A DNA stretch of 62,970 nt. It comes from Candidatus Alloclostridium intestinigallinarum (GTDB lineage Bacteria; Bacillota; Clostridia; Christensenellales; UBA3700). The notes beneath the pieces were generated by a model. That model was not told the DNA's origin, did not search any database, and saw only the letters and a program-made list of their open reading frames with translations. The DNA is taken from assembly GCA_904393845.1 (NCBI GenBank), contig CAJFNB010000004.1:1-62970 (forward strand), read 5' to 3'. Position numbers and translations under genes: made by a program. Shown here in pieces: positions 1 to 62,970 of the stretch (position 1 is the stretch's first letter; each line of letters starts with the position of its first letter).

Positions 1-113
1 AATAATCGCAGTACCCGTCAAAACCCTTTTGAAACGAAAAATTGAATTTGGTGGTGTAGCAATACTTGATAAAAAGTGTCCATAAAAATATGTGACAGTG
101 AAAAAACAAGGTC

Positions 114-207
114 GTTGCGAAGATATTACTGTCAGATTATAATTTTATAACTTCACGGCGGTTAAGGGTGCGGCGGCTCGCCGCGGGGTGGAGCGCCACG
201 CGCTCCC
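114..207 (+). repeat. Family-A modular hairpin repeat, copy 1. It has the head box TTGCGAAGAT.TACTGTCA, a GC mini-hairpin at 172-186, and the GGAGCGC-CAC-GCGCTCC hairpin at 190-206.
   Basis: The head box recurs at 40367-40393. The GGAGCG hairpin recurs at 306, 12657, 12837, 14633(-), 23003(-) and 40466. The mini-hairpin TGCGGCGGCTCGCCGC recurs at 14717-14733. Confidence 0.8.
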
Positions 208-245
208 GGTGCGTTTAAGCGCGGCTATAAAGCGGTATAAATTAA

Positions 246-322
246 AGCATTGCGAAGAAAAAAGCCTTGAAAATCCGTTTTACTCCTTCAAGGCGGTTAG
301 GGGGTGGAGCGTCCCACGCTCC
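246..322 (+). repeat. Family-A modular hairpin repeat, copy 2. It has the head AGCATTGCGAAGAAAAAA, the stem GCCTTGAA/TTCAAGGC, a linker, and the GGAGCG-TCCCA-CGCTCC hairpin.
   Basis: The module order matches 12770-12856. Read on the minus strand, hairpin 1 is followed by TTTTTT. Confidence 0.8.
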
Positions 323-343
323 CGTCCCATGCACTTCTTTTGC

Positions 344-372
344 TTGAAAAATATATAATATGGTGGTATAAT
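344..372 (+). promoter_or_regulatory. Sigma-70-type promoter TTGAAA-17-TATAAT (TGg extended -10).
   Basis: The hexamers and 17-nt spacer were read directly. It lies 34 nt upstream of the ATG at 406. Confidence 0.6.
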
Positions 373-405
373 AAAAGACGGAACACATAAGGAGGCAGGG
401 CGGCT

Positions 406-696
406 ATGGCAAAAATACTCGTTGCGCTTATAATTACGGCGGCGCTTGTGGCGTGCTTGTTTGCCTGCGCTCCCCAGGAAAAAACGGATAATTCCGCGTG
501 CATTGCGGAAGTTGAGGACGATACCTGCGTTACCGTCACGTTCAGCGCGGATAACAATTCCGACGTTTCCGTATCCGACGCCGTCGCCGTCGCCGGGTGC
601 GTTCCCGTCCCCGTCAAAGATTCCTCCGCGCATACCCGGGGGCGCGATATTCTTCTTCCCGGCGTGCGCGACTTCAAAAACGTCATCAAACAGTAA
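406..696 (+). CDS. Small secreted lipoprotein (hypothetical).
   Basis: AAGGAGG lies 10 nt before the ATG. The N-terminal signal peptide has a lipobox-like LFAC. No family was recognised. Confidence 0.5.
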   Translation: MAKILVALIITAALVACLFACAPQEKTDNSACIAEVEDDTCVTVTFSADNNSDVSVSDAVAVAGCVPVPVKDSSAHTRGRDILLPGVRDFKNVIKQ

Positions 697-800
697 AATG
701 TTTCCGCACCTTCCAATGCGCGAATTTGAAAATTAAAGGTAATAAAATAGCCGATTTTAGTCGAATTTCAGCGCATTTTGCATTATCGCCCCGTAAACGA

Positions 801-829
801 TTGCAAACTTCAATGCAAAGCGTTATAAT
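801..829 (+). promoter_or_regulatory. Sigma-70-type promoter TTGCAA-17-TATAAT for the atp operon.
   Basis: The hexamers were read directly. It lies about 40 nt upstream of the atpB ATG. Confidence 0.55.
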
Positions 830-869
830 CGTTAGGATAAAAAACGGACATATTTATTTTGGAAAAAAT

Positions 870-1724
870 ATGAAATCACGCACTAAAAAAATAATAGGAT
901 GGAGCGTAGTTGCGCTGATAGTGGTTGCGCTGGTAGCGGGCATTATCCTCACCGACGGAATGTACACGTCCTCGGAGGATATATCCGACGTCATGCAGGA
1001 CGCCGTTCTGCACGAGGAAAACCAGGTGAGCATTTTCGGCTACAACGTCAATCCCGGACTGGTTTCCGCCTTCGTCGTCACGATAATTCTGCTCGCGGCG
1101 GCGGCGCTCATCCGTATTTTCGCAATACCGAGGTTCAAGCTCGTCCCCGGAAAATTTCAGCTGGCGGTGGAGAGTATAGTGGGGTGGTTCGACAAACTCG
1201 CAAAGACGAATTCCCCGCACCGCAACTCCTTTCTGGGCGCGTATATCTTCGGCGCGGGCTGTTACATCTTTGCCGGAACGCTGTTTGAACTCATAGGCGC
1301 AGCGGTGGTATCCACGGCGGGCAATTCGGTTGCGCTTCCCGCTCCGCTTTCCGACATAAACGGCGCGATAGCCATGGGCTTTTTATCTTACTTCGTCATC
1401 CTGAGCGGCGGCATAGTGAGCAACGGTATGCGCGGCGTGGGCAGGACGTTAAAGGACTTCTCGCTGCCCATATCCATGAGTTTCCGTCTTTTCGGCGCGC
1501 TGCTTTCCGGACTGCTGGTGACGGAGCTTGTATATTACTACATCGCGCTCAGCTTCGTACTGCCCGTCATCGTGGGCGTGCTGTTCACGCTGCTGCACGC
1601 GCTTATACAGACTTACGTGCTGGTAATGCTCACCTCGCTGTTCTACGGCGAAGTTTCCGAACCGCACGTAAAAGTCCCCAAGGAAAAAAAGAAAAAGGCG
1701 AAAGCCGTCAAGGTCAAACAGTAA
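870..1724 (+). CDS. atpB: F0 ATP synthase subunit a.
   Basis: ORF 597..1724 was trimmed to the in-frame ATG at 870 (MKSRTKK). It is a multi-TM protein with the stator Arg motif FRLFGALLSG. It is the first gene of the atp cluster. Confidence 0.85.
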   Translation: MKSRTKKIIGWSVVALIVVALVAGIILTDGMYTSSEDISDVMQDAVLHEENQVSIFGYNVNPGLVSAFVVTIILLAAAALIRIFAIPRFKLVPGKFQLAVESIVGWFDKLAKTNSPHRNSFLGAYIFGAGCYIFAGTLFELIGAAVVSTAGNSVALPAPLSDINGAIAMGFLSYFVILSGGIVSNGMRGVGRTLKDFSLPISMSFRLFGALLSGLLVTELVYYYIALSFVLPVIVGVLFTLLHALIQTYVLVMLTSLFYGEVSEPHVKVPKEKKKKAKAVKVKQ

Positions 1725-1780
1725 TCTGCAAGGTCTGTGCCTTGTGTAAATAAGAAAAAACTTTTCAAATGAGGTTGAAT

Positions 1781-2188
1781 ATGAAAAGAGCAATCAAAAT
1801 CAAGTATGCAACCGCGGCAGTAATGGCGCTCGTGGCGCTCATCGCGCTGTGCGTGGTTATAGGACTGGTGTTCGGCGGCAATGGTTCCGCCTTTGCGGAA
1901 GATCCGGCTGCGGATACGGGCGTGACGGCTCCTGCGGAGGAGACGAACGATGCCGGCGTTACCGACGTGGGTATGAAGGCCATAGGCGCGGCGATAGCCG
2001 TCGGCGTGGCGGCGGCGGCAGGCGCGATAGGTATGGGTATTGCGATAGCCAAATCCAACGAGAGTATCGCGCGCCAGCCCGAAGCCAAGGCGGATATACG
2101 TTCAAGCATGATGCTGGGTCTGGTGTTCATCGAAACGGCAATCATCTACGCCCTGATAGTTGCAATACTGCTTATATTCGTTCTGTAG
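1781..2188 (+). CDS. atpE: F0 ATP synthase subunit c with an N-terminal extension.
   Basis: The last 71 aa form a canonical c hairpin (ARQPE loop, carboxylate in FIETAIIY). GAGG lies upstream of the ATG at 1781. An alternative canonical start is the ATG at 1973. Confidence 0.8.
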   Translation: MKRAIKIKYATAAVMALVALIALCVVIGLVFGGNGSAFAEDPAADTGVTAPAEETNDAGVTDVGMKAIGAAIAVGVAAAAGAIGMGIAIAKSNESIARQPEAKADIRSSMMLGLVFIETAIIYALIVAILLIFVL

Positions 2189-2289
2189 AGGCGGGCTTGC
2201 CGCTACTTTAACCGCCTTAAGGAGCGGGCGGAACGTTACAGTCCGGATCTCGTACGGTCGGTTATGGAAAGTAAAAGGAGAAAGGGCTT

Positions 2290-2850
2290 ATGCCTTTGAA
2301 CATTAATTGGCAGCAGATATTACTTCATCTGCTCAACCTGGTTATCCTGATAGTGGGACTGTACCTCATACTTTATAAACCGGTAAAAAAGTTTATGAAG
2401 AAGAGGGAGGACGCCTACAAGGAGCGCGAGGAGAACACCCGCGCCGCGCTTGACAGCGCGAAGGCGAAGGAAGAGGAGTACAATTCCAGGCTGGCGGGCG
2501 TTGAAGAGGAAGTTTCCAGAAAGCGCGAAGAGGCGGCAAAGGAGCTGGACGACGTGCGCTCGGAAAAGCTGAAACAGGTAGCCAAAGAAGCGGACGATAT
2601 GCTCGGAGCCGCGCGTGAGCGCGCCCAAAAGGAGCACGACAGGATAATAAACGGCGTATCCGACGACATAAAGGAGATCGTCGGGGAAGCGGCGGAAAAG
2701 GTGGTAATGACGTCTTCGGTCAACGACGCTTACGAACAGTTCCTGAGCGCGGCGGAGAGCGGAGCCAAGTCCGCGCACGCCGGCAGGAAAAAGACGGTTA
2801 CGTCCATGTCGAAGACGGATAAAAAAGGCGGCGCGAGGAAGAAGAAATGA
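2290..2850 (+). CDS. atpF: F0 ATP synthase subunit b.
   Basis: It has one N-terminal TM helix followed by a long charged coiled coil. Its position between c and alpha fits. It has a basic C-terminal tail. Confidence 0.8.
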   Translation: MPLNINWQQILLHLLNLVILIVGLYLILYKPVKKFMKKREDAYKEREENTRAALDSAKAKEEEYNSRLAGVEEEVSRKREEAAKELDDVRSEKLKQVAKEADDMLGAARERAQKEHDRIINGVSDDIKEIVGEAAEKVVMTSSVNDAYEQFLSAAESGAKSAHAGRKKTVTSMSKTDKKGGARKKK

Positions 2851-4573
2851 CTGAATTGAAGGCGTATTTATATTCCGAATCGCGTCCGAGCGAGGAGCAG
2901 GAAAAGCGGTTTGCCGCATTTCTGAAGGGCAAATACGGCGCCGGCACGCAGCTTGAATGGGTGGAGAGCAATCTTTTCCCAGGCGGATTCCGTCTTGAAG
3001 TGGGCGACGACGTGTACGACTGGTCGGTGGGAGGCAGGCTTAACCAGCTGCGCCACCGCCTGGAACAGATAAACGGCACGCGCGACGACATCATACCTCT
3101 TATAAAGCAGGCGATAGAGGATTGGACTCCGGAGGCGCTGGCGGAAGAAACGGGCACCGTGCTTTCCGTAGGCGACGGAATAGTTTCCGCGGAAGGTCTT
3201 GCGCACGTCCAGTACGGCGAGATAGTCGTGTTCGACTGCGGCGTCAAGGGTATGGTCCAGGATCTGCGCCCCGATATGTGCGGCATAATAGTTTTCGGCG
3301 ACTGCCACGACATAACCGCGGGCAGCGTTATCCACCGCACGGGCAAGACGGCGGGCATTCCCGTAGGTCCCAACTTCGTGGGCAGGGTGCTTGACGCGCT
3401 GGGTCAGCCGATAGACGGCGAAGGGGAGATAGATGCGGCGGCGTACCGTCCCATAGAATGTCCCGCGCCCGGCATAATCGACCGCCAACCCGTAAACAAG
3501 CCGATGGAAACGGGTCTTCTGGTCGTGGATTCGATGTTCCCCATAGGCAGGGGTCAGCGCGAACTTATCATAGGCGACAGACAGACGGGTAAAACGGCGA
3601 TAGCCGTGGACACGATTCTCAACCAGAAGGGCAAGAACGTCGTCTGTATTTATGTGGCGATAGGACAGAAGGCGGGCAGTGTGGCGCGTCTTGTGGAAAC
3701 GCTGCGCAAAAACCACGCGCTGGAATATACCATAGTTATCAATGCGGGCGCGGGCGAGTCCGCACCCATGCAGTATATCGCGCCGTATGCCGGCTGCGCA
3801 ATGGCGGAATATTTCATGTATGCGGGCAGGGACGTGCTCATCGTTTACGACGATTTGTCCAAACACGCGGTGGCGTACCGCACGCTGAGCCTTCTGCTCG
3901 AACGTGCGCCGGGCAGGGAAGCGTATCCCGGCGACGTGTTCTATCTGCACTCCCGTCTCCTTGAACGCGCGGCGCATCTTTCCGACGAACTCGGCGGCGG
4001 CAGCATAACCGCCCTGCCCATAGTGGAAACGCAGGCGGGCGACGTGTCGGCGTACATTCCCACCAACGTGATTTCCATTACCGACGGACAGATATTCCTG
4101 GAAACGGAGCTGTTCTTCGAAGGTCAGCGCCCCGCGGTGAACATAGGTCTTTCCGTGTCGCGCGTGGGCGGCGCGGCGCAGACAAAGGCGGTCAAAAAGG
4201 CGGTCGGCTCTTTGAGGCTCGACCTTGCGCAGTACAGGGAAATGGAAGTGTTCATGCAGTTTGCTTCCGATCTGGACGAACTCACGCGCCGCCAGCTTTA
4301 TTACGGACAGGGACTTATGCGTCTGCTCCGCCAGCCGCAGTCCAGACCCTACTCGCAGGCGCAGGAGATAATACTTCTTATCACCGCGATGGGCAAAAAG
4401 TTCGTGGACGTGCCCGTCGACGATATAAACGTGTACGCGGAAGAGATGCTGGAATACTTCTCGACCCACGCGCCGGCGCTTTATTCCGGACTGGAAAGGG
4501 CGCAGGAACTTACGCAGGAATTGCGTGACGGAATACTGGAAACGGCGGATAAATTCCGCGCCGCTAAGCAGAA

Positions 4574-4577
<4 letters not shown>
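2847..4577 (+). CDS. atpA: F1 ATP synthase subunit alpha with an N-terminal delta (OSCP) C-terminal-domain fusion.
   Basis: It has the P-loop GDRQTGKTA and alpha-type motifs throughout residues ~78-576. Residues 1-77 look like the delta tail (..FPGGFRLEVGDDVYDWSVGGRLNQL..). An ATGA overlap joins it to atpF. Confidence 0.9.
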
Positions 4578-7256
<2,679 letters not shown>

Positions 7257-7295
7257 AGCGCCCGTAACGCGGCAAACGGCATATCCGTACCGAAC

Positions 7296-7326
7296 AGAAA
7301 GAAGCCTTACAGGGGCTTCTTTTTCC
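7296..7326 (+). terminator. Rho-independent terminator of the atp operon.
   Basis: The stem is AAAGAAGCC/GGCTTCTTT, followed by a T-run. It is embedded in a longer imperfect palindrome at 7277-7350. Confidence 0.75.
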
Positions 7327-7435
7327 GTCCTGAAAATGAAAAACGGATATTCCGCGGCGGACTGCCGTCCTGCGCCGCCGTGCGGCGGACAGACTTTACC
7401 TATTAAGAATATATTAAAATAATTATTTTTAATGA

Positions 7436-7464
7436 TTGACAGTTTTAAAATCCGTAAGTATAAT
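7436..7464 (+). promoter_or_regulatory. Consensus sigma-70 promoter TTGACA-17-TATAAT.
   Basis: Both hexamers are perfect. A leader of ~105 nt precedes the ATG at 7577. Confidence 0.7.
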
Positions 7465-7576
7465 ATAAAAGAGATATCGGGAATATTATCCGACAGAGTG
7501 CCATACAATGGGTGTGGATATTGCCTCTGCCGGGGAGATACGACCGATAAGAGGGAGATATGCCAAGGAGGAAAAA

Positions 7577-8986
7577 ATGGAAGAAGAAGAATCCGGGATC
7601 AAGTGGGGCGCCGTTTTCGCCGTTATCAAAAAGCGACTTATTTTTATAATCGCCATCGCCGTTGTCGCGGCGCTCGTAGCGGGACTGCTTACGGGATTTG
7701 TTTTCAACGCGGGTAAGGACACTTACACGCTTTCATTCGATCTGAAAAGTCCTTCCGGAGAGGGCAGTCTGCCCGACGGCACGGCTTTTTCCGTGCAGAA
7801 TCTGGTGTATTCCGGCAATCTGCAAAGGGTTAAGGACAGCAACGAAATGTTTGCCGGTCTGGATATAGGCATACTTTCATCGGGCGACATAACCATTACG
7901 GACAACAACAGGGCTGTCGAAGGGGAAGAAGAAAGACCGGCGGCGGACGCGCGCTATACCATCACCGCCAAAGAAAGCTGTTTTGATTCTTACGAACAGG
8001 CGGACGAATTTATGCACGCCGTGGCGGAAAGTTTCGTCACGCTTACGCAGGAGGCGCTGAACGGAAGGAATTATTCCGCCTGGGAGCAGGGCTACACGCT
8101 GGCGCCCAATTACGACGAACGCATAAACGTATTGCGTTCGCAGTACAATTACGTGCTTACCGTTTACGACGGACTGATCGCGACGCGCGCGTATGCGGAC
8201 TTTGAGGTGGACGGTTATACCGTGGAACAGCACAGGGCGCAGGCGGCGGGAGATATATCGATGCGCCTGACAGCGCTGGGCAACGAGCAGAATATTTCCG
8301 CTTACGTGCTGGGAGATTCAAACAACGCCGTACTTTACGAGGCGAAGGAACTCGAACGCCAGAAGCAGGTCAATACCGCGAAAATAGATGCGTTAAGGCA
8401 AACTCTTACGGAACTTTTGCAGACGTATAAGGACGCGGGTCTGTCCACAAGCCAGATGGATACTTTCGAATCTTTCCATGCGGACATAGCCTCTCTTACG
8501 CAGCGCAACGTGGAGATAGACGACCAGCTTGAAAGACTTTACACTTCCATAGGCTATGTGGAGCAGGAAGGCAAGTGGGTAACGGGAACGGGTCAGCTGA
8601 GCAAAGCGCCGCAGACGTTTACCGATGAAATGGAAGCCCTGCGCACCCGCATAGCGGCTGACACGCAGACCATGAGCAAGGTGGTAAGCGCGGTGTATTC
8701 GGGATTTACCGCCGCCGAGTTCAGGCAGGCGGGCGCGGAAGTGACTTCCGGCGGCACGAACACAATCTTTGTGACGGTTGCGGTGTTTGTGGTTGCGGCG
8801 TTTGCCGCGGCGTGCGTATTCGCCCTTGCCGGCTACCGTAAGCAGGTGAGCGCCGAAGAGGCCGCTCAGTCCGAAGTCAAGGCGGCAGATGGCGGCGCGG
8901 AGGAGCAGACCGCAGACGAAACGGAAGCGGCCGAACAGGCTGCCGGAAGCGCGGAATCAGGAGAAGAGAAAGGCGAAGACAAATAA
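7577..8986 (+). CDS. Two-TM membrane protein with a large coiled-coil ectodomain (Wzz/chain-length-determinant-like topology) and an acidic tail.
   Basis: AAGGAGG lies 7 nt before the ATG at 7577, in frame with ORF 7508..8986. It has N- and C-terminal TM helices. No diagnostic motif was found. Confidence 0.5.
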   Translation: MEEEESGIKWGAVFAVIKKRLIFIIAIAVVAALVAGLLTGFVFNAGKDTYTLSFDLKSPSGEGSLPDGTAFSVQNLVYSGNLQRVKDSNEMFAGLDIGILSSGDITITDNNRAVEGEEERPAADARYTITAKESCFDSYEQADEFMHAVAESFVTLTQEALNGRNYSAWEQGYTLAPNYDERINVLRSQYNYVLTVYDGLIATRAYADFEVDGYTVEQHRAQAAGDISMRLTALGNEQNISAYVLGDSNNAVLYEAKELERQKQVNTAKIDALRQTLTELLQTYKDAGLSTSQMDTFESFHADIASLTQRNVEIDDQLERLYTSIGYVEQEGKWVTGTGQLSKAPQTFTDEMEALRTRIAADTQTMSKVVSAVYSGFTAAEFRQAGAEVTSGGTNTIFVTVAVFVVAAFAAACVFALAGYRKQVSAEEAAQSEVKAADGGAEEQTADETEAAEQAAGSAESGEEKGEDK

Positions 8987-9003
8987 AAAAGCCGAATTAA
9001 AAC

Positions 9004-9032
9004 AAGGCGGACGCTTTCAAGCGCCCGCCTTT
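9004..9032 (+). terminator. Terminator hairpin AAGGCGGACGC/GCGCCCGCCTT.
   Basis: A GC-rich stem lies directly after the stop at 8986. The following T-run is weak. Confidence 0.55.
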
Positions 9033-9044
9033 ACTATGAGAAAG

Positions 9045-9076
9045 TAAAACCAGAAGGGCGCACGTTTGTGCGCCCT
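9045..9076 (-). terminator. Terminator of the GPH transporter gene.
   Basis: On the minus strand the hairpin AGGGCGCAC-AAAC-GTGCGCCCT is followed by TCTGGTTTT. Confidence 0.55.
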
Positions 9077-9088
9077 GTTTCGTGTCGG

Positions 9089-10852
9089 TCAATTATTGCC
9101 GGTATCTTCGCCCTCGGAAGAAGATTCTTCCGCCGTGTTGTCGGTACCGCCGTCCGATTCGGGGACGTCCGTGCCGCCGTCAGCCGCCGCGCCGCTTTCT
9201 TCAAAAGGATTGTCGGCGCCGCCCGCCGGGTTTTCCTTGGAAACGTTTGCCGCAAGCATCATTTCCTGCTGGTATTCGCCCGCGTCGGTATCAACTCCGG
9301 CGGGGACTTCTTCATTGCCGGCAGGTTCGATGGCAAGTTCGCCGTGGCCTTCCGCAAGACTGCGCCTGCGCAGTTCTTCTACTATTTCCGCGTGCTTTTT
9401 CTTGTCCAGCTTATAGAAGAGCATCATAAGGCACATAAGCGCGGCGGAGATTGCCGAAACGTAGAACGCCACGTTGTAGTAGTTGATTGCGGTGTTCATC
9501 AGCTCGTCGGAAACGGTGGTTACGTTGAAGTAGTTTGCCGGCTGGTAGCCCATTGCCTGCTTGACGTAAGCCATTACCACGTAGCCGATGTTGGTGAACA
9601 CGAGCACCAGCGTATAGGCGAACATCTGGATAAAGCCTTCAAGGCGCTTGCCCGTCATAACCTGCTGATAGTCGGATATTTCCGAGAGCATAAGCGGCTG
9701 GAGCGAGGTAATGCCGTTGAACAGGGCTATATATCTCAAAAGCGTGAGAACCACCGCGGAAACGGTGCCCTGGGGGATATTCTGTACGCCGACGACGGCA
9801 AGGATTATGTAGCCGAGGAAGTTGAGGAACGACCAGAACATGACTATCGTGCGGTTGTTGAATTTACGCGTAAGAAGGGGCAGGAGTATCATGTTCGGAG
9901 TGACGGCGAATCCCGTTATAAGGGTCAGCGAGGAGAACACGGTCAGACCCGTTTCTATGTCGGTAGCATAGCGGAGCTTGCCCATTATCTGCGCGTCTAT
10001 TTCGATTGTGGAGCGCATGCAACCCAGGATAAGCGCGAGGGTGAAGATGATAAGGGGCTTGTTTTTGAGCACCATTTTCAGACCTTCGATAACGCCGACG
10101 TTTTCGTTGTTCGAATTGGTTATTATGACTCTTTCCTTGACCTTGACCAGCAGCATCACGAGCAGTATACCCACCACCGAGCAGATAAGACCCATATAGC
10201 GGTAAGCCATATATTCCTGACCAAGGGAGAGGAAGTGGGAGCGGATGGGACCGATGATCACGTTCATTATGGTGGGGGCGAAGCCTACCAGAAGTCCGAT
10301 GGGCGCCCATGCGTCCGTGCGCTCCTGCTGGTTGGGAGTGACCACGCCGGGCATCATCTGGAAGGTGTTGTTGAACAGGTTCCACATTACGAGTGTGGGA
10401 ATACAGATGCAGTAAGCGTAAATCACCCTTGCGTTCTCGTCCAGATTCTGCGGCTGCCATGTGGCGGCGATTGCAAGACCCGCGAAGATGGGAGCCATTA
10501 AGAATATGTACGGTTTATATCTGCCGAATCTGGTGTGGGTGTTTTGCAGTAACTTGCTGAAAAACGGCTGGATTATCAGACCGAGCAGCGAAGCCGCCAG
10601 GCAGATGTAGGGGCCGTGAATAACGTCTATTCCGTAAACTTCGGAAATCTGCGAAGCGGTGAGCAGGGAAGAAACTATGCACACAATCGTGCTCACGCCC
10701 ATGGCGGAGCCGCCGAGAGACAGCACTTCTTTCAGATTGAGGTATCTGTCATTGCGCAGAGGTTCTTTCCAGAAACGCTTGATTAAAGACGGAAGCTGTT
10801 TTATCTTCTCGCCGACCGACGCCTTTTTAGGCTGCTGTTCGTCAGTTCCCAT
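9089..10852 (-). CDS. Glycoside-pentoside-hexuronide (GPH)/MFS-type sugar:cation symporter with a long acidic C-terminal tail.
   Basis: It has about 12 TM segments and the GPH-like motif TRFGRYKPYIF. AAGGAG precedes the ATG. Confidence 0.7.
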   Translation of the reverse strand: MGTDEQQPKKASVGEKIKQLPSLIKRFWKEPLRNDRYLNLKEVLSLGGSAMGVSTIVCIVSSLLTASQISEVYGIDVIHGPYICLAASLLGLIIQPFFSKLLQNTHTRFGRYKPYIFLMAPIFAGLAIAATWQPQNLDENARVIYAYCICIPTLVMWNLFNNTFQMMPGVVTPNQQERTDAWAPIGLLVGFAPTIMNVIIGPIRSHFLSLGQEYMAYRYMGLICSVVGILLVMLLVKVKERVIITNSNNENVGVIEGLKMVLKNKPLIIFTLALILGCMRSTIEIDAQIMGKLRYATDIETGLTVFSSLTLITGFAVTPNMILLPLLTRKFNNRTIVMFWSFLNFLGYIILAVVGVQNIPQGTVSAVVLTLLRYIALFNGITSLQPLMLSEISDYQQVMTGKRLEGFIQMFAYTLVLVFTNIGYVVMAYVKQAMGYQPANYFNVTTVSDELMNTAINYYNVAFYVSAISAALMCLMMLFYKLDKKKHAEIVEELRRRSLAEGHGELAIEPAGNEEVPAGVDTDAGEYQQEMMLAANVSKENPAGGADNPFEESGAAADGGTDVPESDGGTDNTAEESSSEGEDTGNN

Positions 10853-10898
10853 AATCTTCTCCTTGTCATGCGCCGCGTGCGCGCAAGCGCATATAAAT

Positions 10899-10927
10899 AT
10901 TATAGAATGTTATATTGCGATTGTCAA
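10899..10927 (-). promoter_or_regulatory. Consensus sigma-70 promoter TTGACA-17-TATAAT (minus strand) for the GPH transporter.
   Basis: Both hexamers are perfect when read on the reverse complement. Confidence 0.7.
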
Positions 10928-11029
10928 GAGGAAGCAAACAAAAGCCCGTGCGCGGAGTTAAAATTATCGCTTTTCCGCGCTTTGTATCCGCGCGGGGAGA
11001 TAAGGTTTCGGTATTTTGCCGCGATAGTA

Positions 11030-11059
11030 TTGCATTTGTGCGCGGAAAGTGGTATAATC
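11030..11059 (+). promoter_or_regulatory. Promoter TTGCAT-18-TATAAT with a TGg extension.
   Basis: Read directly. It lies 22 nt upstream of the ATG at 11082. Confidence 0.55.
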
Positions 11060-11081
11060 GGTTACAATTATCGGAGAGAAT

Positions 11082-12254
11082 ATGACGGCGCTGTTAATCA
11101 AACTTTTTGTACGCGACTATAAAAACACCGGGTCGGAGAAGGTACGTCTGGCATACGGCAATCTTTCTTCGTGGGTGTGCATGGCGGTAAACCTGCTCCT
11201 TGCGGCGGCAAAGATAACCGCGGGCGCGCTTTCCGGCGCCATTTCCGTGCTTGCCGACGGTCTTAACAACCTTTCGGATTGCGGCAGCGGCGCGGTTTCC
11301 TACGTCGGATTCCGTGTGGCGGCAAAGCCCGCCGACAAAAAGCACCCCTTCGGGCACCAGCGCTCGGAATATCTCGCCGCGCTTATCGTCGCCATGATAA
11401 TATTCGTGCTTGCCGCGGAACTTATGATAGAATCCATATCCCAGCTGATAACTCCCGGCGAAAATTCCGTATGGAGCGTGCTCAGCGTAGTCGTGCTTTC
11501 CGTGTCCATAGCCGTGAAATTCTGGCTGTTTTTATTCAACAGGAGCGTGGCAAAGCGCGTGAATTCCGAAGTCATCAAAGCCACCGCGCTTGACAGTCTT
11601 ACCGACTGCCTTGCAACGCTCGCCGCGCTTATTGCGGTGATAGTTTCGCGCTTTGCCGGCGTGAACATAGACGGATATATGGGTATTTTCGTCGCGCTCT
11701 TCATCGCCTTTGCCGGGGTGGGTATCTTCCGCGACACAATCGGAAAACTGCTCGGAGAAGCGCCCGACCCGGAGATAGTGCAGAAAATACGCAACAGAAT
11801 TTTCATGCACGGCGGAGTGCACGGCATACACGACCTGATGGTGCACAGTTACGGACACAAGTATTATGCGACCGTGCACGTGGAAGTGGATTCCAAAATG
11901 CCTATGATGGAAGGACATGACCTTGCGGACACCATCGAGCGCGACTTTGCGTGCAACACGGATATAGTGCTGGTGGTGCACCTCGATCCCGTAGTGCTGG
12001 ATAATCCCAAGTGCAACGCCTGCCGCGTGCTGGTGGAAGAGATAGTGAAGGAGATAGACCCGTCGTTCAGCGTGCACGACTTCCGCATGGTGGACGGCAT
12101 TTCGCACACCAACCTGATATTCGACGTGGCGATTCCTTTCGAGTGCAAACTTTCGCCGCAGGAAGTGAAAGACGAGATTTCGCGCCGTGTGCGGGAAAGG
12201 GATAAAAAACTTTTCGCCGTGCCGACGGTTGAACCTTCGATAAGCGCCGAATAG
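11082..12254 (+). CDS. Cation diffusion facilitator (CDF) family metal efflux transporter.
   Basis: It has six TM helices plus a cytoplasmic domain. CDF motifs are present: ADGLNNLSD and HPFGHQRSEYL. Confidence 0.85.
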   Translation: MTALLIKLFVRDYKNTGSEKVRLAYGNLSSWVCMAVNLLLAAAKITAGALSGAISVLADGLNNLSDCGSGAVSYVGFRVAAKPADKKHPFGHQRSEYLAALIVAMIIFVLAAELMIESISQLITPGENSVWSVLSVVVLSVSIAVKFWLFLFNRSVAKRVNSEVIKATALDSLTDCLATLAALIAVIVSRFAGVNIDGYMGIFVALFIAFAGVGIFRDTIGKLLGEAPDPEIVQKIRNRIFMHGGVHGIHDLMVHSYGHKYYATVHVEVDSKMPMMEGHDLADTIERDFACNTDIVLVVHLDPVVLDNPKCNACRVLVEEIVKEIDPSFSVHDFRMVDGISHTNLIFDVAIPFECKLSPQEVKDEISRRVRERDKKLFAVPTVEPSISAE

Positions 12255-12287
12255 ACGCTCCGCCCGAGCGAAAAACAAAAAAGAAAC

Positions 12288-12326
12288 GGCGGATACGGTA
12301 TTGTGCCGTATCCGCCTGTTCTTTTT
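12288..12326 (+). terminator. Rho-independent terminator of the CDF gene.
   Basis: An 11-bp stem GGCGGATACGG/CCGTATCCGCC is followed by TGTTCTTTTT. Confidence 0.8.
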
Positions 12327-12375
12327 CCGCTTGTTCCGAAAAGTAACGCCATCCGGCGGCGCGTGACGTGTTCCC

Positions 12376-12393
12376 TGTCCACTTAAGTGGACA
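12376..12393. promoter_or_regulatory. Perfect 18-bp palindrome TGTCCACTTAAGTGGACA (operator-like).
   Basis: Read directly. A near-identical partner lies 115 bp away. Confidence 0.5.
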
Positions 12394-12490
12394 AACTGCT
12401 TTATCGTTTTGCCATTTATTCAAAGTTGATAGGTGACCTATACCAAAAATATTAGTATCGACACATTCCGATATTTTTATATTGGCGAAT

Positions 12491-12508
12491 TGTCCACTTT
12501 AGTGGACA
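12491..12508. promoter_or_regulatory. 18-bp palindrome TGTCCACTTTAGTGGACA (operator-like); partner of 12376-12393.
   Basis: Read directly. It abuts the first 181-bp tandem unit. Confidence 0.5.
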
Positions 12509-12605
12509 CTTCATTTATGAAGCTGCGAAAACAAGCCGATACCAAGATTTTTGGTAAAAGATTGTATTTTATCCGCAGGGAATAAATAAAACCAAAGCCT
12601 TGCGG

Positions 12606-12646
12606 AGAAAAAAGCCCTGAAGTTTCGTATTGATACTTCAAGGCTT
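12606..12646 (-). terminator. Terminator-like hairpin plus T-run supplied by the family-A module (tandem unit 1).
   Basis: On the minus strand AAGCCTTGAAGT-loop-ACTTCAGGGCTT is followed by TTTTTTCTCC. Confidence 0.5.
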
Positions 12647-12785
12647 AATCATGGGTGGAGCGCCACGCGCTCCCGGTTCAAAGAAGACGCTTCATTTATG
12701 AAACTGCGAAAACAAGCCGATACCAAGATTTTTGGTAAACGATAGTAATTTATCCGCAGGGAATAAATAAAGCCAAAGCATTGCG

Positions 12786-12826
12786 GAGAAAAAGCCTTGA
12801 AGTTTCGTATTGATACTTCAAGGCTT
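12786..12826 (-). terminator. Probable terminator of the NCS2 permease gene, supplied by the family-A module (tandem unit 2).
   Basis: On the minus strand a 12-bp stem AAGCCTTGAAGT/ACTTCAAGGCTT is followed by TTTTTCTCC. It lies ~55 nt past the permease stop. Confidence 0.6.
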
Positions 12827-12881
12827 AATCATGGGTGGAGCGCCACGCGCTCCCGTCACGCGCTCCCGGCGCTTCGGGTGA

Positions 12882-14507
12882 TCAGGACAACAGGAAGGTT
12901 GCCAGGAAGACGATACCTATAATCCAGGTGGGTATGGAAATCTTCTTTATCTTGCCCGTGCATATCTGTATTACTATATAGGTGATAATGCCCATGCCTA
13001 TGCCCTTGGATATGGAGTAGCCGAGGAGCATGGTGATAAACGTCATAAACGCGACGATTGCTTCCGAGGCGTCGTTCCAATCCACCTTGGTGACGGAACT
13101 CATCATAAGCACGCCTACCCAGATAAGTGCGGTTGCCGTCGCGCTTCTGGGAATGAGCTGGGCGATAGGGCTGAGGAACATGGCGACGATAAAGCACACG
13201 CCCGTGATGAAAGAGGTAAAGCCCGTTCTGCCGCCTGCCACAACGCCCGAGGAAGATTCCACGAAGGTGGTGACGGTGGAAGTACCGGCAATCGCGCCCG
13301 TGCAGGTTGCGATTGCGTCGGAAAGCATCATCTTTTCCATGCGGATAGGGGTGCCGTCCTTGTCCAGCAGATTACCCTTGGAGCAGGCGCCGTAAAGGGT
13401 GCCTATGGTGTCGAACATGTCTATCATGCACAGCGAAAGTGCGGAAGTTATCAGCACAACCGCCAGCGAACCGGCGTTATTGGTGCCGGTGGAGAGATAC
13501 TGGTCGAAGTTGAAGCCTTCGTAGAACACTACGCCCACGGAATCCTTGCCCCAGGCTTCGAACGCGCTGAGCGGATTGGACATGGAGACGTTGTTGAACA
13601 TGTCTATTGCGCCCTGGCTGCCCGCGCCCACGGCGATACCCGCGAATACGTAATAGAGTACGGCGGAACCGAGCAAGCCCCACAAAATGGCTCCTTTTAC
13701 GTTCTTCTTGGACAAGACGGCTATTATCACCACGCCGATAAGCGCGACTATCGCCGGCAGAATTCCGCCCACTGTGCCCGCGCTGTACGTGACGAATTCG
13801 GGATTATTCAGAAGGTTGAAGGATATGAACGTGGTAAGAGTGGTTTCTTCATTGACTATCACGCCCGCCTGTTGCAGTCCGATGAACGCGATAAACAGAC
13901 CTATACCTACGGGAATTGCGTGTCTTACGCCTGCGGGAATGGCTTCGAAAATCTTGCGCCTCAGTCCCGTAAGGGTGAGAATGAGGAAGATGACGCCGTC
14001 AATCAGAACGAATACCATGCTGTTTGCATAGGTAAGTCCCGTGCCGTTCAGCAGGGTGAACACGATAAACGCGTTGATGCCCATGCCGGAAGCCTGCGCC
14101 AGAGGCATTCTTGCAAGGAAAGCCATGAGGAAAGTACCCACGATTGCGCCCACCGACGTGGCGATATACGCCGCACCGTACGGATTTTCGCCGCCTATGA
14201 CGTTTTCGAACATACCCGCATTTACCATGAGGATATATACCATCGCCATAAACGTGGTGATACCCGCCACTATTTCCGTTTTGTAGTTGGAACCGCTTTT
14301 CGTGATACCGAACCAGTTGTCCACCTTGCCCCAAAAGCCCTTTTTGGGCTGGGGAGCAACGGCTTCCGCGGCAGCTCCGTCTTCGGCGGTAACAACTCCT
14401 TCCGCCTGCTTGTCCGACTGTTCGCCGGCGGCTTCCAAGGGAAGTTCGTCCGCGGCTGAAAGCGGAACCGCTTCTTCGCCTTGTACTTTCTTTTCTTCTT
14501 CTGACAT
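12882..14507 (-). CDS. NCS2/AzgA-type nucleobase (adenine/guanine/hypoxanthine) permease with an acidic N-terminal extension.
   Basis: ORF 12882..14675 was trimmed to MSEEEKK, which has GAGGAGG upstream. It is a multi-TM permease that resembles the PbuG/AzgA family along its whole length. Confidence 0.85.
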   Translation of the reverse strand: MSEEEKKVQGEEAVPLSAADELPLEAAGEQSDKQAEGVVTAEDGAAAEAVAPQPKKGFWGKVDNWFGITKSGSNYKTEIVAGITTFMAMVYILMVNAGMFENVIGGENPYGAAYIATSVGAIVGTFLMAFLARMPLAQASGMGINAFIVFTLLNGTGLTYANSMVFVLIDGVIFLILTLTGLRRKIFEAIPAGVRHAIPVGIGLFIAFIGLQQAGVIVNEETTLTTFISFNLLNNPEFVTYSAGTVGGILPAIVALIGVVIIAVLSKKNVKGAILWGLLGSAVLYYVFAGIAVGAGSQGAIDMFNNVSMSNPLSAFEAWGKDSVGVVFYEGFNFDQYLSTGTNNAGSLAVVLITSALSLCMIDMFDTIGTLYGACSKGNLLDKDGTPIRMEKMMLSDAIATCTGAIAGTSTVTTFVESSSGVVAGGRTGFTSFITGVCFIVAMFLSPIAQLIPRSATATALIWVGVLMMSSVTKVDWNDASEAIVAFMTFITMLLGYSISKGIGMGIITYIVIQICTGKIKKISIPTWIIGIVFLATFLLS

Positions 14508-14544
14508 GTGCCTACCTCCTCGTACCGTGAGTTTTTTATTCAAG

Positions 14545-14779
14545 TACCCGTAGTGGGCCTCAGAAGAACACATTTTACGGTCAAGCATAAAATATGTGTA
14601 CTGTCGGGTTGTAAAATGCCTTGCTTTAAGCGGGAGCGTGTGACGCTCCACCCATGATAATCTGCGAAGTAACAAGGCTATAACGCCGAATTGCTTTCTT
14701 CGCAGAGTAATCAGCCTGCGGCGGCTCGCCGCCCGAAAGCAGTACGATTAAAGTGTTCTGCTGGGGTTGGGTACGGGTA
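14545..14779. repeat. Family-B inverted-repeat element, copy 2, with a family-A module inserted in its apical loop.
   Basis: The 27-nt arms TACCCGTAGTGGGCCTCAGAAGAACAC / GTGTTCTGCTGGGGTTGGGTACGGGTA match copy 21794-21940. The interior is collinear with that copy except for the loop at 14629-14734. Confidence 0.85.
14633..14733 (-). repeat. Family-A module (minus orientation) nested inside family-B copy 2.
   Basis: The reverse complement reads GC mini-hairpin, CTGCGAAG..CTTCGCAG stem, ATTATCATGGGT, then GGAGCGTCACACGCTCC. Confidence 0.8.
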
Positions 14780-14786
14780 CACATAC

Positions 14787-14815
14787 ATAATACCATATCC
14801 GTGATTGTATTTCAA
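14787..14815 (-). promoter_or_regulatory. Promoter TTGAAA-17-TATTAT with a TGg extension (minus strand) for the permease.
   Basis: Read on the reverse complement. The predicted start falls at the edge of the family-B element (~14780). Confidence 0.55.
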
Positions 14816-14930
14816 CAGCCGTCGTAAAGTTTTTTATACAATACCATATAGTTTACTATATACGGGCGCGCGTATAAGGGTTGTTTGACGGTGCGTTTCG
14901 GGTGGATTAAGAAAAGGGCTTGCGCACCCG

Positions 14931-14959
14931 TTGCCGTGTGCGGAAAACGGTGCTATAAT
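14931..14959 (+). promoter_or_regulatory. Promoter TTGCCG-17-TATAAT with a TGc extension.
   Basis: Read directly. It lies 16 nt upstream of the ATG at 14976, with GAGGAGG in between. Confidence 0.6.
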
Positions 14960-14975
14960 GGTTGAGGAGGTAGTT

Positions 14976-16004
14976 ATGCTGACATATTCTTATCTGTCCC
15001 CCGGCAAGGCGGGGTTTTGCGAAAAGGAAAAGCCGGAGATAATTCAAAGCGGCGACGCCGTCGTGCGCGTCACGCTTTCGAGCATATGCACGAGCGATCT
15101 TCACATTATCCACGGCAGCGTGCCGCGCGCAATAGTGGGCGTAACGCTGGGGCACGAGGCGGTCGGCGTGGTGGAGCAGATTGGCGGCGGCGTGAAGGAT
15201 GTGGCGGTCGGCGACAGGGTCGCGGTGAACGTGGAGACTTTTTGCGGCGAATGTTTCTTCTGCAGACACGGCTGGGTGAACAACTGCACGGACAGGGACG
15301 GCGGTTGGGCGCTGGGTTGCAGGATAGACGGAATGCAGGCGCCGTTTGTGCGCGTGCCGCACGCGGATACGGGTCTTACAAAAATTCCCGCCGGCGTGAC
15401 CGACAGACAGGCTCTCTTTGTCGGCGACATTCTCGCCACGGGCTACTGGGCGGCGGACATATCGGAAATAGGGGGCGGCGACAACGTGCTTGTTCTGGGC
15501 GGAGGACCTACGGGCGTGTGCTGTGCGCTCTGCGCGGATATTATGGGCGCAAATGTGGTTTTATGCGAAAAAAATGAGGGCAGGGGCGAATTTTTACGCA
15601 AAAACTTCCCCTCCCTCAAAGTGGTTTCTCCGGAAGAGGCGGAGAAAATCTGCGCGGCTTTTCCGCACGGCGGCGCGGACAGGGTGATAGAAGCCGCCGG
15701 CGGAGAAGATACGTTCCAAACGGCGTGGAAGCTGGCGCGTCCCAATGCGATAGTGACCGTCGTGGCTATGTACGACAAGCCCCAGACTCTGCCTCTGCCC
15801 GATATGTACGGCAAGAACCTCACTTTCAAAACGGGCGGCGTGGACGGCAATAAGTGCGGTGAAATTCTTTCGCTTATTGCGCAGGGAAAGTTGGATACCG
15901 CTCCGCTCATCACGCACACGTTTTCCTTTGACGAGCTTGACAAGGCGTATAAGCTGTTTTCCTCTCGTGCGGACGGCGTTATGAAGGTGGCGGTAACGTA
16001 CTGA
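14976..16004 (+). CDS. Zinc-dependent medium-chain alcohol/polyol dehydrogenase.
   Basis: It has GHEAVGVVEQIG and the structural-Zn cysteines CGECFFCRHGWVNNC. The start was trimmed to the ATG with an RBS. Confidence 0.8.
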   Translation: MLTYSYLSPGKAGFCEKEKPEIIQSGDAVVRVTLSSICTSDLHIIHGSVPRAIVGVTLGHEAVGVVEQIGGGVKDVAVGDRVAVNVETFCGECFFCRHGWVNNCTDRDGGWALGCRIDGMQAPFVRVPHADTGLTKIPAGVTDRQALFVGDILATGYWAADISEIGGGDNVLVLGGGPTGVCCALCADIMGANVVLCEKNEGRGEFLRKNFPSLKVVSPEEAEKICAAFPHGGADRVIEAAGGEDTFQTAWKLARPNAIVTVVAMYDKPQTLPLPDMYGKNLTFKTGGVDGNKCGEILSLIAQGKLDTAPLITHTFSFDELDKAYKLFSSRADGVMKVAVTY

Positions 16005-16064
16005 CAGTTAGTCCGGTGAAAGCGCGGGAAATACGCCGCGCCGTTTAATCATAGGCACATAAGC

Positions 16065-16100
16065 TAAAAAATAAGACCCGAAGATTATCGGGTCTTATTG
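16065..16100. terminator. Bidirectional terminator between convergent genes.
   Basis: A 12-bp stem AATAAGACCCGA/TCGGGTCTTATT is flanked by an A-run and T-rich sequence. Confidence 0.7.
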
Positions 16101-16118
16101 ATATTTCCGTTTTGTCTT

Positions 16119-19100
16119 TTATATTTCGAAGTACAGCGTCTTGATTTCAAACGGCTTGAAGGTAAGTTTGCCGGAGTCGACCTTATCTTTTCTGTTTTCC
16201 AGCATATCGCATTCGTACGCCGCCTTCGTGCCTTTTACGCTTACGCTTGCGCCTGTTTCCTTTCCTTTATATTCGTACAGGCGCACGACAATGCCGCCTT
16301 CGTCCTCTGCAACTTTGACCGTTTCGACGATAACGCCGTCCCCTTCGCAGTTTACGGAAGAAGTCATCTCGAAGTCCGCTTTGCGCAGCATTACCACGTT
16401 GTTGTAGCAGTATGCGCGAGCCTTTACGTCGCTTTCTTCGAACTTTTCCTTGTGGGGATACAGCGCGTAGCTTATGTGGTGCGAGCCGCGGTCGCATTCG
16501 GGGTCGGGGAAGCGGGGAGCGCGCAGAAGGGCGAGCGAAAGCATGCCTTCCTTGACCTTGTGGCCGTACTTGCAGCGGTTGAACAGGGCGAGCGAGTAGT
16601 CGTCGCCGTCCAGATTGACGAATTTGTGCGCGCATACTTCAAACTGCGCCTGTTCGATGGAAGTATCGTTTTTGGTGGAACGGTCTATCTGTCCGAACTG
16701 TATGTCGCACTTTACCTTGTCCGCAAATACGGAAGGCAGGAAGTCGGCGCGCAGCATCTTCAACTCTTCGTGCCAGTCGGCGTCCATATCGAACTGTACC
16801 AGCGTGTCGCCGAGAGTGAGCGCGATAGTCTGTTCGAACTGCGAATCCATATAGCGGTAGCGGTTGCGCCTTACTACGCGCACGCCGTCTATATAGTTAT
16901 CGGTGCCTTCGAGTTTGAGAGAGTGCTTTTTCAGTTTGTCGTAGTCCATGCGGATATCCCATGCGTTGTAGTACATGAAGGGATCTTCGTATACGGTCAG
17001 CTTGTTCAGATACTGTCCTTCCGCCACGAGTTCCTTGTTGTTCTTCACGTCCACGAGGGAAATTATCTCGCCGTTCTTGCCGAAAGTTACGGTGATAAGT
17101 CCGTTGGATATGCTGTTTTCGCCGAAGGTGAGGGAAGATACGTCCGCGTTCTCCACGGGTACGACCTTGCCCGCGCCCATGGGGGCGAGATCCACGGTGT
17201 ACCACTTGTCTTCCACGCGGATATATTCCTTACGCGCAAAGTCCACGGGGTTGATTGCGGTATATTCTTCACTTTCGCCCTTTGACATATCGTCTATCAG
17301 CTTTGCAGCCACTGCCTGGACCTGCTTGTAAAGCTCTTTATAGCGCTCCTTGCTTTCGTCGTAAACGCGCTTTATGGAAGAGCCGGGCAGAATGTCGTGG
17401 AACTGGTAAAGCAGTACTTCCTTCCATATCTTTTCCACAAGTTCGCGGTCGTAGCTTATGCCGCGCAGTTTACCCTCCGCGCCCAGCAGTTCCACCAGGT
17501 GGAGCATATTTTCCATACGCCTGTTCCACAGCTTGTTTGCCGCCTGGGAGGTGTAAGTGCCCTGGTGGCGTTCGTAATAAAGCTCTCCGTCGTATTCGGG
17601 AATAACGTCGTTGTACTGTTCCAGATCCTCGAAGAAATCTATCGCCGAGGAAAATTTTACGGGGACGAGTCCGTTTATGCCCTTTTCCATGCGCGAAACG
17701 TATTCCAGATGTCCTTCGCCGGGACCGCCGCCGCCGTCGCCGTCGCCGTAGAGGAGCAGGCATTGGGGAACGGTTTCCTTTTCCTTGTTTCTCTTGTTGG
17801 ATTTGAATATGGCAAGAGGGGAAGCGCCCGAATTGTAGTCGCCCGCGGGCTCCATATGCGCGAGCACTTCGCTTCCGTCCAGACCCTTCCACTTAAAGGT
17901 GGAGTGGGGGAATTCGTTCACCGTGTTGGACATTATCTTTATCGTCATAAAGTAGTCCATGCCGCAGCCCTTGATTACCTGGGGCAGGGTGGCGGGGAAT
18001 CCGAAGCAGTCGGGCAGCCAGCACATTTTCATATCCTTGCCGAATTCTTCCTTGAAATAGCGCTTGCCGTAGAGGAACTGTCTTATCCAGCTTTCGCCCT
18101 GGGGAAGATTGCAGTCGCTTTCCACCCACATTCCGCCCTGCAGTTCGATCCTGCCGGCTTCCACCTGCTTTTTAACCTCTTCGAAAAGCTGCGGATAGTC
18201 CTCTTTCAGCCACACGAACATCTGCGGCTGGGACTGGGCGAATATATATTTGTCGTAACGCTTTATATTGCGCAGCTGGTTGGCGAAAGTCCTGCCCACC
18301 TTGCGGCGCGTTTCGCGTATCGGCCACAGCCACGCAAGGTCGATATGCGCGTGGCCCACGGCGTAATGCGTTACCGCGGGATAGTCGATGGGCGCGAACA
18401 GGACGGGGGCGAGAACTTCGCGCGCTTTGGCGGCGCCGCCTTCTTTATAAGCCGCCCATGCCGCCTTCATGCCTTCGTCCAAAGCCTTGGCGCGTGCGGT
18501 GTATTTTTCCGCTTTTTCCGGCTTTCTTTCCTTCAGCTCTTCCGCGTCGCCCAACAGTTTGCACATGAGGAAATACGCTTCTATATAGTCGTAATAATAT
18601 CCGTTGGCTTCATCGTCCACGGTGGCTATATCGTATCTGCGCAAATGCGCCGCCATATTCTCAAAGCGCAGTTTGCCGTTAAAGCCCGCGTCCACGTAGA
18701 GTTCTATCTGTTCGCCGCCTTCGGCGCATTCGGCAATATCCACTATCTGCTTGCCTATGGAGGAGTGGAACAAGTCGCCCTTGCTCAGCACCTGGGTTAT
18801 GCCCTGGAGAACTTTGCCGTCCTTGTCGTAGACAAGTCCTTCGCCCTGCAGTTTTATGCGCGCGACGACCTTTTTGCCTTTGGCTTCTTCGGGGACGACG
18901 CCCGTAAAGCGGAACCATGCGCAGCCGAATTTGTCCGCCCACTTCTGCATAAAGCGCATATTCCTGAACTTGCTCTTGTCAAGGTCCTCCCACCTGACGG
19001 GTTCGTCGGAAAGTATGCCCTGGGGTTTCAGCGAGCCTATCTTCTTGTAGATTTTCCCTTTCAAAGTCATCAGATTGATGGCGTGGGAGCCGTTTGCCAA

Positions 19101-19133
19101 AGCCTTGTTCACGAAATTTTTGTCTTTACCCAT
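16119..19133 (-). CDS. GH38 alpha-mannosidase.
   Basis: It is 1004 aa with the GH38 N-terminal signature GHAHIDLAWLWPIRETRRK. AAGGAG precedes the ATG. Confidence 0.9.
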   Translation of the reverse strand: MGKDKNFVNKALANGSHAINLMTLKGKIYKKIGSLKPQGILSDEPVRWEDLDKSKFRNMRFMQKWADKFGCAWFRFTGVVPEEAKGKKVVARIKLQGEGLVYDKDGKVLQGITQVLSKGDLFHSSIGKQIVDIAECAEGGEQIELYVDAGFNGKLRFENMAAHLRRYDIATVDDEANGYYYDYIEAYFLMCKLLGDAEELKERKPEKAEKYTARAKALDEGMKAAWAAYKEGGAAKAREVLAPVLFAPIDYPAVTHYAVGHAHIDLAWLWPIRETRRKVGRTFANQLRNIKRYDKYIFAQSQPQMFVWLKEDYPQLFEEVKKQVEAGRIELQGGMWVESDCNLPQGESWIRQFLYGKRYFKEEFGKDMKMCWLPDCFGFPATLPQVIKGCGMDYFMTIKIMSNTVNEFPHSTFKWKGLDGSEVLAHMEPAGDYNSGASPLAIFKSNKRNKEKETVPQCLLLYGDGDGGGGPGEGHLEYVSRMEKGINGLVPVKFSSAIDFFEDLEQYNDVIPEYDGELYYERHQGTYTSQAANKLWNRRMENMLHLVELLGAEGKLRGISYDRELVEKIWKEVLLYQFHDILPGSSIKRVYDESKERYKELYKQVQAVAAKLIDDMSKGESEEYTAINPVDFARKEYIRVEDKWYTVDLAPMGAGKVVPVENADVSSLTFGENSISNGLITVTFGKNGEIISLVDVKNNKELVAEGQYLNKLTVYEDPFMYYNAWDIRMDYDKLKKHSLKLEGTDNYIDGVRVVRRNRYRYMDSQFEQTIALTLGDTLVQFDMDADWHEELKMLRADFLPSVFADKVKCDIQFGQIDRSTKNDTSIEQAQFEVCAHKFVNLDGDDYSLALFNRCKYGHKVKEGMLSLALLRAPRFPDPECDRGSHHISYALYPHKEKFEESDVKARAYCYNNVVMLRKADFEMTSSVNCEGDGVIVETVKVAEDEGGIVVRLYEYKGKETGASVSVKGTKAAYECDMLENRKDKVDSGKLTFKPFEIKTLYFEI

Positions 19134-19279
19134 AATAACTCCTTGGCGCCGCGCGCCGCCCGGCGACGCAGCCGTTATAGTGTATCATATATAATTTATC
19201 ATAAATATTCCGCCGTGTAAACCAATGCGCGCAAAAAATTACGCGCACAGCCCCCTTACGGAATACATTTTATGAAAAT

Positions 19280-20473
19280 TTAATCAAAATAATCCGTTTT
19301 GCGTATGTCCAGCCTGCCCAGATACCTGTTGTAGAAGGACAAAAAGTAATCGTCGCACATACAGGCGATAAAGTCCGCCGCCACGCGTTCGGGCGCGTTT
19401 TCGTCGGCTTTTCTGTATTCTTCCACGAATTTCGGGTTGGCGTATATGTAGGGGAAATATATCCTGCCGAGCAGCGCGCCGCCTTTTTTCAGATCGTCCA
19501 GCGCGAATTCGTACACTTCCGCCACCGCCTTTTCCATCTTTGCAGACTCCGCCGCCGTTATGCCCGTGTTCTCCGTCTTGTAGATATAGGCGTAGTTTTC
19601 GCGCATACTCTTTACTAGGGCGGCATACATCTCTTCCGAAAGCATTATCGCCGCCTTGCCGTAGCTGTTGAATATTATGTCTTCGCCTGCGGCGCGTATT
19701 ATTTTGTGGTTCAGAACGCCCGCGCCGTAGTCGGTGTAATCGTTCAGTCCGTGCACTCCCAAAGTGGCGGCGTCCTGTCTGTCCTTGCCCAGATAGGCTA
19801 TCACGTCGCATATGCGCACAAGGCAGCCTTCCAGCGTTGCGGGCATAAGTTCTTTTTGCGTTATCCTGCCGCGGTATGCGTTTTCCAGCTTTTTCTCCAG
19901 ATCGTCAAAGGTGCGCGTCGCGCATTCGTTGGGCTTGTATTCGCGCAGAACACATTCGCCGTTGTGGCACAGCACGCCGTCGATTACGGGCAGGGACATA
20001 TCCGAACGGGTGATATGGTCGAGATAGCGCGCCGACTGAACGTGGTGCGCGAAGGTGTAGCCGTATTTTTGAGTGGCGGCGTTGAGCCATACTTCGCCTT
20101 TGTGTCCGAAAGGGGCGTGCCCCAGGTCGTGCGCGCAGGCTATGGCTTCGATAAGGTCGCAGTTCAGGTTGAGCGCTCTGCCTATCGTGCGCGCGATTCT
20201 CGAAACAAGTCCCACGTGGGAAGCGCGCGTGGATATATCGTTGTTTGCGTGAAGCGAAAACACCTGCGTTTTTCCGCCGTAGCGGTTATACTGCGCCAGA
20301 TTTATCACCGCTTCGCAGTCGCGCACGAATCCGCGGCGGTAAAAATTGTATTTATAGTCGGAACGGCGCAGGCAGTCGGCCTCGCGCGCGGCGAAAGGGG
20401 AAAGCCTTTCTTCCGCTTCCTTTGCGCTGTTCATAACTTTGTCGCGTATTTCCTGTTTCTGTCTTTCGTCCAT
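19280..20473 (-). CDS. HD-domain dGTPase-like (dNTP triphosphohydrolase family) protein.
   Basis: It has the HDLGHAPFGH motif. ORF 19280..20551 was trimmed to MDERQKQ, which sits 6 nt after TGgTATAAT. Confidence 0.7.
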   Translation of the reverse strand: MDERQKQEIRDKVMNSAKEAEERLSPFAAREADCLRRSDYKYNFYRRGFVRDCEAVINLAQYNRYGGKTQVFSLHANNDISTRASHVGLVSRIARTIGRALNLNCDLIEAIACAHDLGHAPFGHKGEVWLNAATQKYGYTFAHHVQSARYLDHITRSDMSLPVIDGVLCHNGECVLREYKPNECATRTFDDLEKKLENAYRGRITQKELMPATLEGCLVRICDVIAYLGKDRQDAATLGVHGLNDYTDYGAGVLNHKIIRAAGEDIIFNSYGKAAIMLSEEMYAALVKSMRENYAYIYKTENTGITAAESAKMEKAVAEVYEFALDDLKKGGALLGRIYFPYIYANPKFVEEYRKADENAPERVAADFIACMCDDYFLSFYNRYLGRLDIRKTDYFD

Positions 20474-20479
20474 ACCGCC

Positions 20480-20488
20480 ATTATACCA
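20480..20488 (-). promoter_or_regulatory. Extended -10 element TGGTATAAT placed 6 nt before the ATG (leaderless geometry).
   Basis: The reverse complement reads TGGTATAATGGCGGTATG. There is no SD sequence. Confidence 0.45.
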
Positions 20489-20712
20489 TAAAATGCGGAA
20501 AAACAAAACAAAAAGGCGCTCTTGCACGCGCTCCCGGCGGAGTCTTTGCACCGAAGTGCGCGTATAAAGGCGGCAAAACGCTTGCCGGCAGCTCCGGGCA
20601 GGGCGTTTTACGAATTTGTTACGGTAAAGTTACCGTGATTTAACCGTCGTGCAACGATAATTTAACATTAACGGGGTAAACTATAAATGTAAAACGAAGG
20701 AGGTATACGAAA

Positions 20713-20970
20713 ATGAAAAAGGATATGACCGTAGCGGAAAAGTTCGAATACGAACAGAAAGCCGTGGCGATAGCCGCTTCCGCGGTTATAGGAATCATGG
20801 GCGCGCTTGTCGGCGGTATGGGCATAGCCCTTGCCGTAATAGCAGGCGGCGCGGCGATGACGGCGGGCGGAGCGATAGTGGCAACGGTGGGGCTGGGTAC
20901 GCTTGCGTGCGCCTATCCTCTGTTCAGGATAATATCGGGCGGAGCAAAAATATCGAAAGCCGGGTATTAA
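20713..20970 (+). CDS. Small glycine-zipper membrane protein (hypothetical, 85 aa).
   Basis: AAGGAGG lies 8 nt before the ATG. It has Gly/Ala-rich GxxxG repeats (GALVGGMGIALAVIAGGAAMTAGGA). Confidence 0.55.
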   Translation: MKKDMTVAEKFEYEQKAVAIAASAVIGIMGALVGGMGIALAVIAGGAAMTAGGAIVATVGLGTLACAYPLFRIISGGAKISKAGY

Positions 20971-21020
20971 AGCAGACAATATAAGAAAACATAAGTCTTT
21001 GTTTCATAGGCCACCCCCTG

Positions 21021-21057
21021 AAAAACAGCCCTGCGGCACTTGCCGCAGGGCTGTTTT
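21021..21057. terminator. Bidirectional terminator.
   Basis: AAAAA, then stem CAGCCCTGCGG/CCGCAGGGCTG, then TTTT. It lies between convergent genes. Confidence 0.8.
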
Positions 21058-21084
21058 CGAGTGGATTATCCGTTTTATACCGCT

Positions 21085-21687
21085 TTACGCCGCAATGGAC
21101 AGGGCGGCCTGTACGGCAGCCTGCTCGCCGCCGATGGATTCGGTGATATTGGTAAGTGCGTCCACAATCTTCTGGAACACGTTGTTTTCCATCATCCAGG
21201 ACGACACGCTGTCAAGACCCGCCACGACCTGTTCCACTTCCACATGCTTGACGAACGCGTATATCGTCACATAGCAGATGAGCACGAAGCCGAACGCAAG
21301 AAAGCCGATGCCCGCACCTATCACCGCGCCGGCGACGTGGTTCACCACGTTCAGCGCGCCTTTTATCTTTCCGCCCTTCTTATTCACGAAGTGCATGATA
21401 ATCGCCTTTATGATAAGCAGAATTACCAGCGCGGCAAATCCCACTATCAGGAAAGCGAAATTACCCGAAAGCGCGCCTTCCAGCCATTCCTGCCCGAAAA
21501 AGTCCTGCTTTGCAAGGGCGTTGTAGATGGGTTTGACCGCCAGAGCGCCCGCGGCTATGGAAAGGCCTATTACAAGCACGTTCAGCAACATTCTGATAAA
21601 GCCCATTTTCAGACCTATCAGAACGAACAGCGCAAGTATCACAAAACCGGCAATTGATATTCCGGAAATCTGCGACATAAGAAACAT
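21085..21687 (-). CDS. cvpA: CvpA-family membrane protein.
   Basis: It has four TM helices. The N-terminal pattern (..FVLIGLKMGFIRMLLNVL..) is typical of the colicin V production protein family. Confidence 0.7.
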   Translation of the reverse strand: MFLMSQISGISIAGFVILALFVLIGLKMGFIRMLLNVLVIGLSIAAGALAVKPIYNALAKQDFFGQEWLEGALSGNFAFLIVGFAALVILLIIKAIIMHFVNKKGGKIKGALNVVNHVAGAVIGAGIGFLAFGFVLICYVTIYAFVKHVEVEQVVAGLDSVSSWMMENNVFQKIVDALTNITESIGGEQAAVQAALSIAA

Positions 21688-21738
21688 TTTTTACCCTCCG
21701 ATTATCTCGCTGTCAGCGAATTTCGTTTTTACGTCCTT

Positions 21739-21767
21739 ATTTTAACCTAAAATCCGCCGTATGTCAA
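21739..21767 (-). promoter_or_regulatory. Promoter TTGACA-17-TAAAAT (minus strand) for cvpA.
   Basis: Read on the reverse complement, ~50 nt upstream of the ATG. Confidence 0.55.
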
Positions 21768-21775
21768 TAAAAGAC

Positions 21776-21792
21776 GTTGTAAAATTTACAAC
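21776..21792. promoter_or_regulatory. 17-bp palindrome GTTGTAAA-A-TTTACAAC just upstream of the cvpA -35.
   Basis: The 8+1+8 inverted repeat is perfect. It lies between the promoter and family-B copy 1. Confidence 0.4.
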
Positions 21793-21793
21793 A

Positions 21794-21940
21794 TACCCGT
21801 AGCCAACCTCAGTAGAACACATTTTACGGTAAAACATAAAATATGTGTATATGTCGGGTTGTAAAATGCTTTGCTTTCAGCGTAACTGGTTTTGTCGAAA
21901 GCAGTACGATTAAAGTGTTCTACTGGGGCCCACTACGGGT
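21794..21940. repeat. Family-B inverted-repeat (MITE-like or structured RNA) element, copy 1.
   Basis: The 27-nt arms are TACCCGTAGCCAACCTCAGTAGAACAC / GTGTTCTACTGGGGCCCACTACGGGTA. Two internal hairpins are present (CATTTTAC/GTAAAATG and TGCTTTC/GAAAGCA). Confidence 0.85.
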
Positions 21941-22008
21941 ACTTAAAGCGTTGTGCGGAGCGGCCGCCTTGTGGAATAAAGTCCGTGCGGCGCGTCGGGC
22001 GTACCGTA

Positions 22009-22524
22009 TTACGTTATATGCCGCGCGCGATTGTACGCGGAAGGGGAGGCGGAAAAGTTTTCTATATATTCTATAAGCCGCATGGTCATATCCGCCGTCT
22101 TTCGCGCCAGCTCTTCTATGAATTTTTCGTCGCCGCCGGCAAGGCGCGAGTAGTTGTCGCCGCCTTTTTCTCCCACTACGGCGAGCACGCCTATATCGCC
22201 CAGACTCTTTCCTTTCCGTCCCAGCGCTCTTCCCGGAAAAAGTCCGTTATTTGTAATCTTGACCCGCCCTACGTCTGCTTTTTCGCCCAAAGCCGCGTCT
22301 ACGGCAATGATTATGTCCGCCTTGTGGCACACGTCTATCAGGTTCCGGTAAACGTCGAGTTTGTGCGCGTTTATATTAGTCGTGCTGTCGCCGTATACAA
22401 AGCAGTTTACCCCGCGCGCCTTCAATATGTCGCCCACCCTGGGGCCGACGCTGTCGCCCGTGACGCGCATAGTGCCTATGCACAGTACCACCGTGTTTAT
22501 TTTCTTCACACCTTGAATGACCAT
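22009..22524 (-). CDS. yyaC: Spore protease YyaC family protein.
   Basis: It has VVLCIGTMRVTGDSVGPRVG and IIAVDAALG motifs like B. subtilis YyaC. ORF 22009..22743 was trimmed to MVIQGVKK; the upstream part of the ORF runs into repeat DNA. Confidence 0.7.
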   Translation of the reverse strand: MVIQGVKKINTVVLCIGTMRVTGDSVGPRVGDILKARGVNCFVYGDSTTNINAHKLDVYRNLIDVCHKADIIIAVDAALGEKADVGRVKITNNGLFPGRALGRKGKSLGDIGVLAVVGEKGGDNYSRLAGGDEKFIEELARKTADMTMRLIEYIENFSASPSAYNRARHIT

Positions 22525-22554
22525 GGTATTGTTTTTGCCTGAAATGTGTAAAAT

Positions 22555-22716
22555 ATACCCGTAGAAAGTCTGCCGAAGCGGTTCAGGCATGATCTTTCCG
22601 TCACCTTTGCGCAACGCCTCGCTCGACGTAGCGCTGCTACGACTTCGTTCGGCGTTGCGCAAATCTGTCCGAAAATCTCTATGCCTGAACCGCTTCGGCA
22701 GGCTCTCTCCGGGTAT
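22555..22716. repeat. Family-D inverted-repeat element, complete copy.
   Basis: The 36-nt arms are ATACCCGTAGAAAGTCTGCCGAAGCGGTTCAGGCAT / ATGCCTGAACCGCTTCGGCAGGCTCTCTCCGGGTAT. A central long hairpin lies at 22607-22662. Confidence 0.85.
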
Positions 22717-22747
22717 CCCATGGAAGTGGGTTTTTAGGCGCATTTCC

Positions 22748-22858
22748 GCGATTCGTCGTTCGACGTAGCGCTGCTACGACTTCGCTCCGAATCGCAAAAA
22801 TCTGCTCAAAAATACCTAATCTGCAACTCGTTCAGGCAGACGCTCCACGGGTATCCCG
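22748..22858. repeat. Family-D partial, divergent copy (central hairpin plus right arm).
   Basis: The central hairpin GCGATTCG..CGAATCGC keeps the TCGACGTAGCGCTGCTACGACTTCG core. The right arm is divergent and ends ..CACGGGTATCC. Confidence 0.75.
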
Positions 22859-22935
22859 TAGAGAAGGGAGTAAATATGTTCGAAAATCTCTATGCCTGAA
22901 CCGCTTCGGCAGGCTCTCTCCGGGTATCCCATGGA
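22859..22935. repeat. Family-D internally deleted copy.
   Basis: The 55 nt at 22881-22935 are identical to 22670-22724. The left-end remnant is CGTAGAGAAGG. Confidence 0.8.
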
Positions 22936-23002
22936 GTGCCCGCCAAAAAGGCGTTTATAGGTGTGGGTACAAATTAAAACAAGCGAATAAAGGCGGCGAG
23001 CA

Positions 23003-23058
23003 GGAGTGTGGCACGCTCCGCCCCTGATAAATAGAGCGCGGCAAAATCGCATTTTGCC
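23003..23058 (-). repeat. Family-A module in minus orientation, with a different hairpin-1 sequence.
   Basis: The reverse complement reads GGCAAAAT-GCG-ATTTTGCC .. TTTATCAGGGGC GGAGCGTGCCACACTCC. Confidence 0.65.
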
Positions 23059-23343
23059 AAGCGTAACCTCTAAAATCCGCCGTGCGGATTTTCCCGAACG
23101 GCGTGAGGGCGGAATGGGGTGAAGGTTTGCGGCAAAAGAGCGGCGCGATACCCCTCAACTTGCCGCAAAACGAGGGGAAAACCACTGCGGAGCGAGCAGG
23201 GTTTTCCCTTAAAGGCGAAGGCGCAAAGTGTTTTGTGAAGTCAATATCTCCGCTACTTGCAGAAATATATCACAAAACACTTTCATTCGGCGCCTAAGCG
23301 AAGCGCTCAATCGGCGGTTATTACTGCTATACAAAGTATTTAC

Positions 23344-23372
23344 TTGACTAATGCGCCGTTTTATATTATTAT
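23344..23372 (+). promoter_or_regulatory. Promoter TTGACT-17-TATTAT for ftsH.
   Basis: Read directly, ~55 nt upstream of the GTG at 23428. Confidence 0.55.
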
Positions 23373-23427
23373 AAACGTAACGTACTTTCAAGTATAGAAT
23401 TTGAGTACATAGACAGGGGACAATAAA

Positions 23428-25581
23428 GTGACCAAAAATCAAAAAATTCTGAGAATAGTTCTCATCGTCATAGCATTGGTGGTGATAGCGCTGCTTTTGT
23501 GGATGATCTTCGATACGGGCGGTCCCGAGGAGATAGATTACCAGACGGATGAGGAAGGAAGGCTCGGGCTTGTCGATATGATTGTCGACGGACAGGTGCA
23601 GGCGGTATATGTAAACGGATACACCGCGTACGTGCTTACCGTGGACCAGCAGATGACTACCGCCGACTTTTTGAGGAATCCTACCTCGAACGCAAAGTAT
23701 TTCTGCTATATGCCGTACAGCTACGCGCTGAGCAATACCGTTTACCACGATCCTGAAACGGATAAAGATGTAGCGCTTTCGTCCATGATAACCCTGCGCT
23801 ACGCCAACGCGCAGAGCAATTCCACGCTCACTTCGCTTATCGTACCCATCGTGGGCGTGATAGTGATAGGAATAATTATCTTCTTCATCTTCCGCCAAAG
23901 CGCGGGCGCGAACAAGCAGGCGATGAACTTCGGCAAGCTGAAAGCGCGCGTGAACATGAACGTAAAAGTGCGTTTCGACGACGTTGCCGGTGCGGACGAG
24001 GAAAAGGAAGAGCTGCAGGAGATAGTGGAGTTTTTGAAATCTCCCTCCAAATTCACCGCTTTGGGCGCGAGAGTTCCCAAGGGCGTGCTTCTGGTAGGTC
24101 CTCCCGGAACGGGTAAAACGCTGTTTGCAAAGGCGGTTGCGGGTGAAGCGGGCGTGCCCTTCTTCTCCATATCCGGTTCCGACTTTGTGGAAATGTTCGT
24201 CGGTACGGGCGCGGCGAGGGTGCGCGACTTGTTCGACCAGGCAAAGCGCAATATGCCCTGCATAGTGTTTATCGACGAAATCGACGCCGTGGGACGCCAG
24301 CGCGGAGCGGGACTCGGCGGCGGACACGACGAAAGGGAACAGACCCTCAACCAGCTGCTCGTGCAGATGGACGGCTTTGAAAAGAACGAAGGCATTATCG
24401 TTATGGCGGCGACCAACCGCGCAGACATTCTCGACCCCGCGCTGTTGCGCCCGGGCAGATTCGACAGACAGATTTACGTTTCTCTTCCCGACGTCAAGGG
24501 CAGAGAGGCTATATTCAAAGTGCACTCGCGCAATAAACCGCTCGCGCCCGACGTATCCTTTAAGATACTTGCGCGCATGACAAGCGGCTTTTCGGGTGCG
24601 GATATTGAAAACCTGCTCAACGAAGCGGCTATTCTGGCGGCGCGCGCGGGCAGAAAAGTGATAGTCATGGTCGACCTTTTGGAAGGCATAAACAAGGTTA
24701 TCGCAGGTCCCCAGAAGAAGAGCCGCGTGGTTACCGAAACGGATAAGCGCATAACCGCTTACCACGAATCGGGACACGCGATAGTCGCCAAACTGCTCCC
24801 CGGCTGCGACGAAGTGCAGGAAGTCAGCATTATCCCCCGCGGCATGGCGGCAGGCTACACGCTTACCCGTCCCGAAACGGACGACAGCCACGTTACGCGC
24901 AGTAAACTGCATGACACCATAGCCATGATGCTGGGCGGCAGAGCGGCGGAAGAGATAGTCATTCACGACATTTCGACGGGCGCATCCAACGACATACAGC
25001 GCGCCACCCAGCTTGCGCGCAGTATGGTTACCGAATGGGGTATGTCGGAAGCCATAGGCAATATCTATCTGGGCGGCGACAAGGAAGTGTTCCTGGGCAA
25101 GGACTTCGGCGCAACGCACACTTACAGCGAAGAACTCGGCGGCGTGATAGACGTGGAGATACGCAAGATAATAGACGGCGCATACGACCGCGCGCTTACC
25201 ATTCTGCGCGAACACCGCACTATTCTGGATAATATGGTAAAGGTGCTCTACGCAAAACAAACCATCTACACCGACGAAGTGAATATGCTGTTCGACGGTA
25301 AGAGTGCGGAAGAGGTCATCGCCGATATAGACGACCGCGCCAGCAAGCGCGACGCGAGATACGGCGCGGCAAAACCCGACGGCGCAATGCGCCCCGTGAA
25401 CATTATTCCCGAAAAGACCGCAGAAGAAAAATCCGACGCGGAAAACGGCGGAAACACGGAGGCAGGGGCGGAAAAAACCGAGCCTGTTCAGGAAGCGGAA
25501 GAAAATAAGCAAGCGCCTTCCGAACCCGGAGAAAAGCCCGGTAGCGATACGCCCGACGACGGCGGCGCGGACGGGGAATAA
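23428..25581 (+). CDS. ftsH: ATP-dependent zinc metalloprotease FtsH.
   Basis: It has Walker A GPPGTGKT, the SRH region and zinc site HESGHA. It uses a GTG start with AGGGGA upstream and has an acidic C-terminal tail. Confidence 0.95.
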
Positions 25582-25593
25582 CCGTTAAAAGAT

Positions 25594-25626
25594 AAAAAAC
25601 GAGCGGCGCGAGCCGCTCTTTTTTTA
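25594..25626 (+). terminator. Rho-independent terminator of ftsH.
   Basis: The stem GAGCGGC/GCCGCTC is followed by TTTTTTT. Confidence 0.8.
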
Positions 25627-25671
25627 TGCGGAAGTTCTTAATTAAAGTGCGCCGGCATACGATATTTGCGT

Positions 25672-26517
25672 ATGAAAGAAGCGGCTTTTTATAACGGGAA
25701 GGTAGGGGAAGCAAGCGGGATGTGCGTGCCTTTTCTGGAGCGCACCAATTTTTTCGGCGACGCGGTATACGACGTGACATACGCGCTCGATTACGGGCTG
25801 TTTGCCGTCGGCGAGCACGTTGAGCGGCTGTTTGCGGGCGCGCGCAGGGTGGGCATCGAGCCGCCGCTTGCGCGCTGTGAACTCATAGAGCAGGTGCGGA
25901 AAGTAGTCCGAATGTGCGATACGGGCGACCTTATGGTATATATGCAGTTTTCGGGCGGCGCGGGCAGGCGCGAACATGTGCGGCGCACCGAGGCGGGCGT
26001 GTGGATATACTGTTTTCCGAAAAAGATAGAGGACCCCGACAAAAAGTATAAGCTGATTACCGCGCCCGACATAAGATACGGGCTGTGCGGCGTTAAAACG
26101 ATAAATCTTCTGCCCAACGTGCTGGCGGCGAACGCGGCGGACAGCGTGGGCGCGGACGAATGTATACTTTGCGCGGGCGAGATAGTCAACGAGTGCGCCC
26201 ATTCCAACGTGAGCATTCTGAAAGAAGGGCAGCTTGTCGCCTCTCCCGCGCGCGGCAAAATTCTGGACGGAATTTCCATGCGCCGTCTGATAGCGGCTTG
26301 CTCGGAACTGGGCGTGGCGGTTTCCCGCCGCACTTTCACTCTGGAAGAATTGAAGGGCGCGGACGAAGTGATTGTGACTTCTTCGGGCGTGCCGTGCACG
26401 GCGGCGGAGAGGGTGGACGGCATACGCGTAGGCGGCAGGGACGGGCGCACGCTTGCACGCCTTAAAGATATGCTGTACCGTCAGTTCAGACTTGCGTGCG
26501 CTATGGACAGGGGGTAA
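25672..26517 (+). CDS. Class IV (D-amino-acid/branched-chain type) aminotransferase.
   Basis: It is about 280 aa and resembles fold-type IV aminotransferases throughout. The start is at the ATG at 25672 (the ORF track begins at the TTG at 25666). Confidence 0.75.
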   Translation: MKEAAFYNGKVGEASGMCVPFLERTNFFGDAVYDVTYALDYGLFAVGEHVERLFAGARRVGIEPPLARCELIEQVRKVVRMCDTGDLMVYMQFSGGAGRREHVRRTEAGVWIYCFPKKIEDPDKKYKLITAPDIRYGLCGVKTINLLPNVLAANAADSVGADECILCAGEIVNECAHSNVSILKEGQLVASPARGKILDGISMRRLIAACSELGVAVSRRTFTLEELKGADEVIVTSSGVPCTAAERVDGIRVGGRDGRTLARLKDMLYRQFRLACAMDRG

Positions 26518-26518
26518 T

Positions 26519-26776
26519 ATGGATAATAATAAAAGTAAAAGTTCAAGCATTTCCGTCGTGTTCGGAAAAGGCTTTACGGTAAACGGCGTAACCGGCGTAA
26601 TCTCGGGGACGGACAGGGAATTGGTGCTCAGAACGGAGGGCGGCACGCTTAAACTGCGCGGCGAAAATTTCGACGTGAACAAGGTGGACCTGGAAACGGG
26701 CGTGGTGGAAGTAAAGGGCAGCCTTTTGTCGCTCGTGCGCGGCAAATCTTCCCTGGCAAAGCGCCTTTTCAGATGA
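26519..26776 (+). CDS. yabP: Sporulation protein YabP.
   Basis: It is 85 aa with the pattern ..VNGVTGVISGTDRELVLRTEGGTLKLRGENF..VDLETGVVEVKG.. and the tail KRLFR, as in B. subtilis YabP. AGGGGG precedes the ATG. Confidence 0.7.
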   Translation: MDNNKSKSSSISVVFGKGFTVNGVTGVISGTDRELVLRTEGGTLKLRGENFDVNKVDLETGVVEVKGSLLSLVRGKSSLAKRLFR

Positions 26777-27078
26777 TTCTGCCTCCCACCGCCTCGCAAC
26801 AGGCAATATCGGCGGCAATCGCGCTTGCGGAAGGGACGGGACTGGCCCTAGTATTGCTTATGATTGCGTTTTTCGTAAAAAAGCTCAGACTGGGCAAGCT
26901 GTGGAACGCCGCGTTGCAGCTGTTTTTCTGCTGCGCGTATTTCGCCCTTTGCCTGTGCGTGGAGATTTTTTATTTCGGCGGCACTTTCGAATTGCACAGG
27001 ATAGTTTGTTTTTGCCTGTCCGTTATTGCGGGTACGGCGCTTTTTGTAAAAATACGCAAGAAAGTAAAACGCTCTTAG
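26773..27078 (+). CDS. yabQ: YabQ-like spore cortex biosynthesis membrane protein.
   Basis: It is a small 3-TM protein that overlaps the yabP stop, matching the conserved yabP-yabQ gene order. Confidence 0.5.
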   Translation: MILPPTASQQAISAAIALAEGTGLALVLLMIAFFVKKLRLGKLWNAALQLFFCCAYFALCLCVEIFYFGGTFELHRIVCFCLSVIAGTALFVKIRKKVKRS

Positions 27079-27184
27079 CCCCCTTTCCGGCGACGGGATA
27101 ATATATTCTTCAAAGCAAATTTTTCGGAAAAACGCATTTTGTTTTTATTCAAACCCATATATTCCTATTCACGCACGCCTGAAC

Positions 27185-27213
27185 TTGACTTTTAGCGGCG
27201 CCGCATATATAAT
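27185..27213 (+). promoter_or_regulatory. Promoter TTGACT-17-TATAAT ending 6 nt before the ATG at 27220 (leaderless geometry).
   Basis: The hexamers and spacing were read directly. There is no SD sequence. Confidence 0.6.
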
Positions 27214-27219
27214 TTATAT

Positions 27220-27603
27220 ATGCTTACTTTGAAGTATTGCGAGGACGAAAAATTAAAACGCGCGCTTGCGGAAGAAATTTTTCCCGGCGGGCGGGTGGAC
27301 AGCGCCGTGGTATTGTACAACGGCGGCGAGCCGTGCGGTCTGGCGGAGTACGCCTTGAAGGACGGTTGTGTGCTGATTAAAAAAGTGGGCATAGTAAAGG
27401 GCGAGCGTAAAAAGGGCTACGGCGATTTTTTCACGCGCGCGCTTATTTTCAAGTTTGTAAGAAGCGGATTGGACATCTGCGTGGACTGCGAAAGCAAGTA
27501 TTTTGAAAACTTGGGTTTTACACCGGACGGAAGGGGCGGAATGAGAGTTTCGCCCGATAGGGTGGTATTTCCGTCACAATGTCACCGGGAGGATAAAAAA
27601 TGA
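27220..27603 (+). CDS. Small GNAT-like acetyltransferase (putative).
   Basis: It is 127 aa with an acetyl-CoA-site-like [13 protein letters not shown]. An ATGA overlap joins it to fhs. Confidence 0.45.
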
Positions 27604-29255
27604 CCGACATCGAGATAGCTGCAAGCGTGCAGCCCCGTCACATTGCCGAAATAGCGGAAAAGCTGGGCATTGGCGAAGAAGAGCTGGAACTTTACGGCAA
27701 ATACAAGGCGAAGATAAACGTAAAGCCTGATCCGAAAACGGATAATCTGGTGCTCGTAACAGCCATAAATCCCACGTCGCTGGGCGAGGGCAAGACGACC
27801 ACGTCCATAGGGCTTGCGGACGGTATGGCAAAGCTGGGCAAAAAGGTATGCCTTGCGCTGAGGGAACCTTCCTTAGGTCCCGTGTTCGGCATAAAAGGCG
27901 GCGCGACGGGCGGCGGCTGGGCGCAGGTCATTCCCATGGAAGACGTAAATCTGCACTTTACTGGCGATCTGCACGCCATCACCTGCGCGAACAATCTGAT
28001 AGCCGCCATTTTGGACAACTCCCTGCAACAGGGCAATCCGCTGGATATAGACCCCACGCGCGTGGTGTGGAAGAGGTGCCTTGACATGAACGACCGCGCC
28101 CTGCGCAGTATAGTGATAGGGCTGGGCGGACATTCCAACGGCGTGCCCAGGCAGGACGGCTTTAACATTACCGCGGCTTCAGAGATAATGGCGGTGCTGT
28201 GTCTTGCGGAAGATATGCGCGACTTAAAGCGCAGAATAGGCAATATAGTGGTGGCGTATAACCGCGACGGACAGCCCGTTACCTGCGCCGATCTGGGCGT
28301 GACGGACGCGGTTGCAATCGTGCTCAAAGACGCGATAAAGCCCAATCTGGTGCAGACGCTGGAAGGTACTCCCGCCATAATCCACGGCGGACCGTTTGCG
28401 AATATCGCCCACGGCTGTAACAGCATAATAGCCACGAAAACGGCTATGACCCTTGCCGATTACGTGGTCACGGAAGCGGGCTTCGGAGCCGACCTCGGCG
28501 CGGAGAAATTTTTGGATATAAAGTGCCGCGCGGCGGGCATCAAACCCAAGGCGGTGGTGCTTGTGGCAACGGTGCGTGCGCTCAAATTCAACGGCGGCGC
28601 GGACAAAAATTCCCTGACGAGCGAGGACCTGGACAGTCTGGGCAAGGGCATCTGCAACCTTGTGGGACATATAGAAAACCTGCGCGACGTCTACGGCGTG
28701 AACGTGGTGGTGGCTATCAACAAGTTTATCACGGATACCGACGCGGAGATTAAATTCATCGAGCGCGAATGCGTCCGCCAAGGCGCAGAATTCGCCGTGT
28801 GCGAGTGCTGGGCAAAGGGCGGCGACGGCAGTATGGAGCTTGCGCAAAAAGTGCTCAAAGCCATGGAAAAAGGCGGCGGACTCAACTACGCGTATTCGCT
28901 TGATATGAGCGTAAAGGAGAAGATAGAAGCGGTGGCAAAGCGCGTTTACGGCGCGGGCGCGGTGGAATACACCGCCAAGGCGGAAAGCGCGATAAAGGCG
29001 GCGGAGAGCATAGGCAAGGGCGGACTTCCCGTATGTATAGCCAAAACGCAGTATTCTTTCTCCGACGACATGAAAAAGCTGGGCAGACCCACGGGCTTTA
29101 CGCTCACGGTAAACGACCTTGAAGTGCGCGGCGGAGCGGAGTTTTTGGTTGCGGTTTGCGGCAGTATAATGCTTATGCCGGGGCTGGGCAAAAAGCCCGC
29201 GGCGCTCAATATGAGTATAGACGATACGACTTACGAAATAAAAGGTTTGTTCTAG
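27600..29255 (+). CDS. fhs: Formate--tetrahydrofolate ligase.
   Basis: It has the [10 protein letters not shown] nucleotide loop and matches FTHFS along its full length. Confidence 0.95.
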
Positions 29256-29264
29256 GAGAAAAAC

Positions 29265-30896
29265 ATGGACGAGATGACTTCCGGCAACTTTATTGAAGAC
29301 ATTGTGGAAGAAGAGCTTGCTTCGGGCAAGGTGAAAGAGGTGATAACCCGCTTTCCGCCCGAACCCAACGGCTATCTGCATATAGGGCACGCAAAGGCGA
29401 TATGTATAGACTTCGGCATTGCGGCAAAGTACGGCGGCAGGTGCAATTTGCGCTACGACGATACCAATCCGAGCAAAGAGGACGTCGAGTACGTCAACTC
29501 GATAAAAGAGGACATCAGGTGGCTGGGCTTTAAGTGGGACGCGGAACTTTACGCTTCCGACTACTTCGACCGTATGTACGACTGCGCGGTGGAGCTGATC
29601 AAAAAGGGGCTTGCCTATGTGTGCGACTATTCGGCGGAGGAGATAAGAGCCACGCGCGGAACGCTAACTTCTCCCGGAACCAATAGCCCGTGGAGAAACA
29701 GGAGCGTGGAAGAAAATCTGCGCCTGTTTTCCGAGATGAAGGAGGGCAGATACGCCGACGGCGAAAAGGTGCTCCGCGCCAAGATAGACATGGCTTCGCC
29801 CAATATCAACATGCGCGACCCCGTCATCTACCGCATACTGCGCGCCACGCACCACCGCACGGGCGATAAGTGGTGCATCTATCCCATGTACGACTTCGCG
29901 CACCCTCTGGAAGACGCGTTCGAGGGCGTAACACATTCCATCTGCACGCTGGAATTCGAAGACCACCGCCCCCTGTACGACTGGGTAAAGACCAACTGCG
30001 GATTCGTCCCCGGACCCAGGCAGATAGAATTCGCGCGCCTGAACATAAAGCGCACGATAATGTCCAAGCGCTATCTGAAAAAGCTGGTGGACGAGGGCAA
30101 GGTGGAAGGCTGGTCGGATCCGCGTATGCCTACCCTCAGCGGCATGAGGGAGAGGGGCTATCCGCCCGAAGCCATACGCGCATTCTGCGCCGCGGCGGGC
30201 GTTGCCAAGGCAAACAGCGAGCTGGAAGTTTCCATGCTCGAACACTTCGTGCGCGACAATCTCAATATGAACGCGGCGCGCGCCATGGTGGTGCAGGACC
30301 CCATCCGCCTTACCGTCGTGAATATGCAGGGCAGCGAGGACTGCGAAGTTGAGGATAACCCCAACGCCGAGGTCAAAACATACCATACCGTAAAATTCGG
30401 CAGGAATCTGTATATCGACCGTTCCGACTTTGCGCCCGTGCCTCCGCCCAAGTATAAGAGGCTTGTGCCCGGCGGCACCGTCAGGCTGAAAGGCGCGTAC
30501 ATTCTGCAGTACGTATCGCACGAGGTGGACGAAAACGGCAACGTTACGGAAGTAAAGTGCGAATATATCCCCGAAAGCAGGCAGGGCGGAGCAAACGCGG
30601 GCATGAAGGTCAAGGGCGTTATCCAATGGGTGAACGCCGACGACTGCGTGGACGTGACTTTGAACGAATTCGACTATCTGCTTTTGGACGGAGAGGGAGA
30701 CTTCAACGACCGCCTTACGCCGAACAGCAAAGTGGTGCACACGGGAGCCAAGGCGGAAGGAATGCTCAAAAACGCCAAGCCTTACGACAGGTTCCAATTT
30801 ATGCGCATGGGCTATTACAGCGCGGTAAAGGGCTACGGCGTGGGCAGGTACGAGTTCAACATGATTACGGGGTTAAAGGACAGCTATGGCAAGTAA
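29265..30896 (+). CDS. glnS: Glutamine--tRNA ligase.
   Basis: It has RFPPEPNGYLHIGHAK (HIGH) and IMSKR (KMSKS), with GlnRS-type length. Confidence 0.9.
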   Translation: MDEMTSGNFIEDIVEEELASGKVKEVITRFPPEPNGYLHIGHAKAICIDFGIAAKYGGRCNLRYDDTNPSKEDVEYVNSIKEDIRWLGFKWDAELYASDYFDRMYDCAVELIKKGLAYVCDYSAEEIRATRGTLTSPGTNSPWRNRSVEENLRLFSEMKEGRYADGEKVLRAKIDMASPNINMRDPVIYRILRATHHRTGDKWCIYPMYDFAHPLEDAFEGVTHSICTLEFEDHRPLYDWVKTNCGFVPGPRQIEFARLNIKRTIMSKRYLKKLVDEGKVEGWSDPRMPTLSGMRERGYPPEAIRAFCAAAGVAKANSELEVSMLEHFVRDNLNMNAARAMVVQDPIRLTVVNMQGSEDCEVEDNPNAEVKTYHTVKFGRNLYIDRSDFAPVPPPKYKRLVPGGTVRLKGAYILQYVSHEVDENGNVTEVKCEYIPESRQGGANAGMKVKGVIQWVNADDCVDVTLNEFDYLLLDGEGDFNDRLTPNSKVVHTGAKAEGMLKNAKPYDRFQFMRMGYYSAVKGYGVGRYEFNMITGLKDSYGK

Positions 30897-31332
30897 ACGC
30901 CAATTCAAGCCCAAAAGATTAAGGGAGATATACTGCCATTCCGTGTCCCGCTATTCGGCGGACAACGGGCTGAATCTGCACGCCATAGACTACACCGACG
31001 ACGACAACGTCACCGGCTATAAGTGCGTGCTCGGCGTGGACAAAGACGGCAAGCCTTCCTATATCAAAGAATTTTTCTCCGTCATGTGGGGCAACGACGA
31101 AGTGAACGTCTTTGTCGACCTTGCGGATAATCTGGAAGGCTTTTCCCTTACGGGAGAGGTAAAGTCCGCCGTGGAAAACGGCGTTCCCGTATCCTACACC
31201 GTCCGCCGCGGTATGTTCGGCAGATTCCACTACAACGCGCTTATCACCCTGGACGGCACGCGCTACTACTTTTATATCATGACCATACGCGGCGCTTCGT
31301 TCAAACGCATTATGGACAAATTCTGTAAATAA
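30886..31332 (+). CDS. Hypothetical protein (148 aa).
   Basis: The ORF overlaps the glnS stop by 11 nt. No motif was recognised. Confidence 0.4.
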   Translation: MASKRQFKPKRLREIYCHSVSRYSADNGLNLHAIDYTDDDNVTGYKCVLGVDKDGKPSYIKEFFSVMWGNDEVNVFVDLADNLEGFSLTGEVKSAVENGVPVSYTVRRGMFGRFHYNALITLDGTRYYFYIMTIRGASFKRIMDKFCK

Positions 31333-31400
31333 TAAGCGAAGCAAAACCGCTCTTTTGCGGGCGGAAGCGCCGTGCTGACGGTGTGCGGAAAAAGTGTATG

Positions 31401-31443
31401 AAAAAATTCGGGCGGCATAAAATGCCGCCCGGATAATTTTTTA
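31401..31443. terminator. Bidirectional terminator.
   Basis: AAAAAA, then a 12-bp stem TTCGGGCGGCAT/ATGCCGCCCGGA, then T-rich sequence. It lies between convergent genes. Confidence 0.8.
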
Positions 31444-31472
31444 TTTACGGTTTGCGCCTAAGCGCCCCTCTT

Positions 31473-32870
31473 TTATTCAAAGATATTCTTTTTTGCTCTC
31501 TCCGGCGGTCTGGACGGATAAACGCCCGTAAAGCAACCCTTGCAGAAGTGCACTTTGGAGTTGGGCGCAATCTGTTCCAGGGTGTTCACGTCAAGGAAAC
31601 CGAGGGAATCGGCGGATATTTTTTCAAGCAGCTGTTCGTCGGTGTACTTGCAGCACGCCAGCTGGTCGGAATCGGGTACGTCCGTGCCGAAGAAGCAGGG
31701 GAAGAGGAATTTGGGCGAAGCTATGCGCACGTGCACTTCCAGCGCGCCCGCCTTCTTCAGAAGTTTTACGATATTGGCGATTGTCGTGCCGCGCACAATC
31801 GAGTCGTCCACCATTATAATGCGCTTGCCGTTCACGTTGCTTTTGAGTACGTTCAGTTTGAGGGCGACGCTGCGTTCGCGCTGGGACTGCGAAGGCTGGA
31901 TAAACGTCCTGCCTATATATCTGTTCTTGACAAGGCCCAGCCCGAAGGGGATTCCGCTTTCCATGCTGTAACCTATCGCGCTGGAAAGTCCGCTGTCGGG
32001 TACGCCGATGACAAGGTCGGCGTCCACGGGGTGCTGCTGTGCCAAAAGCTGACCCGTGAGCACGCGCGATTCGTTGACAGACTGTCCGTCGATAACACTG
32101 TCGGGACGCGCGAAGTAGATATGCTCGAATATGCAGGACGCCGTCTTGTCCGTGCAGAAACGCTCGTCGGAAGAAAATTGTCCGTGGTGCAGGGTGATTA
32201 TCTCGCCCGGCTTGACGTCGCGCACGAACTCCGCGCCGACGGTGTCGAGCGCGCACGTTTCGGAAGCAAAGACGTAATCTTCGCCTATCCTGCCCATGCA
32301 CAGGGGGCGTACGCCGAACGGGTCGCGCACGGCTATCAGCTTGGTGGGGCTCATAACCAGAAGCGAGAAGGAACCTTTCAGCTTGGGCACGACCTGCGCG
32401 ATAGCTTCTTCCACGCTGGGGCAGTTGATACGCGCCTTTGCTATGAGGTATGCGATAATCTCCGTGTCGTTTGTGGAGTGGAACAGCGCGCCCGAATTTT
32501 CCAGCTCTTTGCGCAGCTCGTCCGCGTTGAAGATATTGCCGTTGTGGGCAATTGCCAGCGTGCCTTTCACGTAGGAGACGAAAAGCGGCTGGGCGTTTTC
32601 ACGCGTGTTGCTTCCTATGGTGGAATAGCGCACGTGGCCTATCGAAATGTTGCCGGGCATTGCGGTGAGATCCGCGTCGGAAAATACGTCGGAAACAAGT
32701 CCCAGATCCTTCTTGCAGGTGGTAACCCTGTCCTTGTTCACGGCTATGCCGCAGGCTTCCTGACCGCGGTGCTGGAGGGCGAAAAGCCCGTAGTAAACGG
32801 TTTTGGCAATGTTGGGTCTGTCCTGCGTGGAATAGTAACCGAACACGCCGCATTCTTCTTTAAGTGCCAT
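31473..32870 (-). CDS. purF: Amidophosphoribosyltransferase.
   Basis: The N-terminal nucleophile context is MALKEECGVFG. The PRPP loop is VDDSIVRGTT. GGGAGGA precedes the ATG at 32870. Confidence 0.9.
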   Translation of the reverse strand: MALKEECGVFGYYSTQDRPNIAKTVYYGLFALQHRGQEACGIAVNKDRVTTCKKDLGLVSDVFSDADLTAMPGNISIGHVRYSTIGSNTRENAQPLFVSYVKGTLAIAHNGNIFNADELRKELENSGALFHSTNDTEIIAYLIAKARINCPSVEEAIAQVVPKLKGSFSLLVMSPTKLIAVRDPFGVRPLCMGRIGEDYVFASETCALDTVGAEFVRDVKPGEIITLHHGQFSSDERFCTDKTASCIFEHIYFARPDSVIDGQSVNESRVLTGQLLAQQHPVDADLVIGVPDSGLSSAIGYSMESGIPFGLGLVKNRYIGRTFIQPSQSQRERSVALKLNVLKSNVNGKRIIMVDDSIVRGTTIANIVKLLKKAGALEVHVRIASPKFLFPCFFGTDVPDSDQLACCKYTDEQLLEKISADSLGFLDVNTLEQIAPNSKVHFCKGCFTGVYPSRPPERAKKNIFE

Positions 32871-32898
32871 AAAAGTGTCCTCCCGAAAAAACAATAAG

Positions 32899-32927
32899 AT
32901 TATAGCACGCGCGGCGGCAGATGTAAA
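32899..32927 (-). promoter_or_regulatory. Promoter TTTACA-17-TATAAT with a TGc extension (minus strand) for purF.
   Basis: Read on the reverse complement. Confidence 0.6.
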
Positions 32928-32986
32928 GTAAATGGCGGTTATTGCGGACAAGAAATAAGCGCAATTTCCCGGCTGTAAAACGCGGA

Positions 32987-33016
32987 TAAAAAGCGGGCGC
33001 GTTCCGCCCGCTTTTA
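32987..33016 (-). terminator. Terminator of the fucosidase gene.
   Basis: On the minus strand the stem AGCGGGCG/CGCCCGCT is followed by TTTTT. Confidence 0.75.
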
Positions 33017-33040
33017 ATAAAGGTTCGGCAGATACCTGAC

Positions 33041-34030
33041 TTATTCCGCGCTTCTTTCTATTCCGAGCAGTCTGGCGGCGGAAAGCAGGCAGTCTATATC
33101 TTCCTTTTCCTGCACGCCCTGCGTATTCGGGGCGATATTCACCACAAGCGTGTTATCGTGGTCTGTCAGCAGGCGGTATTTATCCGCTATGAACTGCGCG
33201 CCCACAAGCGGGTCTTTCGTATAGGCGGGGTCCCAGAACCAGTTGCTCATATTGCGTATGCAAATCGTAGCTTCGAAGGGCAGGTAATAGGTGTTTCCGC
33301 CGTGGGTGTACAGCTTGGGGTCGTCTTCGCGCGGAAAGTGCGGGTCCCACAGCCTGAAATCGGACGGAAAGTAGCGGATATTCATGCCCTCTTTGTAGCG
33401 TTCGGGGCGGAAGCGCGGGGAAGTCCATTTGCGCAGTCCCTTGCCTATGGTAAGGTTGACGGCTACGGCGCAGCCGGGCTGAAGGCGGTGCGCCAGGTCG
33501 TAAAGGCGGGGAATATCCCATTGTTTGGGGTACTTGTCCCAGCCGCCGTCCAGCCAAAGCTCGGCAATTTCGCCGTATCTGCCGCCCATAAGTTCCGTAA
33601 GGTGCGCGCACATATAGTCCGCGTATTTTTTGTCGTCTTTATAACACTTTTCGTGCCTGTCCCACAGCGAATAGTAAAGTCCCAGCTTAATGCCGTATTT
33701 TTTGCACGCCTCCGACACTTTCGCGACCACGTCTACGGGTACGGGCGATTTGTTTACGCAATAGTCGGTCGTGTCCGTATCCCACATGCAAAAGCCGTCG
33801 TGGTGTTTGGTTATCAAAATTACGTAGTTCATGCCCGCCGTATAGGCGTTTTTCACCCAGCCTTCCGCGTCTATCGCGGCGGGACGGTGGCCGTTTATAT
33901 CGAGTTTGCCGTTCGACCATTCCGTGTCGTAAAAGGTGTTTATTCCGAAATGGATAAACATTCCGTACTTGCGCGCAATCATGGCGCGCTGTACGTCGTT
34001 GGGTTCAGTCGAGGGTTTCAGCGTTATCAT
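33041..34030 (-). CDS. GH29 alpha-L-fucosidase (catalytic domain only).
   Basis: It has the YGMFIHFG.. and ITKHHDGFCMWDT motifs. Confidence 0.85.
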   Translation of the reverse strand: MITLKPSTEPNDVQRAMIARKYGMFIHFGINTFYDTEWSNGKLDINGHRPAAIDAEGWVKNAYTAGMNYVILITKHHDGFCMWDTDTTDYCVNKSPVPVDVVAKVSEACKKYGIKLGLYYSLWDRHEKCYKDDKKYADYMCAHLTELMGGRYGEIAELWLDGGWDKYPKQWDIPRLYDLAHRLQPGCAVAVNLTIGKGLRKWTSPRFRPERYKEGMNIRYFPSDFRLWDPHFPREDDPKLYTHGGNTYYLPFEATICIRNMSNWFWDPAYTKDPLVGAQFIADKYRLLTDHDNTLVVNIAPNTQGVQEKEDIDCLLSAARLLGIERSAE

Positions 34031-34069
34031 AATTTATCTCCTTATTTTCCGCGGGGCGGAATTTTTCAA

Positions 34070-34433
34070 GCAGATTCATGAAAAATTGAACTGCTAGGGC
34101 GGCTGCAAATGGCGCGAATATCCTGCCGTCGGTGTAATATACCACCCTGCCCACCGAATACGAAATAACTTCCGCAAGACAATGCGCGCACGCCATGGCG
34201 CAGATTGCGGCAATGACGAGCGCCGCGGCGGACGTAAGGCGGGCGCTTTTGCGTTACCGTAACTAAATTATAGCATGCAAGCAGTATAAAGACAATACCG
34301 AGCGCGCCCGAAAAGCCCTGTATTTGTCCGAATATGGCGCGGCGCGAAGGCTTTGTGCGGATAAAAGTTTCCTCCGGGCGCAGAAATTCGCAGGCTATGC
34401 CCGTGATAATAAGCGCAATTGCGGCGTCGGGAT
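34070..34433 (-). pseudogene. Possible decayed small membrane-protein gene (no start codon, apparent frameshift).
   Basis: On the minus strand, hydrophobic protein-like translation continues across two frames (..IALIITGIACEF..GALGIVFILLAC.. then ..LVIAAICAMACAHCLAEVISY..). There is no ATG or RBS. Confidence 0.25.
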
Positions 34434-34531
34434 GCGGGGGATATTAGCCTTTTGCGTTACGGACGGCGGCGAAGAATCCGGCGCGGAAAAAGGCTTTTTG
34501 GCGCGCCTTTGCGCAAAAATAAAAAATTTTC

Positions 34532-34560
34532 TTTACACGGGGCGCGCGGAGTGGTATAAT
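34532..34560 (+). promoter_or_regulatory. Promoter TTTACA-17-TATAAT with a TGg extension for pgk.
   Basis: Read directly. AAAGGAG lies further downstream, before the ATG at 34608. Confidence 0.65.
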
Positions 34561-34607
34561 AGTGCCGTAAGAAATCTTCCACTTCAAAAAAAGGAGTTTT
34601 TATCATC

Positions 34608-35927
34608 ATGAACAAAAAGACCGTAAAAGACGTAGACGTAAAGGGCAAGCGTTGCCTGGTCAGGTGCGACTTCAACGTACCTATGAAAAGCGGCGTTATC
34701 ACCGATGACAACCGCATTATGGGCGCTCTGCCCACCATCAAGTATCTGATGGAGCACGGCGCAAAGGTGATACTTTGCTCGCATCTGGGCAAGCCCCACG
34801 GCATTCTCAGCGACAATATCAAGCTGAACAAGAAGGAGAAGAAGGCGATAGAAGCCCTTCCCGAAGACCAGCGCGGCGAAGCCACCGCGAAGGCTATCAC
34901 CAAGGCGCTCGCGGAAGATCCCGTCAAGTTCACCCTCAAGCCCGTTGCCGACAGGCTCAACGAACTTCTCGGCGGTAAAGTGACCTTTGCAAAGGACGTC
35001 GTGGGTCCCGATGCGCAGGAAAAGGTCGCCGCGTGCAAGGAAGGGGAGTGCGTGCTTTTGGAAAACACCCGCTTCCATTCGGAAGAAGAAGCCTGCGACA
35101 AGGAATTCTGCCGTAAGCTCGCCGCATTCTGCGATATATTCGTGAACGACGCGTTCGGCACCGCGCACCGTTCCCACGCTTCCACCGCGGGCATTGTGGA
35201 GTACGGCTTTGTAAAGACCGCCGTATGCGGCTTCCTCATCGAAAAGGAACTTTCCGTCATGGCGGACGCGCTCGAACATCCCGTACGTCCCTTCGTTGCC
35301 GTTCTGGGCGGCGCAAAGGTGGCGGACAAGCTGAACGTCATCTCCAATCTGCTTGAAAAGTGCGACAGCCTTATCATCGGCGGCGGCATGGCTTACACCT
35401 TTATCAAAGCCACCGGCGGCGACGTGGGCACTTCGCTCGTGGACGATTCCAAGATAGATTACTGCAAGGATATGCTCGCAAAGGCGGACAAGCTGGGCAA
35501 GAAGATATATCTGCCCGTCGACACCAAGTATGCCGACGCTTTCCCCGATCCCATCGACGCGGAGATAGAGCTGGGCACCTGCGTAGCGGGCGCGATTCCC
35601 GCGGGCAAGATGGGTCTTGACATCGGTCCCAAGACCTGCAAGGAATTTGCGGACGTAATCAAGACCGCCAAGACGGTTATCTGGAACGGACCTATGGGCG
35701 TGTTTGAAAATCCCCAGCTTGCCGTCGGCACGATAGAAGTCGCCAAGGCAATGGCGGAAGCAAAGGGCGCGACCACAATTATCGGCGGCGGCGATTCCGC
35801 GGCGGCTGTAAAGCAGCTGGGCTTTGCGGACAAGATGAGCCATATTTCCACGGGCGGCGGCGCTTCGCTGGAACTGTTCGAAGGCAAGGTGCTCCCCGGC
35901 ATCGCGTGCCTCAACGACAAGGACTAA
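34608..35927 (+). CDS. pgk: Phosphoglycerate kinase (with a ~36-aa charged insertion after the GKPxG loop).
   Basis: It has RCDFNVP, the SHLGKP motif and a C-terminal [13 protein letters not shown]. Confidence 0.95.
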
Positions 35928-35947
35928 TTTATTAAGAGGTAATATAT

Positions 35948-36703
35948 ATGAGAAGACCTATAATCGCAGGCAACTGGAAGATGAACAACACCAAGGCGCA
36001 GACCTATGCGCTGCTCAACGACCTTATCCCCCTTGTAAAGGACGCGGAGGCGGAAGTTGTCATCTGCGTGCCCTACACCTCCATATGGGCGGCGGGAGAG
36101 GCCATTAAAGGCACCAATATCCACCTGGGCGCGGAGAATGTGCACTGGGCGGAAAAAGGCGCTTTCACCGGCGAAATCTCCGCGGATATGCTCAAGGAAC
36201 AGGGCGTTGAATACGTAATCATCGGACACAGCGAACGCCGCCAGTATTTCGGCGAAACCGACCAGACGGTGAATATGCGCGTTAAAGCGGCTCTCGCACA
36301 CGGACTCAAACCCATCATCTGCGTGGGTGAAACGCTGGAAGAGCGCGAGGGCGGCAAGGTGGAAGAAGTGCTCGTGCGCCAGACCACGGAAGCGTTCAGG
36401 GACATCGACAAGAGCGAACTTGAAAACATAGTCATCGCCTATGAACCCGTATGGGCAATCGGTACGGGCAAGACCGCTACCGCGCAGGACGCCAATGACA
36501 CCATCGCCATCATACGCGGCACCATGGCAAAACTCTACTGCGAGAAGTGCGCGGAAGAAAAGGTGCGCATACAGTACGGCGGCTCCATGAACCCCAAGAA
36601 CGCCAAGGAACTGATGGCTATGCCCCAGATAGACGGCGGACTTATCGGCGGAGCTTCGCTCAAAGCAGTCGACTTCTCCCAGGTCGTCAAGTACAACGGC
36701 TGA
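35948..36703 (+). CDS. tpiA: Triosephosphate isomerase.
   Basis: It has the AYEPVWAIGTG and IQYGGS motifs. Confidence 0.95.
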   Translation: MRRPIIAGNWKMNNTKAQTYALLNDLIPLVKDAEAEVVICVPYTSIWAAGEAIKGTNIHLGAENVHWAEKGAFTGEISADMLKEQGVEYVIIGHSERRQYFGETDQTVNMRVKAALAHGLKPIICVGETLEEREGGKVEEVLVRQTTEAFRDIDKSELENIVIAYEPVWAIGTGKTATAQDANDTIAIIRGTMAKLYCEKCAEEKVRIQYGGSMNPKNAKELMAMPQIDGGLIGGASLKAVDFSQVVKYNG

Positions 36704-36722
36704 TATCTGCGGACGGAATAAC

Positions 36723-36750
36723 GCGGCGCGGAATTATCCGCGCCGTTTTT
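36723..36750 (+). terminator. Terminator/attenuator hairpin after tpiA.
   Basis: The stem CGGCGCGGA/TCCGCGCCG is followed by TTTTT. Confidence 0.65.
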
Positions 36751-36772
36751 CGAATTCAGGAAGGAGCGCAAT

Positions 36773-38251
36773 ATGGACAGACCCAATATCGTCATGATAA
36801 TGGCGGACGATATGGGCGCGTGGGCTATGGGCTGCGCGCAAAACAAGGACGTCATAACGCCCAATATAGACGCGCTTGCGGAAGACGGGGTGCTGTTTGA
36901 AAACTTCTTCTGCGCAAGTCCCGTCTGTTCCCCGGCAAGGGCGTCCGTACTTACGGGAACCATGCCGTCCGTTCACGGCGTACACGACTGGATTTCGCGC
37001 GGCAATCTGCCCGGGCAGCAGTTCAACGGAAAGACTATGCCCGAGGTGGAGTATATCGGGCATCTGACCGCATATACGGAATTGCTTGCGGAAAGCGGCT
37101 ACGAATGCGCTTTGAGCGGAAAATGGCATCTGGGTAGCAGCCTTAAACCGCAAAAGGGCTTTTCCCGCTGGTTTACCATAGGGCAGGGCGGCTGCAATTA
37201 TTTTTCTCCCGACGTGGTCGAGGACGGACGCCTGACGGTGCGGACGGAGTACGTAACCGACCTTATAACGCGCGACGCGGTGAAAAACATACGCGAACTG
37301 TCGCAGGGGGATAAGCCGTTTTATCTGAGCGTACACTATACGGCGCCGCACTGTCCGTGGGACAGGAAAAACCATAAAGAGCGCATCTGGAAGATGTACC
37401 GCAACTGCAGATATTCCTCCACTCCGGCGTGCGGGCGTCTGCATCCGCTTTTAACCAACGAACCGCGTATGTTTTCGCCGTTGCAGAGAAAAAACCGGCT
37501 CAGAGGCTATTACAGCGCGATGACGGGTATGGATGAAGGAATAGGGGAGATAACCGCGGCGCTGAAAGATGCGGGGATATACGATAATACGGTCGTGATA
37601 TTTACGTCCGATAACGGAATGAGTATGGGGCACCACGGGGTGTTCGGAAAGGGCAACGCCACTTATCCCCAGAATATGTACGATTCTGCCGTCAAAGTGC
37701 CGTTTATCATATCCGGGAACACCTTAGGACTGAAAAAAGGCACGCATTGTACAGGCTTGTACAGCCATTGCGATATAATGCCAACGCTCATAGATATGCT
37801 GTCTTTGCCGGCGGACAGGGTGAAACAGCGCCTTCCCGGAAAAAGTTTCGCGCCGCTTCTGCGCGGAGAGGGCGAAGAAGAGAGCAAAAGCGTGGTGGTA
37901 ACGGGCGAATACGGAATGTCCGAAATGATAAGGACGGAAAGGTATAAACTCGTGGTCAGGGAAGGGTCTTTCGACGAATTTTACGACCTTCTGAACGACC
38001 CCGGCGAAAAAATCAACCTTGCCGGAAGCTGTCCGCCGGAAGCGGAAAAACTGAAAGAAGAACTCGCGCGGTTCATGGCGGAAAACTCCGACCCCGTCTA
38101 CCGCTGTAAAGGAGAGGACGTCAAAGGGTCGGGGCAGGTTACGAGCCTTGCTGCGGACAAAAACGGCGCTTTCGACGCCTTCTGCGGATACAGAAGTCCG
38201 TTCAGGGCGAAACGCTTTCTGAAAAAATACAAGTCCGGGAAAATCCGTTAG
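36773..38251 (+). CDS. Cys-type sulfatase (arylsulfatase family).
   Basis: It has MADDMG and the formylglycine motif CSPARASVLTG. AGGAAGGAG precedes the ATG. Confidence 0.85.
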   Translation: MDRPNIVMIMADDMGAWAMGCAQNKDVITPNIDALAEDGVLFENFFCASPVCSPARASVLTGTMPSVHGVHDWISRGNLPGQQFNGKTMPEVEYIGHLTAYTELLAESGYECALSGKWHLGSSLKPQKGFSRWFTIGQGGCNYFSPDVVEDGRLTVRTEYVTDLITRDAVKNIRELSQGDKPFYLSVHYTAPHCPWDRKNHKERIWKMYRNCRYSSTPACGRLHPLLTNEPRMFSPLQRKNRLRGYYSAMTGMDEGIGEITAALKDAGIYDNTVVIFTSDNGMSMGHHGVFGKGNATYPQNMYDSAVKVPFIISGNTLGLKKGTHCTGLYSHCDIMPTLIDMLSLPADRVKQRLPGKSFAPLLRGEGEEESKSVVVTGEYGMSEMIRTERYKLVVREGSFDEFYDLLNDPGEKINLAGSCPPEAEKLKEELARFMAENSDPVYRCKGEDVKGSGQVTSLAADKNGAFDAFCGYRSPFRAKRFLKKYKSGKIR

Positions 38252-38259
38252 AACAAAAC

Positions 38260-38285
38260 GGCGCTCCGCACGGAGCGCCTTTTTG
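38260..38285 (+). terminator. Rho-independent terminator of the sulfatase gene.
   Basis: The stem GGCGCTCC/GGAGCGCC is followed by TTTTT. Confidence 0.75.
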
Positions 38286-38324
38286 TTGCCGTGAAATATC
38301 CGTAAATGCGAATACTGTTATGCC

Positions 38325-38348
38325 GCGTCCGCCGCGGACGCTTTTTTT
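38325..38348 (+). terminator. Second hairpin plus T-run.
   Basis: GCGTCCG-CCG-CGGACGC is followed by TTTTTTT. Confidence 0.6.
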
Positions 38349-38412
38349 CTGTTCATAACCGCCCCTTTGCGTGCGGAAATAAGGTGCGCGCGGTATTAAG
38401 CCCTATAAAAGA

Positions 38413-38441
38413 TTGACGAATTTTTCTGCGTGTGCTACAAT
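38413..38441 (+). promoter_or_regulatory. Promoter TTGACG-17-TACAAT with a TGc extension for gpmI.
   Basis: Read directly. Confidence 0.6.
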
Positions 38442-38494
38442 AAATCGAATAAAAAATTTATCTCACTTAATTAAAGTGGAAAGAGAGGTATCAT

Positions 38495-40039
38495 ATGAGT
38501 TTTACCGGTCTTATAATTATGGATGGCTACGGCGTAAATCATTTTGCGCCCTTCAACGCCGTATCTCCCGAAACGGCGCCCAACGTACTTAAACTGTTTG
38601 CGGACAATCCCGCAACCGTGCTCGACGCCAGCGGCCTTGCCGTGGGTCTGCCCGACGGTCAGATGGGCAACAGCGAGGTGGGACACCTCAACATAGGCGC
38701 GGGCAGAATTATCTACCAGGAACTTACGCGCATTACCAAGTCCATTCAGGACGGCGATTTCTTCACCAATCCCGCCCTTGTAAAGGCTATGGAAAGCGCC
38801 AAGTCGAACGGCAAAAAACTGCACGTAATGGGACTTGTGTCCGACGGCGGCGTGCATTCGCACAACACCCACCTGTACGCTTTGGTGAAAATGGCAAAGC
38901 AGATGGGGCTGGACAACGTGTATATCCACTGCTTCATGGACGGCAGGGACGTCCCTCCGGAGTCGGGCAAGGGCTATATCGAAGAATTGCAGCAGCAGCT
39001 TGACCGGATGGCTTTCGGCAGGATAGCCACCATAAGCGGCAGATTCTACGCCATGGACCGCGACAATATCTGGGACAGGGTGGAAAAGGCGTACGCCGCG
39101 CTTGCGGACGGCGAAGGCGTCATCGAAACCGACCCCGTGCAGGCTATGCAGAACAGCTACGACAAGGGCGTTACCGACGAATTCGTAATTCCCACCGTCA
39201 TTACCGAAGGCGGCAAGCCCGTTGCCACCGTGGACGAAGGCGACAGCATTATCTTCTTCAACTTCCGTCCCGACAGGGCAAGGCAGATAACCCGTTCCTT
39301 CATCTATCCCGACTTTGACAAGTTTGCGCGCAAGAAGGGCTTTTTGAACCCCTGCTACGTGTCTTTCACGCAGTACGACGTCACTTTCAACGACAGGCTG
39401 GACGTGGCGTTCAAGCCGGAAACTTATACGAACACCCTGGGCGAATATCTCTCCAAGAAGGGCGTTAAGCAGTTCAGAATAGCCGAAACGCAGAAGTACG
39501 CGCACGTCACCTTCTTCTTCAACGGAGGCGTGGAAGCTCCCAATCCCGGCGAGGACAGAATTTTAATAGATTCCCCCAAGATAGCCACCTTCGACATGAA
39601 GCCCGAAATGAGCGCTTACGAGGTTGCCGAACGCGCCTGCAAGGAGATCAAGTCGGGCAAGTACGACGTGATGATACTCAACTTCGCAAACGGCGATATG
39701 GTGGGACATACCGGCGTGCTCGAAGCCGCGCGCAAGGCGGTCAAAGTGGTTGACGAATGCGTGCAGCAGGTTGTAGACGCCATTCTGTCCGTGGGCGGCA
39801 AGGCGCTTATCACCGCAGACCACGGCAACTGCGACTATATGTACGAACCCGACGGCACCCCCTTCACCGCGCACACCACGAACCGCGTGCCGCTCATCGC
39901 CGTCGGCGACGACAGCATATGCTTTCTGGAAAACAACGGCAAGCTGTGCGATATAGCTCCCACGCTTCTGGATATGATGGGACTTGAAAAACCTTCTGAA
40001 ATGACCGGTAAAAGTCTTATACGTCATAAAGTGAAATAA
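38495..40039 (+). CDS. gpmI: 2,3-bisphosphoglycerate-independent phosphoglycerate mutase.
   Basis: It has MGNSEVGHLNIGAGR and matches iPGM along its full length. Confidence 0.95.
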   Translation: MSFTGLIIMDGYGVNHFAPFNAVSPETAPNVLKLFADNPATVLDASGLAVGLPDGQMGNSEVGHLNIGAGRIIYQELTRITKSIQDGDFFTNPALVKAMESAKSNGKKLHVMGLVSDGGVHSHNTHLYALVKMAKQMGLDNVYIHCFMDGRDVPPESGKGYIEELQQQLDRMAFGRIATISGRFYAMDRDNIWDRVEKAYAALADGEGVIETDPVQAMQNSYDKGVTDEFVIPTVITEGGKPVATVDEGDSIIFFNFRPDRARQITRSFIYPDFDKFARKKGFLNPCYVSFTQYDVTFNDRLDVAFKPETYTNTLGEYLSKKGVKQFRIAETQKYAHVTFFFNGGVEAPNPGEDRILIDSPKIATFDMKPEMSAYEVAERACKEIKSGKYDVMILNFANGDMVGHTGVLEAARKAVKVVDECVQQVVDAILSVGGKALITADHGNCDYMYEPDGTPFTAHTTNRVPLIAVGDDSICFLENNGKLCDIAPTLLDMMGLEKPSEMTGKSLIRHKVK

Positions 40040-40077
40040 CCAAGCAAAAAAAGTCTTGTTTACTTAAAAAAGAAAGG

Positions 40078-40110
40078 GGAGAGGCGGAGTTGAGCCGGCT
40101 CTCCTTTTTT
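40078..40110 (+). terminator. Rho-independent terminator of gpmI.
   Basis: The stem GGAGAGGCGG/CCGGCTCTCC has one mismatch and is followed by TTTTTT. Flanking sequences extend the palindrome back over the stop codon. Confidence 0.75.
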
Positions 40111-40132
40111 GCTTTGTTATTTCACTGACGAT

Positions 40133-40271
40133 GGCACCGCATATAAGGCGCGTGATACTTTGTCAAGCCGCATTTTTTCTAAGTCACGTACGCCTAGTAC
40201 GCTCCTGTCGCAAAAATACGCCTTTCCTCGTCTGACACGCCTTCTCTGCGGTGCGTTTGGTTGAGACTTTT
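40133..40271. repeat. Family-C long-hairpin repeat, copy 1.
   Basis: It shares the conserved boxes CCGC.(C/T)ATAAG, GTCAAG, apical TCACGTACGC-NNN-GTACGCTC, CCTTTCCT and GCGGTGCGTTT with the copies at 53238 and 62878. Confidence 0.85.
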
Positions 40272-40288
40272 AATAAGGCGGATAATTT

Positions 40289-40498
40289 AAAAGTATTGCG
40301 AAGATAATCGCTTCGACAAAGGGTACTCACTTAACGGCTTAATCGTTTTTATTTACGAGAAAAAGCATTGCGGAGATAATACTGTCAATCATACATTCTA
40401 CGGAAAGCATTGCGGAGATAATATTATCAAAACATACTTTTGTTACTTCAAGGCGGTTAGGGGATGCAACGTCCCACGTTGCCACGCTCCCTCCCATA
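40289..40498 (+). repeat. Family-A cluster: three head boxes (ATTGCGRAGATAAT at 40294, 40367 and 40409) and one complete module with the variant hairpin GCAACG-TCCCA-CGTTGC.
   Basis: Read directly. The variant hairpin is at 40466-40482, followed by the remnant arm CACGCTCC. Confidence 0.8.
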
Positions 40499-40568
40499 TA
40501 TATTTCTTTAATGTTTGTAAAAAATGAAGTTCTTTTCCGTGTTTTGGCAAATTAACTTTGAAAAAGTC

Positions 40569-40598
40569 TTTACATTTCACCGGCGGATAATATATAAT
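40569..40598 (+). promoter_or_regulatory. Promoter TTTACA-18-TATAAT.
   Basis: Read directly, upstream of the M28 peptidase gene. Confidence 0.5.
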
Positions 40599-40695
40599 TA
40601 ACGCATATCCAATGGGGGATACGCTTATGAGAGCTGGGCTTTTTTACGCGGCTTCCGTTTGATATACCCCAAAATAAAACCTTACGGTGGTGCGT

Positions 40696-41991
40696 ATGAA
40701 AAAAGAAGAAGCAAAAGCCGGCGCGCAATATGTCTACGACTACATCAAGGGCATAATCGACAAGACGGGTCCCAGACTGCCGGGAACGGAAGAAGAACGT
40801 CAGGGCGCGCTTCTTACTGCCGGTATTATGGAAGGTATCAGCGGCAAAAAGGCGGTTGTGGAGGAATTCGATCTGCACCCCAACGCGTCGATAGGCGCGA
40901 TTCCCGTCGTAGGTTACCTGGGTCTTATAAGTTTCGCGGTCTATTATCTTTCGCCCATAGCGACTCTCGTTCTTTCCACTCTCACGCTGCTTTTTTCCAT
41001 AGCGCAGATTTTTACATACAGCGGCTGGTTCGACTTTCTCTTTCCCAAGCGGAAATCGCAGAACGTATACACGACAATCGAACCGAAAAACGGGGAAGAG
41101 GTCAAATATACCATATGTTTTTCCGCGCACATGGATTCGTGCTGGTGCTGGAACCATTCCCTGCGCAATCCCAAGACGGCGATTCCCAAAATAGTGATAG
41201 GCGTGGTGGGTTTTGTACTGCTGATAGTAATGTCCGCAATCGCGGTGGGCATAGGTATGTACTCGTTTGCGACCATGTCCGAACTTGCGGCAAAGGGCGG
41301 ACAGTTCGACGGCATGGACATTTTCAAAATAGTCATGTATGTGCTCCCCGTGATAACCGTGCCCGGCAGCTACTGGCTTGCGGACTATCTCACGTGGGAC
41401 AAGAAAAAGGCTTCTCCCGGCGCGATGGACAACCTTTCGGGAATAGGCATTTTCCTTGCCTACGCAAACTACGTCAAGGAACACCCTGAAGTACAGCCGG
41501 AAGGGTGCAGGCTTATGTTCGCCGCCATGGGTGCGGAAGAAGCAAGCCTGAAAGGCTCGTTCGCCTTCTGCAAAAAGCATAAGGACGACGGTATGCTGGA
41601 AAATATGTACAATATCAACCTCGACTCCTTCCGCGACGACAAATACTTCTCCGCGGTAATAGGCGATTTGTGGCTGGGCAGCAGGTTCGACCGCGACCTT
41701 ATCAACCTTTCCAAAGAGGCTATGGCGGAAGCGCTGGGCGAGGACGTCACTCCCAAATGTCCGGGCGAAATGTTCAACCCCGTGGGCGGGTGCGATTCCA
41801 CTCCTTTCTGCCGCGCGGGGGTAAAGACGGTCACGCTCGTGGCGCAGAATCCCACCCTGACCGACTACTACCACACCTGCAACGACACGGTGGAAGGGCT
41901 GAGTATGTATTCGCTCGAAAAGGGGTTTGAAACCGTGGTGAACCTTGTTCCCAGGATAGACGAACTTGCGAAAAAGCAGGGTCTGAAGTAA
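40696..41991 (+). CDS. M28-family metallopeptidase with inserted transmembrane hairpins.
   Basis: It has AHMDS, GAMDNLSG and GAEEASLKGS motifs. Hydrophobic stretches lie before and between the first two motifs. The start was chosen at the ATG at 40696 (the ORF track begins at the GTG at 40687). Confidence 0.7.
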   Translation: MKKEEAKAGAQYVYDYIKGIIDKTGPRLPGTEEERQGALLTAGIMEGISGKKAVVEEFDLHPNASIGAIPVVGYLGLISFAVYYLSPIATLVLSTLTLLFSIAQIFTYSGWFDFLFPKRKSQNVYTTIEPKNGEEVKYTICFSAHMDSCWCWNHSLRNPKTAIPKIVIGVVGFVLLIVMSAIAVGIGMYSFATMSELAAKGGQFDGMDIFKIVMYVLPVITVPGSYWLADYLTWDKKKASPGAMDNLSGIGIFLAYANYVKEHPEVQPEGCRLMFAAMGAEEASLKGSFAFCKKHKDDGMLENMYNINLDSFRDDKYFSAVIGDLWLGSRFDRDLINLSKEAMAEALGEDVTPKCPGEMFNPVGGCDSTPFCRAGVKTVTLVAQNPTLTDYYHTCNDTVEGLSMYSLEKGFETVVNLVPRIDELAKKQGLK

Positions 41992-42008
41992 GCAAAGACG
42001 GCAAACGG

Positions 42009-42039
42009 CGGGGCGCGGCTTCAAGCGTCCCGTTTTGTT
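42009..42039 (+). terminator. Probable terminator.
   Basis: The stem CGGGGCGC/GCGTCCCG is followed by TTTT. Confidence 0.5.
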
Positions 42040-42099
42040 AAAGCGCGGCGCGCGGAGACTGTTTATTTTATAATAAGTGCGCGTGTAATATATTTGCTA

Positions 42100-42129
42100 T
42101 TGACAATCGCGTGATTGTTGTGATAAAAT
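42100..42129 (+). promoter_or_regulatory. Promoter TTGACA-18-TAAAAT.
   Basis: Read directly. AGGAGGG precedes the ATG at 42161. Confidence 0.6.
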
Positions 42130-42160
42130 GTAAACATTGATAAAATTCAGGAGGGTCAAT

Positions 42161-43879
42161 ATGAGCGACATCAAAAACTATTCCCTGAGTGAAATTGCTC
42201 CCGGAAGAGATTTTTCCCACTACGGCGTATCCCGCTGGGCGAGCGCCAAGGACATCAACACAAAACTCAAAGAACTTACCGATCAGAACGTATTCTGCAT
42301 CACCGATGAAGAATATGCGAATATCTGCAAGAATTATTACGACGTAAAGTGCGCAAAGTCCAAAGCCATTACCGGAGAGGCGAAGAAGTACATACCGGGC
42401 GGCGTACAGCACAACCTGGCATTCAACAAGCCTTTCCCCATGTGCATGGTTAAAGCGGAAGGCGCTTATCTGTACGACATAGACGGCAACAAGTACACCG
42501 ACTTTTTGCAGGCGGGCGGTCCCACCATTCTCGGCAGCAACTTCCCTGAAGTGCAGGAAGAGGCGATTGAGCTAATCAAGGACTGCGGCCCCGTTACCGG
42601 TCTGTTCCACGAAGCGGAACTGCTGATTGCCAAGGAAATCAACAAGCATATGCCCAATATCGAAATGTTCCGTATGCTCGGCAGCGGTACGGAATCGGTT
42701 ATGGCGGCTATCCGCGTCGCCCGTTGCGCCACTCATAAAAAGCGCGTAATCAAGATAGGCGGCGCATACCACGGCTGGTCCGACCAGATGGTTTACGGTC
42801 TGAAAATTCCCGGCACCAGGCAGTTTTTGGAAAGTTTCGGTATTCCCAACAACATCTTCTCGCTCATCGACGAAGTTCAGCCCAACAACCTTGAAATGCT
42901 GGAAGATTACCTCAAAGCCAACCAGCGCAAGGGCGGCACGGCTTGCGTAATCGTAGAACCCGTGGGTCCCGAAAGCGGCACCCGTCCCGTCGACTGGAAT
43001 TACAACAAGGGCGTGGAAATGCTCTGCCGCAAGTACGGCGCGCTGTTCATCTTCGACGAAGTCGTTACCGGCTTCCGCGTAGGTCTGGGCGGCGCACAGG
43101 GCTTGTTCGACGTGCATCCCGACCTCACCATATTCGGTAAAATCGTCGCCGGCGGCTATCCCGCGGCGGGCGGCGTAGGCGGCAAGAAGGAATACGTCAG
43201 CTGCATGGCGGCGGGCGTTGCAAGCGGCATGAAGAGGGCGTACGTGGGCGGCACGCTCGCGGCTAACCCCCTGTCCGCTCTGGCAGGTTACACCGCAATC
43301 AAGTGCATCGCCAAGCACGACGCCTGCGCTAAGGCGGGCCGCGCGGGCGACAGGCTGACCGACGGTCTTGTAAGACTGTGCAACGAATACAAGCTGCCTT
43401 ACGTGGCGTACAACCAAGGCTCCATCGTACACCTTGAGTGCACGGGCGCAATGAGTTACGACTTCTCGGCAAAGTGCCTGCTCAAGTCCCTGCTGCCTAT
43501 TTTGAAGAAGCAGGATATGATTTATGTGCGTAAGGAAGCCATGGAGATGATGGGTGCGGCTTATATGTCCCACGGCATCGTGACGCTGGCAGGTTCCAGA
43601 CTGTACACCTCTATGGCGGACACCGACGAGGTCATCGACGAGGCGTTGAACAAGTTCGAAGACGTGTTCAAACTCATCGTGGAGCGCAAACAGCCCATGG
43701 AAGTTTATGTACAGAAGTACAAGAAGGAACACGGCAAGGACAAGGAAGGCAAGGCAAAGAGAAAGGCGGACAAGAAGGCCGCGATAGCGCAGAGGAAGGC
43801 GGACGGAAAAGTCGCCGCCGCCAAGGCGAAGAAAGACCTTGTAAAACTCAAGGAAACGATGAAATCGGCAAAGTGCTGA
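42161..43879 (+). CDS. Class III (HemL/GSA-aminomutase-like) PLP aminotransferase with an N-terminal extension and a Lys-rich tail.
   Basis: It has the IPGGVQHN.. and DEVVTGFR motifs, with the PLP lysine in FGKIVAGGYP. It carries ~70 extra aa at the N-terminus and a basic KKEHGKDKEGKAKRKADKK.. C-terminus. Confidence 0.8.
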   Translation: MSDIKNYSLSEIAPGRDFSHYGVSRWASAKDINTKLKELTDQNVFCITDEEYANICKNYYDVKCAKSKAITGEAKKYIPGGVQHNLAFNKPFPMCMVKAEGAYLYDIDGNKYTDFLQAGGPTILGSNFPEVQEEAIELIKDCGPVTGLFHEAELLIAKEINKHMPNIEMFRMLGSGTESVMAAIRVARCATHKKRVIKIGGAYHGWSDQMVYGLKIPGTRQFLESFGIPNNIFSLIDEVQPNNLEMLEDYLKANQRKGGTACVIVEPVGPESGTRPVDWNYNKGVEMLCRKYGALFIFDEVVTGFRVGLGGAQGLFDVHPDLTIFGKIVAGGYPAAGGVGGKKEYVSCMAAGVASGMKRAYVGGTLAANPLSALAGYTAIKCIAKHDACAKAGRAGDRLTDGLVRLCNEYKLPYVAYNQGSIVHLECTGAMSYDFSAKCLLKSLLPILKKQDMIYVRKEAMEMMGAAYMSHGIVTLAGSRLYTSMADTDEVIDEALNKFEDVFKLIVERKQPMEVYVQKYKKEHGKDKEGKAKRKADKKAAIAQRKADGKVAAAKAKKDLVKLKETMKSAKC

Positions 43880-43955
43880 AAATAGCGTCGCGCCTCTCGC
43901 AAAGAGGGGCGCGATTACTATACGGCAAACACGGTAAAGTATAGCGGAGACATAT

Positions 43956-45488
43956 ATGAAATACATAATTGCACACGACATGGGCACGAGTTCGGACAAG
44001 GCGGTGCTCGTGGATTTCGAAGGACAGATAATTTCCTCGCAGACGGAGCCTTACCCCACTTATTATCCCGCGCCTGCGTTTGTAGAGCAGGATCCCGCCG
44101 ACTACTGGCGCGCCGTGTGCGAAGCCACTGCGAAACTGATGGATAAGACGGGCGTAAGCGCGGACGACGTCAAGGGCGTGGTTTTCTCGACGCAGGCGAT
44201 GGGCATCATTCCCATAGACAAGTACGGCAACGTGCTGCACAACAACATCACCTGGGTGGACGGCAGGGCGGAAAAACAGGCGCAGTCCATAATGAAAAAG
44301 CTGGGCGGCAAGCGCATTTTCTCGCTTGTGGCGGGCACTCCCATTATGGGCAAGGACGTGGTGGCAAAACTTATCTGGCTGAAAGAGGAAATGCCCAGCG
44401 TTTACAACGACGCCAAGTACTTCCTCGACGTGAACGGATTTTTGAAGTTCAAGTGCACGGGCGTTGCGGTGGCGGAATACTCCGGCGCTTCCTCATACGG
44501 ACTGGACACCAAGAAAAAGACGTGGCTGGGCGCGCTTAAACTCACGGGCATAGACATGAAAAAACTGCCCCCGCTCGTCAAGAGCACGGACATGATAGGA
44601 GAAGGTCTGCTGCCCGAAGCGGCAAAGGCGATGAAGCTCAATCCCGGCACTCCCGTGTTCGGCGGCTGCGACGACACGCAGGCGGCGGCGCTGGGTTCGG
44701 GCATGAACGGCGAAGGCGATATCCATATATATCTCGGCACGTCCGCGTGGGTGGGCGCGACTTCTTCCACGGAAACCAAGTTCAAGCACGGCGCGGCGGC
44801 AATACAGTCCGCGGACATAAATATGAATCTTATCGTGGGCATCACGGAAGCCGCCGGTTCCAATCTGGAATGGATTAAAAACCAGTTCTTCAAGAAGGAA
44901 GCGGAAGAGCTGGGCAGCGGCATTTACGACTATATGGACAGCGTTATCGAGCATATCCCCGCGGGCAGCGAATACCTTATCTGCACGCCGTGGATGTTGG
45001 GCGAAAGGTGCCCCGTTTCTTCCACTACAACGAGGAGCACGCTTTTCAATATCGACCCGCGCCACACGCGCGAACACCTCATGCGCGCCGTGTACGAGGG
45101 CATAGGCTACAACCTCAGGTGGATTCTGGAAAACTTCAAAAAGGACTACGGCTTCGGCGGCAGAAAGTTCAGGATAATCGGCGGCGGAGCCATGAATAAG
45201 GCGTGGATGCAGATGATTGCGGACATCACGGACAACGAGTTCGCCGTGGTGCAGAACACGCGCAACGCGGGCGCTTTGGGCGCGGCGATCATCGCGCTTA
45301 TAGGTCTGGGCGAAATAAAGGGCTTTTCCGAGGTCAAGCGGTTTGTCAAGGAGGAAAAGACTTACCGTCCCAATCCGGCGAACAGGCACGTTTACGACGA
45401 ACAGTTCGCCAACTACAAGCGCATCTATTACAGCCTGAACAAGGCGTACAAACTTGCAAACTCAAAGAGATTCGAAGGAGACGAGTGA
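43956..45488 (+). CDS. FGGY-family carbohydrate kinase.
   Basis: It has the N-terminal DMGTSSDKAVL and the C-terminal GGGAMNKAWMQMIADI FGGY signatures. Confidence 0.85.
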   Translation: MKYIIAHDMGTSSDKAVLVDFEGQIISSQTEPYPTYYPAPAFVEQDPADYWRAVCEATAKLMDKTGVSADDVKGVVFSTQAMGIIPIDKYGNVLHNNITWVDGRAEKQAQSIMKKLGGKRIFSLVAGTPIMGKDVVAKLIWLKEEMPSVYNDAKYFLDVNGFLKFKCTGVAVAEYSGASSYGLDTKKKTWLGALKLTGIDMKKLPPLVKSTDMIGEGLLPEAAKAMKLNPGTPVFGGCDDTQAAALGSGMNGEGDIHIYLGTSAWVGATSSTETKFKHGAAAIQSADINMNLIVGITEAAGSNLEWIKNQFFKKEAEELGSGIYDYMDSVIEHIPAGSEYLICTPWMLGERCPVSSTTTRSTLFNIDPRHTREHLMRAVYEGIGYNLRWILENFKKDYGFGGRKFRIIGGGAMNKAWMQMIADITDNEFAVVQNTRNAGALGAAIIALIGLGEIKGFSEVKRFVKEEKTYRPNPANRHVYDEQFANYKRIYYSLNKAYKLANSKRFEGDE

Positions 45489-45489
45489 T

Positions 45490-46083
45490 ATGAACGAAAA
45501 ACTCAAAGCATCCGTACTGCAATATTTCGACAGACTTAGGGAATACGGTCTGCACGGCGAGGGCGATTCCGTATCCGTCCGCACGGAAGGCGGTATGCTG
45601 TTTGTGGACAACAGCCGCGAAGTAAAATTCGTAAAAGCGGGCGAGGCTAAGGGAGAAGCCGCCCTCCACGAGGGAATATACGCGCAAACGGACGCCGCCG
45701 CGGTGGTGCACGCCCACCCCGACTATGTCAGCGCGGTGGCAAAAGCGGGCGTTACTATTCCCGCCGTCATCGACGATATGGCGCAGATAGTGGGTCCCAC
45801 CTGTCGCACGGTAGAGGGGAAGGAAGCCGCCGCAAAGGAGCTGAAAAAGCGCAATTCCTGCCTTATGAAGGGCGACGGCGCGGTGACTACGGGCAGAACG
45901 CTGAACGAGGCGTTCACCTGCATGATGGTGCTGCAAAAGGCGGCAATCTGCTTTGTGAGCGCAAGCGTGCTGGGCGGAAACGTGGTCATAAACGGGCTGG
46001 AAGCGCGTCTTATGCGTTTTGTGTACAAGAAGAAATACAGCAAGATAAATACGGAAAACAATATGGAAAGGGAGGGCAAATAA
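45490..46083 (+). CDS. Class II aldolase/adducin-domain protein, degenerate paralog.
   Basis: It has VVHAHPDY (two His ligands), but the third-His position reads KGDG instead of NHG. The start is 1 nt after the kinase stop. Confidence 0.7.
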   Translation: MNEKLKASVLQYFDRLREYGLHGEGDSVSVRTEGGMLFVDNSREVKFVKAGEAKGEAALHEGIYAQTDAAAVVHAHPDYVSAVAKAGVTIPAVIDDMAQIVGPTCRTVEGKEAAAKELKKRNSCLMKGDGAVTTGRTLNEAFTCMMVLQKAAICFVSASVLGGNVVINGLEARLMRFVYKKKYSKINTENNMEREGK

Positions 46084-46746
46084 ATGAGCTGGACCAAGGA
46101 AGAAGAAGTAAAGCTGCGCCAAGTGGTGAAGGACAGCGGCGTTAAACTGCTCAAAGAAAACCTCGTGCAGGGCACGTGGGGCAATATGGCGCAAAGGCTG
46201 GATTCCGAATATATGCTCGTGACCCCCACGGGGCTTGACTACGAAGCGCTCTCTCCCGAAGATATGCCCGTGGTGAGCATAGCCGACCCGTCCGTGTGGC
46301 GCGACGGCAAAAAGCCCACTTCCGAGCGCAAGATTCACGCTTACCTCATGCTCAACCGCTCCGAGATAAACGCGACCATCCACTCGCACCCTTATTACGG
46401 CTCCATTTTCGCTTCGGCAAGAAAGGAACTGCCGGAAGAGGCGATGACGGAAGAGGAAAAGAAACTGCTCGGCGGAAGTATCCGCGTGGGCGCATACGGA
46501 CTTCCCGGCACGAAAAAGCTCAAAGAAGGCACCGTAAAGGCCATGGAAGGGCGCAACGCCTGCTTTATGGCGAACCACGGCGTTTTCTGCGCGGGCAAGG
46601 ATATGGAAGAGGCGTTCGAGATAATCCGCTGCCTTGAAAGGGTGTGCAAGAGATATATCGAACAGCTGACCGTAAAAGCCACGGGCGCAAAGGAATATTC
46701 GGACGGGCTTTTGTTCGACTATTTCATCAAAAAGTGCGGCAGATAA
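46084..46746 (+). CDS. Class II aldolase/adducin-family enzyme (FucA/AraD-like), canonical.
   Basis: It has GTWGNMAQR, PTSERKIH, IHSHPYY and MANHGVFCAG motifs. The start immediately follows the upstream stop. Confidence 0.8.
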   Translation: MSWTKEEEVKLRQVVKDSGVKLLKENLVQGTWGNMAQRLDSEYMLVTPTGLDYEALSPEDMPVVSIADPSVWRDGKKPTSERKIHAYLMLNRSEINATIHSHPYYGSIFASARKELPEEAMTEEEKKLLGGSIRVGAYGLPGTKKLKEGTVKAMEGRNACFMANHGVFCAGKDMEEAFEIIRCLERVCKRYIEQLTVKATGAKEYSDGLLFDYFIKKCGR

Positions 46747-47123
46747 TTTCGGAAAAACAGGCGCGCGAGCTGAATCCTCTCGTGCTGGCGTTCGTGGGCG
46801 ACGGAGTGCAGACGCTTTACGTGCGCACCCGCCTCGCCCTGGAATCGCACGCCAAGGCGGGCGTACTCCACACGCAGGCGGCGGCGGTCGTAAACGCCGG
46901 CGCGCAGGCGCGGAGCGCGGAAGAACTGCTCCCTTATTTTACGGAGGAGGAAGCGGGCATTTACCGCCGCGCGCGCAACAACCATTCCGCCCACCGCGCA
47001 AAAAACGCGGACGAGGGCGACTATCACAAGGCCAGCGGGCTGGAAGCCGTGATAGGCTTTCTGTACCTCACCGGCCGGGACGAAAGACTGGAATATATTC
47101 TGAAAGCCTGCTGCAAGCGGTAA
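46734..47123 (+). CDS. mrnC: Mini-ribonuclease III.
   Basis: It has LAFVGDGV, RRARN, KASGLEAVIGFLYLTG motifs. There is no in-frame ATG, so the GTG at 46734, which overlaps the upstream stop, is proposed. Confidence 0.7.
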   Translation: MRQIISEKQARELNPLVLAFVGDGVQTLYVRTRLALESHAKAGVLHTQAAAVVNAGAQARSAEELLPYFTEEEAGIYRRARNNHSAHRAKNADEGDYHKASGLEAVIGFLYLTGRDERLEYILKACCKR

Positions 47124-47133
47124 AGGAGATATT

Positions 47134-47886
47134 ATGCCTCAGGTAAAACCACACGTAGTACTGCTTACTTATACGAACAATCCGGCGCAGACGATAGCCA
47201 TGTCGGCAAAGCTGTGCTATTCCGACGCCACCATTGCCGACCTCAAAAAGGGCGTGGACGAGAGCGACGTGGGCAAATTTTTGTCCAGGCTCGTCACGAT
47301 GGGGCATCTTTCCCCGTTCGAGCACGCCTCTTTCACTTTCGGGATAGAGGGCGTTTCGCGCAGTTTTCTGGCGCAGGTGACAAGGCACAGGATAGCTTCT
47401 TTTTCCGTAAAATCACAGCGTTATGTGGACGCTAACAAAAATGGCGAATTCAATTACGTAATTCCCCCCGCCATAAGCGCATTGGGCAGCGTGGCGGAAG
47501 AAGAGTACAAAGACCAGATGGCGCAGATGCACGCCTGGTACTGCAAATGGCAGGAAAGACTGGGCGGAGCGTGTGAAAAATCCAACGAGGACGCGCGTTT
47601 CGTACTGCCCAACGCGGCGGAAACCAAGATGACGATGACCATGAACGTGCGCGAACTCATGCACTTTTTCACCGTGCGCTGCTGTAACCGCGCGCAATGG
47701 GAGATACGCGAAGTGGCGTGGCGTATGCTGGAAGAAGTGCTCAAAGTCGCCCCCGAACTGTTCGTGACGGCGGGTCCGTCCTGCGTGCGCGGCGGTTGCA
47801 GCGAGGGTAAAATGACCTGCGCAAAGCCCGATGAAGTAAGAGCAAGGCGCAGGGCGCTTACGGAAAAGATTGCGGAGAAGAAGTAA
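47134..47886 (+). CDS. thyX: FAD-dependent thymidylate synthase.
   Basis: It has the ThyX motif RHRIASFSVKSQRY. Confidence 0.9.
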   Translation: MPQVKPHVVLLTYTNNPAQTIAMSAKLCYSDATIADLKKGVDESDVGKFLSRLVTMGHLSPFEHASFTFGIEGVSRSFLAQVTRHRIASFSVKSQRYVDANKNGEFNYVIPPAISALGSVAEEEYKDQMAQMHAWYCKWQERLGGACEKSNEDARFVLPNAAETKMTMTMNVRELMHFFTVRCCNRAQWEIREVAWRMLEEVLKVAPELFVTAGPSCVRGGCSEGKMTCAKPDEVRARRRALTEKIAEKK

Positions 47887-48602
47887 TGTTACTTGAAGGA
47901 AAGAACGCCGTGCGCGAGCACCTTTCGGCGGGCGGAAAACTCACCCGTCTTTACCTGCAAAAGGGGCTTCACGGCACGGAAGACATAATAGATAAAGCCA
48001 AAACCGCGGGCGCGCGCATAGTAATGTGCGACAAAAAGGAGTTGGACAAGCTGTGCGGAGGGGAAAAACACCGCGGCGTCGTGGGCGCGGCGGACGAGTA
48101 TTCCTACTGCACGGTGGAAGACATAATAAAGGCGGCAAAGGACAAGGGCGAAAAGCTGTTCATGCTCATTCTGGACGGCATAGAAGACCCGCACAACCTG
48201 GGCAGTATAGTCAGGGTTGCGGAATGTTCGGGCGTGCACGGCATTGTCATTCCCAAAAGAAGGGCGGTAGGCGTGAACGCGACTGTGGTAAAGGTATCCG
48301 CGGGCGCGACGGCTTACGTCAGAATAGCGGCGGTGAACAACGTCAACGACGTCATACGCAAGCTGAAAGACAATTTCGTGAACGTGTACTGCGCGGATAT
48401 GGACGGCAGGGACGTCTATACCACCAATCTTACGGAAGATCTCGCGCTTGTCATAGGCAGCGAAGGTTTCGGCGTAAAGCCGCTCACCGCCAGGCTGTGC
48501 GACGGCGCCGTTTCCCTGCCGCAGAAGGGCAGGATAAATTCGCTCAACGCCTCCGTGGCGTGCGGCGTGCTTTGCTATGAAGTGCTCAGGCAAAGGAGAT
48601 AG
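47886..48602 (+). CDS. rlmB: TrmH/SpoU-family 23S rRNA 2'-O-methyltransferase.
   Basis: It has LDGIEDPHNLGSIVR. Its position next to mrnC and sigH matches Bacillus yacO. Confidence 0.8.
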   Translation: MLLEGKNAVREHLSAGGKLTRLYLQKGLHGTEDIIDKAKTAGARIVMCDKKELDKLCGGEKHRGVVGAADEYSYCTVEDIIKAAKDKGEKLFMLILDGIEDPHNLGSIVRVAECSGVHGIVIPKRRAVGVNATVVKVSAGATAYVRIAAVNNVNDVIRKLKDNFVNVYCADMDGRDVYTTNLTEDLALVIGSEGFGVKPLTARLCDGAVSLPQKGRINSLNASVACGVLCYEVLRQRR

Positions 48603-48603
48603 T

Positions 48604-49143
48604 ATGAAAGAAGAAGAGCTCATCGCGCGCGCTTCTTCGGGCGACAGCCTTGCCATGGAAGAACTGCTCACCGCCTATATGGGTATGGTAAAGGCGGTGG
48701 CGCGGCAATATTACATTGTGGGCGCGACCTGCGAGGACGTATCGCAGGAAGGAATGATAGGGCTTTACAAGGCGGTCGTCACATACAAGAGGGAAAAGGG
48801 CAGATTTTCCGCGTACGCGTACGCGTGTATAAAGGCGGCGGTGATAGACGCGGTAAAGGCGGCTTCGCGCGAAAAGAACAAGGCGCTCAACACGTCCGTA
48901 CCCCTTGAAAACACGGTGGGACTTGTAAGCGACGTGGATATTACGGTGAACCTTGTGGGCGGAGAGCTTATGGCAAGGATAAAAAGCCGCCTTTCGCCGG
49001 CGGAAGAGGAGATATTTTCCATGTGGGCGGAAGGCATGAGTTATGCGGAAATAGCCGAAGAGCTGGGCAAAACGGTGAAAAACGTGGATAACGCCGTCCA
49101 GCGCATAAAGAAAAAGGCGAAAGCAGTGATAAAGGAAGGCTGA
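48604..49143 (+). CDS. sigH: Sporulation-initiation sigma factor SigH.
   Basis: It has QEGMIGLYKAV and NAVQRIKKKA, resembling B. subtilis SigH. AAAGGAG precedes the ATG at 48604. Confidence 0.8.
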   Translation: MKEEELIARASSGDSLAMEELLTAYMGMVKAVARQYYIVGATCEDVSQEGMIGLYKAVVTYKREKGRFSAYAYACIKAAVIDAVKAASREKNKALNTSVPLENTVGLVSDVDITVNLVGGELMARIKSRLSPAEEEIFSMWAEGMSYAEIAEELGKTVKNVDNAVQRIKKKAKAVIKEG

Positions 49144-49189
49144 CTCGTATATATGCCGCAAAAAGCGGCAAAAGGCGCAAGGAGGAATT

Positions 49190-50416
49190 ATGAAGAAAAG
49201 CGCGGCGCTTATACTTATATTGGCGGTGGTCGCAGTAGCGGCGGCGGTTACCCTTACCGCCTGCGCTACCGTTTCCGTGACGTTCGACCTCAACGGCGGC
49301 ACGGTGGACGGAAGCGGCGAAAGCGTGGTTATGAACGTATCCGGACAGCTGGATCTTTCGGAGATTTTACCCGAAAAAAAGGATTCCGCGATAAGCGGCT
49401 GGACGGATGAAGAGGGCAACTTTTACGGCGCGTATTCGGTAATAACGCCGCAGGACGGAATGCGTCTTACCGCCGTGTACGAAGGCGTGCTCGAATATAC
49501 CCGCGTGGACGACGGCTACGCCGTTTCCGCAACGGAAGGTTACGCCGGGGTGAACGTGGTGATTCCCGAAGAGTACAACGGCATGCCCGTGACGGAAGTG
49601 GCGGAAAACGCCTTTTCCGGTTGCACTTCCATGAAGACTCTGCGCATACCCGACAGCGTGAAGAGGGTGGGCAGAGGCGCGCTTTCCGGCTGTACCTCGC
49701 TTGAAAGCATAGTGCTTCCGTTTGCGGGCGAGAGCGCGGATACCCCCGTCGGCGTAAATAATAAGGGTATGGCGCATATGTTCGGACTTTCAGGCGGTTC
49801 CAGCTGGGCGAAGGATTACGGTTTGAAACAGGTTACGGTTACCGACGCGGCGACGGTCATTCCCAACGGCGCGTTCGAGGGTATGACTTCGCTTCAATAC
49901 GTGAACCTGGGCGAAAACATAACCGAAATAGGAGCAAGGGCGTTTTCCAACTGCTCCAACCTTGTGAGCGTAACCTTGCCCGAAAAATGCGTTTCAATCG
50001 GGGCGTACGCTTTTGCAAATTGCAGCAAGGCGGCGATAACCGTCAAGGGCGCAATCACCGCTTTGGGATCTTATTCCTTCAGCAACAGCGGCATAACCGC
50101 CATAACTTTGGGCGAAGGAATTACGTCAATTCCAGACAACTGTTTTTACGGCAGCAGCTTAAGGTCGATAGTTCTTCCTTCAAGCGTGACAAGCGTAGGT
50201 TCGGCGGCGTTCCGCAACTGTACGCGCCTTACGGGCGTTACTGTAAATTCCGTCGTAACGCTGCGCTCTTCCGCGTTCAGCGAATGCAGTGCGCTTACGA
50301 ACGATTCGCTGCATTTTTCTTCGGGCGGTTCGTTTGCGTTTGCGGAAGGAGTAAGCGGTGATACAGCCACGCTCGGCAGCGCGTTTTACCGTACCGGAGT
50401 AACCATGTATAACTGA
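49190..50416 (+). CDS. Surface lipoprotein with a Listeria-Bacteroides repeat and BspA-type leucine-rich repeats.
   Basis: The signal peptide has a lipobox LTAC. It has VTFDLNGG..GW and repeated ..IP.SV..IG..AF..C..L.. units. Confidence 0.7.
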   Translation: MKKSAALILILAVVAVAAAVTLTACATVSVTFDLNGGTVDGSGESVVMNVSGQLDLSEILPEKKDSAISGWTDEEGNFYGAYSVITPQDGMRLTAVYEGVLEYTRVDDGYAVSATEGYAGVNVVIPEEYNGMPVTEVAENAFSGCTSMKTLRIPDSVKRVGRGALSGCTSLESIVLPFAGESADTPVGVNNKGMAHMFGLSGGSSWAKDYGLKQVTVTDAATVIPNGAFEGMTSLQYVNLGENITEIGARAFSNCSNLVSVTLPEKCVSIGAYAFANCSKAAITVKGAITALGSYSFSNSGITAITLGEGITSIPDNCFYGSSLRSIVLPSSVTSVGSAAFRNCTRLTGVTVNSVVTLRSSAFSECSALTNDSLHFSSGGSFAFAEGVSGDTATLGSAFYRTGVTMYN

Positions 50417-50452
50417 AAAAGCAATATATCAAAAGTAAGTCGGAGGAGAGAA

Positions 50453-51670
50453 ATGAACGTATTTTACAAGATGTACTGCCGCACTTTCCAGGCGGTGCTC
50501 AAACAGCTTATCAAACTCATGCCGTGGCGCAAGCCCGAACTTTTACGCTTTGAAAACGGCGCGGCGGGACTTGCCGGTTTTATCAAGGGCAAGGGGCTTA
50601 ATTCCGTGCTCGTGGTGACGGACGGCAATCTGATGAAGCTGGGGCTTTGCACCCCCATGCTGGAAGCGCTCGAAAAGGAGGGCGTGAAAGCCACCGTATA
50701 CGACAAGGTCGTGGCAAACCCCACCATAGACAACGTGGAAGAGGCGCTTAAAATGTACCGCGACGGCGGAGCGCAGGGCATAATCGCGTTCGGCGGCGGT
50801 TCGCCCATGGACTGCGCCAAGGGCGTAGGCGCGCGCGTGGCGCGTCCCGGCAAGCCCATTCCCAAAATGAAGGGCATTTTGAAAGTGGGAAAGAAAATGC
50901 CGCCTTTCTTCGCCATTCCCACCACTTCGGGTACGGGAAGCGAAACCACTTTGGCGGCGGTCATCACCGATACCACCAATCCCGAACACCACCTCAAATA
51001 CGCTATACAGGACTTTCCGCTTATCCCCCACTATGCGGTTCTGGACCCCTCTTTAACGGCGGGACTTCCGCAGAAGGTGACTTCCACCACGGGTATGGAC
51101 GCGCTCTGCCACGCGGTGGAGGCGTATATCGGCAATTCCAACACCAAGGAAACCAAGGCCAAGGCGGAAGAGGCTGTAAAGCTCATCTTCAAGTATCTCA
51201 AACGCGCCTATGACAACGGCGGGGATATGGAAGCCAGGGAAAACATGCAGACCGCGGCGTTCGACGCGGGCGTCGCGTTCACCCGCGCTTATGTGGGTAA
51301 CGTGCACGCGATGGGTCACGCCATGGGCGCGAAGTACAACACTCCCCACGGACTTGCCATGGCGGTAATTCTGCCGCATATGCTCGACTTCTACGGCGAA
51401 AAGATATATAAGAAGCTGGCAAAGCTGGCGGACGTAGCCGGCATTTCCGGCAAGGACGATGAAGAAAAGGCAAAGGCGTTTATCCGGGCGGTAAAGGATA
51501 TGAACGCGTATATGAATATCCCCGAAAACTTCGGCGGCATAATCAAGAAAGAGGACGTCCCCGAAATGTGCGAAGCCGCATACAAGGAAGCAAATCCGCT
51601 CTATCCCGTACCCGTGATGATGGGCAGGGAAGACTTTGCCAAAATGTATTTAGAGGTTCTTAACGGCTGA
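50453..51670 (+). CDS. Iron-containing (group III) alcohol dehydrogenase.
   Basis: It has GGGSPMDCAK and His-rich metal-site motifs. GGAGG precedes the ATG. Confidence 0.85.
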   Translation: MNVFYKMYCRTFQAVLKQLIKLMPWRKPELLRFENGAAGLAGFIKGKGLNSVLVVTDGNLMKLGLCTPMLEALEKEGVKATVYDKVVANPTIDNVEEALKMYRDGGAQGIIAFGGGSPMDCAKGVGARVARPGKPIPKMKGILKVGKKMPPFFAIPTTSGTGSETTLAAVITDTTNPEHHLKYAIQDFPLIPHYAVLDPSLTAGLPQKVTSTTGMDALCHAVEAYIGNSNTKETKAKAEEAVKLIFKYLKRAYDNGGDMEARENMQTAAFDAGVAFTRAYVGNVHAMGHAMGAKYNTPHGLAMAVILPHMLDFYGEKIYKKLAKLADVAGISGKDDEEKAKAFIRAVKDMNAYMNIPENFGGIIKKEDVPEMCEAAYKEANPLYPVPVMMGREDFAKMYLEVLNG

Positions 51671-51671
51671 T

Positions 51672-52475
51672 ATGTTTGTTGCGGACTCACACACACATTG
51701 CAACCACTCCCACGACAGTTTCGTGCCGCCGGAGGAGATGATTGAAAACGCGATAGCAAAGGGCGCGTCCTATATGGCGATGACCGACCATTGCGATAAG
51801 GATTACGCCCTTATTCCCGAATTTTTCGATATAAAGCAGATAGACCTTGATTCCCACTTTAAGCAGGCGCGCGCCCTGCAGGAGCGCTATAAGGGCAAAT
51901 TGCAGATAGGAGTGGGACTGGAATGCGGCTATTACGCGCCTGCGGACAAGCTGTACAGGGAGATTCTGGCGCAGTATCCCACCGACGTGGTCATCAATTC
52001 CGTGCACGTCGTGAACGAAGAGGACTGCTATTACGACAGCTATTTCACGCGCGGCAGAAAGGCGGCTTACGGCATGTACGTGCAGGCGGTGTTGGACAGC
52101 GTGAACGCCGACTTCCCCTACGACATAATCGGGCATATCGGCTATGTCGCGCGTAAAGCGCCATTTGAAAACCGCGCTTTGAGATATGAAGAATTCCCCG
52201 ATATGTTCGATGAAATTCTGCGCGGAATAATTCAGAAGGGCAAGGCGCTGGAAGTAAACGGCAGGGGGACGGGCATTCCCTATATCCCCGAAGACGGTAT
52301 TCTGCGCCGTTACAGGGAGCTGGGCGGCGAGCTGGTCACCTACGGTTCGGACGCGCACTATCCGCAGTTGCAGCTCATTCATTACAACGAGGTGAAGGAG
52401 GGCTTGAAAGCGCTCGGCTTCAGGTATATCTTCCACTACCTCGACCACAAGCCGGTTGCGGCGGAGATAGACTGA
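51672..52475 (+). CDS. PHP-domain histidinol-phosphatase (HisJ family).
   Basis: It has the N-terminal DSHTHCNHSHD, is about 265 aa, and has the PHP pattern. Confidence 0.7.
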   Translation: MFVADSHTHCNHSHDSFVPPEEMIENAIAKGASYMAMTDHCDKDYALIPEFFDIKQIDLDSHFKQARALQERYKGKLQIGVGLECGYYAPADKLYREILAQYPTDVVINSVHVVNEEDCYYDSYFTRGRKAAYGMYVQAVLDSVNADFPYDIIGHIGYVARKAPFENRALRYEEFPDMFDEILRGIIQKGKALEVNGRGTGIPYIPEDGILRRYRELGGELVTYGSDAHYPQLQLIHYNEVKEGLKALGFRYIFHYLDHKPVAAEID

Positions 52476-53173
52476 TGGCTTCACATCTGGGAAACAGCTG
52501 GGACGCTTTGTTAAAAGGCGAATTCGACAGCGAATATTTCGACAAACTGCGCGACTTCCTCAACAGGGAATATGCCTCGCACACAGTATATCCGCCCAAG
52601 CGCGATATACTCAGCGCGTTCGCGCACACCCCTTACGAAAACGTCAAGGTGGTCATAATCGGGCAGGACCCCTACATAGGCGAACGCCAGGCGAACGGAA
52701 TGTGCTTTTCGGTGGGAGAGGGCGTTAAATGTCCCCCTTCGCTCGTGAATATCTACAAAGCGCTCGAATACGACCTAGGCATACCGCCCACCGACTGCGG
52801 CGACCTCGGCGGCTGGGCGGAGCAGGGTGTTCTCCTGCTCAACGCCGTCCTCACCGTCCGCGCCGGAGCCAGCGGTTCGCACGCGGGCAAGGGCTGGGAG
52901 CGGTTTACCGACTTTGTGATCTCCCTGCTCAACAAAAGTCCCAACCCCATAGTTTTTATGCTCTGGGGCGGCTACGCTAAGAAAAAGGGCAGGATAATCG
53001 ACAATCCCAAACACCTCATCTTAACTTCCGTCCACCCTTCGCCCCTTTCCTTCTACCAGGGCTTTTTGGAGTGCAGGCATTTTTCCAAGGCGAATAAGTT
53101 TTTGATAGAGAACGGGAGAAGCCCCATTCGTTGGGAACTGAGGTCTGTAAGAGAGTATAACGAAAACAAGTGA
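52475..53173 (+). CDS. ung: Uracil-DNA glycosylase.
   Basis: It has GQDPYIGERQANGMCFSV and HPSPLS motifs. The start overlaps the upstream stop (TGATG). Confidence 0.9.
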   Translation: MASHLGNSWDALLKGEFDSEYFDKLRDFLNREYASHTVYPPKRDILSAFAHTPYENVKVVIIGQDPYIGERQANGMCFSVGEGVKCPPSLVNIYKALEYDLGIPPTDCGDLGGWAEQGVLLLNAVLTVRAGASGSHAGKGWERFTDFVISLLNKSPNPIVFMLWGGYAKKKGRIIDNPKHLILTSVHPSPLSFYQGFLECRHFSKANKFLIENGRSPIRWELRSVREYNENK

Positions 53174-53174
53174 C

Positions 53175-53211
53175 AAAAAAGCACCGTGTCCTGTAATATA
53201 GGTGCTTTTTT
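53175..53211. terminator. Bidirectional terminator after ung.
   Basis: AAAAAAGCACC-loop-GGTGCTTTTTT forms the core of a 31-bp palindrome at 53151-53231. Confidence 0.75.
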
Positions 53212-53237
53212 CTTGTTTTCTCTATACTCTCGCCATT

Positions 53238-53378
53238 GGCGCCGCGCATAAGCACCCTACTGCGGTGTCAAGACAGCCGCTTACTTGGTCACGTACGCTC
53301 TAGTACGCTCCCTGCGATAAGCGATTGCCTTTCCTAGCATTAGGGCACTTCTTCGCGGTGCGTTTAGTTGCCGCTTTT
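53238..53378. repeat. Family-C long-hairpin repeat, copy 2.
   Basis: See copy 1. The apical loop is TCACGTACGCTCTAGTACGCTC at 53289-53310. Confidence 0.85.
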
Positions 53379-53559
53379 AATATGATAAAAATTTAAAATC
53401 AAACGATGTAAAACTTCGCTTTTGTAAGCATAATTTCGTGGCGGCGGACTACTTTAGCTAATAATCCCCCTTGAAGCAAGCGAAAGTATATTTATTATAG
53501 TAGTTTCTTTGCAAAATATTTAATTTTTCACCTTATTAAAGCCTCGCTGAAAAGCACCG

Positions 53560-54864
53560 CTACTTACGCAACCCCTTAGGGTAGAAGTTTTTCAAAACCC
53601 CGTTCACAACCTTCCCCCAGCCCAGGGAAATGCCGTCCGTCAGTACCAGCGCCCAGCCGTTTTCAAGTTCGGTAGGCAGCGTTTCGCCGTGAAGGTATGC
53701 CAGCACGGACTTTCCGTCGGAAGGAAGGTCGATATAATTTTTCACGTCCTCTTTTCTTAGCGCGAGCGCAAGGGAGTGGTGCGGTGTAAATCTGCCGCGT
53801 TCCATATCGCCCAGCGGCAGTCCGAAGCGCAGACATTTTATGCCGTCCAAATCGGGACAGTCCCTAGGAGTGCAATACAGGGTGTTTTCCACGCTCAGGT
53901 TATATTCGACGGCGCGGTTTAATGTTTGTTTCGCAAATGCGTCAAACGCCTTTGCCGCGTCCTTTTGCACGGAAAGTTTCTGCGTTTTGCAGGGGGCGGA
54001 ATATCCGTCCTCTTTTTTCATCACGCATACGAAATGCCCTTCGCCCTTCACCTTGTGCGGATAAAGGCGCAGTCCTATGCCGCCTATGCCGCGCGTTATC
54101 CCCGGAATATCGTCTATCGGTGTGGACGTAAGGGAAAATTCGGGGTGGTTTTGCAAAAAGTTTTTGACGTTGCATTCGTTTTCCGCGCTTTCGAAAGTGC
54201 AGGTGGAGTAAATTATTCTGCCGCCCGGACGCGTCATGCGCGCCGCCTGGTGCAGAATTTCCGCGCTCCTTTCGGCACACTTGGCGCAGTTTTCCTCGCT
54301 CCACTCTTCAACGGCAATCTCGCGCCGTCTGAACATTCCCTCGCCGGAGCAGGGCACGTCGGCTATCACTACGTCGAACGTCTCTCCCCATTTGTCCGCA
54401 AGCGTCCGCGGAGCTTCGCTAGTGACTATGCCGCATTCTATTCCGCACCGCTCTATGTTCTGCGCCAGCACTTTGGCGCGGGAGGGAACTATCTCGTTGC
54501 TCACCAGCAGAGAGGGATTGAAGCACGCCGCGTGCGTGCTCTTGCCGCCGGGCGCGGCGCACAAATCCAGCACGCGTTCCCCCGCCTTTATATCCGCCGC
54601 TTCGGCGACTGCCATGGCGGAAGGCTCCTGGATATAGTACGCGCCCGCCTCGTGCAGGGGCGATTTTCCGGGAGTGCCCGTGTAATATCTGCCGGAAGGG
54701 CACCACGGCACTTTATCCGTGCAGCATTCGGGGACAAGGTCGGTTTTAACGGTATTTATGCGCAGCGCAAGCGGCGAAGGCTTTTCGTACTCCGCCATGA
54801 ATTTTTCAAAGTCCATTTCCGCAAGGGCGCGCATACGCAGTTTGAAGGCTTCGGGTAGATTCAT
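53560..54864 (-). CDS. RsmB/RsmF-family rRNA m5C methyltransferase (NOL1/NOP2/Sun).
   Basis: It has DLCAAPGGKS, DVPCSGEG and YSTCT motifs. ORF 53560..54999 was trimmed to MNLPEAF, which sits 6 nt after TGcTATAAT. Confidence 0.8.
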   Translation of the reverse strand: MNLPEAFKLRMRALAEMDFEKFMAEYEKPSPLALRINTVKTDLVPECCTDKVPWCPSGRYYTGTPGKSPLHEAGAYYIQEPSAMAVAEAADIKAGERVLDLCAAPGGKSTHAACFNPSLLVSNEIVPSRAKVLAQNIERCGIECGIVTSEAPRTLADKWGETFDVVIADVPCSGEGMFRRREIAVEEWSEENCAKCAERSAEILHQAARMTRPGGRIIYSTCTFESAENECNVKNFLQNHPEFSLTSTPIDDIPGITRGIGGIGLRLYPHKVKGEGHFVCVMKKEDGYSAPCKTQKLSVQKDAAKAFDAFAKQTLNRAVEYNLSVENTLYCTPRDCPDLDGIKCLRFGLPLGDMERGRFTPHHSLALALRKEDVKNYIDLPSDGKSVLAYLHGETLPTELENGWALVLTDGISLGWGKVVNGVLKNFYPKGLRK

Positions 54865-54870
54865 AACAAT

Positions 54871-54899
54871 ATTATAGCAGATTGCGGCGGCGCGGGCAA
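54871..54899 (-). promoter_or_regulatory. Promoter TTGCCC-17-TATAAT with a TGc extension, ending 6 nt before the ATG at 54864 (leaderless geometry).
   Basis: Read on the reverse complement. There is no SD sequence. Confidence 0.55.
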
Positions 54900-54936
54900 G
54901 TACCGGGAGGCTTTGAGCGCCGCATTGTTTTCCGAT

Positions 54937-54965
54937 TTGACATCTTGCCCGGATATATATATAAT
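54937..54965 (+). promoter_or_regulatory. Consensus promoter TTGACA-17-TATAAT.
   Basis: Both hexamers are perfect. It is divergent from the rsmF-like promoter. Confidence 0.7.
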
Positions 54966-55027
54966 ATAAAGAGGTCCCCGTTGCGTAAGCGTAAAACAAC
55001 GGCGGGGAATTACCGGACGGGTGAAGT

Positions 55028-56083
55028 ATGAAGAAGATGAAGGGACTTATGCAGGCGGCTATCGTAATCGTCTATATCCTGCTGGTGTGGACGATAATCA
55101 TACCGCTTATCGCAACGTGGATTCTGTACCGCTATCTGTTTGACAAGCGGTGCGACAAGACGGAAGGCGTGCTCACCGCGGCGGACTATCCCAATCTGGA
55201 TTGTTCGGCGTTCAGGGTGAAGTCGGGGAAGGAAGAACTGGCGTGCTTTGAATACCGCGATAAGGAAAAGTGCACGGGAAGGGCGGTCGTGCTCGTGTCG
55301 CACGGCATAGGCTGTTCTCACGGCAACTATCTCAACAGGATAAATTATTTCGCGGAGCGGGGATACATAGTGCTGGGCTTCGATATGACCGGTTGCGGCG
55401 ACAGCACGGGCAGCGGCATAAAGGGACTGCCCCAGGCGCACGTGGACCTGGACAAGGTTCTTACCTACATAGAAAATTCGCCCGAATACGGCAATCTGCC
55501 CCTGCTTGTTTACGGACATTCGTGGAGCGGTTTCGGGGTGGCTTCCGTGCTCAATTACGGACATAAGCCCGTGGCGGTGGTGTCCGCAAGCGGCTTTAAC
55601 AGGGAACGCAGCATTATCCGCTTCCAGGCGGTGAGAATGGCGGGCAGGCTCGGAGTGCTCACGATGCCGTGGTTCGCGGTTATAGAAAGGTTTATCTACG
55701 GAAAACGCGCGGCGTACACCGCCGTTTCGGGCATAAACGCGTACGGCGGTCCCGTACTGCTCGCGCACAGCAAGGACGACCCCACCGTTCCGTACGACTG
55801 CTCCGTCATAGCCGCGGAGGGCATTACGAACAGGAAGGTGCAAAAGCTCGTCTACGACGACAGGGGGCATACGCTTTCCCGTTCCGTGGAGGCGGAAAAC
55901 ACTATAAAAGCGGACGTCGCGGGCAAGCCGCGCCGCAAGATACGCAAGGGGGAGAGTTACTTCAAATACGAAGTGGACGTGCACTACCACTATTCGGCGC
56001 GCGAGGCGGTGTTCGACACGGACGTCACGTTTATGGACAAGGTGGAAAATTTTTACGAAAGCGCGCTTAAAGGTGAACTATGA
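55028..56083 (+). CDS. Membrane-anchored alpha/beta hydrolase.
   Basis: It has an N-terminal TM helix and the nucleophile elbow GHSWSG. Confidence 0.7.
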   Translation: MKKMKGLMQAAIVIVYILLVWTIIIPLIATWILYRYLFDKRCDKTEGVLTAADYPNLDCSAFRVKSGKEELACFEYRDKEKCTGRAVVLVSHGIGCSHGNYLNRINYFAERGYIVLGFDMTGCGDSTGSGIKGLPQAHVDLDKVLTYIENSPEYGNLPLLVYGHSWSGFGVASVLNYGHKPVAVVSASGFNRERSIIRFQAVRMAGRLGVLTMPWFAVIERFIYGKRAAYTAVSGINAYGGPVLLAHSKDDPTVPYDCSVIAAEGITNRKVQKLVYDDRGHTLSRSVEAENTIKADVAGKPRRKIRKGESYFKYEVDVHYHYSAREAVFDTDVTFMDKVENFYESALKGEL

Positions 56084-56661
56084 ATGCGGATACTGCTGTT
56101 CTGATTAAACTTACCGACGGATTTTCACCCGAAGTGCCGCTTGCGCGCAACGACGATTTATTGCGCGAAGTGTGCGCGAAGGCGGACGGGGAGGACAAAG
56201 CCGCGCTTGCGGAGTATGCGGAGAATATCCGCGCGAGAAAGGAGCAGGGCGCAATCAAGCGCGCACAGCTCAAAGAGGGCGTCGCCACGGATGAAGAACT
56301 TGCCCCCTATCTGGACGATCCCGATCCGCGTGCGCCCAAGGAAGTGCTCCGGTTCGTCATATCCCTGCCGCTGGGCGCAATCCTGCTTGCGGCGGGTCTG
56401 TGCTGTATGTACGCGGTGGATCCGGCGTATCTGGAAGCACATTCCGCGCTTTTGTATTTCGGCATAGCCGCGGCGGTTTTCGGCGCGCTCGCGCTGCTCA
56501 CCGCGCTTTTCGCGTTCATTTCGTACTGCAAGATACGCGAATACAACAAAAAACTGCCCGAAAAAAACCGCGAAAAACGCGCGGAAGCCATAGCCGACCT
56601 GGACGGACAGGTGGCGTACGAGATAATGCTCGCCGACCTGCTGCTCAAAACGATAGGATGA
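56080..56661 (+). CDS. Hypothetical two-TM membrane protein.
   Basis: ATGA overlaps occur at both ends of the gene. No motif was recognised. Confidence 0.5.
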   Translation: MNADTAVLIKLTDGFSPEVPLARNDDLLREVCAKADGEDKAALAEYAENIRARKEQGAIKRAQLKEGVATDEELAPYLDDPDPRAPKEVLRFVISLPLGAILLAAGLCCMYAVDPAYLEAHSALLYFGIAAAVFGALALLTALFAFISYCKIREYNKKLPEKNREKRAEAIADLDGQVAYEIMLADLLLKTIG

Positions 56662-57554
56662 ACGGCTGTTCCCTCTGTCCGCGTGCCTGCGGCGCCGACC
56701 GCCTGCATTCCGCGGGAGTGTGCGGCGTGCCGTGGAAAATAAAAATAGGCAGGGCGTGCAGACATATCTGGGAAGAACCGCCCGTAAGCGGAACGCGCGG
56801 CAGCGGCACGATATTTTTCGCGGGCTGTCCGCTCAAATGCGCATACTGCCAGAACTACGCGCTCTCGCGCGGAGAGGGCAGGGAAATAAGCGTAAGACAG
56901 CTGGCGGACATATTCAGACTGCTGGAAGATTCCGGCGCGCACAATATAAATCTCGTCACCGCCGCGCACTACGCGTACGCGGTGCTCCAAGCGGCGGAAA
57001 TCTACCGCCCTTCCGTTCCCGTAGTGTTCAACTGCGGCGGCTATGAAAGCGTGGAAACGCTTGAACTTTTGAAAGACCTGGTAGATATATGGCTGCCCGA
57101 TTACAAATACGCCCTGCGTTCCCCCGCCGAAAAATACAGCCGCGCGCCCGATTATCCCGAAACCGCGCTTAAAGCCCTGCAATATATGCGCTTACTTGCG
57201 CCCGAGGATATATTCGATAAGGACGGCGTCATGCAAAAGGGCATGATAGTAAGGCATCTGGTACTCCCGGGAAATCTTCAGAATACCTTTGCCGTGCTGG
57301 AAAACACGGCGAAGTATCTGGGTAAAGATACGTATTTTTCCCTTATGGGACAGTATTATCCCGCCGGCAGGGCGAAGGATTTTCCCGAACTTTCCCGTCC
57401 GCTTAAACCGCTGGAATACAAACTCGCCGTGGCGCGCGCGGAAAAGCTGGGTATGGAAAACACCTTTATACAATATTCCGGAAAAGACGAAAAAAGCTAT
57501 ACTCCCGTATTCGACGGCACGGTCACGGGCGGGATATACGGCGCAAAGTGTTAA
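56658..57554 (+). CDS. PflX-type (COG1313-like) radical SAM protein.
   Basis: It has the N-terminal CSLCPRAC..GVCG cluster and the CPLKCAYCQN radical SAM motif. ORF 56400..57554 was trimmed to MNGCSLC. Confidence 0.8.
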   Translation: MNGCSLCPRACGADRLHSAGVCGVPWKIKIGRACRHIWEEPPVSGTRGSGTIFFAGCPLKCAYCQNYALSRGEGREISVRQLADIFRLLEDSGAHNINLVTAAHYAYAVLQAAEIYRPSVPVVFNCGGYESVETLELLKDLVDIWLPDYKYALRSPAEKYSRAPDYPETALKALQYMRLLAPEDIFDKDGVMQKGMIVRHLVLPGNLQNTFAVLENTAKYLGKDTYFSLMGQYYPAGRAKDFPELSRPLKPLEYKLAVARAEKLGMENTFIQYSGKDEKSYTPVFDGTVTGGIYGAKC

Positions 57555-57581
57555 AATTTTAACAAAACGGCAAATTCACCG

Positions 57582-57610
57582 TTGACATTGCCGCGCGCAT
57601 TTTATATAAT
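57582..57610 (+). promoter_or_regulatory. Consensus promoter TTGACA-17-TATAAT for the hydrogen-sensor operon.
   Basis: Both hexamers are perfect. GAGGGGTGG precedes the ATG at 57647. Confidence 0.7.
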
Positions 57611-57646
57611 TTAATCAGTAAAATAATTTCACTGAGGGGTGGATAT

Positions 57647-57895
57647 ATGAGAATAAGCGTATGCGTAGGCAGTTCCTGCCATCTTAAAGGGTCTTACGAC
57701 GTGATATTGGGTTTTCAAAAGCTGATATCGGAGTACGACGTAGGCGATAAGGTCGATCTCGAGGCGTCTTTCTGCCTGGGTCATTGCGCCGAGGGTGTGA
57801 CGATCAAAATCGACGACGAGATAATTACGGGACTTACCGGGCAAAACGTAAGAAAGGTATTTGAGGAAAGGGTGCTTCCCGGGTTAGGAAAATGA
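57647..57895 (+). CDS. Thioredoxin-like [2Fe-2S] ferredoxin (NuoE/HydC-like small protein).
   Basis: It has the CVGSSC ... CLGHC four-Cys pattern in 82 aa. Confidence 0.7.
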   Translation: MRISVCVGSSCHLKGSYDVILGFQKLISEYDVGDKVDLEASFCLGHCAEGVTIKIDDEIITGLTGQNVRKVFEERVLPGLGK

Positions 57896-59595
57896 GCGGC
57901 GGGCTGTACCTGGAATTCAAGCCCGCAAACTGCAAAGACTGTTACAGGTGCCTGCGTTCCTGCCCGGTGAAGGCGATAGAAGTAGCCACGCACCAGGCGA
58001 CGATAATAGAAGATAGGTGCATTCTCTGCGGCAAGTGCACGCTCGTGTGCCACCAGAACGCCAAGGTGGTGCACAGCGGCAGGGCGGAGGTGGAAAAACT
58101 GCTGGAAGGCGGAAATGTGATAGCTTCCGTCGCGCCCTCTTTCGTGTCCAGCCTGGGCATAAACAACTTTGAAGTGCTCAGGAACGGACTTATGCAGATG
58201 GGCTTTGCGGACGCGGAGGAAACCGCGCGCGGCGCTGCGGCGGTCGTGGAGTGCTTCAAGCAGGATCTGGAAGGCGGGAAATACCGCAATTACATCACTT
58301 CCTGCTGTCCCGCGGTGAACAGGCTGATACAGCTTTACTATCCTGACGCGCTCAAATATCTCTCGCCCGTGGTGTCGCCCATGGTGGCGCACGGGACCAT
58401 GCTCAAACGCGAGCACCCGGACGCCAGGGTGGTGTTTATAGGACCGTGCATAGCCAAAAAGCGCGAGGCGGCGGAAAGCGGCGTGATAGACGGCGTGCTC
58501 ACCTTTGAAGAAACGCTGGAGATGATGCGCGACAAGTGCGTCACGCTGGGCGCGGAGAATATCGAGCAGGGAGAAGACGGACTGCGCGCGAGGTATTTCC
58601 CCATTCCGCGCGGCGTGATAAAGTCTTTCGACAAACTGCCCGAAGGGTACGAATATCTGTCCGTGGACGGCGTGGAGCGCTGCAAAGAGGTGCTGGAAAA
58701 CATAGAGGATATGGACGGCGTGTTCATAGAGATGAACGCGTGCGAATACGCGTGCATAAACGGACCCTGCGCCATACGCAACAAGGGCGGCGCAATCAAG
58801 GCGAACGAGGCGGTGCGCGGCTATGCCGGCAGCGGCGGCTGCAGGGTGCCTTCCTTCAACGGAGAAGAGCTTGAAGGAATGCGCCATATCCACAAGCGTC
58901 TGCGCGCCAGCGGCTTTGACGTGAGCGAGGAAAGACTGCTCAAAATAATGGCGAAAACGGGCAGGGACAAGCCGGAAAACCAGCTCAACTGCGGCGCGTG
59001 CGGCTACGATTCCTGCCGCCAGAAGGCGTGGGCGGTCGCAAACGGCTTTGCGGACGTATCCATGTGCCTGCCTTATATGAGGCAGAGGGCGGAGTCGCTG
59101 TCCTACGAGATAATACAAAACAGCCCCAACGGCATACTCGTGCTCGACGGCGATATGCGCGTGTTGCAGATGAACAACGCGGCAAAGAAGATGTTCGGCA
59201 TAACGCAGAGCGACCCCAAGGGTATGCTGCTTGTGGACTTTGCCGACCCCAGCGAATACATAGCCGCATACGAGGCAAAGACGGGCTTCAACCGCAAGTG
59301 CGAATTCGTCAAAAAGACGGGCAGGTATGTGGAAGTGAACGCCGTGGTGCTCAAGGAACACAACGTGCTGTTTGCGCTTTATAAGGACATAACGGACGAA
59401 AAGCAGTACGAAGGCAAGCTGCACCAGCTCACTTCGGAAACGCTAGCCACTACCGACGAAGTGATAATGAAGCAGATGCGCGTGGCGCAGGAGATAGCTT
59501 CCCTGCTGGGCGAAACCACGGCGGAGACCAAGGTGGCTTTGCTCAAATTGAAGAGTATGCTCAAACGCGAGGAGGACGGCGGGGATGTCACTTGA
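57892..59595 (+). CDS. Putative sensory [FeFe]-hydrogenase (HydS-like, group C) with a C-terminal PAS region.
   Basis: It has two CxxCxxCxxxC motifs. The H-cluster motifs are TSCCP, GPCIAKKRE and EMNACEYACING. It also has a CGACGYDSC motif and a PAS-like tail. Confidence 0.8.
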   Translation: MSGGLYLEFKPANCKDCYRCLRSCPVKAIEVATHQATIIEDRCILCGKCTLVCHQNAKVVHSGRAEVEKLLEGGNVIASVAPSFVSSLGINNFEVLRNGLMQMGFADAEETARGAAAVVECFKQDLEGGKYRNYITSCCPAVNRLIQLYYPDALKYLSPVVSPMVAHGTMLKREHPDARVVFIGPCIAKKREAAESGVIDGVLTFEETLEMMRDKCVTLGAENIEQGEDGLRARYFPIPRGVIKSFDKLPEGYEYLSVDGVERCKEVLENIEDMDGVFIEMNACEYACINGPCAIRNKGGAIKANEAVRGYAGSGGCRVPSFNGEELEGMRHIHKRLRASGFDVSEERLLKIMAKTGRDKPENQLNCGACGYDSCRQKAWAVANGFADVSMCLPYMRQRAESLSYEIIQNSPNGILVLDGDMRVLQMNNAAKKMFGITQSDPKGMLLVDFADPSEYIAAYEAKTGFNRKCEFVKKTGRYVEVNAVVLKEHNVLFALYKDITDEKQYEGKLHQLTSETLATTDEVIMKQMRVAQEIASLLGETTAETKVALLKLKSMLKREEDGGDVT

Positions 59596-60745
59596 TATCG
59601 AGTACGGCTTTACCTCGCTGAACAAGGCGGGAGAGGAACTGTGCGGCGACAACGTGCAGATATATTCCGACGGGGAAAACACCACGGTTGTGCTTGCCGA
59701 CGGAATGGGAAGCGGAGTCAAAGCCAATATCCTGTCCATGCTCACGTCAAAGATACTGTGCACGATGGTGGCGAATGAAATTTCCATAGAAGACTGCGTG
59801 GAAACCATTCTGGAAACGCTGCCCGTGTGCAAGGTGCGCGGAGTGGCGTACGCCACTTTTACCGTGGTGCATATCGACTCGAACGGCAGGGGCGTAATGT
59901 TCGAATTCGACAATCCGCCCGCCATATATTACCACCGCGGCAGGTGCGGCGACTTCGAGCGGCAGGAGCTTACCGTGCTGGGTAAAAAGGTGTATAAAAG
60001 CAACCTGAACCTGGAAGAAGGCGACCTTATCGTATTTATGAGCGACGGGGTGATCCACGCCGGCATAGGTATGCTGCTCAACTTCGGCTGGCAGCGCCCG
60101 GAAGTTATGGACTTTCTGAACAAATCCGTAACCCCGCGCATGACGGCAAAGGCGGTTGCGTGTCTGCTTGCGGGCGCGTGCAACGACCTTTATATGGATA
60201 AACCGGGCGACGATACGACAGTTGCCGCCGTAAAGTTGCGAAAAAGTCTGAATGTTGCTATAATGGTCGGTGCCCCGGTGAATAAGGACATGGACGACTA
60301 CTGCGTGGAAAAGCTGATGAGCTACGAGGGCAAAAAAGCCGTGTGCGGCGGCACCACCTCGCAGATAGTGGCGCGGCATCTGGGCACCAAGGTGGATACG
60401 GTGCTCGATTTCGTGGACAAGGACATTCCGCCGATAGGGCATATAGACGGTATAGACGTGACCACGGAAGGCGTGATAACGCTCAGGCGGCTGTTGGAGC
60501 TGGCGGAAAAGTACAATTCCACTTCCGACTTATCGCCCAAGTACTACGATAAAAAGGACGGGGCTTCGCTGCTGGCGAATCTGCTGTTCGAACAGGCCAC
60601 GAGCGTACACTTTCTCGTGGGGCAGAGCGCGAATATCGCGCACAAGGGTCTGCCGATAGACATAACCATGAAATTAAAGCTCGTTGAACGGCTTGCGGAC
60701 AATCTGCGCAGGATGGGCAAGCGGGTGGAGATAGAATATAACTGA
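59585..60745 (+). CDS. SpoIIE/PP2C-family serine phosphatase with an extra ~170-aa C-terminal domain.
   Basis: It has GDNVQIY..VVLADGMGSGVKA and SDGV motifs. It overlaps the end of hydS by 11 nt. Confidence 0.8.
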   Translation: MSLDIEYGFTSLNKAGEELCGDNVQIYSDGENTTVVLADGMGSGVKANILSMLTSKILCTMVANEISIEDCVETILETLPVCKVRGVAYATFTVVHIDSNGRGVMFEFDNPPAIYYHRGRCGDFERQELTVLGKKVYKSNLNLEEGDLIVFMSDGVIHAGIGMLLNFGWQRPEVMDFLNKSVTPRMTAKAVACLLAGACNDLYMDKPGDDTTVAAVKLRKSLNVAIMVGAPVNKDMDDYCVEKLMSYEGKKAVCGGTTSQIVARHLGTKVDTVLDFVDKDIPPIGHIDGIDVTTEGVITLRRLLELAEKYNSTSDLSPKYYDKKDGASLLANLLFEQATSVHFLVGQSANIAHKGLPIDITMKLKLVERLADNLRRMGKRVEIEYN

Positions 60746-60752
60746 GGCGGCT

Positions 60753-61298
60753 ATGAAGATAATGATAGCTTCGGACGTGCACGGCTCGTCCTACTATGCG
60801 GAAAAGATAAAGAGCACCTTTGAAAAAGAAGGGGCGGAACTTTTGGTGCTTCTGGGCGATATATACAACCCCGGTCCGCGCAATCCCATAGAAAAAGTGA
60901 AAGAATACGCCCCATTGAAGGTGGCGGAAACGTTCAACTCCGTGAAAGACAGACTTATGGTCATCAAGGGCAACTGCGACAGCCAGGTGGATACGCTCAT
61001 ATCCGAGTTTTACTTTGCGGAAGAGGGCGTTATTCTGGAAGGCGGCAAGCGGATCACCCTCACGCACGGGCATATATTCAATAAGGATAATATACCGCCC
61101 GCGTGCGGCGACGCGCTCATTTACGGGCACGTACACACGGGATTCATAATAAAGGAAAACGGCGTCACAATCGCCAATCCCGGCTCGGTGACGCTGCCAA
61201 AGGAGGGCACCGCGCACAGCTATCTTATTCTGGACGGCGGCGTGCTCACGCTTAAAGACATAGACGGCGGCAAAGTGGTACAGGAAGAAAAAATCTGA
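60753..61298 (+). CDS. YfcE/MJ0936-type metallophosphoesterase.
   Basis: It has DVHGS, LGDI, GNCDS, HGH and GHVHTG motifs in the canonical order. Confidence 0.8.
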   Translation: MKIMIASDVHGSSYYAEKIKSTFEKEGAELLVLLGDIYNPGPRNPIEKVKEYAPLKVAETFNSVKDRLMVIKGNCDSQVDTLISEFYFAEEGVILEGGKRITLTHGHIFNKDNIPPACGDALIYGHVHTGFIIKENGVTIANPGSVTLPKEGTAHSYLILDGGVLTLKDIDGGKVVQEEKI

Positions 61299-61345
61299 CA
61301 ATATCCCGGGAAAATTATGGAGTAATAAGAGGCAGGAGAAGAGTT

Positions 61346-62803
61346 ATGTTCAACAAGTTCGACACAAAAATCCAGGAACTGAAATATCAGGTTCTCAAAG
61401 AGCTTATCCGCAGGCGTTACGAAGGGGATATGTCCGATATATACACGGAAATTCCCAAGAAGATAGTGCCCGGTCCCAAGGCGACCATGCGTTGCTGTAT
61501 TTACAAGGAACGCGCCATCTTGCAGGAGCGCATCAAGCTCGGTTTGGGCGGCGACAAGAGCAACCCCAACGTAATCGAGGTTATAGACGAGGCGTGCGAC
61601 GAATGTCCCGTGGGCGGCATTTACGTCACCCCCGCGTGCCGCGGCTGTCTTAACCATATGTGTATGCAGAGCTGTCCCAAGGGCGCGATAACCATAGTAA
61701 ACAACAGACCCGTAATCGACAAGGAAAAGTGTATCGAGTGCGGAAAGTGCGTGCAAAGCTGCCCTTATAACGCCATAATCCACCAGCAAAGACCCTGCGT
61801 GCAGAGCTGCAAGGTGAAGGCGATCACCATGAATGAGGAAAAGAAGGCGCGCATTGATATGAACAAGTGCATCATGTGCGGCGCGTGCGTGTACCAGTGC
61901 CCGTTCGGCGCGATACAGGACAAGTCCTTTATCATGGACTGCATAGACATATTGCAGGGCTCGGAAAACAATACCAAGTATAAGGTGCACGCGGTGATAG
62001 CTCCCGCAATAGTCAGCCAGTTCAAGTACGCGGCGATAGAGCAGGTCATTACCGGTATCAAAAAGCTGGGCTTCCACCAGGTTACGGAAGCGGCGCTCGG
62101 CGCGGACGTAGTGCTTTACCACGAGGCGCAGGAGTTCAAGGAAAAACGCCTTATGACGACTTCCTGCTGTCCTTCCTTCGTCATGTTCGTGGAAAAGAAC
62201 TTCCCCGAACTCAAACAGTACATCTCTTCGTCCAACTCCCCCATGGTAGAGGCGGCGAACATGATAAAGCGCACCGATCCCACCGCGAAAGTGGTGTTCA
62301 TCGGACCCTGCACTTCCAAGAAGATGGAATTCAGAATGCCCAAGACGAATGGCGCGATAGACTGCGTCATCTCGTTCGAGGAGTTGCAGGCGTTCCTCGA
62401 CGCCCGCGACATAGACGTGGCTTCGCTTGAAAACACGCCTTTGGACAACGCTTCCTACTACGGCAGAATATTCGCAAAATCGTGCGGTATTGCCCAGGGC
62501 ATACGCGCCGTAGGCGAGAGTATGGGCGTTGAAGGCATAGTCCCCATCGCCATGAGCGGCATAGACCAGTGCCGTATGAATCTGCTCAAACTCAAAATGG
62601 GCAGGGCGGCGGAAAACTTCTTCGAGGGCATGGCTTGCGACGGCGGCTGCATAAACGGCGCGCTCTGCCTGCACCACGGAATGCGCAATATGGTCGACGT
62701 GGACAACTACGGCAAGTCCGCCAAGGAAAAGACCATCGACGGGTCGGTGAAGCTGTATAAGATGAGCCTCGAAGCCGAGGAAAAGAGAAATAAGAAAGAG
62801 TAA
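61346..62803 (+). CDS. Catalytic-type [FeFe]-hydrogenase with multiple N-terminal Fe-S cluster motifs (group B-like).
   Basis: It has TTSCCPSF, GPCTSKKME and EGMACDGGCING motifs, plus five Cys clusters in the N-terminal half. Confidence 0.85.
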   Translation: MFNKFDTKIQELKYQVLKELIRRRYEGDMSDIYTEIPKKIVPGPKATMRCCIYKERAILQERIKLGLGGDKSNPNVIEVIDEACDECPVGGIYVTPACRGCLNHMCMQSCPKGAITIVNNRPVIDKEKCIECGKCVQSCPYNAIIHQQRPCVQSCKVKAITMNEEKKARIDMNKCIMCGACVYQCPFGAIQDKSFIMDCIDILQGSENNTKYKVHAVIAPAIVSQFKYAAIEQVITGIKKLGFHQVTEAALGADVVLYHEAQEFKEKRLMTTSCCPSFVMFVEKNFPELKQYISSSNSPMVEAANMIKRTDPTAKVVFIGPCTSKKMEFRMPKTNGAIDCVISFEELQAFLDARDIDVASLENTPLDNASYYGRIFAKSCGIAQGIRAVGESMGVEGIVPIAMSGIDQCRMNLLKLKMGRAAENFFEGMACDGGCINGALCLHHGMRNMVDVDNYGKSAKEKTIDGSVKLYKMSLEAEEKRNKKE

Positions 62804-62823
62804 GCAAAAGCAGGCGGTAATAA

Positions 62824-62857
62824 AGGGACGGCGTGCTTTGGCGCCGTTCTTTTTTTT
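62824..62857 (+). terminator. Rho-independent terminator of the hydrogenase gene.
   Basis: The stem GGACGGCG/CGCCGTTC is followed by TTTTTTTT. Confidence 0.75.
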
Positions 62858-62877
62858 GATTACTCTTTTTTCGCGAG

Positions 62878-62970
62878 GGCGCCGCGCATAAGCACCCTCC
62901 TGCGGTGTCAAGTCACTCATTTTGAGAAATCACGTACGCCAAGTACGCTCATTCCCAAAATGAGCGCCTT
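62878..62970. repeat. Family-C long-hairpin repeat, copy 3 (truncated by the window end).
   Basis: The 5' half is nearly identical to copy 2. The apical loop is TCACGTACGCCAAGTACGCTC, and the inner stem is CTCATTTTG/CAAAATGAG. Confidence 0.8.

Follow-up and report, generated by a model that had tools for sequence, protein, structure and literature searches.

In the L-fucose, L-rhamnose and 5-deoxyribose pathways (FucI–FucK–FucA, RhaA–RhaB–RhaD and DrdK–DrdI–DrdA), a kinase of the FGGY type, or of another type, is combined with a zinc aldolase of the FucA fold, and the products are dihydroxyacetone phosphate (DHAP) and an aldehyde. A second group of described enzymes comprises RtxA, Cj1437 and GabT1 (1-deoxynojirimycin biosynthesis), DHAP/serinol-phosphate and fructose-6-phosphate aminotransferases that convert 2-keto sugar phosphates to 2-amino-alditol phosphates and back; these enzymes are biosynthetic, and no linkage of theirs to an FGGY kinase or to a class II aldolase is known. 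A third system is the sphingosine-responsive operon sphBCD of Pseudomonas aeruginosa, for which cleavage of the sphingoid base to a small polar fragment and a long-chain aldehyde has been proposed (PMC3900636). The locus described here lies in a 62,970-nucleotide stretch of DNA from Candidatus Alloclostridium intestinigallinarum (GCA_904393845.1; the whole stretch is called the window) and encodes a PLP aminotransferase (AT), an FGGY kinase (KIN) and two class II aldolase-fold proteins (ALD1 and ALD2). Literature searches found no published description of this cassette and returned only the unrelated sphBCD proposal, and none of the curated family models gives any of the module proteins a specific function.

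The locus and its neighbours

As originally predicted, the genes for AT (42161–43879), KIN (43956–45488), ALD1 (45490–46083) and ALD2 (46084–46746) follow one another in this order on the plus strand, packed close together between 42161 and 46746 and preceded by one promoter, TTGACA-18-TAAAAT. This σ70-type site (42100–42129, plus strand) has an extended −10 TG and matches 11 of 12 positions. Since 11 promoter-like sites occur within 10 kb, where shuffled sequences give 6.5 ± 2.5, the 11/12 match alone is weak; its position is fitting because the AGGAGG-N6-ATG of AT, with the start codon at 42161, lies 32 nt 3′ of it. Between AT and KIN the plus strand contains a GC-rich hairpin with a 12-bp stem, a 5-nt loop and no U tract (43887–43915), and the surrounding segment (43872–43955) folds with a ΔG of −32.5 kcal/mol (z = −4.9), a stability reached by none of 200 shuffled sequences. 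The hairpin has no match in Rfam, and no riboswitch or known RNA was found within 41900–47200. The predicted absence of a terminator has to be qualified: the strong hairpin parts AT and KIN, and a weak terminator-like site lies inside the 3′ end of ALD2 (46699–46718). Long minus-strand ORFs over AT and the aldolase genes (for example 42572–43999) were taken as shadow frames of these genes, which match their families strongly. The window contains no regulator or transporter gene, an observation that runs against a catabolic reading.

On the 5′ side, AT is preceded by the plus-strand gene for an M28 metallopeptidase with hydrophobic inserts (40696–41991; Peptidase_M28, 72 bits), the hydrophobic segments of which span approximately residues 64–107 and 159–195. 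This adjacency is conserved: among 80 AT loci sampled from other species, an M28 homologue (25–88% identity) is found no farther than 2.5 kb from AT in 19, and it is also present in loci L009 and L010. On the 3′ side lies mrnC, encoding Mini-III RNase (46734–47123, plus strand; Ribonuclease_3 domain, 73 bits). Its in-frame GTG at 46734 precedes the conserved N-terminal region and overlaps the ALD2 stop codon (46744–46746), in agreement with the start codon proposed earlier. Three further housekeeping genes follow on the plus strand (47134–49143): thyX (TIGR02170, 196 bits; cut-off 88), rlmB (TIGR00186, 205 bits; cut-off 160) and a gene for a SigH-like sigma factor, which scores around 133 bits with the SigH models and is thus below the cut-off. 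The module had been described as welded to an mrnC–thyX–rlmB–sigH operon; this arrangement is present here, but mrnC lies 3′ of ALD2 in only 15 of the 80 loci, so that the link is specific to the Christensenellales lineage and is no property of the module. The module genes share their strand, and probably a common transcript, with these essential housekeeping genes, which would be unusual for a nutrient pathway and likewise runs against a catabolic reading.

The encoded proteins

AT (572 aa) is a class III PLP aminotransferase resembling glutamate-1-semialdehyde aminomutase (GSAM), as the original prediction had stated. Its start is the ATG at 42161, whereas the TTG at 42137 only opens the ORF. 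The PF00202 (Aminotran_3) score of 181 bits, against a gathering cut-off of 30.5, places it in class III (fold type I), and the columns of Escherichia coli HemL K265 (the Schiff-base lysine) and D237 (the PLP-N1 aspartate) are invariant in the family alignment, with FGKIVAGG as the catalytic lysine motif. The AlphaFold model (pLDDT 93.5) is closest in fold to GSAM and D-phenylglycine aminotransferase, with an ω-transaminase also among the matches; the GntE model gives 233 bits, and an ESM Atlas search returned only 'class III aminotransferase' clusters. HemL and the GSAM-like transaminases (D-phenylglycine aminotransferase, GntE and β-transaminases) provide the best sequence and structure matches and share the fold and the PLP-binding residues of AT, although AT has an additional N-terminal domain and further insertions. 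This structured extension of around 65 residues beyond E. coli HemL (approximately residues 1–65) agrees with the approximately 70 residues predicted; a C-terminal tail of around 60 aa, a Lys/Ala-rich helix (approximately residues 513–572), was missing from the earlier description. Homologues of AT are encoded in over 560 species genomes, and AT is very highly conserved, with 70–75% identity across diverged lineages.

The original prediction had kept in view that AT might be a bona fide HemL serving a C5 haem pathway. AT is not a true HemL. It scores 265.3 bits against TIGR00713 (HemL), for which the equivalog cut-off is 527.3, and 285.6 bits against PRK00062 (cut-off 398). The substrate loop with Ser29 and Arg32 and the residue Glu406 (Synechococcus numbering) have assigned roles in GSAM (PMC7338781); in the AT family this loop is absent, the HemL motif GGVNSPVRAF being aligned with GGVQHNLAFN (NSPVRAF replaced by QHNLAFN), and no Glu occupies the Glu406 position. 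Furthermore, the best match to the HemA (glutamyl-tRNA reductase) model TIGR01035 in the 97.75%-complete genome reaches 18.6 bits, where the cut-off is 209.6.

KIN (510 aa, plus strand) belongs to the FGGY family, with FGGY_N (171.4 bits) and FGGY_C (98 bits) both over their cut-offs, and the second gene is thus the sugar kinase that had been expected. Its score with the XylB model TIGR01312 (315 bits) is below the xylulokinase cut-off of 380. Among the curated models KIN resembles XylB and GntK most, kinases that act on the hydroxyl group distal to the carbonyl, and is less like the 1-kinases FucK and RhaB; this affinity is a further observation against the catabolic pathway proposed below. 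The kinase position is filled by two or three FGGY lineages that are only around 30% identical to one another, the kinase having been replaced between loci while the architecture was kept. The genome carries two further FGGY genes elsewhere, one of which encodes another unassigned XylB-like kinase and lies beside a sulfatase gene. Roles of KIN and the aldolases in xylose or arabinose metabolism were rejected, since the genome contains no match to XylA or AraA (AraA_N) and carries no Aldolase_II gene besides ALD1 and ALD2; the AraD model TIGR00760 gives 65 bits, against a cut-off of 389.

Two back-to-back class II aldolase-fold proteins with a spacing of 0–1 nt had been predicted, and ALD1 and ALD2 match this description: the ATG of ALD1 (45490) lies 1 nt beyond the KIN stop codon and that of ALD2 (46084) follows ALD1 with 0 nt spacing. 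ALD2 (220 aa, plus strand; PF00596, 144 bits) is the FucA/DrdA-like, putatively catalytic subunit, the best solved relatives of which are Streptococcus pneumoniae FucA (PDB entry 4c24) and PDB entry 6btd. It retains the FucA-aligned zinc ligands H92, H94 and H155, together with the catalytic E73 and the phosphate-site residues N29, T43 and S72, with Thr in place of S71; neither Y113 nor the C-terminal tail is present in ALD2, and its score with the FucA model TIGR01086 (73 bits) is below the equivalog cut-off of 400. ALD1 (197 aa, plus strand; PF00596, 62 bits) is a degenerate, putatively auxiliary subunit that matches only positions 46–179 of the PF00596 profile. The ALD1 family conserves neither the HxH metal motif nor the other FucA active-site residues, its invariant features being a DDMxQIxG loop, with Asp-Asp at the position of FucA Tyr113, and a YxKKYSK tail. 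A homomeric relative (L110) carries both the ALD1-type and the ALD2-type motif sets, and in many genomes ALD1 is fused to ALD2, with fusions on record in both orders (ALD1–ALD2 of around 449 aa and ALD2–ALD1 of 339–419 aa). Because the motifs are complementary and the fusions occur in both orders, ALD1 and ALD2 are most likely the auxiliary and the catalytic subunit of one heteromeric enzyme, so that the two aldolases of the original prediction, although both have the class II aldolase fold, are most likely a single enzyme. The Asp-Asp loop in place of Tyr113 could indicate a chemistry other than simple retro-aldol cleavage.

Recurrence in other genomes

The four genes form a real conserved module. 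Gut and rumen Clostridia carry it, the health-associated Christensenellaceae among them, as do soil bacteria, and the species concerned number in the hundreds. Whether they are co-localized elsewhere was the check proposed with the original prediction, and the 80 loci answer it affirmatively: AT is adjoined by the aldolase in 49, by an FGGY kinase in 47 and by an ALD1-like sequence in 46. Of 399 genomes sampled evenly across the class, 12 contain AT, and in eight of these an ALD1-like gene lies within 3 kb of it; the ALD1-alignment profile also scores ordinary class II aldolases, and the co-occurrence of ALD1 is therefore given only as adjacency in these 12 AT-positive genomes. The accessory genes near the module encode TetR, GtrA, M28 and, in several arrangements, MFS or SNF transporters. 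A GtrA-family membrane protein adjoins in 19 of the 80 loci, while the source genome has no GtrA, and a class-3-like aldehyde dehydrogenase (ALDH) is found near the module in four loci, two of them from gut or gut-type genomes (L067 and L076) and two on metagenome contigs of 66–67% G+C (L130 and L134). No sugar isomerase occurs among the annotated recurring neighbour families of approximately 100 loci, and the module thus differs from the isomerase–kinase–aldolase operons of the fuc/rha type.

Aldolase_II and Aminotran_3 domains are fused in four proteins on record (P0185, P0187, P0313 and P0223). In the metagenome loci related to P0185, aldolase and AT are adjacent yet separate wherever the boundaries could be read (L124 and L126), so that the fusion is attested by these four proteins only. 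In another cluster (L111), an APH-type kinase and an ALD1–ALD2 fusion are accompanied by a glycerol-3-phosphate-oxidase-like flavoenzyme in the place of AT, and oxidation of the phosphorylated C2 would there replace transamination. Many genomes contain TetR–AT alone and carry the aldolase, in its fused form, and an FGGY kinase of 35% identity at other places, so that AT may act on its own. Pairs of ALD1 and ALD2, and likewise the homomeric form, are also found without AT, beside housekeeping genes. Both of these separations run against the catabolic pathway proposed below. A sister AT clade (46% identity), which may differ in function, lies in MFS–TetR–KIN–AT–RLP clusters with a class II aldolase-fold gene nearby. 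The RuBisCO-like protein (RLP) of these clusters has its best match in the MtnW enolase 2zvi (E = 4 × 10⁻⁷¹), and no RuBisCO-like protein was seen in the loci of the AT clade proper.

Proposed pathway and alternatives

From the sequences we infer, with confidence and doubt in equal measure, a catabolic or salvage module that would convert a compound with a 2-amino-1,3,4-triol head group to DHAP and an aldehyde, the substrate class, order, direction and products all being part of this inference. The FGGY kinase would initially phosphorylate the C1 primary hydroxyl. AT would then replace the amine at C2 by a ketone, with a 2-oxo acid as the acceptor of the amino group, to yield a ketose-1-phosphate-like intermediate, and would thereby assume the role of the aldose–ketose isomerase of the fucose and rhamnose pathways. 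Finally, the heteromeric class II (zinc) aldolase would split the C3–C4 bond, with ALD2 contributing the metal and phosphate site and ALD1 contributing in trans the DDMxQIxG loop, at the FucA Tyr113 position, and the C-terminal tail. The logic of the original prediction, in which an amine becomes a ketone and phosphorylation and aldol cleavage follow, still fits best: no isomerase is found among the annotated recurring neighbours, and the flavoenzyme replaces AT in L111. The aldolase–AT fusions on record and the flavoenzyme analogue tentatively favour a different order, namely kinase, transaminase, aldolase. The substrate could be an amino-polyol or amino-alditol, or perhaps a long-chain base of the sphingoid type, phytosphingosine for instance. 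It is a speculative and rather doubtful extension that gut, rumen and soil bacteria degrade phytosphingosine-type bases in the manner of sugars, by kinase, transaminase and heteromeric zinc aldolase, to DHAP and a fatty aldehyde. The bases would come from plant, fungal and host sphingolipids, and GtrA, the membrane M28 hydrolase and the Lys-rich tail of AT would deliver the lipid. Such a route would be unrelated to both the eukaryotic S1P-lyase route and the Pseudomonas sphBCD proposal.

An alternative that we regard as unlikely is that an ordinary ketose is broken down by kinase and aldolase to DHAP and an aldehyde (lactaldehyde, glycolaldehyde or acetaldehyde), which AT would aminate to a primary amine, or that, in reverse, AT converts a primary amine such as ethanolamine to an aldehyde for condensation with DHAP by the aldolase. 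The fusions and the constant adjacency of aldolase and AT suggest consecutive steps, several characterized GSAM-like relatives are aldehyde/amine transaminases, in keeping with the GntE score and the ω-transaminase fold match, and TetR–AT alone is common. However, the annotated recurring neighbours include no isomerase to supply the ketose, the genome lacks XylA, AraA and IF-2B, the kinase would have no role in the assimilatory direction, and in L067, L130 and L134 one aldehyde would have two redundant fates, by ALDH and by AT. A biosynthetic role, in which DHAP and an aldehyde are condensed and then aminated to an amino-polyol or an envelope or lipid head group, with GtrA-like proteins handling a lipid-linked product, is improbable. 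It would agree with the adjacent GtrA genes, with the single strand, overlapping junctions with housekeeping genes and strong promoter, and with the high conservation of AT; against it, the source genome has no GtrA, a kinase is needless if DHAP brings the phosphate, no glycosyltransferase or nucleotidyltransferase recurs in the neighbourhoods, and TetR control, importer-type MFS/SNF proteins and nearby ALDH are a catabolic signature.

A variant of SAM by-product salvage (5-methylthioribose or 5-deoxyribose), in which ALD would be an aldolase of the DrdA/Ald2 type or a dehydratase of the MtnB type and AT would catalyse the last step, a transamination, is very improbable. Although 6btd, which is entitled 'fuculose phosphate aldolase' and which we take to be Bacillus thuringiensis DrdA, is the second-best distinct solved relative of ALD2, and although the sister clade has an MtnW-like neighbour, that clade may differ in function and no such neighbour was seen in the loci of the AT clade proper. 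In addition, the MtnB model TIGR03328 gives 64 bits, against a cut-off of 137, and the genome has no PF01008 match, that is, no IF-2B (MtnA/DrdI) isomerase, which weakens a DHAP shunt or methionine salvage. Finally, a haem-pathway HemL placed beside sugar genes incidentally, as the top-scoring curated models and best folds might suggest, can practically be dismissed given the scores, altered residues and missing HemA described above and the conserved linkage of AT to aldolase and kinase.

The amino-triol pathway, if worked out, would show how an amine-bearing polyol, perhaps dietary or host sphingoid bases, is fed into glycolysis at DHAP. It would also provide an example of a class II aldolase with an active site divided between catalytic and degenerate subunits, which is of general interest for enzyme evolution and aldolase biocatalysis.

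The sphBCD enzymes, a cytochrome, a flavin oxidoreductase and a PLP threonine-aldolase-like enzyme, are unrelated to those of the module, the operon has an AraC-type regulator, and its proposed product is glycine rather than DHAP (PMC3900636). The reaction proposed for AT is that of RtxA, Cj1437 and GabT1 in the opposite direction. The fucose, rhamnose and 5-deoxyribose pathways share with the module the kinase, the FucA-fold zinc aldolase and the expected products. In place of their isomerase, however, the module has a PLP aminotransferase; KIN is XylB/GntK-like rather than FucK/RhaB-like; and the aldolase is split, or fused, as catalytic and auxiliary halves. Whereas FucA is a homotetramer of identical subunits with a trans-acting Tyr113, the module, as judged from its genes alone, would combine two different subunits, one of which places an Asp-Asp loop at this position.

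Gene order at the locus and in other genomes

The predicted four-gene block behind a promoter was confirmed by coordinates, by family matches and by a promoter-like site found by promoter scan on the forward strand (TTGACA-18-TAAAAT with TG before the -10; 42100–42129), which lies 32 nt 5' of the AGGAGG-spaced ATG (42161) of the class III PLP aminotransferase AT (42161–43879, 572 aa, Aminotran_3 match). It is followed on the same strand by the FGGY kinase KIN (43956–45488, 510 aa, FGGY_N and FGGY_C matches) and by the class II aldolase-fold genes ALD1 (45490–46083, 197 aa, Aldolase_II at 62 bits, matched only over the profile's C-terminal two thirds) and ALD2 (46084–46746, 220 aa, Aldolase_II at 144 bits), which show the close spacing claimed for them, with 1 nt between KIN and ALD1 and 0 nt between ALD1 and ALD2. 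The AT/KIN junction contains a GC-rich hairpin with a 12-bp stem and without a U tract (43887–43915; dG −32.5 kcal/mol, z −4.9), which may cause differential mRNA stability or partial termination; an Rfam search of the module region gave zero matches. The most plausible start of mrnC is the predicted GTG (46734), which overlaps the ALD2 stop (46744–46746), and mrnC is followed by thyX, rlmB and a gene for a SigH-like sigma factor.

AT, which has roughly 7,900 homologues, is encoded by over 560 species genomes; when the class was sampled evenly, it was found in 12 of 399 genomes, eight of which carry an ALD1-like gene less than 3 kb from AT. Orthologues are also co-localised elsewhere: among the best 80 loci, counted in categories that are not mutually exclusive, AT is adjacent to an aldolase in 49 and to an FGGY kinase in 47, and lies near TetR (30), a GtrA-family membrane protein (19), an M28 peptidase (19), mrnC (15), an SNF transporter (4) or a class-3-like ALDH (2). 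Christensenellales have M28 .. AT-KIN-ALD1-ALD2-mrnC (arrangement A). The other arrangements are TetR-KIN'-ALD2~ALD1-GtrA-AT followed by ALDH, SDR or SNF (B; the tilde denotes a fused gene, and KIN' shares just 30% identity with KIN), GtrA-TetR-AT-KIN-ALD1-ALD2 (C), TetR-AT alone (D) and TetR-AT-ALD1-ALD2 without the kinase (E); the genomes with arrangement D that were checked encode at other sites the aldolase, as a fusion, and a kinase of 35% identity. Metagenome contigs, mostly of 66–71% G+C, show the order KIN-ALDa-AT-ALDb; among the eight that were read, the second aldolase gene was detected in four, and an MFS transporter (5), TetR (3), DUF2147 (3) and ALDH (2) recur. Aldolase_II–Aminotran_3 fusion proteins are also recorded (P0185, P0187, P0313 and P0223), and the aldolase part of P0187 shows the canonical His-Tyr found in FucA. 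Since the arrangements vary among loci, the weld of the module to mrnC, which holds at this locus, is lineage-specific and not a general feature. The AT-aldolase core is the constant part of the module, which is real and widespread.

A gene for a membrane-inserted M28 metallopeptidase (40696–41991) adjoins AT. In the 19 of 80 loci its homologues lie beside AT, in one orientation or the other, with M28 identity down to 25% and AT identity above 70%; this adjacency, kept despite the divergence of M28, suggests a functional link, perhaps cleavage of an N-acyl or peptide conjugate that frees the amine substrate.

The probable split aldolase and the kinase

ALD1 and ALD2 are the only Aldolase_II genes in the genome. 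Compared with E. coli FucA, ALD2 keeps N29, T43, S72, E73, H92, H94 and H155, has Thr at S71, and has neither Tyr113 nor the C-terminal tail. An alignment of 13 ALD1 orthologues shows an invariant DDMxQIxG loop and an invariant C-terminal YxKKYSK but no conserved HxH metal motif; the first Asp of the loop aligns with FucA Tyr113. In FucA, Tyr113 and the C-terminal tail extend into the active site of the adjacent subunit. Because these elements act in the neighbouring subunit, and ALD2 lacks both where ALD1 has its motifs, ALD1 and ALD2 are most likely complementary halves of one aldolase. Fusions in the order ALD1~ALD2 (about 449 aa) are common, reverse-order ALD2~ALD1 fusions (339–419 aa) are also found, and a homomeric relative (L110) carries both motif sets. 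At another locus (L106:1577–4188), a stand-alone ALD2~ALD1 fusion is immediately preceded by a gene for an AI-2E family transporter; AT of that genome is at another site, with TetR.

KIN is XylB/GntK-like and reaches 315 bits against a cut-off of 380; the genome has three clear FGGY genes. As KIN is under its cut-off and no XylA, AraA or IF-2B isomerase was found in the genome, the reading of KIN and the aldolases as ordinary sugar genes was rejected. A second XylB-like FGGY kinase of this genome, likewise unassigned (contig C2, L091:3883–5439, minus strand; 230 bits, also under the cut-off), is encoded near a sulfatase-like gene and murC.

Proposed route and alternatives

No sugar isomerase occurs among the recurring neighbour families annotated, and AT occupies the isomerase position of the fuc, rha, ara and xyl operons. 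A further cluster (L111:6778–13075) combines genes for a SorC regulator and an APH-family kinase with an ALD1~ALD2 fusion, a BFD-domain flavoprotein resembling glycerol-3-phosphate oxidase, and a Pyr_redox_2 protein. This cluster appears to be a hydroxyl counterpart of the module in which the flavoenzyme takes the place of AT, and it would make a 2-ketone beside a phosphorylated C1. Because of the missing isomerase and the L111 analogue, we favour, at about an even chance, a route of putative order, direction and substrate in which KIN would phosphorylate a 2-amino-1,3,4-triol, AT would convert the product to a ketose-1-phosphate analogue, and ALD1/ALD2 would cleave this to DHAP and an aldehyde. 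The neighbouring ALDH and SDR genes agree with an aldehyde product. A hint of an amphiphilic substrate (phytosphingosine, for example) comes from TetR, GtrA, membrane M28, alpha/beta-hydrolases and the class-3-type ALDH, and a hint of a soluble one from the MFS and SNF transporters.

Coupling of an aldehyde and an amine around a normal ketose pathway is doubtful: the recorded Aldolase_II–Aminotran_3 fusions fit it, but either an isomerase is missing or the kinase would have no role. A biosynthetic or envelope role, with which GtrA and the housekeeping operon agree, is improbable, as no transferases recur and the accessory genes look catabolic. Salvage of a SAM by-product is quite improbable; a sister AT clade (46% identity) occurs with an MtnW-like RuBisCO-like protein and ALD2 resembles 6btd, but the IF-2B isomerase is absent from the genome and no RuBisCO-like protein was seen at loci that belong to the AT clade itself. 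The sister clade (L141:8442–9785, also L140, L142 and L143) lies in MFS-TetR-FGGY kinase-AT-RuBisCO-like protein clusters, the last protein being closest to the MtnW enolase 2zvi. Genes for an amidohydrolase, a class II aldolase-fold protein and an uncharacterised 357-aa protein lie nearby; these clusters represent a pathway different from the AT module and likewise unassigned.

That AT is bona fide HemL (glutamate-1-semialdehyde aminomutase, GSAM) has practically no probability and was rejected, since all HemL models score under their cut-offs (TIGR00713, 265 bits against 527), HemA was not found in the genome (1.86 Mb, 97.75% complete, a MAG of Christensenellaceae type judging by its nearest relatives) and substrate residues are replaced. 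The AT family keeps the Schiff-base Lys and PLP Asp of E. coli HemL, but the GSAM substrate loop GGVNSPVRAF is an invariant GGVQHNLAFN and Glu406, which with Ser29 and Arg32 binds substrate in GSAM (PMC7338781; Synechococcus numbering), has no equivalent. The AlphaFold model (pLDDT 93.5) predicts a GSAM-like fold in which the extra N-terminal residues of the original prediction, about 65 aa, appear structured, and a Lys/Ala-rich C-terminal tail of ~60 residues (about 513–572; 43699–43879) is modelled with high confidence as a single long helix. This tail is found in Christensenellales-type ATs, with a variant in L033, whereas the frequent 498-aa forms, often accompanied by TetR, lack it; possible roles are binding to membranes or to nucleic acid.

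Relation to known systems

A literature search found no description of an AT-KIN-ALD1-ALD2 cassette, and the module is uncharacterised. The sole bacterial sphingoid-base route found in the literature, the Pseudomonas sphBCD proposal (PMC3900636), uses enzymes unrelated to those of the module. The working scheme is like that of the kinase-aldolase pathways for fucose, rhamnose and 5-deoxyribose; however, the module differs from these in that the isomerase is absent, the equivalog scores are not reached and the aldolase is split and without Tyr113.

Follow-up and report, generated by a model that had tools for sequence, protein, structure and literature searches.

The hairpin element at positions 53,238–53,363 on the minus strand of the window (the whole 62,970-nt stretch of DNA analysed here) is best read as a member of a large repeat family, interspersed, palindromic and non-coding, of the REP/BIME, REPIN, ERIC and Bru-RS class. 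The form under selection is a single strand, complementary to the plus strand of the window and thus to the coding strand of the adjacent gene. The element is non-autonomous, with no gene travelling with it. From sequence comparison we give roughly even chances to a REP/BIME/ERIC-class repeat that is acted on as a folded single strand, probably of DNA.

Three copies of the hairpin in the window

A covariance model (R1) was built from copies in other genomes together with two of the window copies. When searched against the window, R1 returns exactly three matches, all on the minus strand, with no others at E ≤ 10. Copy 1 (40,133–40,256; 94.5 bits, E 4e-23, model positions 1–125) and copy 2, the copy under study (75.6 bits), are full length. 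Copy 3 (62,878–62,970; 53.6 bits, model positions 32–125) has its 5′ end cut by the end of the window, and a complete copy-3 element is present at the same hydrogenase site in six strains (L116–L121). Copy 1 lies between the iPGM and peptidase M28 genes, copy 2 between the UDG (plus strand) and RsmF (minus strand) genes, and copy 3 downstream of an [FeFe]-hydrogenase gene, giving a density of ~3 per 63 kb, or about 1 per 20 kb.

The preliminary description of this DNA had placed three same-orientation copies at these sites, and R1 finds precisely these three; the covariance search of the window and of other genomes that it suggested also recovers many copies elsewhere. Its ends for copies 1 and 2 (40,271 and 53,378) do include the hairpin, but the last ~15 nt are part of a conserved, species-specific AT-rich tail. 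The apex pattern GTACGC-N2-6-GTACGC is observed three times in the window against 0.12 expected, a count reached in 0 of 100 shuffles. The apical modules, all on the minus strand, lie at 40,184–40,204 (copy 1), 53,289–53,310 (copy 2) and 62,930–62,950 (copy 3); on the minus strand that of copy 1 reads GA-GCGTAC-TAGGC-GTACGT-GA.

A near-invariant tip on covarying stems

The unit is an imperfect hairpin of 100–130 nt, and nearly every apex motif forms the tip of one. Plain MAFFT alignment with RNAalifold recovers just the 6-bp apex stem, the remaining stems being too variable for sequence alignment; the consensus structure was derived from per-sequence folds, followed by covariance-model re-alignment. 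R1 matches comprise 139 copies in 100 sources, the set used here for pairing, covariation and stop-codon counts. Pairing is found in 78.9% of cells across these copies, compared to 52.9% when shuffled and 33–41% when slid. Double-sided changes occur at 49 of the 52 pairs, and covariation scores 0.496, a value that falls to 0.146 on shuffling and to about 0.1 on sliding. The covarying inner and middle stems first noted in the window are as described there and hold for the 139 copies, and such very strong covariation supports the earlier proposal of selection on structure, be it as an RNA or as a DNA hairpin.

At the tip, 6 bp of stem carry a U-n-n-G-C loop and are flanked on both sides by tandem G.A/A.G pairs; the sequence of the tip (GA-GCGTAC-TnnGC-GTACGT-GA) is nearly invariant between phyla. 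The G.U pair closing the apex stem is kept in 131 of 139 copies, and the stem itself covaries, from GCGUAC/GUACGU to GUGUAC/GUACAU, GCAUAC/GUAUGU or GUUUAC/GUAAAU. The internal loop between P2 and P3 holds a second G.A/A.G motif. P1, the outer stem, and P3, the inner one, may vary freely in sequence provided pairing is kept. The termini are the most variable part (model consensus ends TTTGACCGC...GCGGTCAAA), with 4–6 pair types per pair in the terminal helix, which differs between copies of one genome. Conserved boxes reported for the window copies are present, but most are lineage-specific; the family-wide constants are only the apical stem-loop, the two G.A/A.G flanks and the internal-loop motifs (5′ C-AA-G-GA, 3′ GA-C-ACA-G).

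The folded strand is antisense to the adjacent gene

Folded as RNA, the minus strand of copy 2 reaches -62.3 kcal/mol (z -4.6) compared to -47.2 kcal/mol (z -0.9) for the plus strand, and that of copy 1 reaches -57.7 kcal/mol (z -6.4) compared to -40.0 kcal/mol (z -1.8). The ranking is unchanged with DNA parameters. Of 118 copies folded across the family, 105 favour the minus-sense strand, the median gap between strands being -11.7 kcal/mol. Isolated mismatches, read on the complement of the window plus strand, comprise 84 G.U versus 16 A.C (binomial p 2.6e-12, a value inflated by shared descent), and purine-purine mismatches (G.A, A.G, G.G) outnumber pyrimidine-pyrimidine mismatches on that strand by 91 to 16. 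The minus-strand clue drawn earlier from three C.A mismatches is correct. The plus strand of the window has a positive GC skew, so that the folded strand is the leading-strand template.

Many copies start at stop codons

We scored a copy as at-stop when an ORF on the opposite strand, 100 codons or longer, had its stop codon between -6 and +15 nt from the element's 3′ boundary. This arrangement is found for 60 of the 139 copies, while its mirror image, a same-strand ORF at the 5′ boundary, is found for none (0/139). All three stop codons occur at the at-stop copies (TAA 30, TGA 24, TAG 6). Usually the element begins right at the stop codon of the gene on the other strand or overlaps with it, leaving the protein unaltered, and the 3′ end of the folded strand passes directly into antisense coding sequence. 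Using a crude ORF caller, 107 of 126 copies are intergenic; by the same caller, 20 copies have a same-strand gene upstream and an opposite-strand gene downstream, versus 31 with both neighbours on the opposite strand. Flanking genes are of housekeeping type (ychF, queA, pgm, ispF), and synteny around the element is stable (BacA-YchF-ArgS, RuvB-QueA-Tgt).

An inverted duplication of the coding end was considered as a general insertion signature and rejected: ~7% of at-stop copies have at least 10 of 15 matches versus 0.8% of controls, and mean matches are 6.65 versus 6.11. Where such a match does arise, it co-varies with the coding sequence.

Distribution across bacteria

A scan of 185,579 species genomes revealed at least 114 loci with the element. 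Carriers among the matches listed include Christensenellales, other Clostridia, Alphaproteobacteria, Myxococcota, Bacteroidota, Nitrospira and Desulfobacterota, and R1 gives 31 further matches in 22 other sources. Alphaproteobacterial members, including one in Brucella tritici (L069), measure 100–103 nt, and their apical loop is often CTAG or TTAG. A phage origin was rejected, as an exact apex match turned up only once among 2.9 million viral contigs and the covariance model does not confirm it.

The preliminary description could match the motif to no known RNA family. This is borne out by Rfam 15, which has no match in the window at the gathering threshold (and nothing overlaps the element at E ≤ 10) and leaves the element unmatched in 12 loci from six phyla, where the sole match is an unrelated SAM riboswitch. 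Group II intron domain V, the sarcin-ricin loop, K-turns, SRP and CsrA sites appear to share short resemblances at most and were set aside, and our literature search on the apex motif and comparable repeats found nothing specific.

Gain, loss and exchange of copies

Presence/absence polymorphism is seen at three orthologous sites (ychF, queA and UDG-RsmF). At one and the same stop codon, sister lineages may have no unit, one unit or tandem units, the protein staying as it is. The YchF-ArgS spacer measures 81 nt when empty, 186–194 nt with one unit and 347 nt with two, YchF always being 360 aa long. Empty QueA-Tgt spacers measure 54 or 102 nt, and filled ones hold arrays; QueA keeps its native TGA stop and C-terminal pattern across alleles, with one or two conservative differences. 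Between strains, the UDG-RsmF spacer is 51, 315, 386 or 633 nt. Arrays form head to tail, with tandem units 0–5 nt apart. The empty ychF site TTTGAC-AAAAG resembles the element termini TTTGAC...GTCAAA, a single case with alleles from diverged species.

Inner stems are also exchanged between strains. Across six strains whose hydrogenase proteins are identical, the site carries three distinct P2/P3 ‘alleles’, resembling window copies 1, 2 and 3. In a stretch of about 660 nt that is otherwise near-identical, one 4-nt cluster of changes stays within the apical loop. Furthermore, the far-side flank mirrors the last 11–12 nt of queA and co-varies with two coding differences between loci L075 and L145.

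Terminators and repeat modules beside the window copies

Each window copy follows a plus-strand terminator. The iPGM intrinsic terminator (40,072–40,110; -22.1 kcal/mol, z -4.1, then a T run) lies 23–25 nt upstream of copy 1, the UDG terminator (53,175–53,211; plus fold -13.9 kcal/mol) ~28 nt upstream of copy 2, and the hydrogenase terminator (62,826–62,857; -15.9 kcal/mol, z -4.9, then eight T) ~20 nt upstream of copy 3. The terminators noticed earlier are real, at 20–28 nt, but this spacing is a property of the lineage and not of the family: around copies in other genomes no terminator association was found outside the window's lineage, and elsewhere the element abuts stop codons. The UDG terminator is the sole convincingly bidirectional one of the three, both strands folding at ~-13 kcal/mol (z ~-4.2) with a U run each; in the minus direction, those beside copies 1 and 3 are poor.

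Copy 1 is followed by the species-specific AT-rich tail module (40,257–40,330; GTTGnnnCTTTTAAnAAGG..AATTTAAAAG..ATTGCGAAGA), and the same module stands after copy 2 (53,364–53,425). It is conserved between the two and recurs, sometimes doubled, in strains L116–L121. An opposite-orientation remnant of the element (GAAAAGCACCGC, 53,549–53,560, plus strand) abuts the RsmF stop codon; strain L128 retains more of it, CACCGCAGTAGGGTGCTTATGCGCG, which matches the 3′ half of the folded strand of copy 2 exactly. In the window's species the copies sit just past terminators and are joined to further repeat modules in a BIME-like mosaic.

Searches for a partner gene and for signals of transcription

A Pfam scan of 19 window ORFs yielded housekeeping genes, with no transposase, recombinase or RAYT among them. 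An all-against-all BLAST of 3,064 ORFs from the 114 listed loci revealed no family tied to the element and no recurring integrase. At one locus (L109), inverted copies enclose a gene, but this encodes a Y-family DNA polymerase and not a transposase, and the idea of an autonomous element was dropped. Upstream of the folded strand, -10-like hexamers lack the positional peak expected of an own promoter, and no T enrichment follows the element on either strand, as an own terminator would require. That the element itself is an intrinsic terminator was rejected, as it has no adjoining U tract and terminator-like sites are not positioned relative to it.

Comparison with known repeats and recombination sites

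REPs are found mainly downstream of genes, their termini often supplying the stop codon (PMC3733652), and single-stranded DNA is the form in which hairpins of the REP and IS200 type are processed (PMC6006769). The present element resembles REP/BIME sequences in being extragenic, of high copy number and hairpin-forming, in lying mostly downstream of genes with a terminus at the stop codon, in forming mosaics with other motifs, and in the persistence of diverged copies within one genome. It differs in size, REPs being 20–40 nt and tagged at the foot by GTAG or CGTC, whereas the hairpin here is 100–130 nt and neither tag is present at the foot of its alignment consensus. REPINs, built of two inverted REPs, conserve the arms and vary the loop, while here the tip is conserved and arms P1/P3 vary. 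REP sequences are species-specific, whereas this tip is common to several phyla, and the cognate RAYT of REPs and REPINs, a single-copy gene of the same genome that its repeats usually flank, has no counterpart among the 19 window ORFs scanned. To our knowledge, strict antisense orientation to the adjacent gene has not been described for REPs.

The attC sites of integrons offer a second parallel. These are imperfect palindromes of 57–141 nt in which structure, not sequence, is conserved, and recombination acts on one folded strand, the one opposite the coding strand of the ORF upstream. The site starts at the stop codon of that ORF or overlaps it, and in chromosomal arrays the folded strand is the leading-strand template. 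The likeness lies in the antisense, stop-codon position of the folded strand (60/139 versus 0/139 for the mirror arrangement). However, in attC sites the base of the stem (RYYYAAC / GTTRRRY) is conserved and the tip variable, whereas the base of the element has no AAC/GTT core sites and its termini vary widely. Furthermore, the element stands beside housekeeping genes in stable synteny, not cassettes, with no integrase nearby; integrons are reported to be rare or absent in Clostridia and Alphaproteobacteria, both carriers of the element.

ERIC/IRU, Correia and RUP elements are likewise imperfect palindromes of about 100–170 nt, intergenic and insertion-polymorphic, co-transcribed with their neighbours and with orientation-dependent effects. 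MITEs keep terminal inverted repeats that match a parent IS, together with target duplications, and their families are genus- or family-bound; here the termini are least conserved and the family spans phyla. A MITE with conserved terminal inverted repeats and target-site duplications, the outcome named earlier as speaking against a selected structure, is not what we find, the termini being the most variable part; between the diverged empty and filled alleles no duplication is evident. Bru-RS1 and Bru-RS2 of Brucella are palindromic, 103 and 105 bp long, intergenic and present in more than 35 copies, and form a hot spot for IS711 insertion at YTAR (PMC3163539, PMC2266754). Alphaproteobacterial members of the present family agree with their description in size, palindromy and a YTAR-type loop (CTAG/TTAG), a possible link. 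Should it hold, some members were already noted 30 years ago, while the cross-phylum extent and strand rule of the family went unnoticed.

Folded DNA, antisense RNA or mRNA terminus

As folded single-stranded DNA, the element would present its apical stem-loop to a trans-acting protein, candidates being a nuclease of the HUH/Y1 type, such as serves REPs, or a recombinase, such as serves attC. The hairpin may be extruded, cleaved at its tip and then repaired from other copies; this proposed route could account for strains that share identical flanking genes yet carry different inner stems at one locus. Templated repair within the hairpin would keep the arms complementary and may occasionally draw the last codons of the gene into the stem. 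Several observations count against folded DNA: no partner enzyme appears in the window ORFs or the 114 listed loci; the conserved tip and variable termini are the reverse of REPINs, MITEs and attC; tandem G.A pairs, internal loops rich in purines and a conserved closing G.U are all hallmarks of structured RNA; and the 60:0 gene orientation is explained by no known mechanism of single-stranded-DNA transposition. IS200/IS605-type single-stranded-DNA transposases act on the lagging-strand template (PMC6006769), while the folded strand here is the leading-strand template.

The RNA-like features raise the possibility, which we hold to be clearly less probable, of a minus-strand structured non-coding RNA family, antisense to the 3′ end of the neighbouring gene. 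Its GA-flanked apical hairpin and AAGGA-containing internal loop would be putative protein-binding sites, and the RNA might target the convergent mRNA end in cis or, in trans, serve as a sponge for protein. The strand-specific G.U, G.A and G.G pattern with its conserved G.U closing pair, the two tandem G.A/A.G motifs amid purine-rich loops, and a structure kept between phyla with free stem sequence, as in bona fide RNAs, all favour such a transcript, and in the 20 copies with a same-strand gene upstream and an opposite one downstream the element would form the 3′ UTR of the convergent gene. Minus-strand RNA of copy 2 would also run into the bidirectional terminator, but the minus-direction terminators beside copies 1 and 3 are poor, and the family lacks a conserved promoter at fixed distance, a terminator or U tract, and an Rfam match. 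An independent transcript would have no defined end, as its 3′ end adjoins antisense coding sequence. The density of one copy per ~20 kb, the arrays, presence/absence polymorphism and inter-copy conversion are typical of DNA repeats. Rather improbable, in our view, is a third reading, in which the hairpin ends the sense mRNA of the upstream gene from its stop codon, serving message stabilisation, termination without a U tract, or modulation of translation termination or coupling, with the antisense-strand bias as a by-product. Starting at or overlapping the stop codon in 60 of 139 copies implies co-transcription with the gene, each of the three stop codons occurs, folding of the plus-sense RNA remains strong (mean about -50 kcal/mol), and the sense strand displays CUCCUU-like loops reminiscent of anti-Shine-Dalgarno sequence. 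Liang, Rudd and Deutscher reportedly observed in 2015 that ribosomes stall at REPs lying no more than 15 nt from a stop codon. Roles in the mRNA of the kind listed above, exerted as RNA elements, have been proposed for REPs (PMC3733652). However, an mRNA hairpin should carry its G.U and purine-purine mismatches on the sense strand, and these are found on the other (84:16 and 91:16); the conserved closing pair, G.U in antisense, turns into mismatched C.A in the mRNA, the element has no T tract after it in sense orientation, and the window copies lie beyond functional terminators and thus largely outside the mRNA.

It is very improbable that the copies are decaying palindromic debris with no selected single-stranded form, shaped by quasi-palindrome correction and mutational asymmetry. 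Conversion within the hairpin does seem to occur, as the queA coding end and far flank co-vary, mutation clusters are loop-confined, and the common mismatch classes all keep the minus-strand G, for which strand-biased loss of C could in principle account. Mere decay is contradicted by a tip, GA motifs and internal loops that stay near-constant in distant phyla while the stems vary, by the 60:0 orientation rule, and by a bias opposite to the GC skew of the window.

Possible significance

Interspersed palindromic repeats are usually treated as species-specific, and we did not find a cross-phylum tip, an antisense strand signature and a 60:0 stop-codon rule described together. We consider it a tentative, rather unlikely prospect that the family represents either a cross-phylum system that has escaped recognition, with the GA-bracketed apical hairpin read by a conserved nuclease or recombinase, or an undescribed, widespread antisense RNA guarding the 3′ ends of genes. 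Under the former, the element would be installed at stop codons, always on the template strand and coupled to transcription direction, akin to an attC or rolling-circle-origin site without an integron; the partner protein, if it exists, would be a broadly conserved reader of single-stranded hairpins. In gut Clostridia, the element makes strains differ in structure, spacers between identical genes ranging from 51 to 633 nt, and provides a ready-made marker for strain typing. It is also a likely cause of contig breaks in metagenomes, as several loci end inside a copy.

The window holds three copies of a cross-phylum hairpin family

We represented the hairpin repeat by a covariance model (R1; 125 positions, 52 pairs), the source copies coming mostly from other genomes. 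A search of the 63-kb window with R1 gave exactly three matches at E ≤ 10, all on the minus strand: copy 1 at 40133-40256 (94.5 bits), copy 2 at 53238-53363 (75.6 bits) and copy 3 at 62878-62970 (53.6 bits, truncated where the window stops). The apex pattern GTACGC-N2-6-GTACGC likewise occurs three times in the window, against 0.12 expected by chance. These are the copies, in the same places and single orientation, that a preliminary description had recognised from sequence; its finding is real and its reasoning sound. The left ends it assigned stand, while its right ends are about 15 nt too long, taking in a conserved AT-rich tail that is a trait of the species and not of the family. The plus-strand intrinsic terminator it placed ahead of each copy is genuine, at 20-28 nt. 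Genes beside the copies encode iPGM and peptidase M28, UDG and RsmF, and an [FeFe]-hydrogenase.

Scanning a single genome of each species for exact matches to TCACGTACGC-N3-4-GTACGCTC returned at least 114 loci. Among the loci listed, gut Christensenellales and other Clostridia form the majority, with further carriers in Acidaminobacter, Rhizomicrobium, Brucella tritici, Allorhizobium, Holosporales, Nannocystaceae, Alistipes and other Rikenellaceae, Nitrospira, Nitrospinota, Syntrophales and Thermodesulfobacteriota. In nearly all of those listed the motif caps a 100-130 nt hairpin with differing stem sequences; a few, e.g. in Stenotrophomonas and Cyclobacterium, appear to be coincidental. R1 located 139 copies in the window and 99 loci, plus another 31 in 22 additional loci; the exact search motif is missing from 32 of the 139, which hence reveal true variation at the tip. 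The family is very large and spans phyla. Neither the window nor 12 representative loci gave a match to Rfam 15, in line with the preliminary description, which could not assign the motif to an RNA family. Several metagenome contigs (L002, L035, L063, L110, L065) end inside a copy, suggesting that short-read assemblies tend to break off at the repeat. A SAM riboswitch (85.5 bits; L023, 4979-5101) about 170 nt from the element in an Acidaminobacter genome is probably unrelated to it.

Stems covary around a constant tip

Within the 139-copy alignment, which is model-fitted and so leans towards the R1 structure, 78.9% of cells form standard pairs (52.9% in a shuffled and 33-41% in a slid control), and the covariation score is 0.496 (0.146 and about 0.1, respectively). 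Double-sided changes occur in 49 of the 52 pairs, upholding the view that stem covariation implies selection on structure, and independent single-sequence folds back the same hairpin. Positions 2 and 3 of the apex stem vary compensatorily, from GCGUAC/GUACGU to GUGUAC/GUACAU, GCAUAC/GUAUGU or GUUUAC/GUAAAU. Constant at the tip are the UAC...GUA core, the U-n-n-G-C loop and the flanking G.A/A.G pairs, a bracket that recurs in the internal loop between the middle (P2) and inner (P3) stems (R1 consensus 5'-C-AA-G-GA...GA-C-ACA-G-3'). A variant-tip sub-family (L005, e.g. 2971-3097, L010 and L049) carries CAAC-CCU-A-AUUUAC...GUAAAU-GA-GUUG, in which a 3-nt bulge ahead of the G.A position gives a K-turn-like layout.

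The folded strand is the template strand of the adjacent gene

Folded as RNA, the minus strand reaches -62.3 kcal/mol for copy 2 (z -4.6) and -57.7 for copy 1 (z -6.4), compared to -47.2 (z -0.9) and -40.0 (z -1.8) for the plus strand; DNA parameters rank the strands identically. Of 118 copies drawn from many genomes, 105 fold more stably as the minus-sense strand, with a median difference of -11.7 kcal/mol. To treat both strands alike, 111 copies were folded with G.U pairs forbidden. Isolated 1x1 mismatches on the folded strand are then G.U-type in 84 cases versus A.C-type in 16, and G.A, A.G and G.G together number 91 versus 16 pyrimidine-pyrimidine. The nominal p of 2.6e-12 is inflated, the copies being related by descent; the bias is seen again in unrelated lineages. 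The apex stem is closed by G.U in 131/139 copies and by A-U in 7/139, this G.U being a C.A mismatch if read on the opposite strand. The strand suspected from C.A mismatches in the window copies is thus the one that folds.

By a crude ORF caller, 107/126 copies are intergenic. We scored a copy as lying at a stop if an opposite-strand ORF of at least 100 codons had its stop codon -6 to +15 nt from the element's 3' boundary. This holds for 60/139 copies, mostly at -5 to +2 (TAA 30, TGA 24, TAG 6), versus 0/139 with a same-strand ORF ending at the 5' boundary. Hence the element typically starts at a gene's stop codon, and selection acts on the template strand of that gene. Clostridia, Alphaproteobacteria, Syntrophales and other groups conform to this rule. 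Firmicutes genes are usually 75-85% co-oriented with replication, so some exceptions would be expected if orientation tracked replication rather than the gene. The window has identical polarity, with the gene on plus, the folded strand on minus and a terminator in between; a remnant of an opposite-orientation element adjoins the RsmF stop codon, again antisense to its gene. GC skew is positive over the whole plus strand (1-62970), which carries nearly all genes, placing the window on one replichore and the three folded strands on the leading-strand template.

Mobility and recombination of the element

In relatives of locus L054, BacA-YchF-ArgS synteny is constant and YchF always has 360 aa, while the YchF-ArgS spacer measures 81 nt without the element, 186-194 nt with one and 347 nt with two in tandem. 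The element begins at or overlaps the native ychF stop (GTT-TGA-C|GG..., GTT-TAA-G|CG... or GTC-TAA|TTTAAG...). RuvB-QueA-Tgt behaves likewise, with empty spacers of 54 or 102 nt versus arrays when filled; filled sites retain the native TGA and the usual QueA C-terminus. Many loci contain head-to-tail arrays whose units are spaced by 0-5 nt and differ in their inner stems. These sites establish mobility. The empty ychF site GTT-TGA-CAAAAG (L140 1780-1795, compared with L134) resembles the joined element termini TTTGAC...GTCAAA, and in this single case may reflect microhomology or an att-like core.

Six metagenomic strains encode an identical 485-aa hydrogenase, and all carry the element at the copy-3 site with the same outer stem (P1); P2, P3 and apex come in three versions, resembling window copies 1, 2 and 3. 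At the copy-1 site, L133 differs from window 40196-40199 by a four-substitution cluster (GCCT to AGAG) confined to the apical loop, with just four other differences over ~660 nt around it, which suggests that the loop is especially prone to breakage or mutation. The last 11-12 nt of queA are mirrored beyond the element (L075 2293-2308 with about 2430-2446; L145), and the mirror copy follows two coding differences between these two species (ACTTTTATTCTC with GAGAATAAAAGT; CTTTCATTATC with GATAATGAAAG). Inverted symmetry reaches 11-14 nt into coding sequence in L075, L049 (14/15 nt mirrored) and L089. Such symmetry occurs in about 7% of at-stop copies versus 0.8% of controls, ruling it out as a general trait. 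From strain exchange, loop cluster and arm homogenisation we infer that tip-centred repair may be templated by other copies, and that templated correction within the hairpin would keep the arms complementary; this reading fits the formation of DNA hairpins or cruciforms in vivo.

Among strains whose UDG is identical, the UDG-RsmF spacer (compare window 53549-53560, L122 and L128) has a length of 51, 315, 386 or 633 nt. The 51-nt allele is not a virgin site: its terminator stem GCACCC/GGGTGC runs on into GGGTGCTTATGCGCGG, the 3' half of an element antisense to RsmF, suggesting deletion between AAAAGCACC repeats. An AT-rich, species-specific module (GTTGnnnCTTTTAAnAAGG..AAATTAAA..ATTGCGAAGAAAA..GTATAATC) always comes next after the hairpin in window coordinates (window 40257-40330 and 53364-53425; L117 7660-7760); it contains promoter-like plus-strand hexamers (TTGCGA-N17-TATACT, TTTACT-N16-TATAAT), and one spacer may hold two. 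Beyond the window end, downstream of copy 3, the six strains (L116-L121, about 7760-8000) carry GC-rich ~32-nt tandem units (CGGCTCGCCGCGGTGGAGCGCCACGCGCTCC) that each contain a short GGAGCGC/GCGCTCC hairpin and vary in number between strains that share the hydrogenase. Hairpin, AT-rich module and ~32-nt units form a BIME-like mosaic.

Possible roles and relation to known repeats

The 60:0 orientation at stop codons, together with selection on the template strand, is the central puzzle. An antisense RNA would match the folded strand in sense. The search for its transcription unit showed no positional peak of -10-like hexamers upstream of that strand and no T tract downstream; terminator-like sites in other genomes keep no set position relative to the element, promoter-like matches near the window copies lie at inconsistent distances, and of the three adjoining terminators only that of copy 2 is predicted to serve in the minus direction. 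No transcription unit belonging to the repeat was found, and we regard antisense RNA as rather unlikely. A role in the sense of the mRNA, for which the position behind a stop codon would be suitable and the folding preference lies on the other strand, appears less probable still. We give about even chances to a single-stranded DNA form whose tip would be recognised by a trans-acting protein. No recurrent protein family was found near the element, the 19 window ORFs are housekeeping genes and viral contigs are essentially without it.

In class the repeat belongs with REP/BIME, REPIN, ERIC and Bru-RS repeats, and the window element is apparently part of an undescribed cross-phylum variant of interspersed palindromic repeats. 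A survey of REPs reports that they, too, favour sites downstream of genes, and that REP termini supply stop codons (PMC3733652); the processing of REP and IS200-type hairpins takes place on single-stranded DNA (PMC6006769). Membership of REP/REPIN fails for want of a GTAG or CGTC tag, of MITEs on non-conserved termini, and of attC on the absence of R''/R' cores. In function the nearest parallel is the integron attC site, which acts as a folded bottom strand that is complementary to the ORF upstream of it and overlaps that ORF's stop codon, although the repeat has neither cassettes nor integrase and conserves its tip rather than its base. The alphaproteobacterial members, including the Brucella tritici copy, are 100-103 nt long and may, by size, palindromy and a YTAR-type loop, correspond to Bru-RS1/2, which measure 103 and 105 bp and are frequent targets of IS711 insertion at YTAR (PMC3163539).
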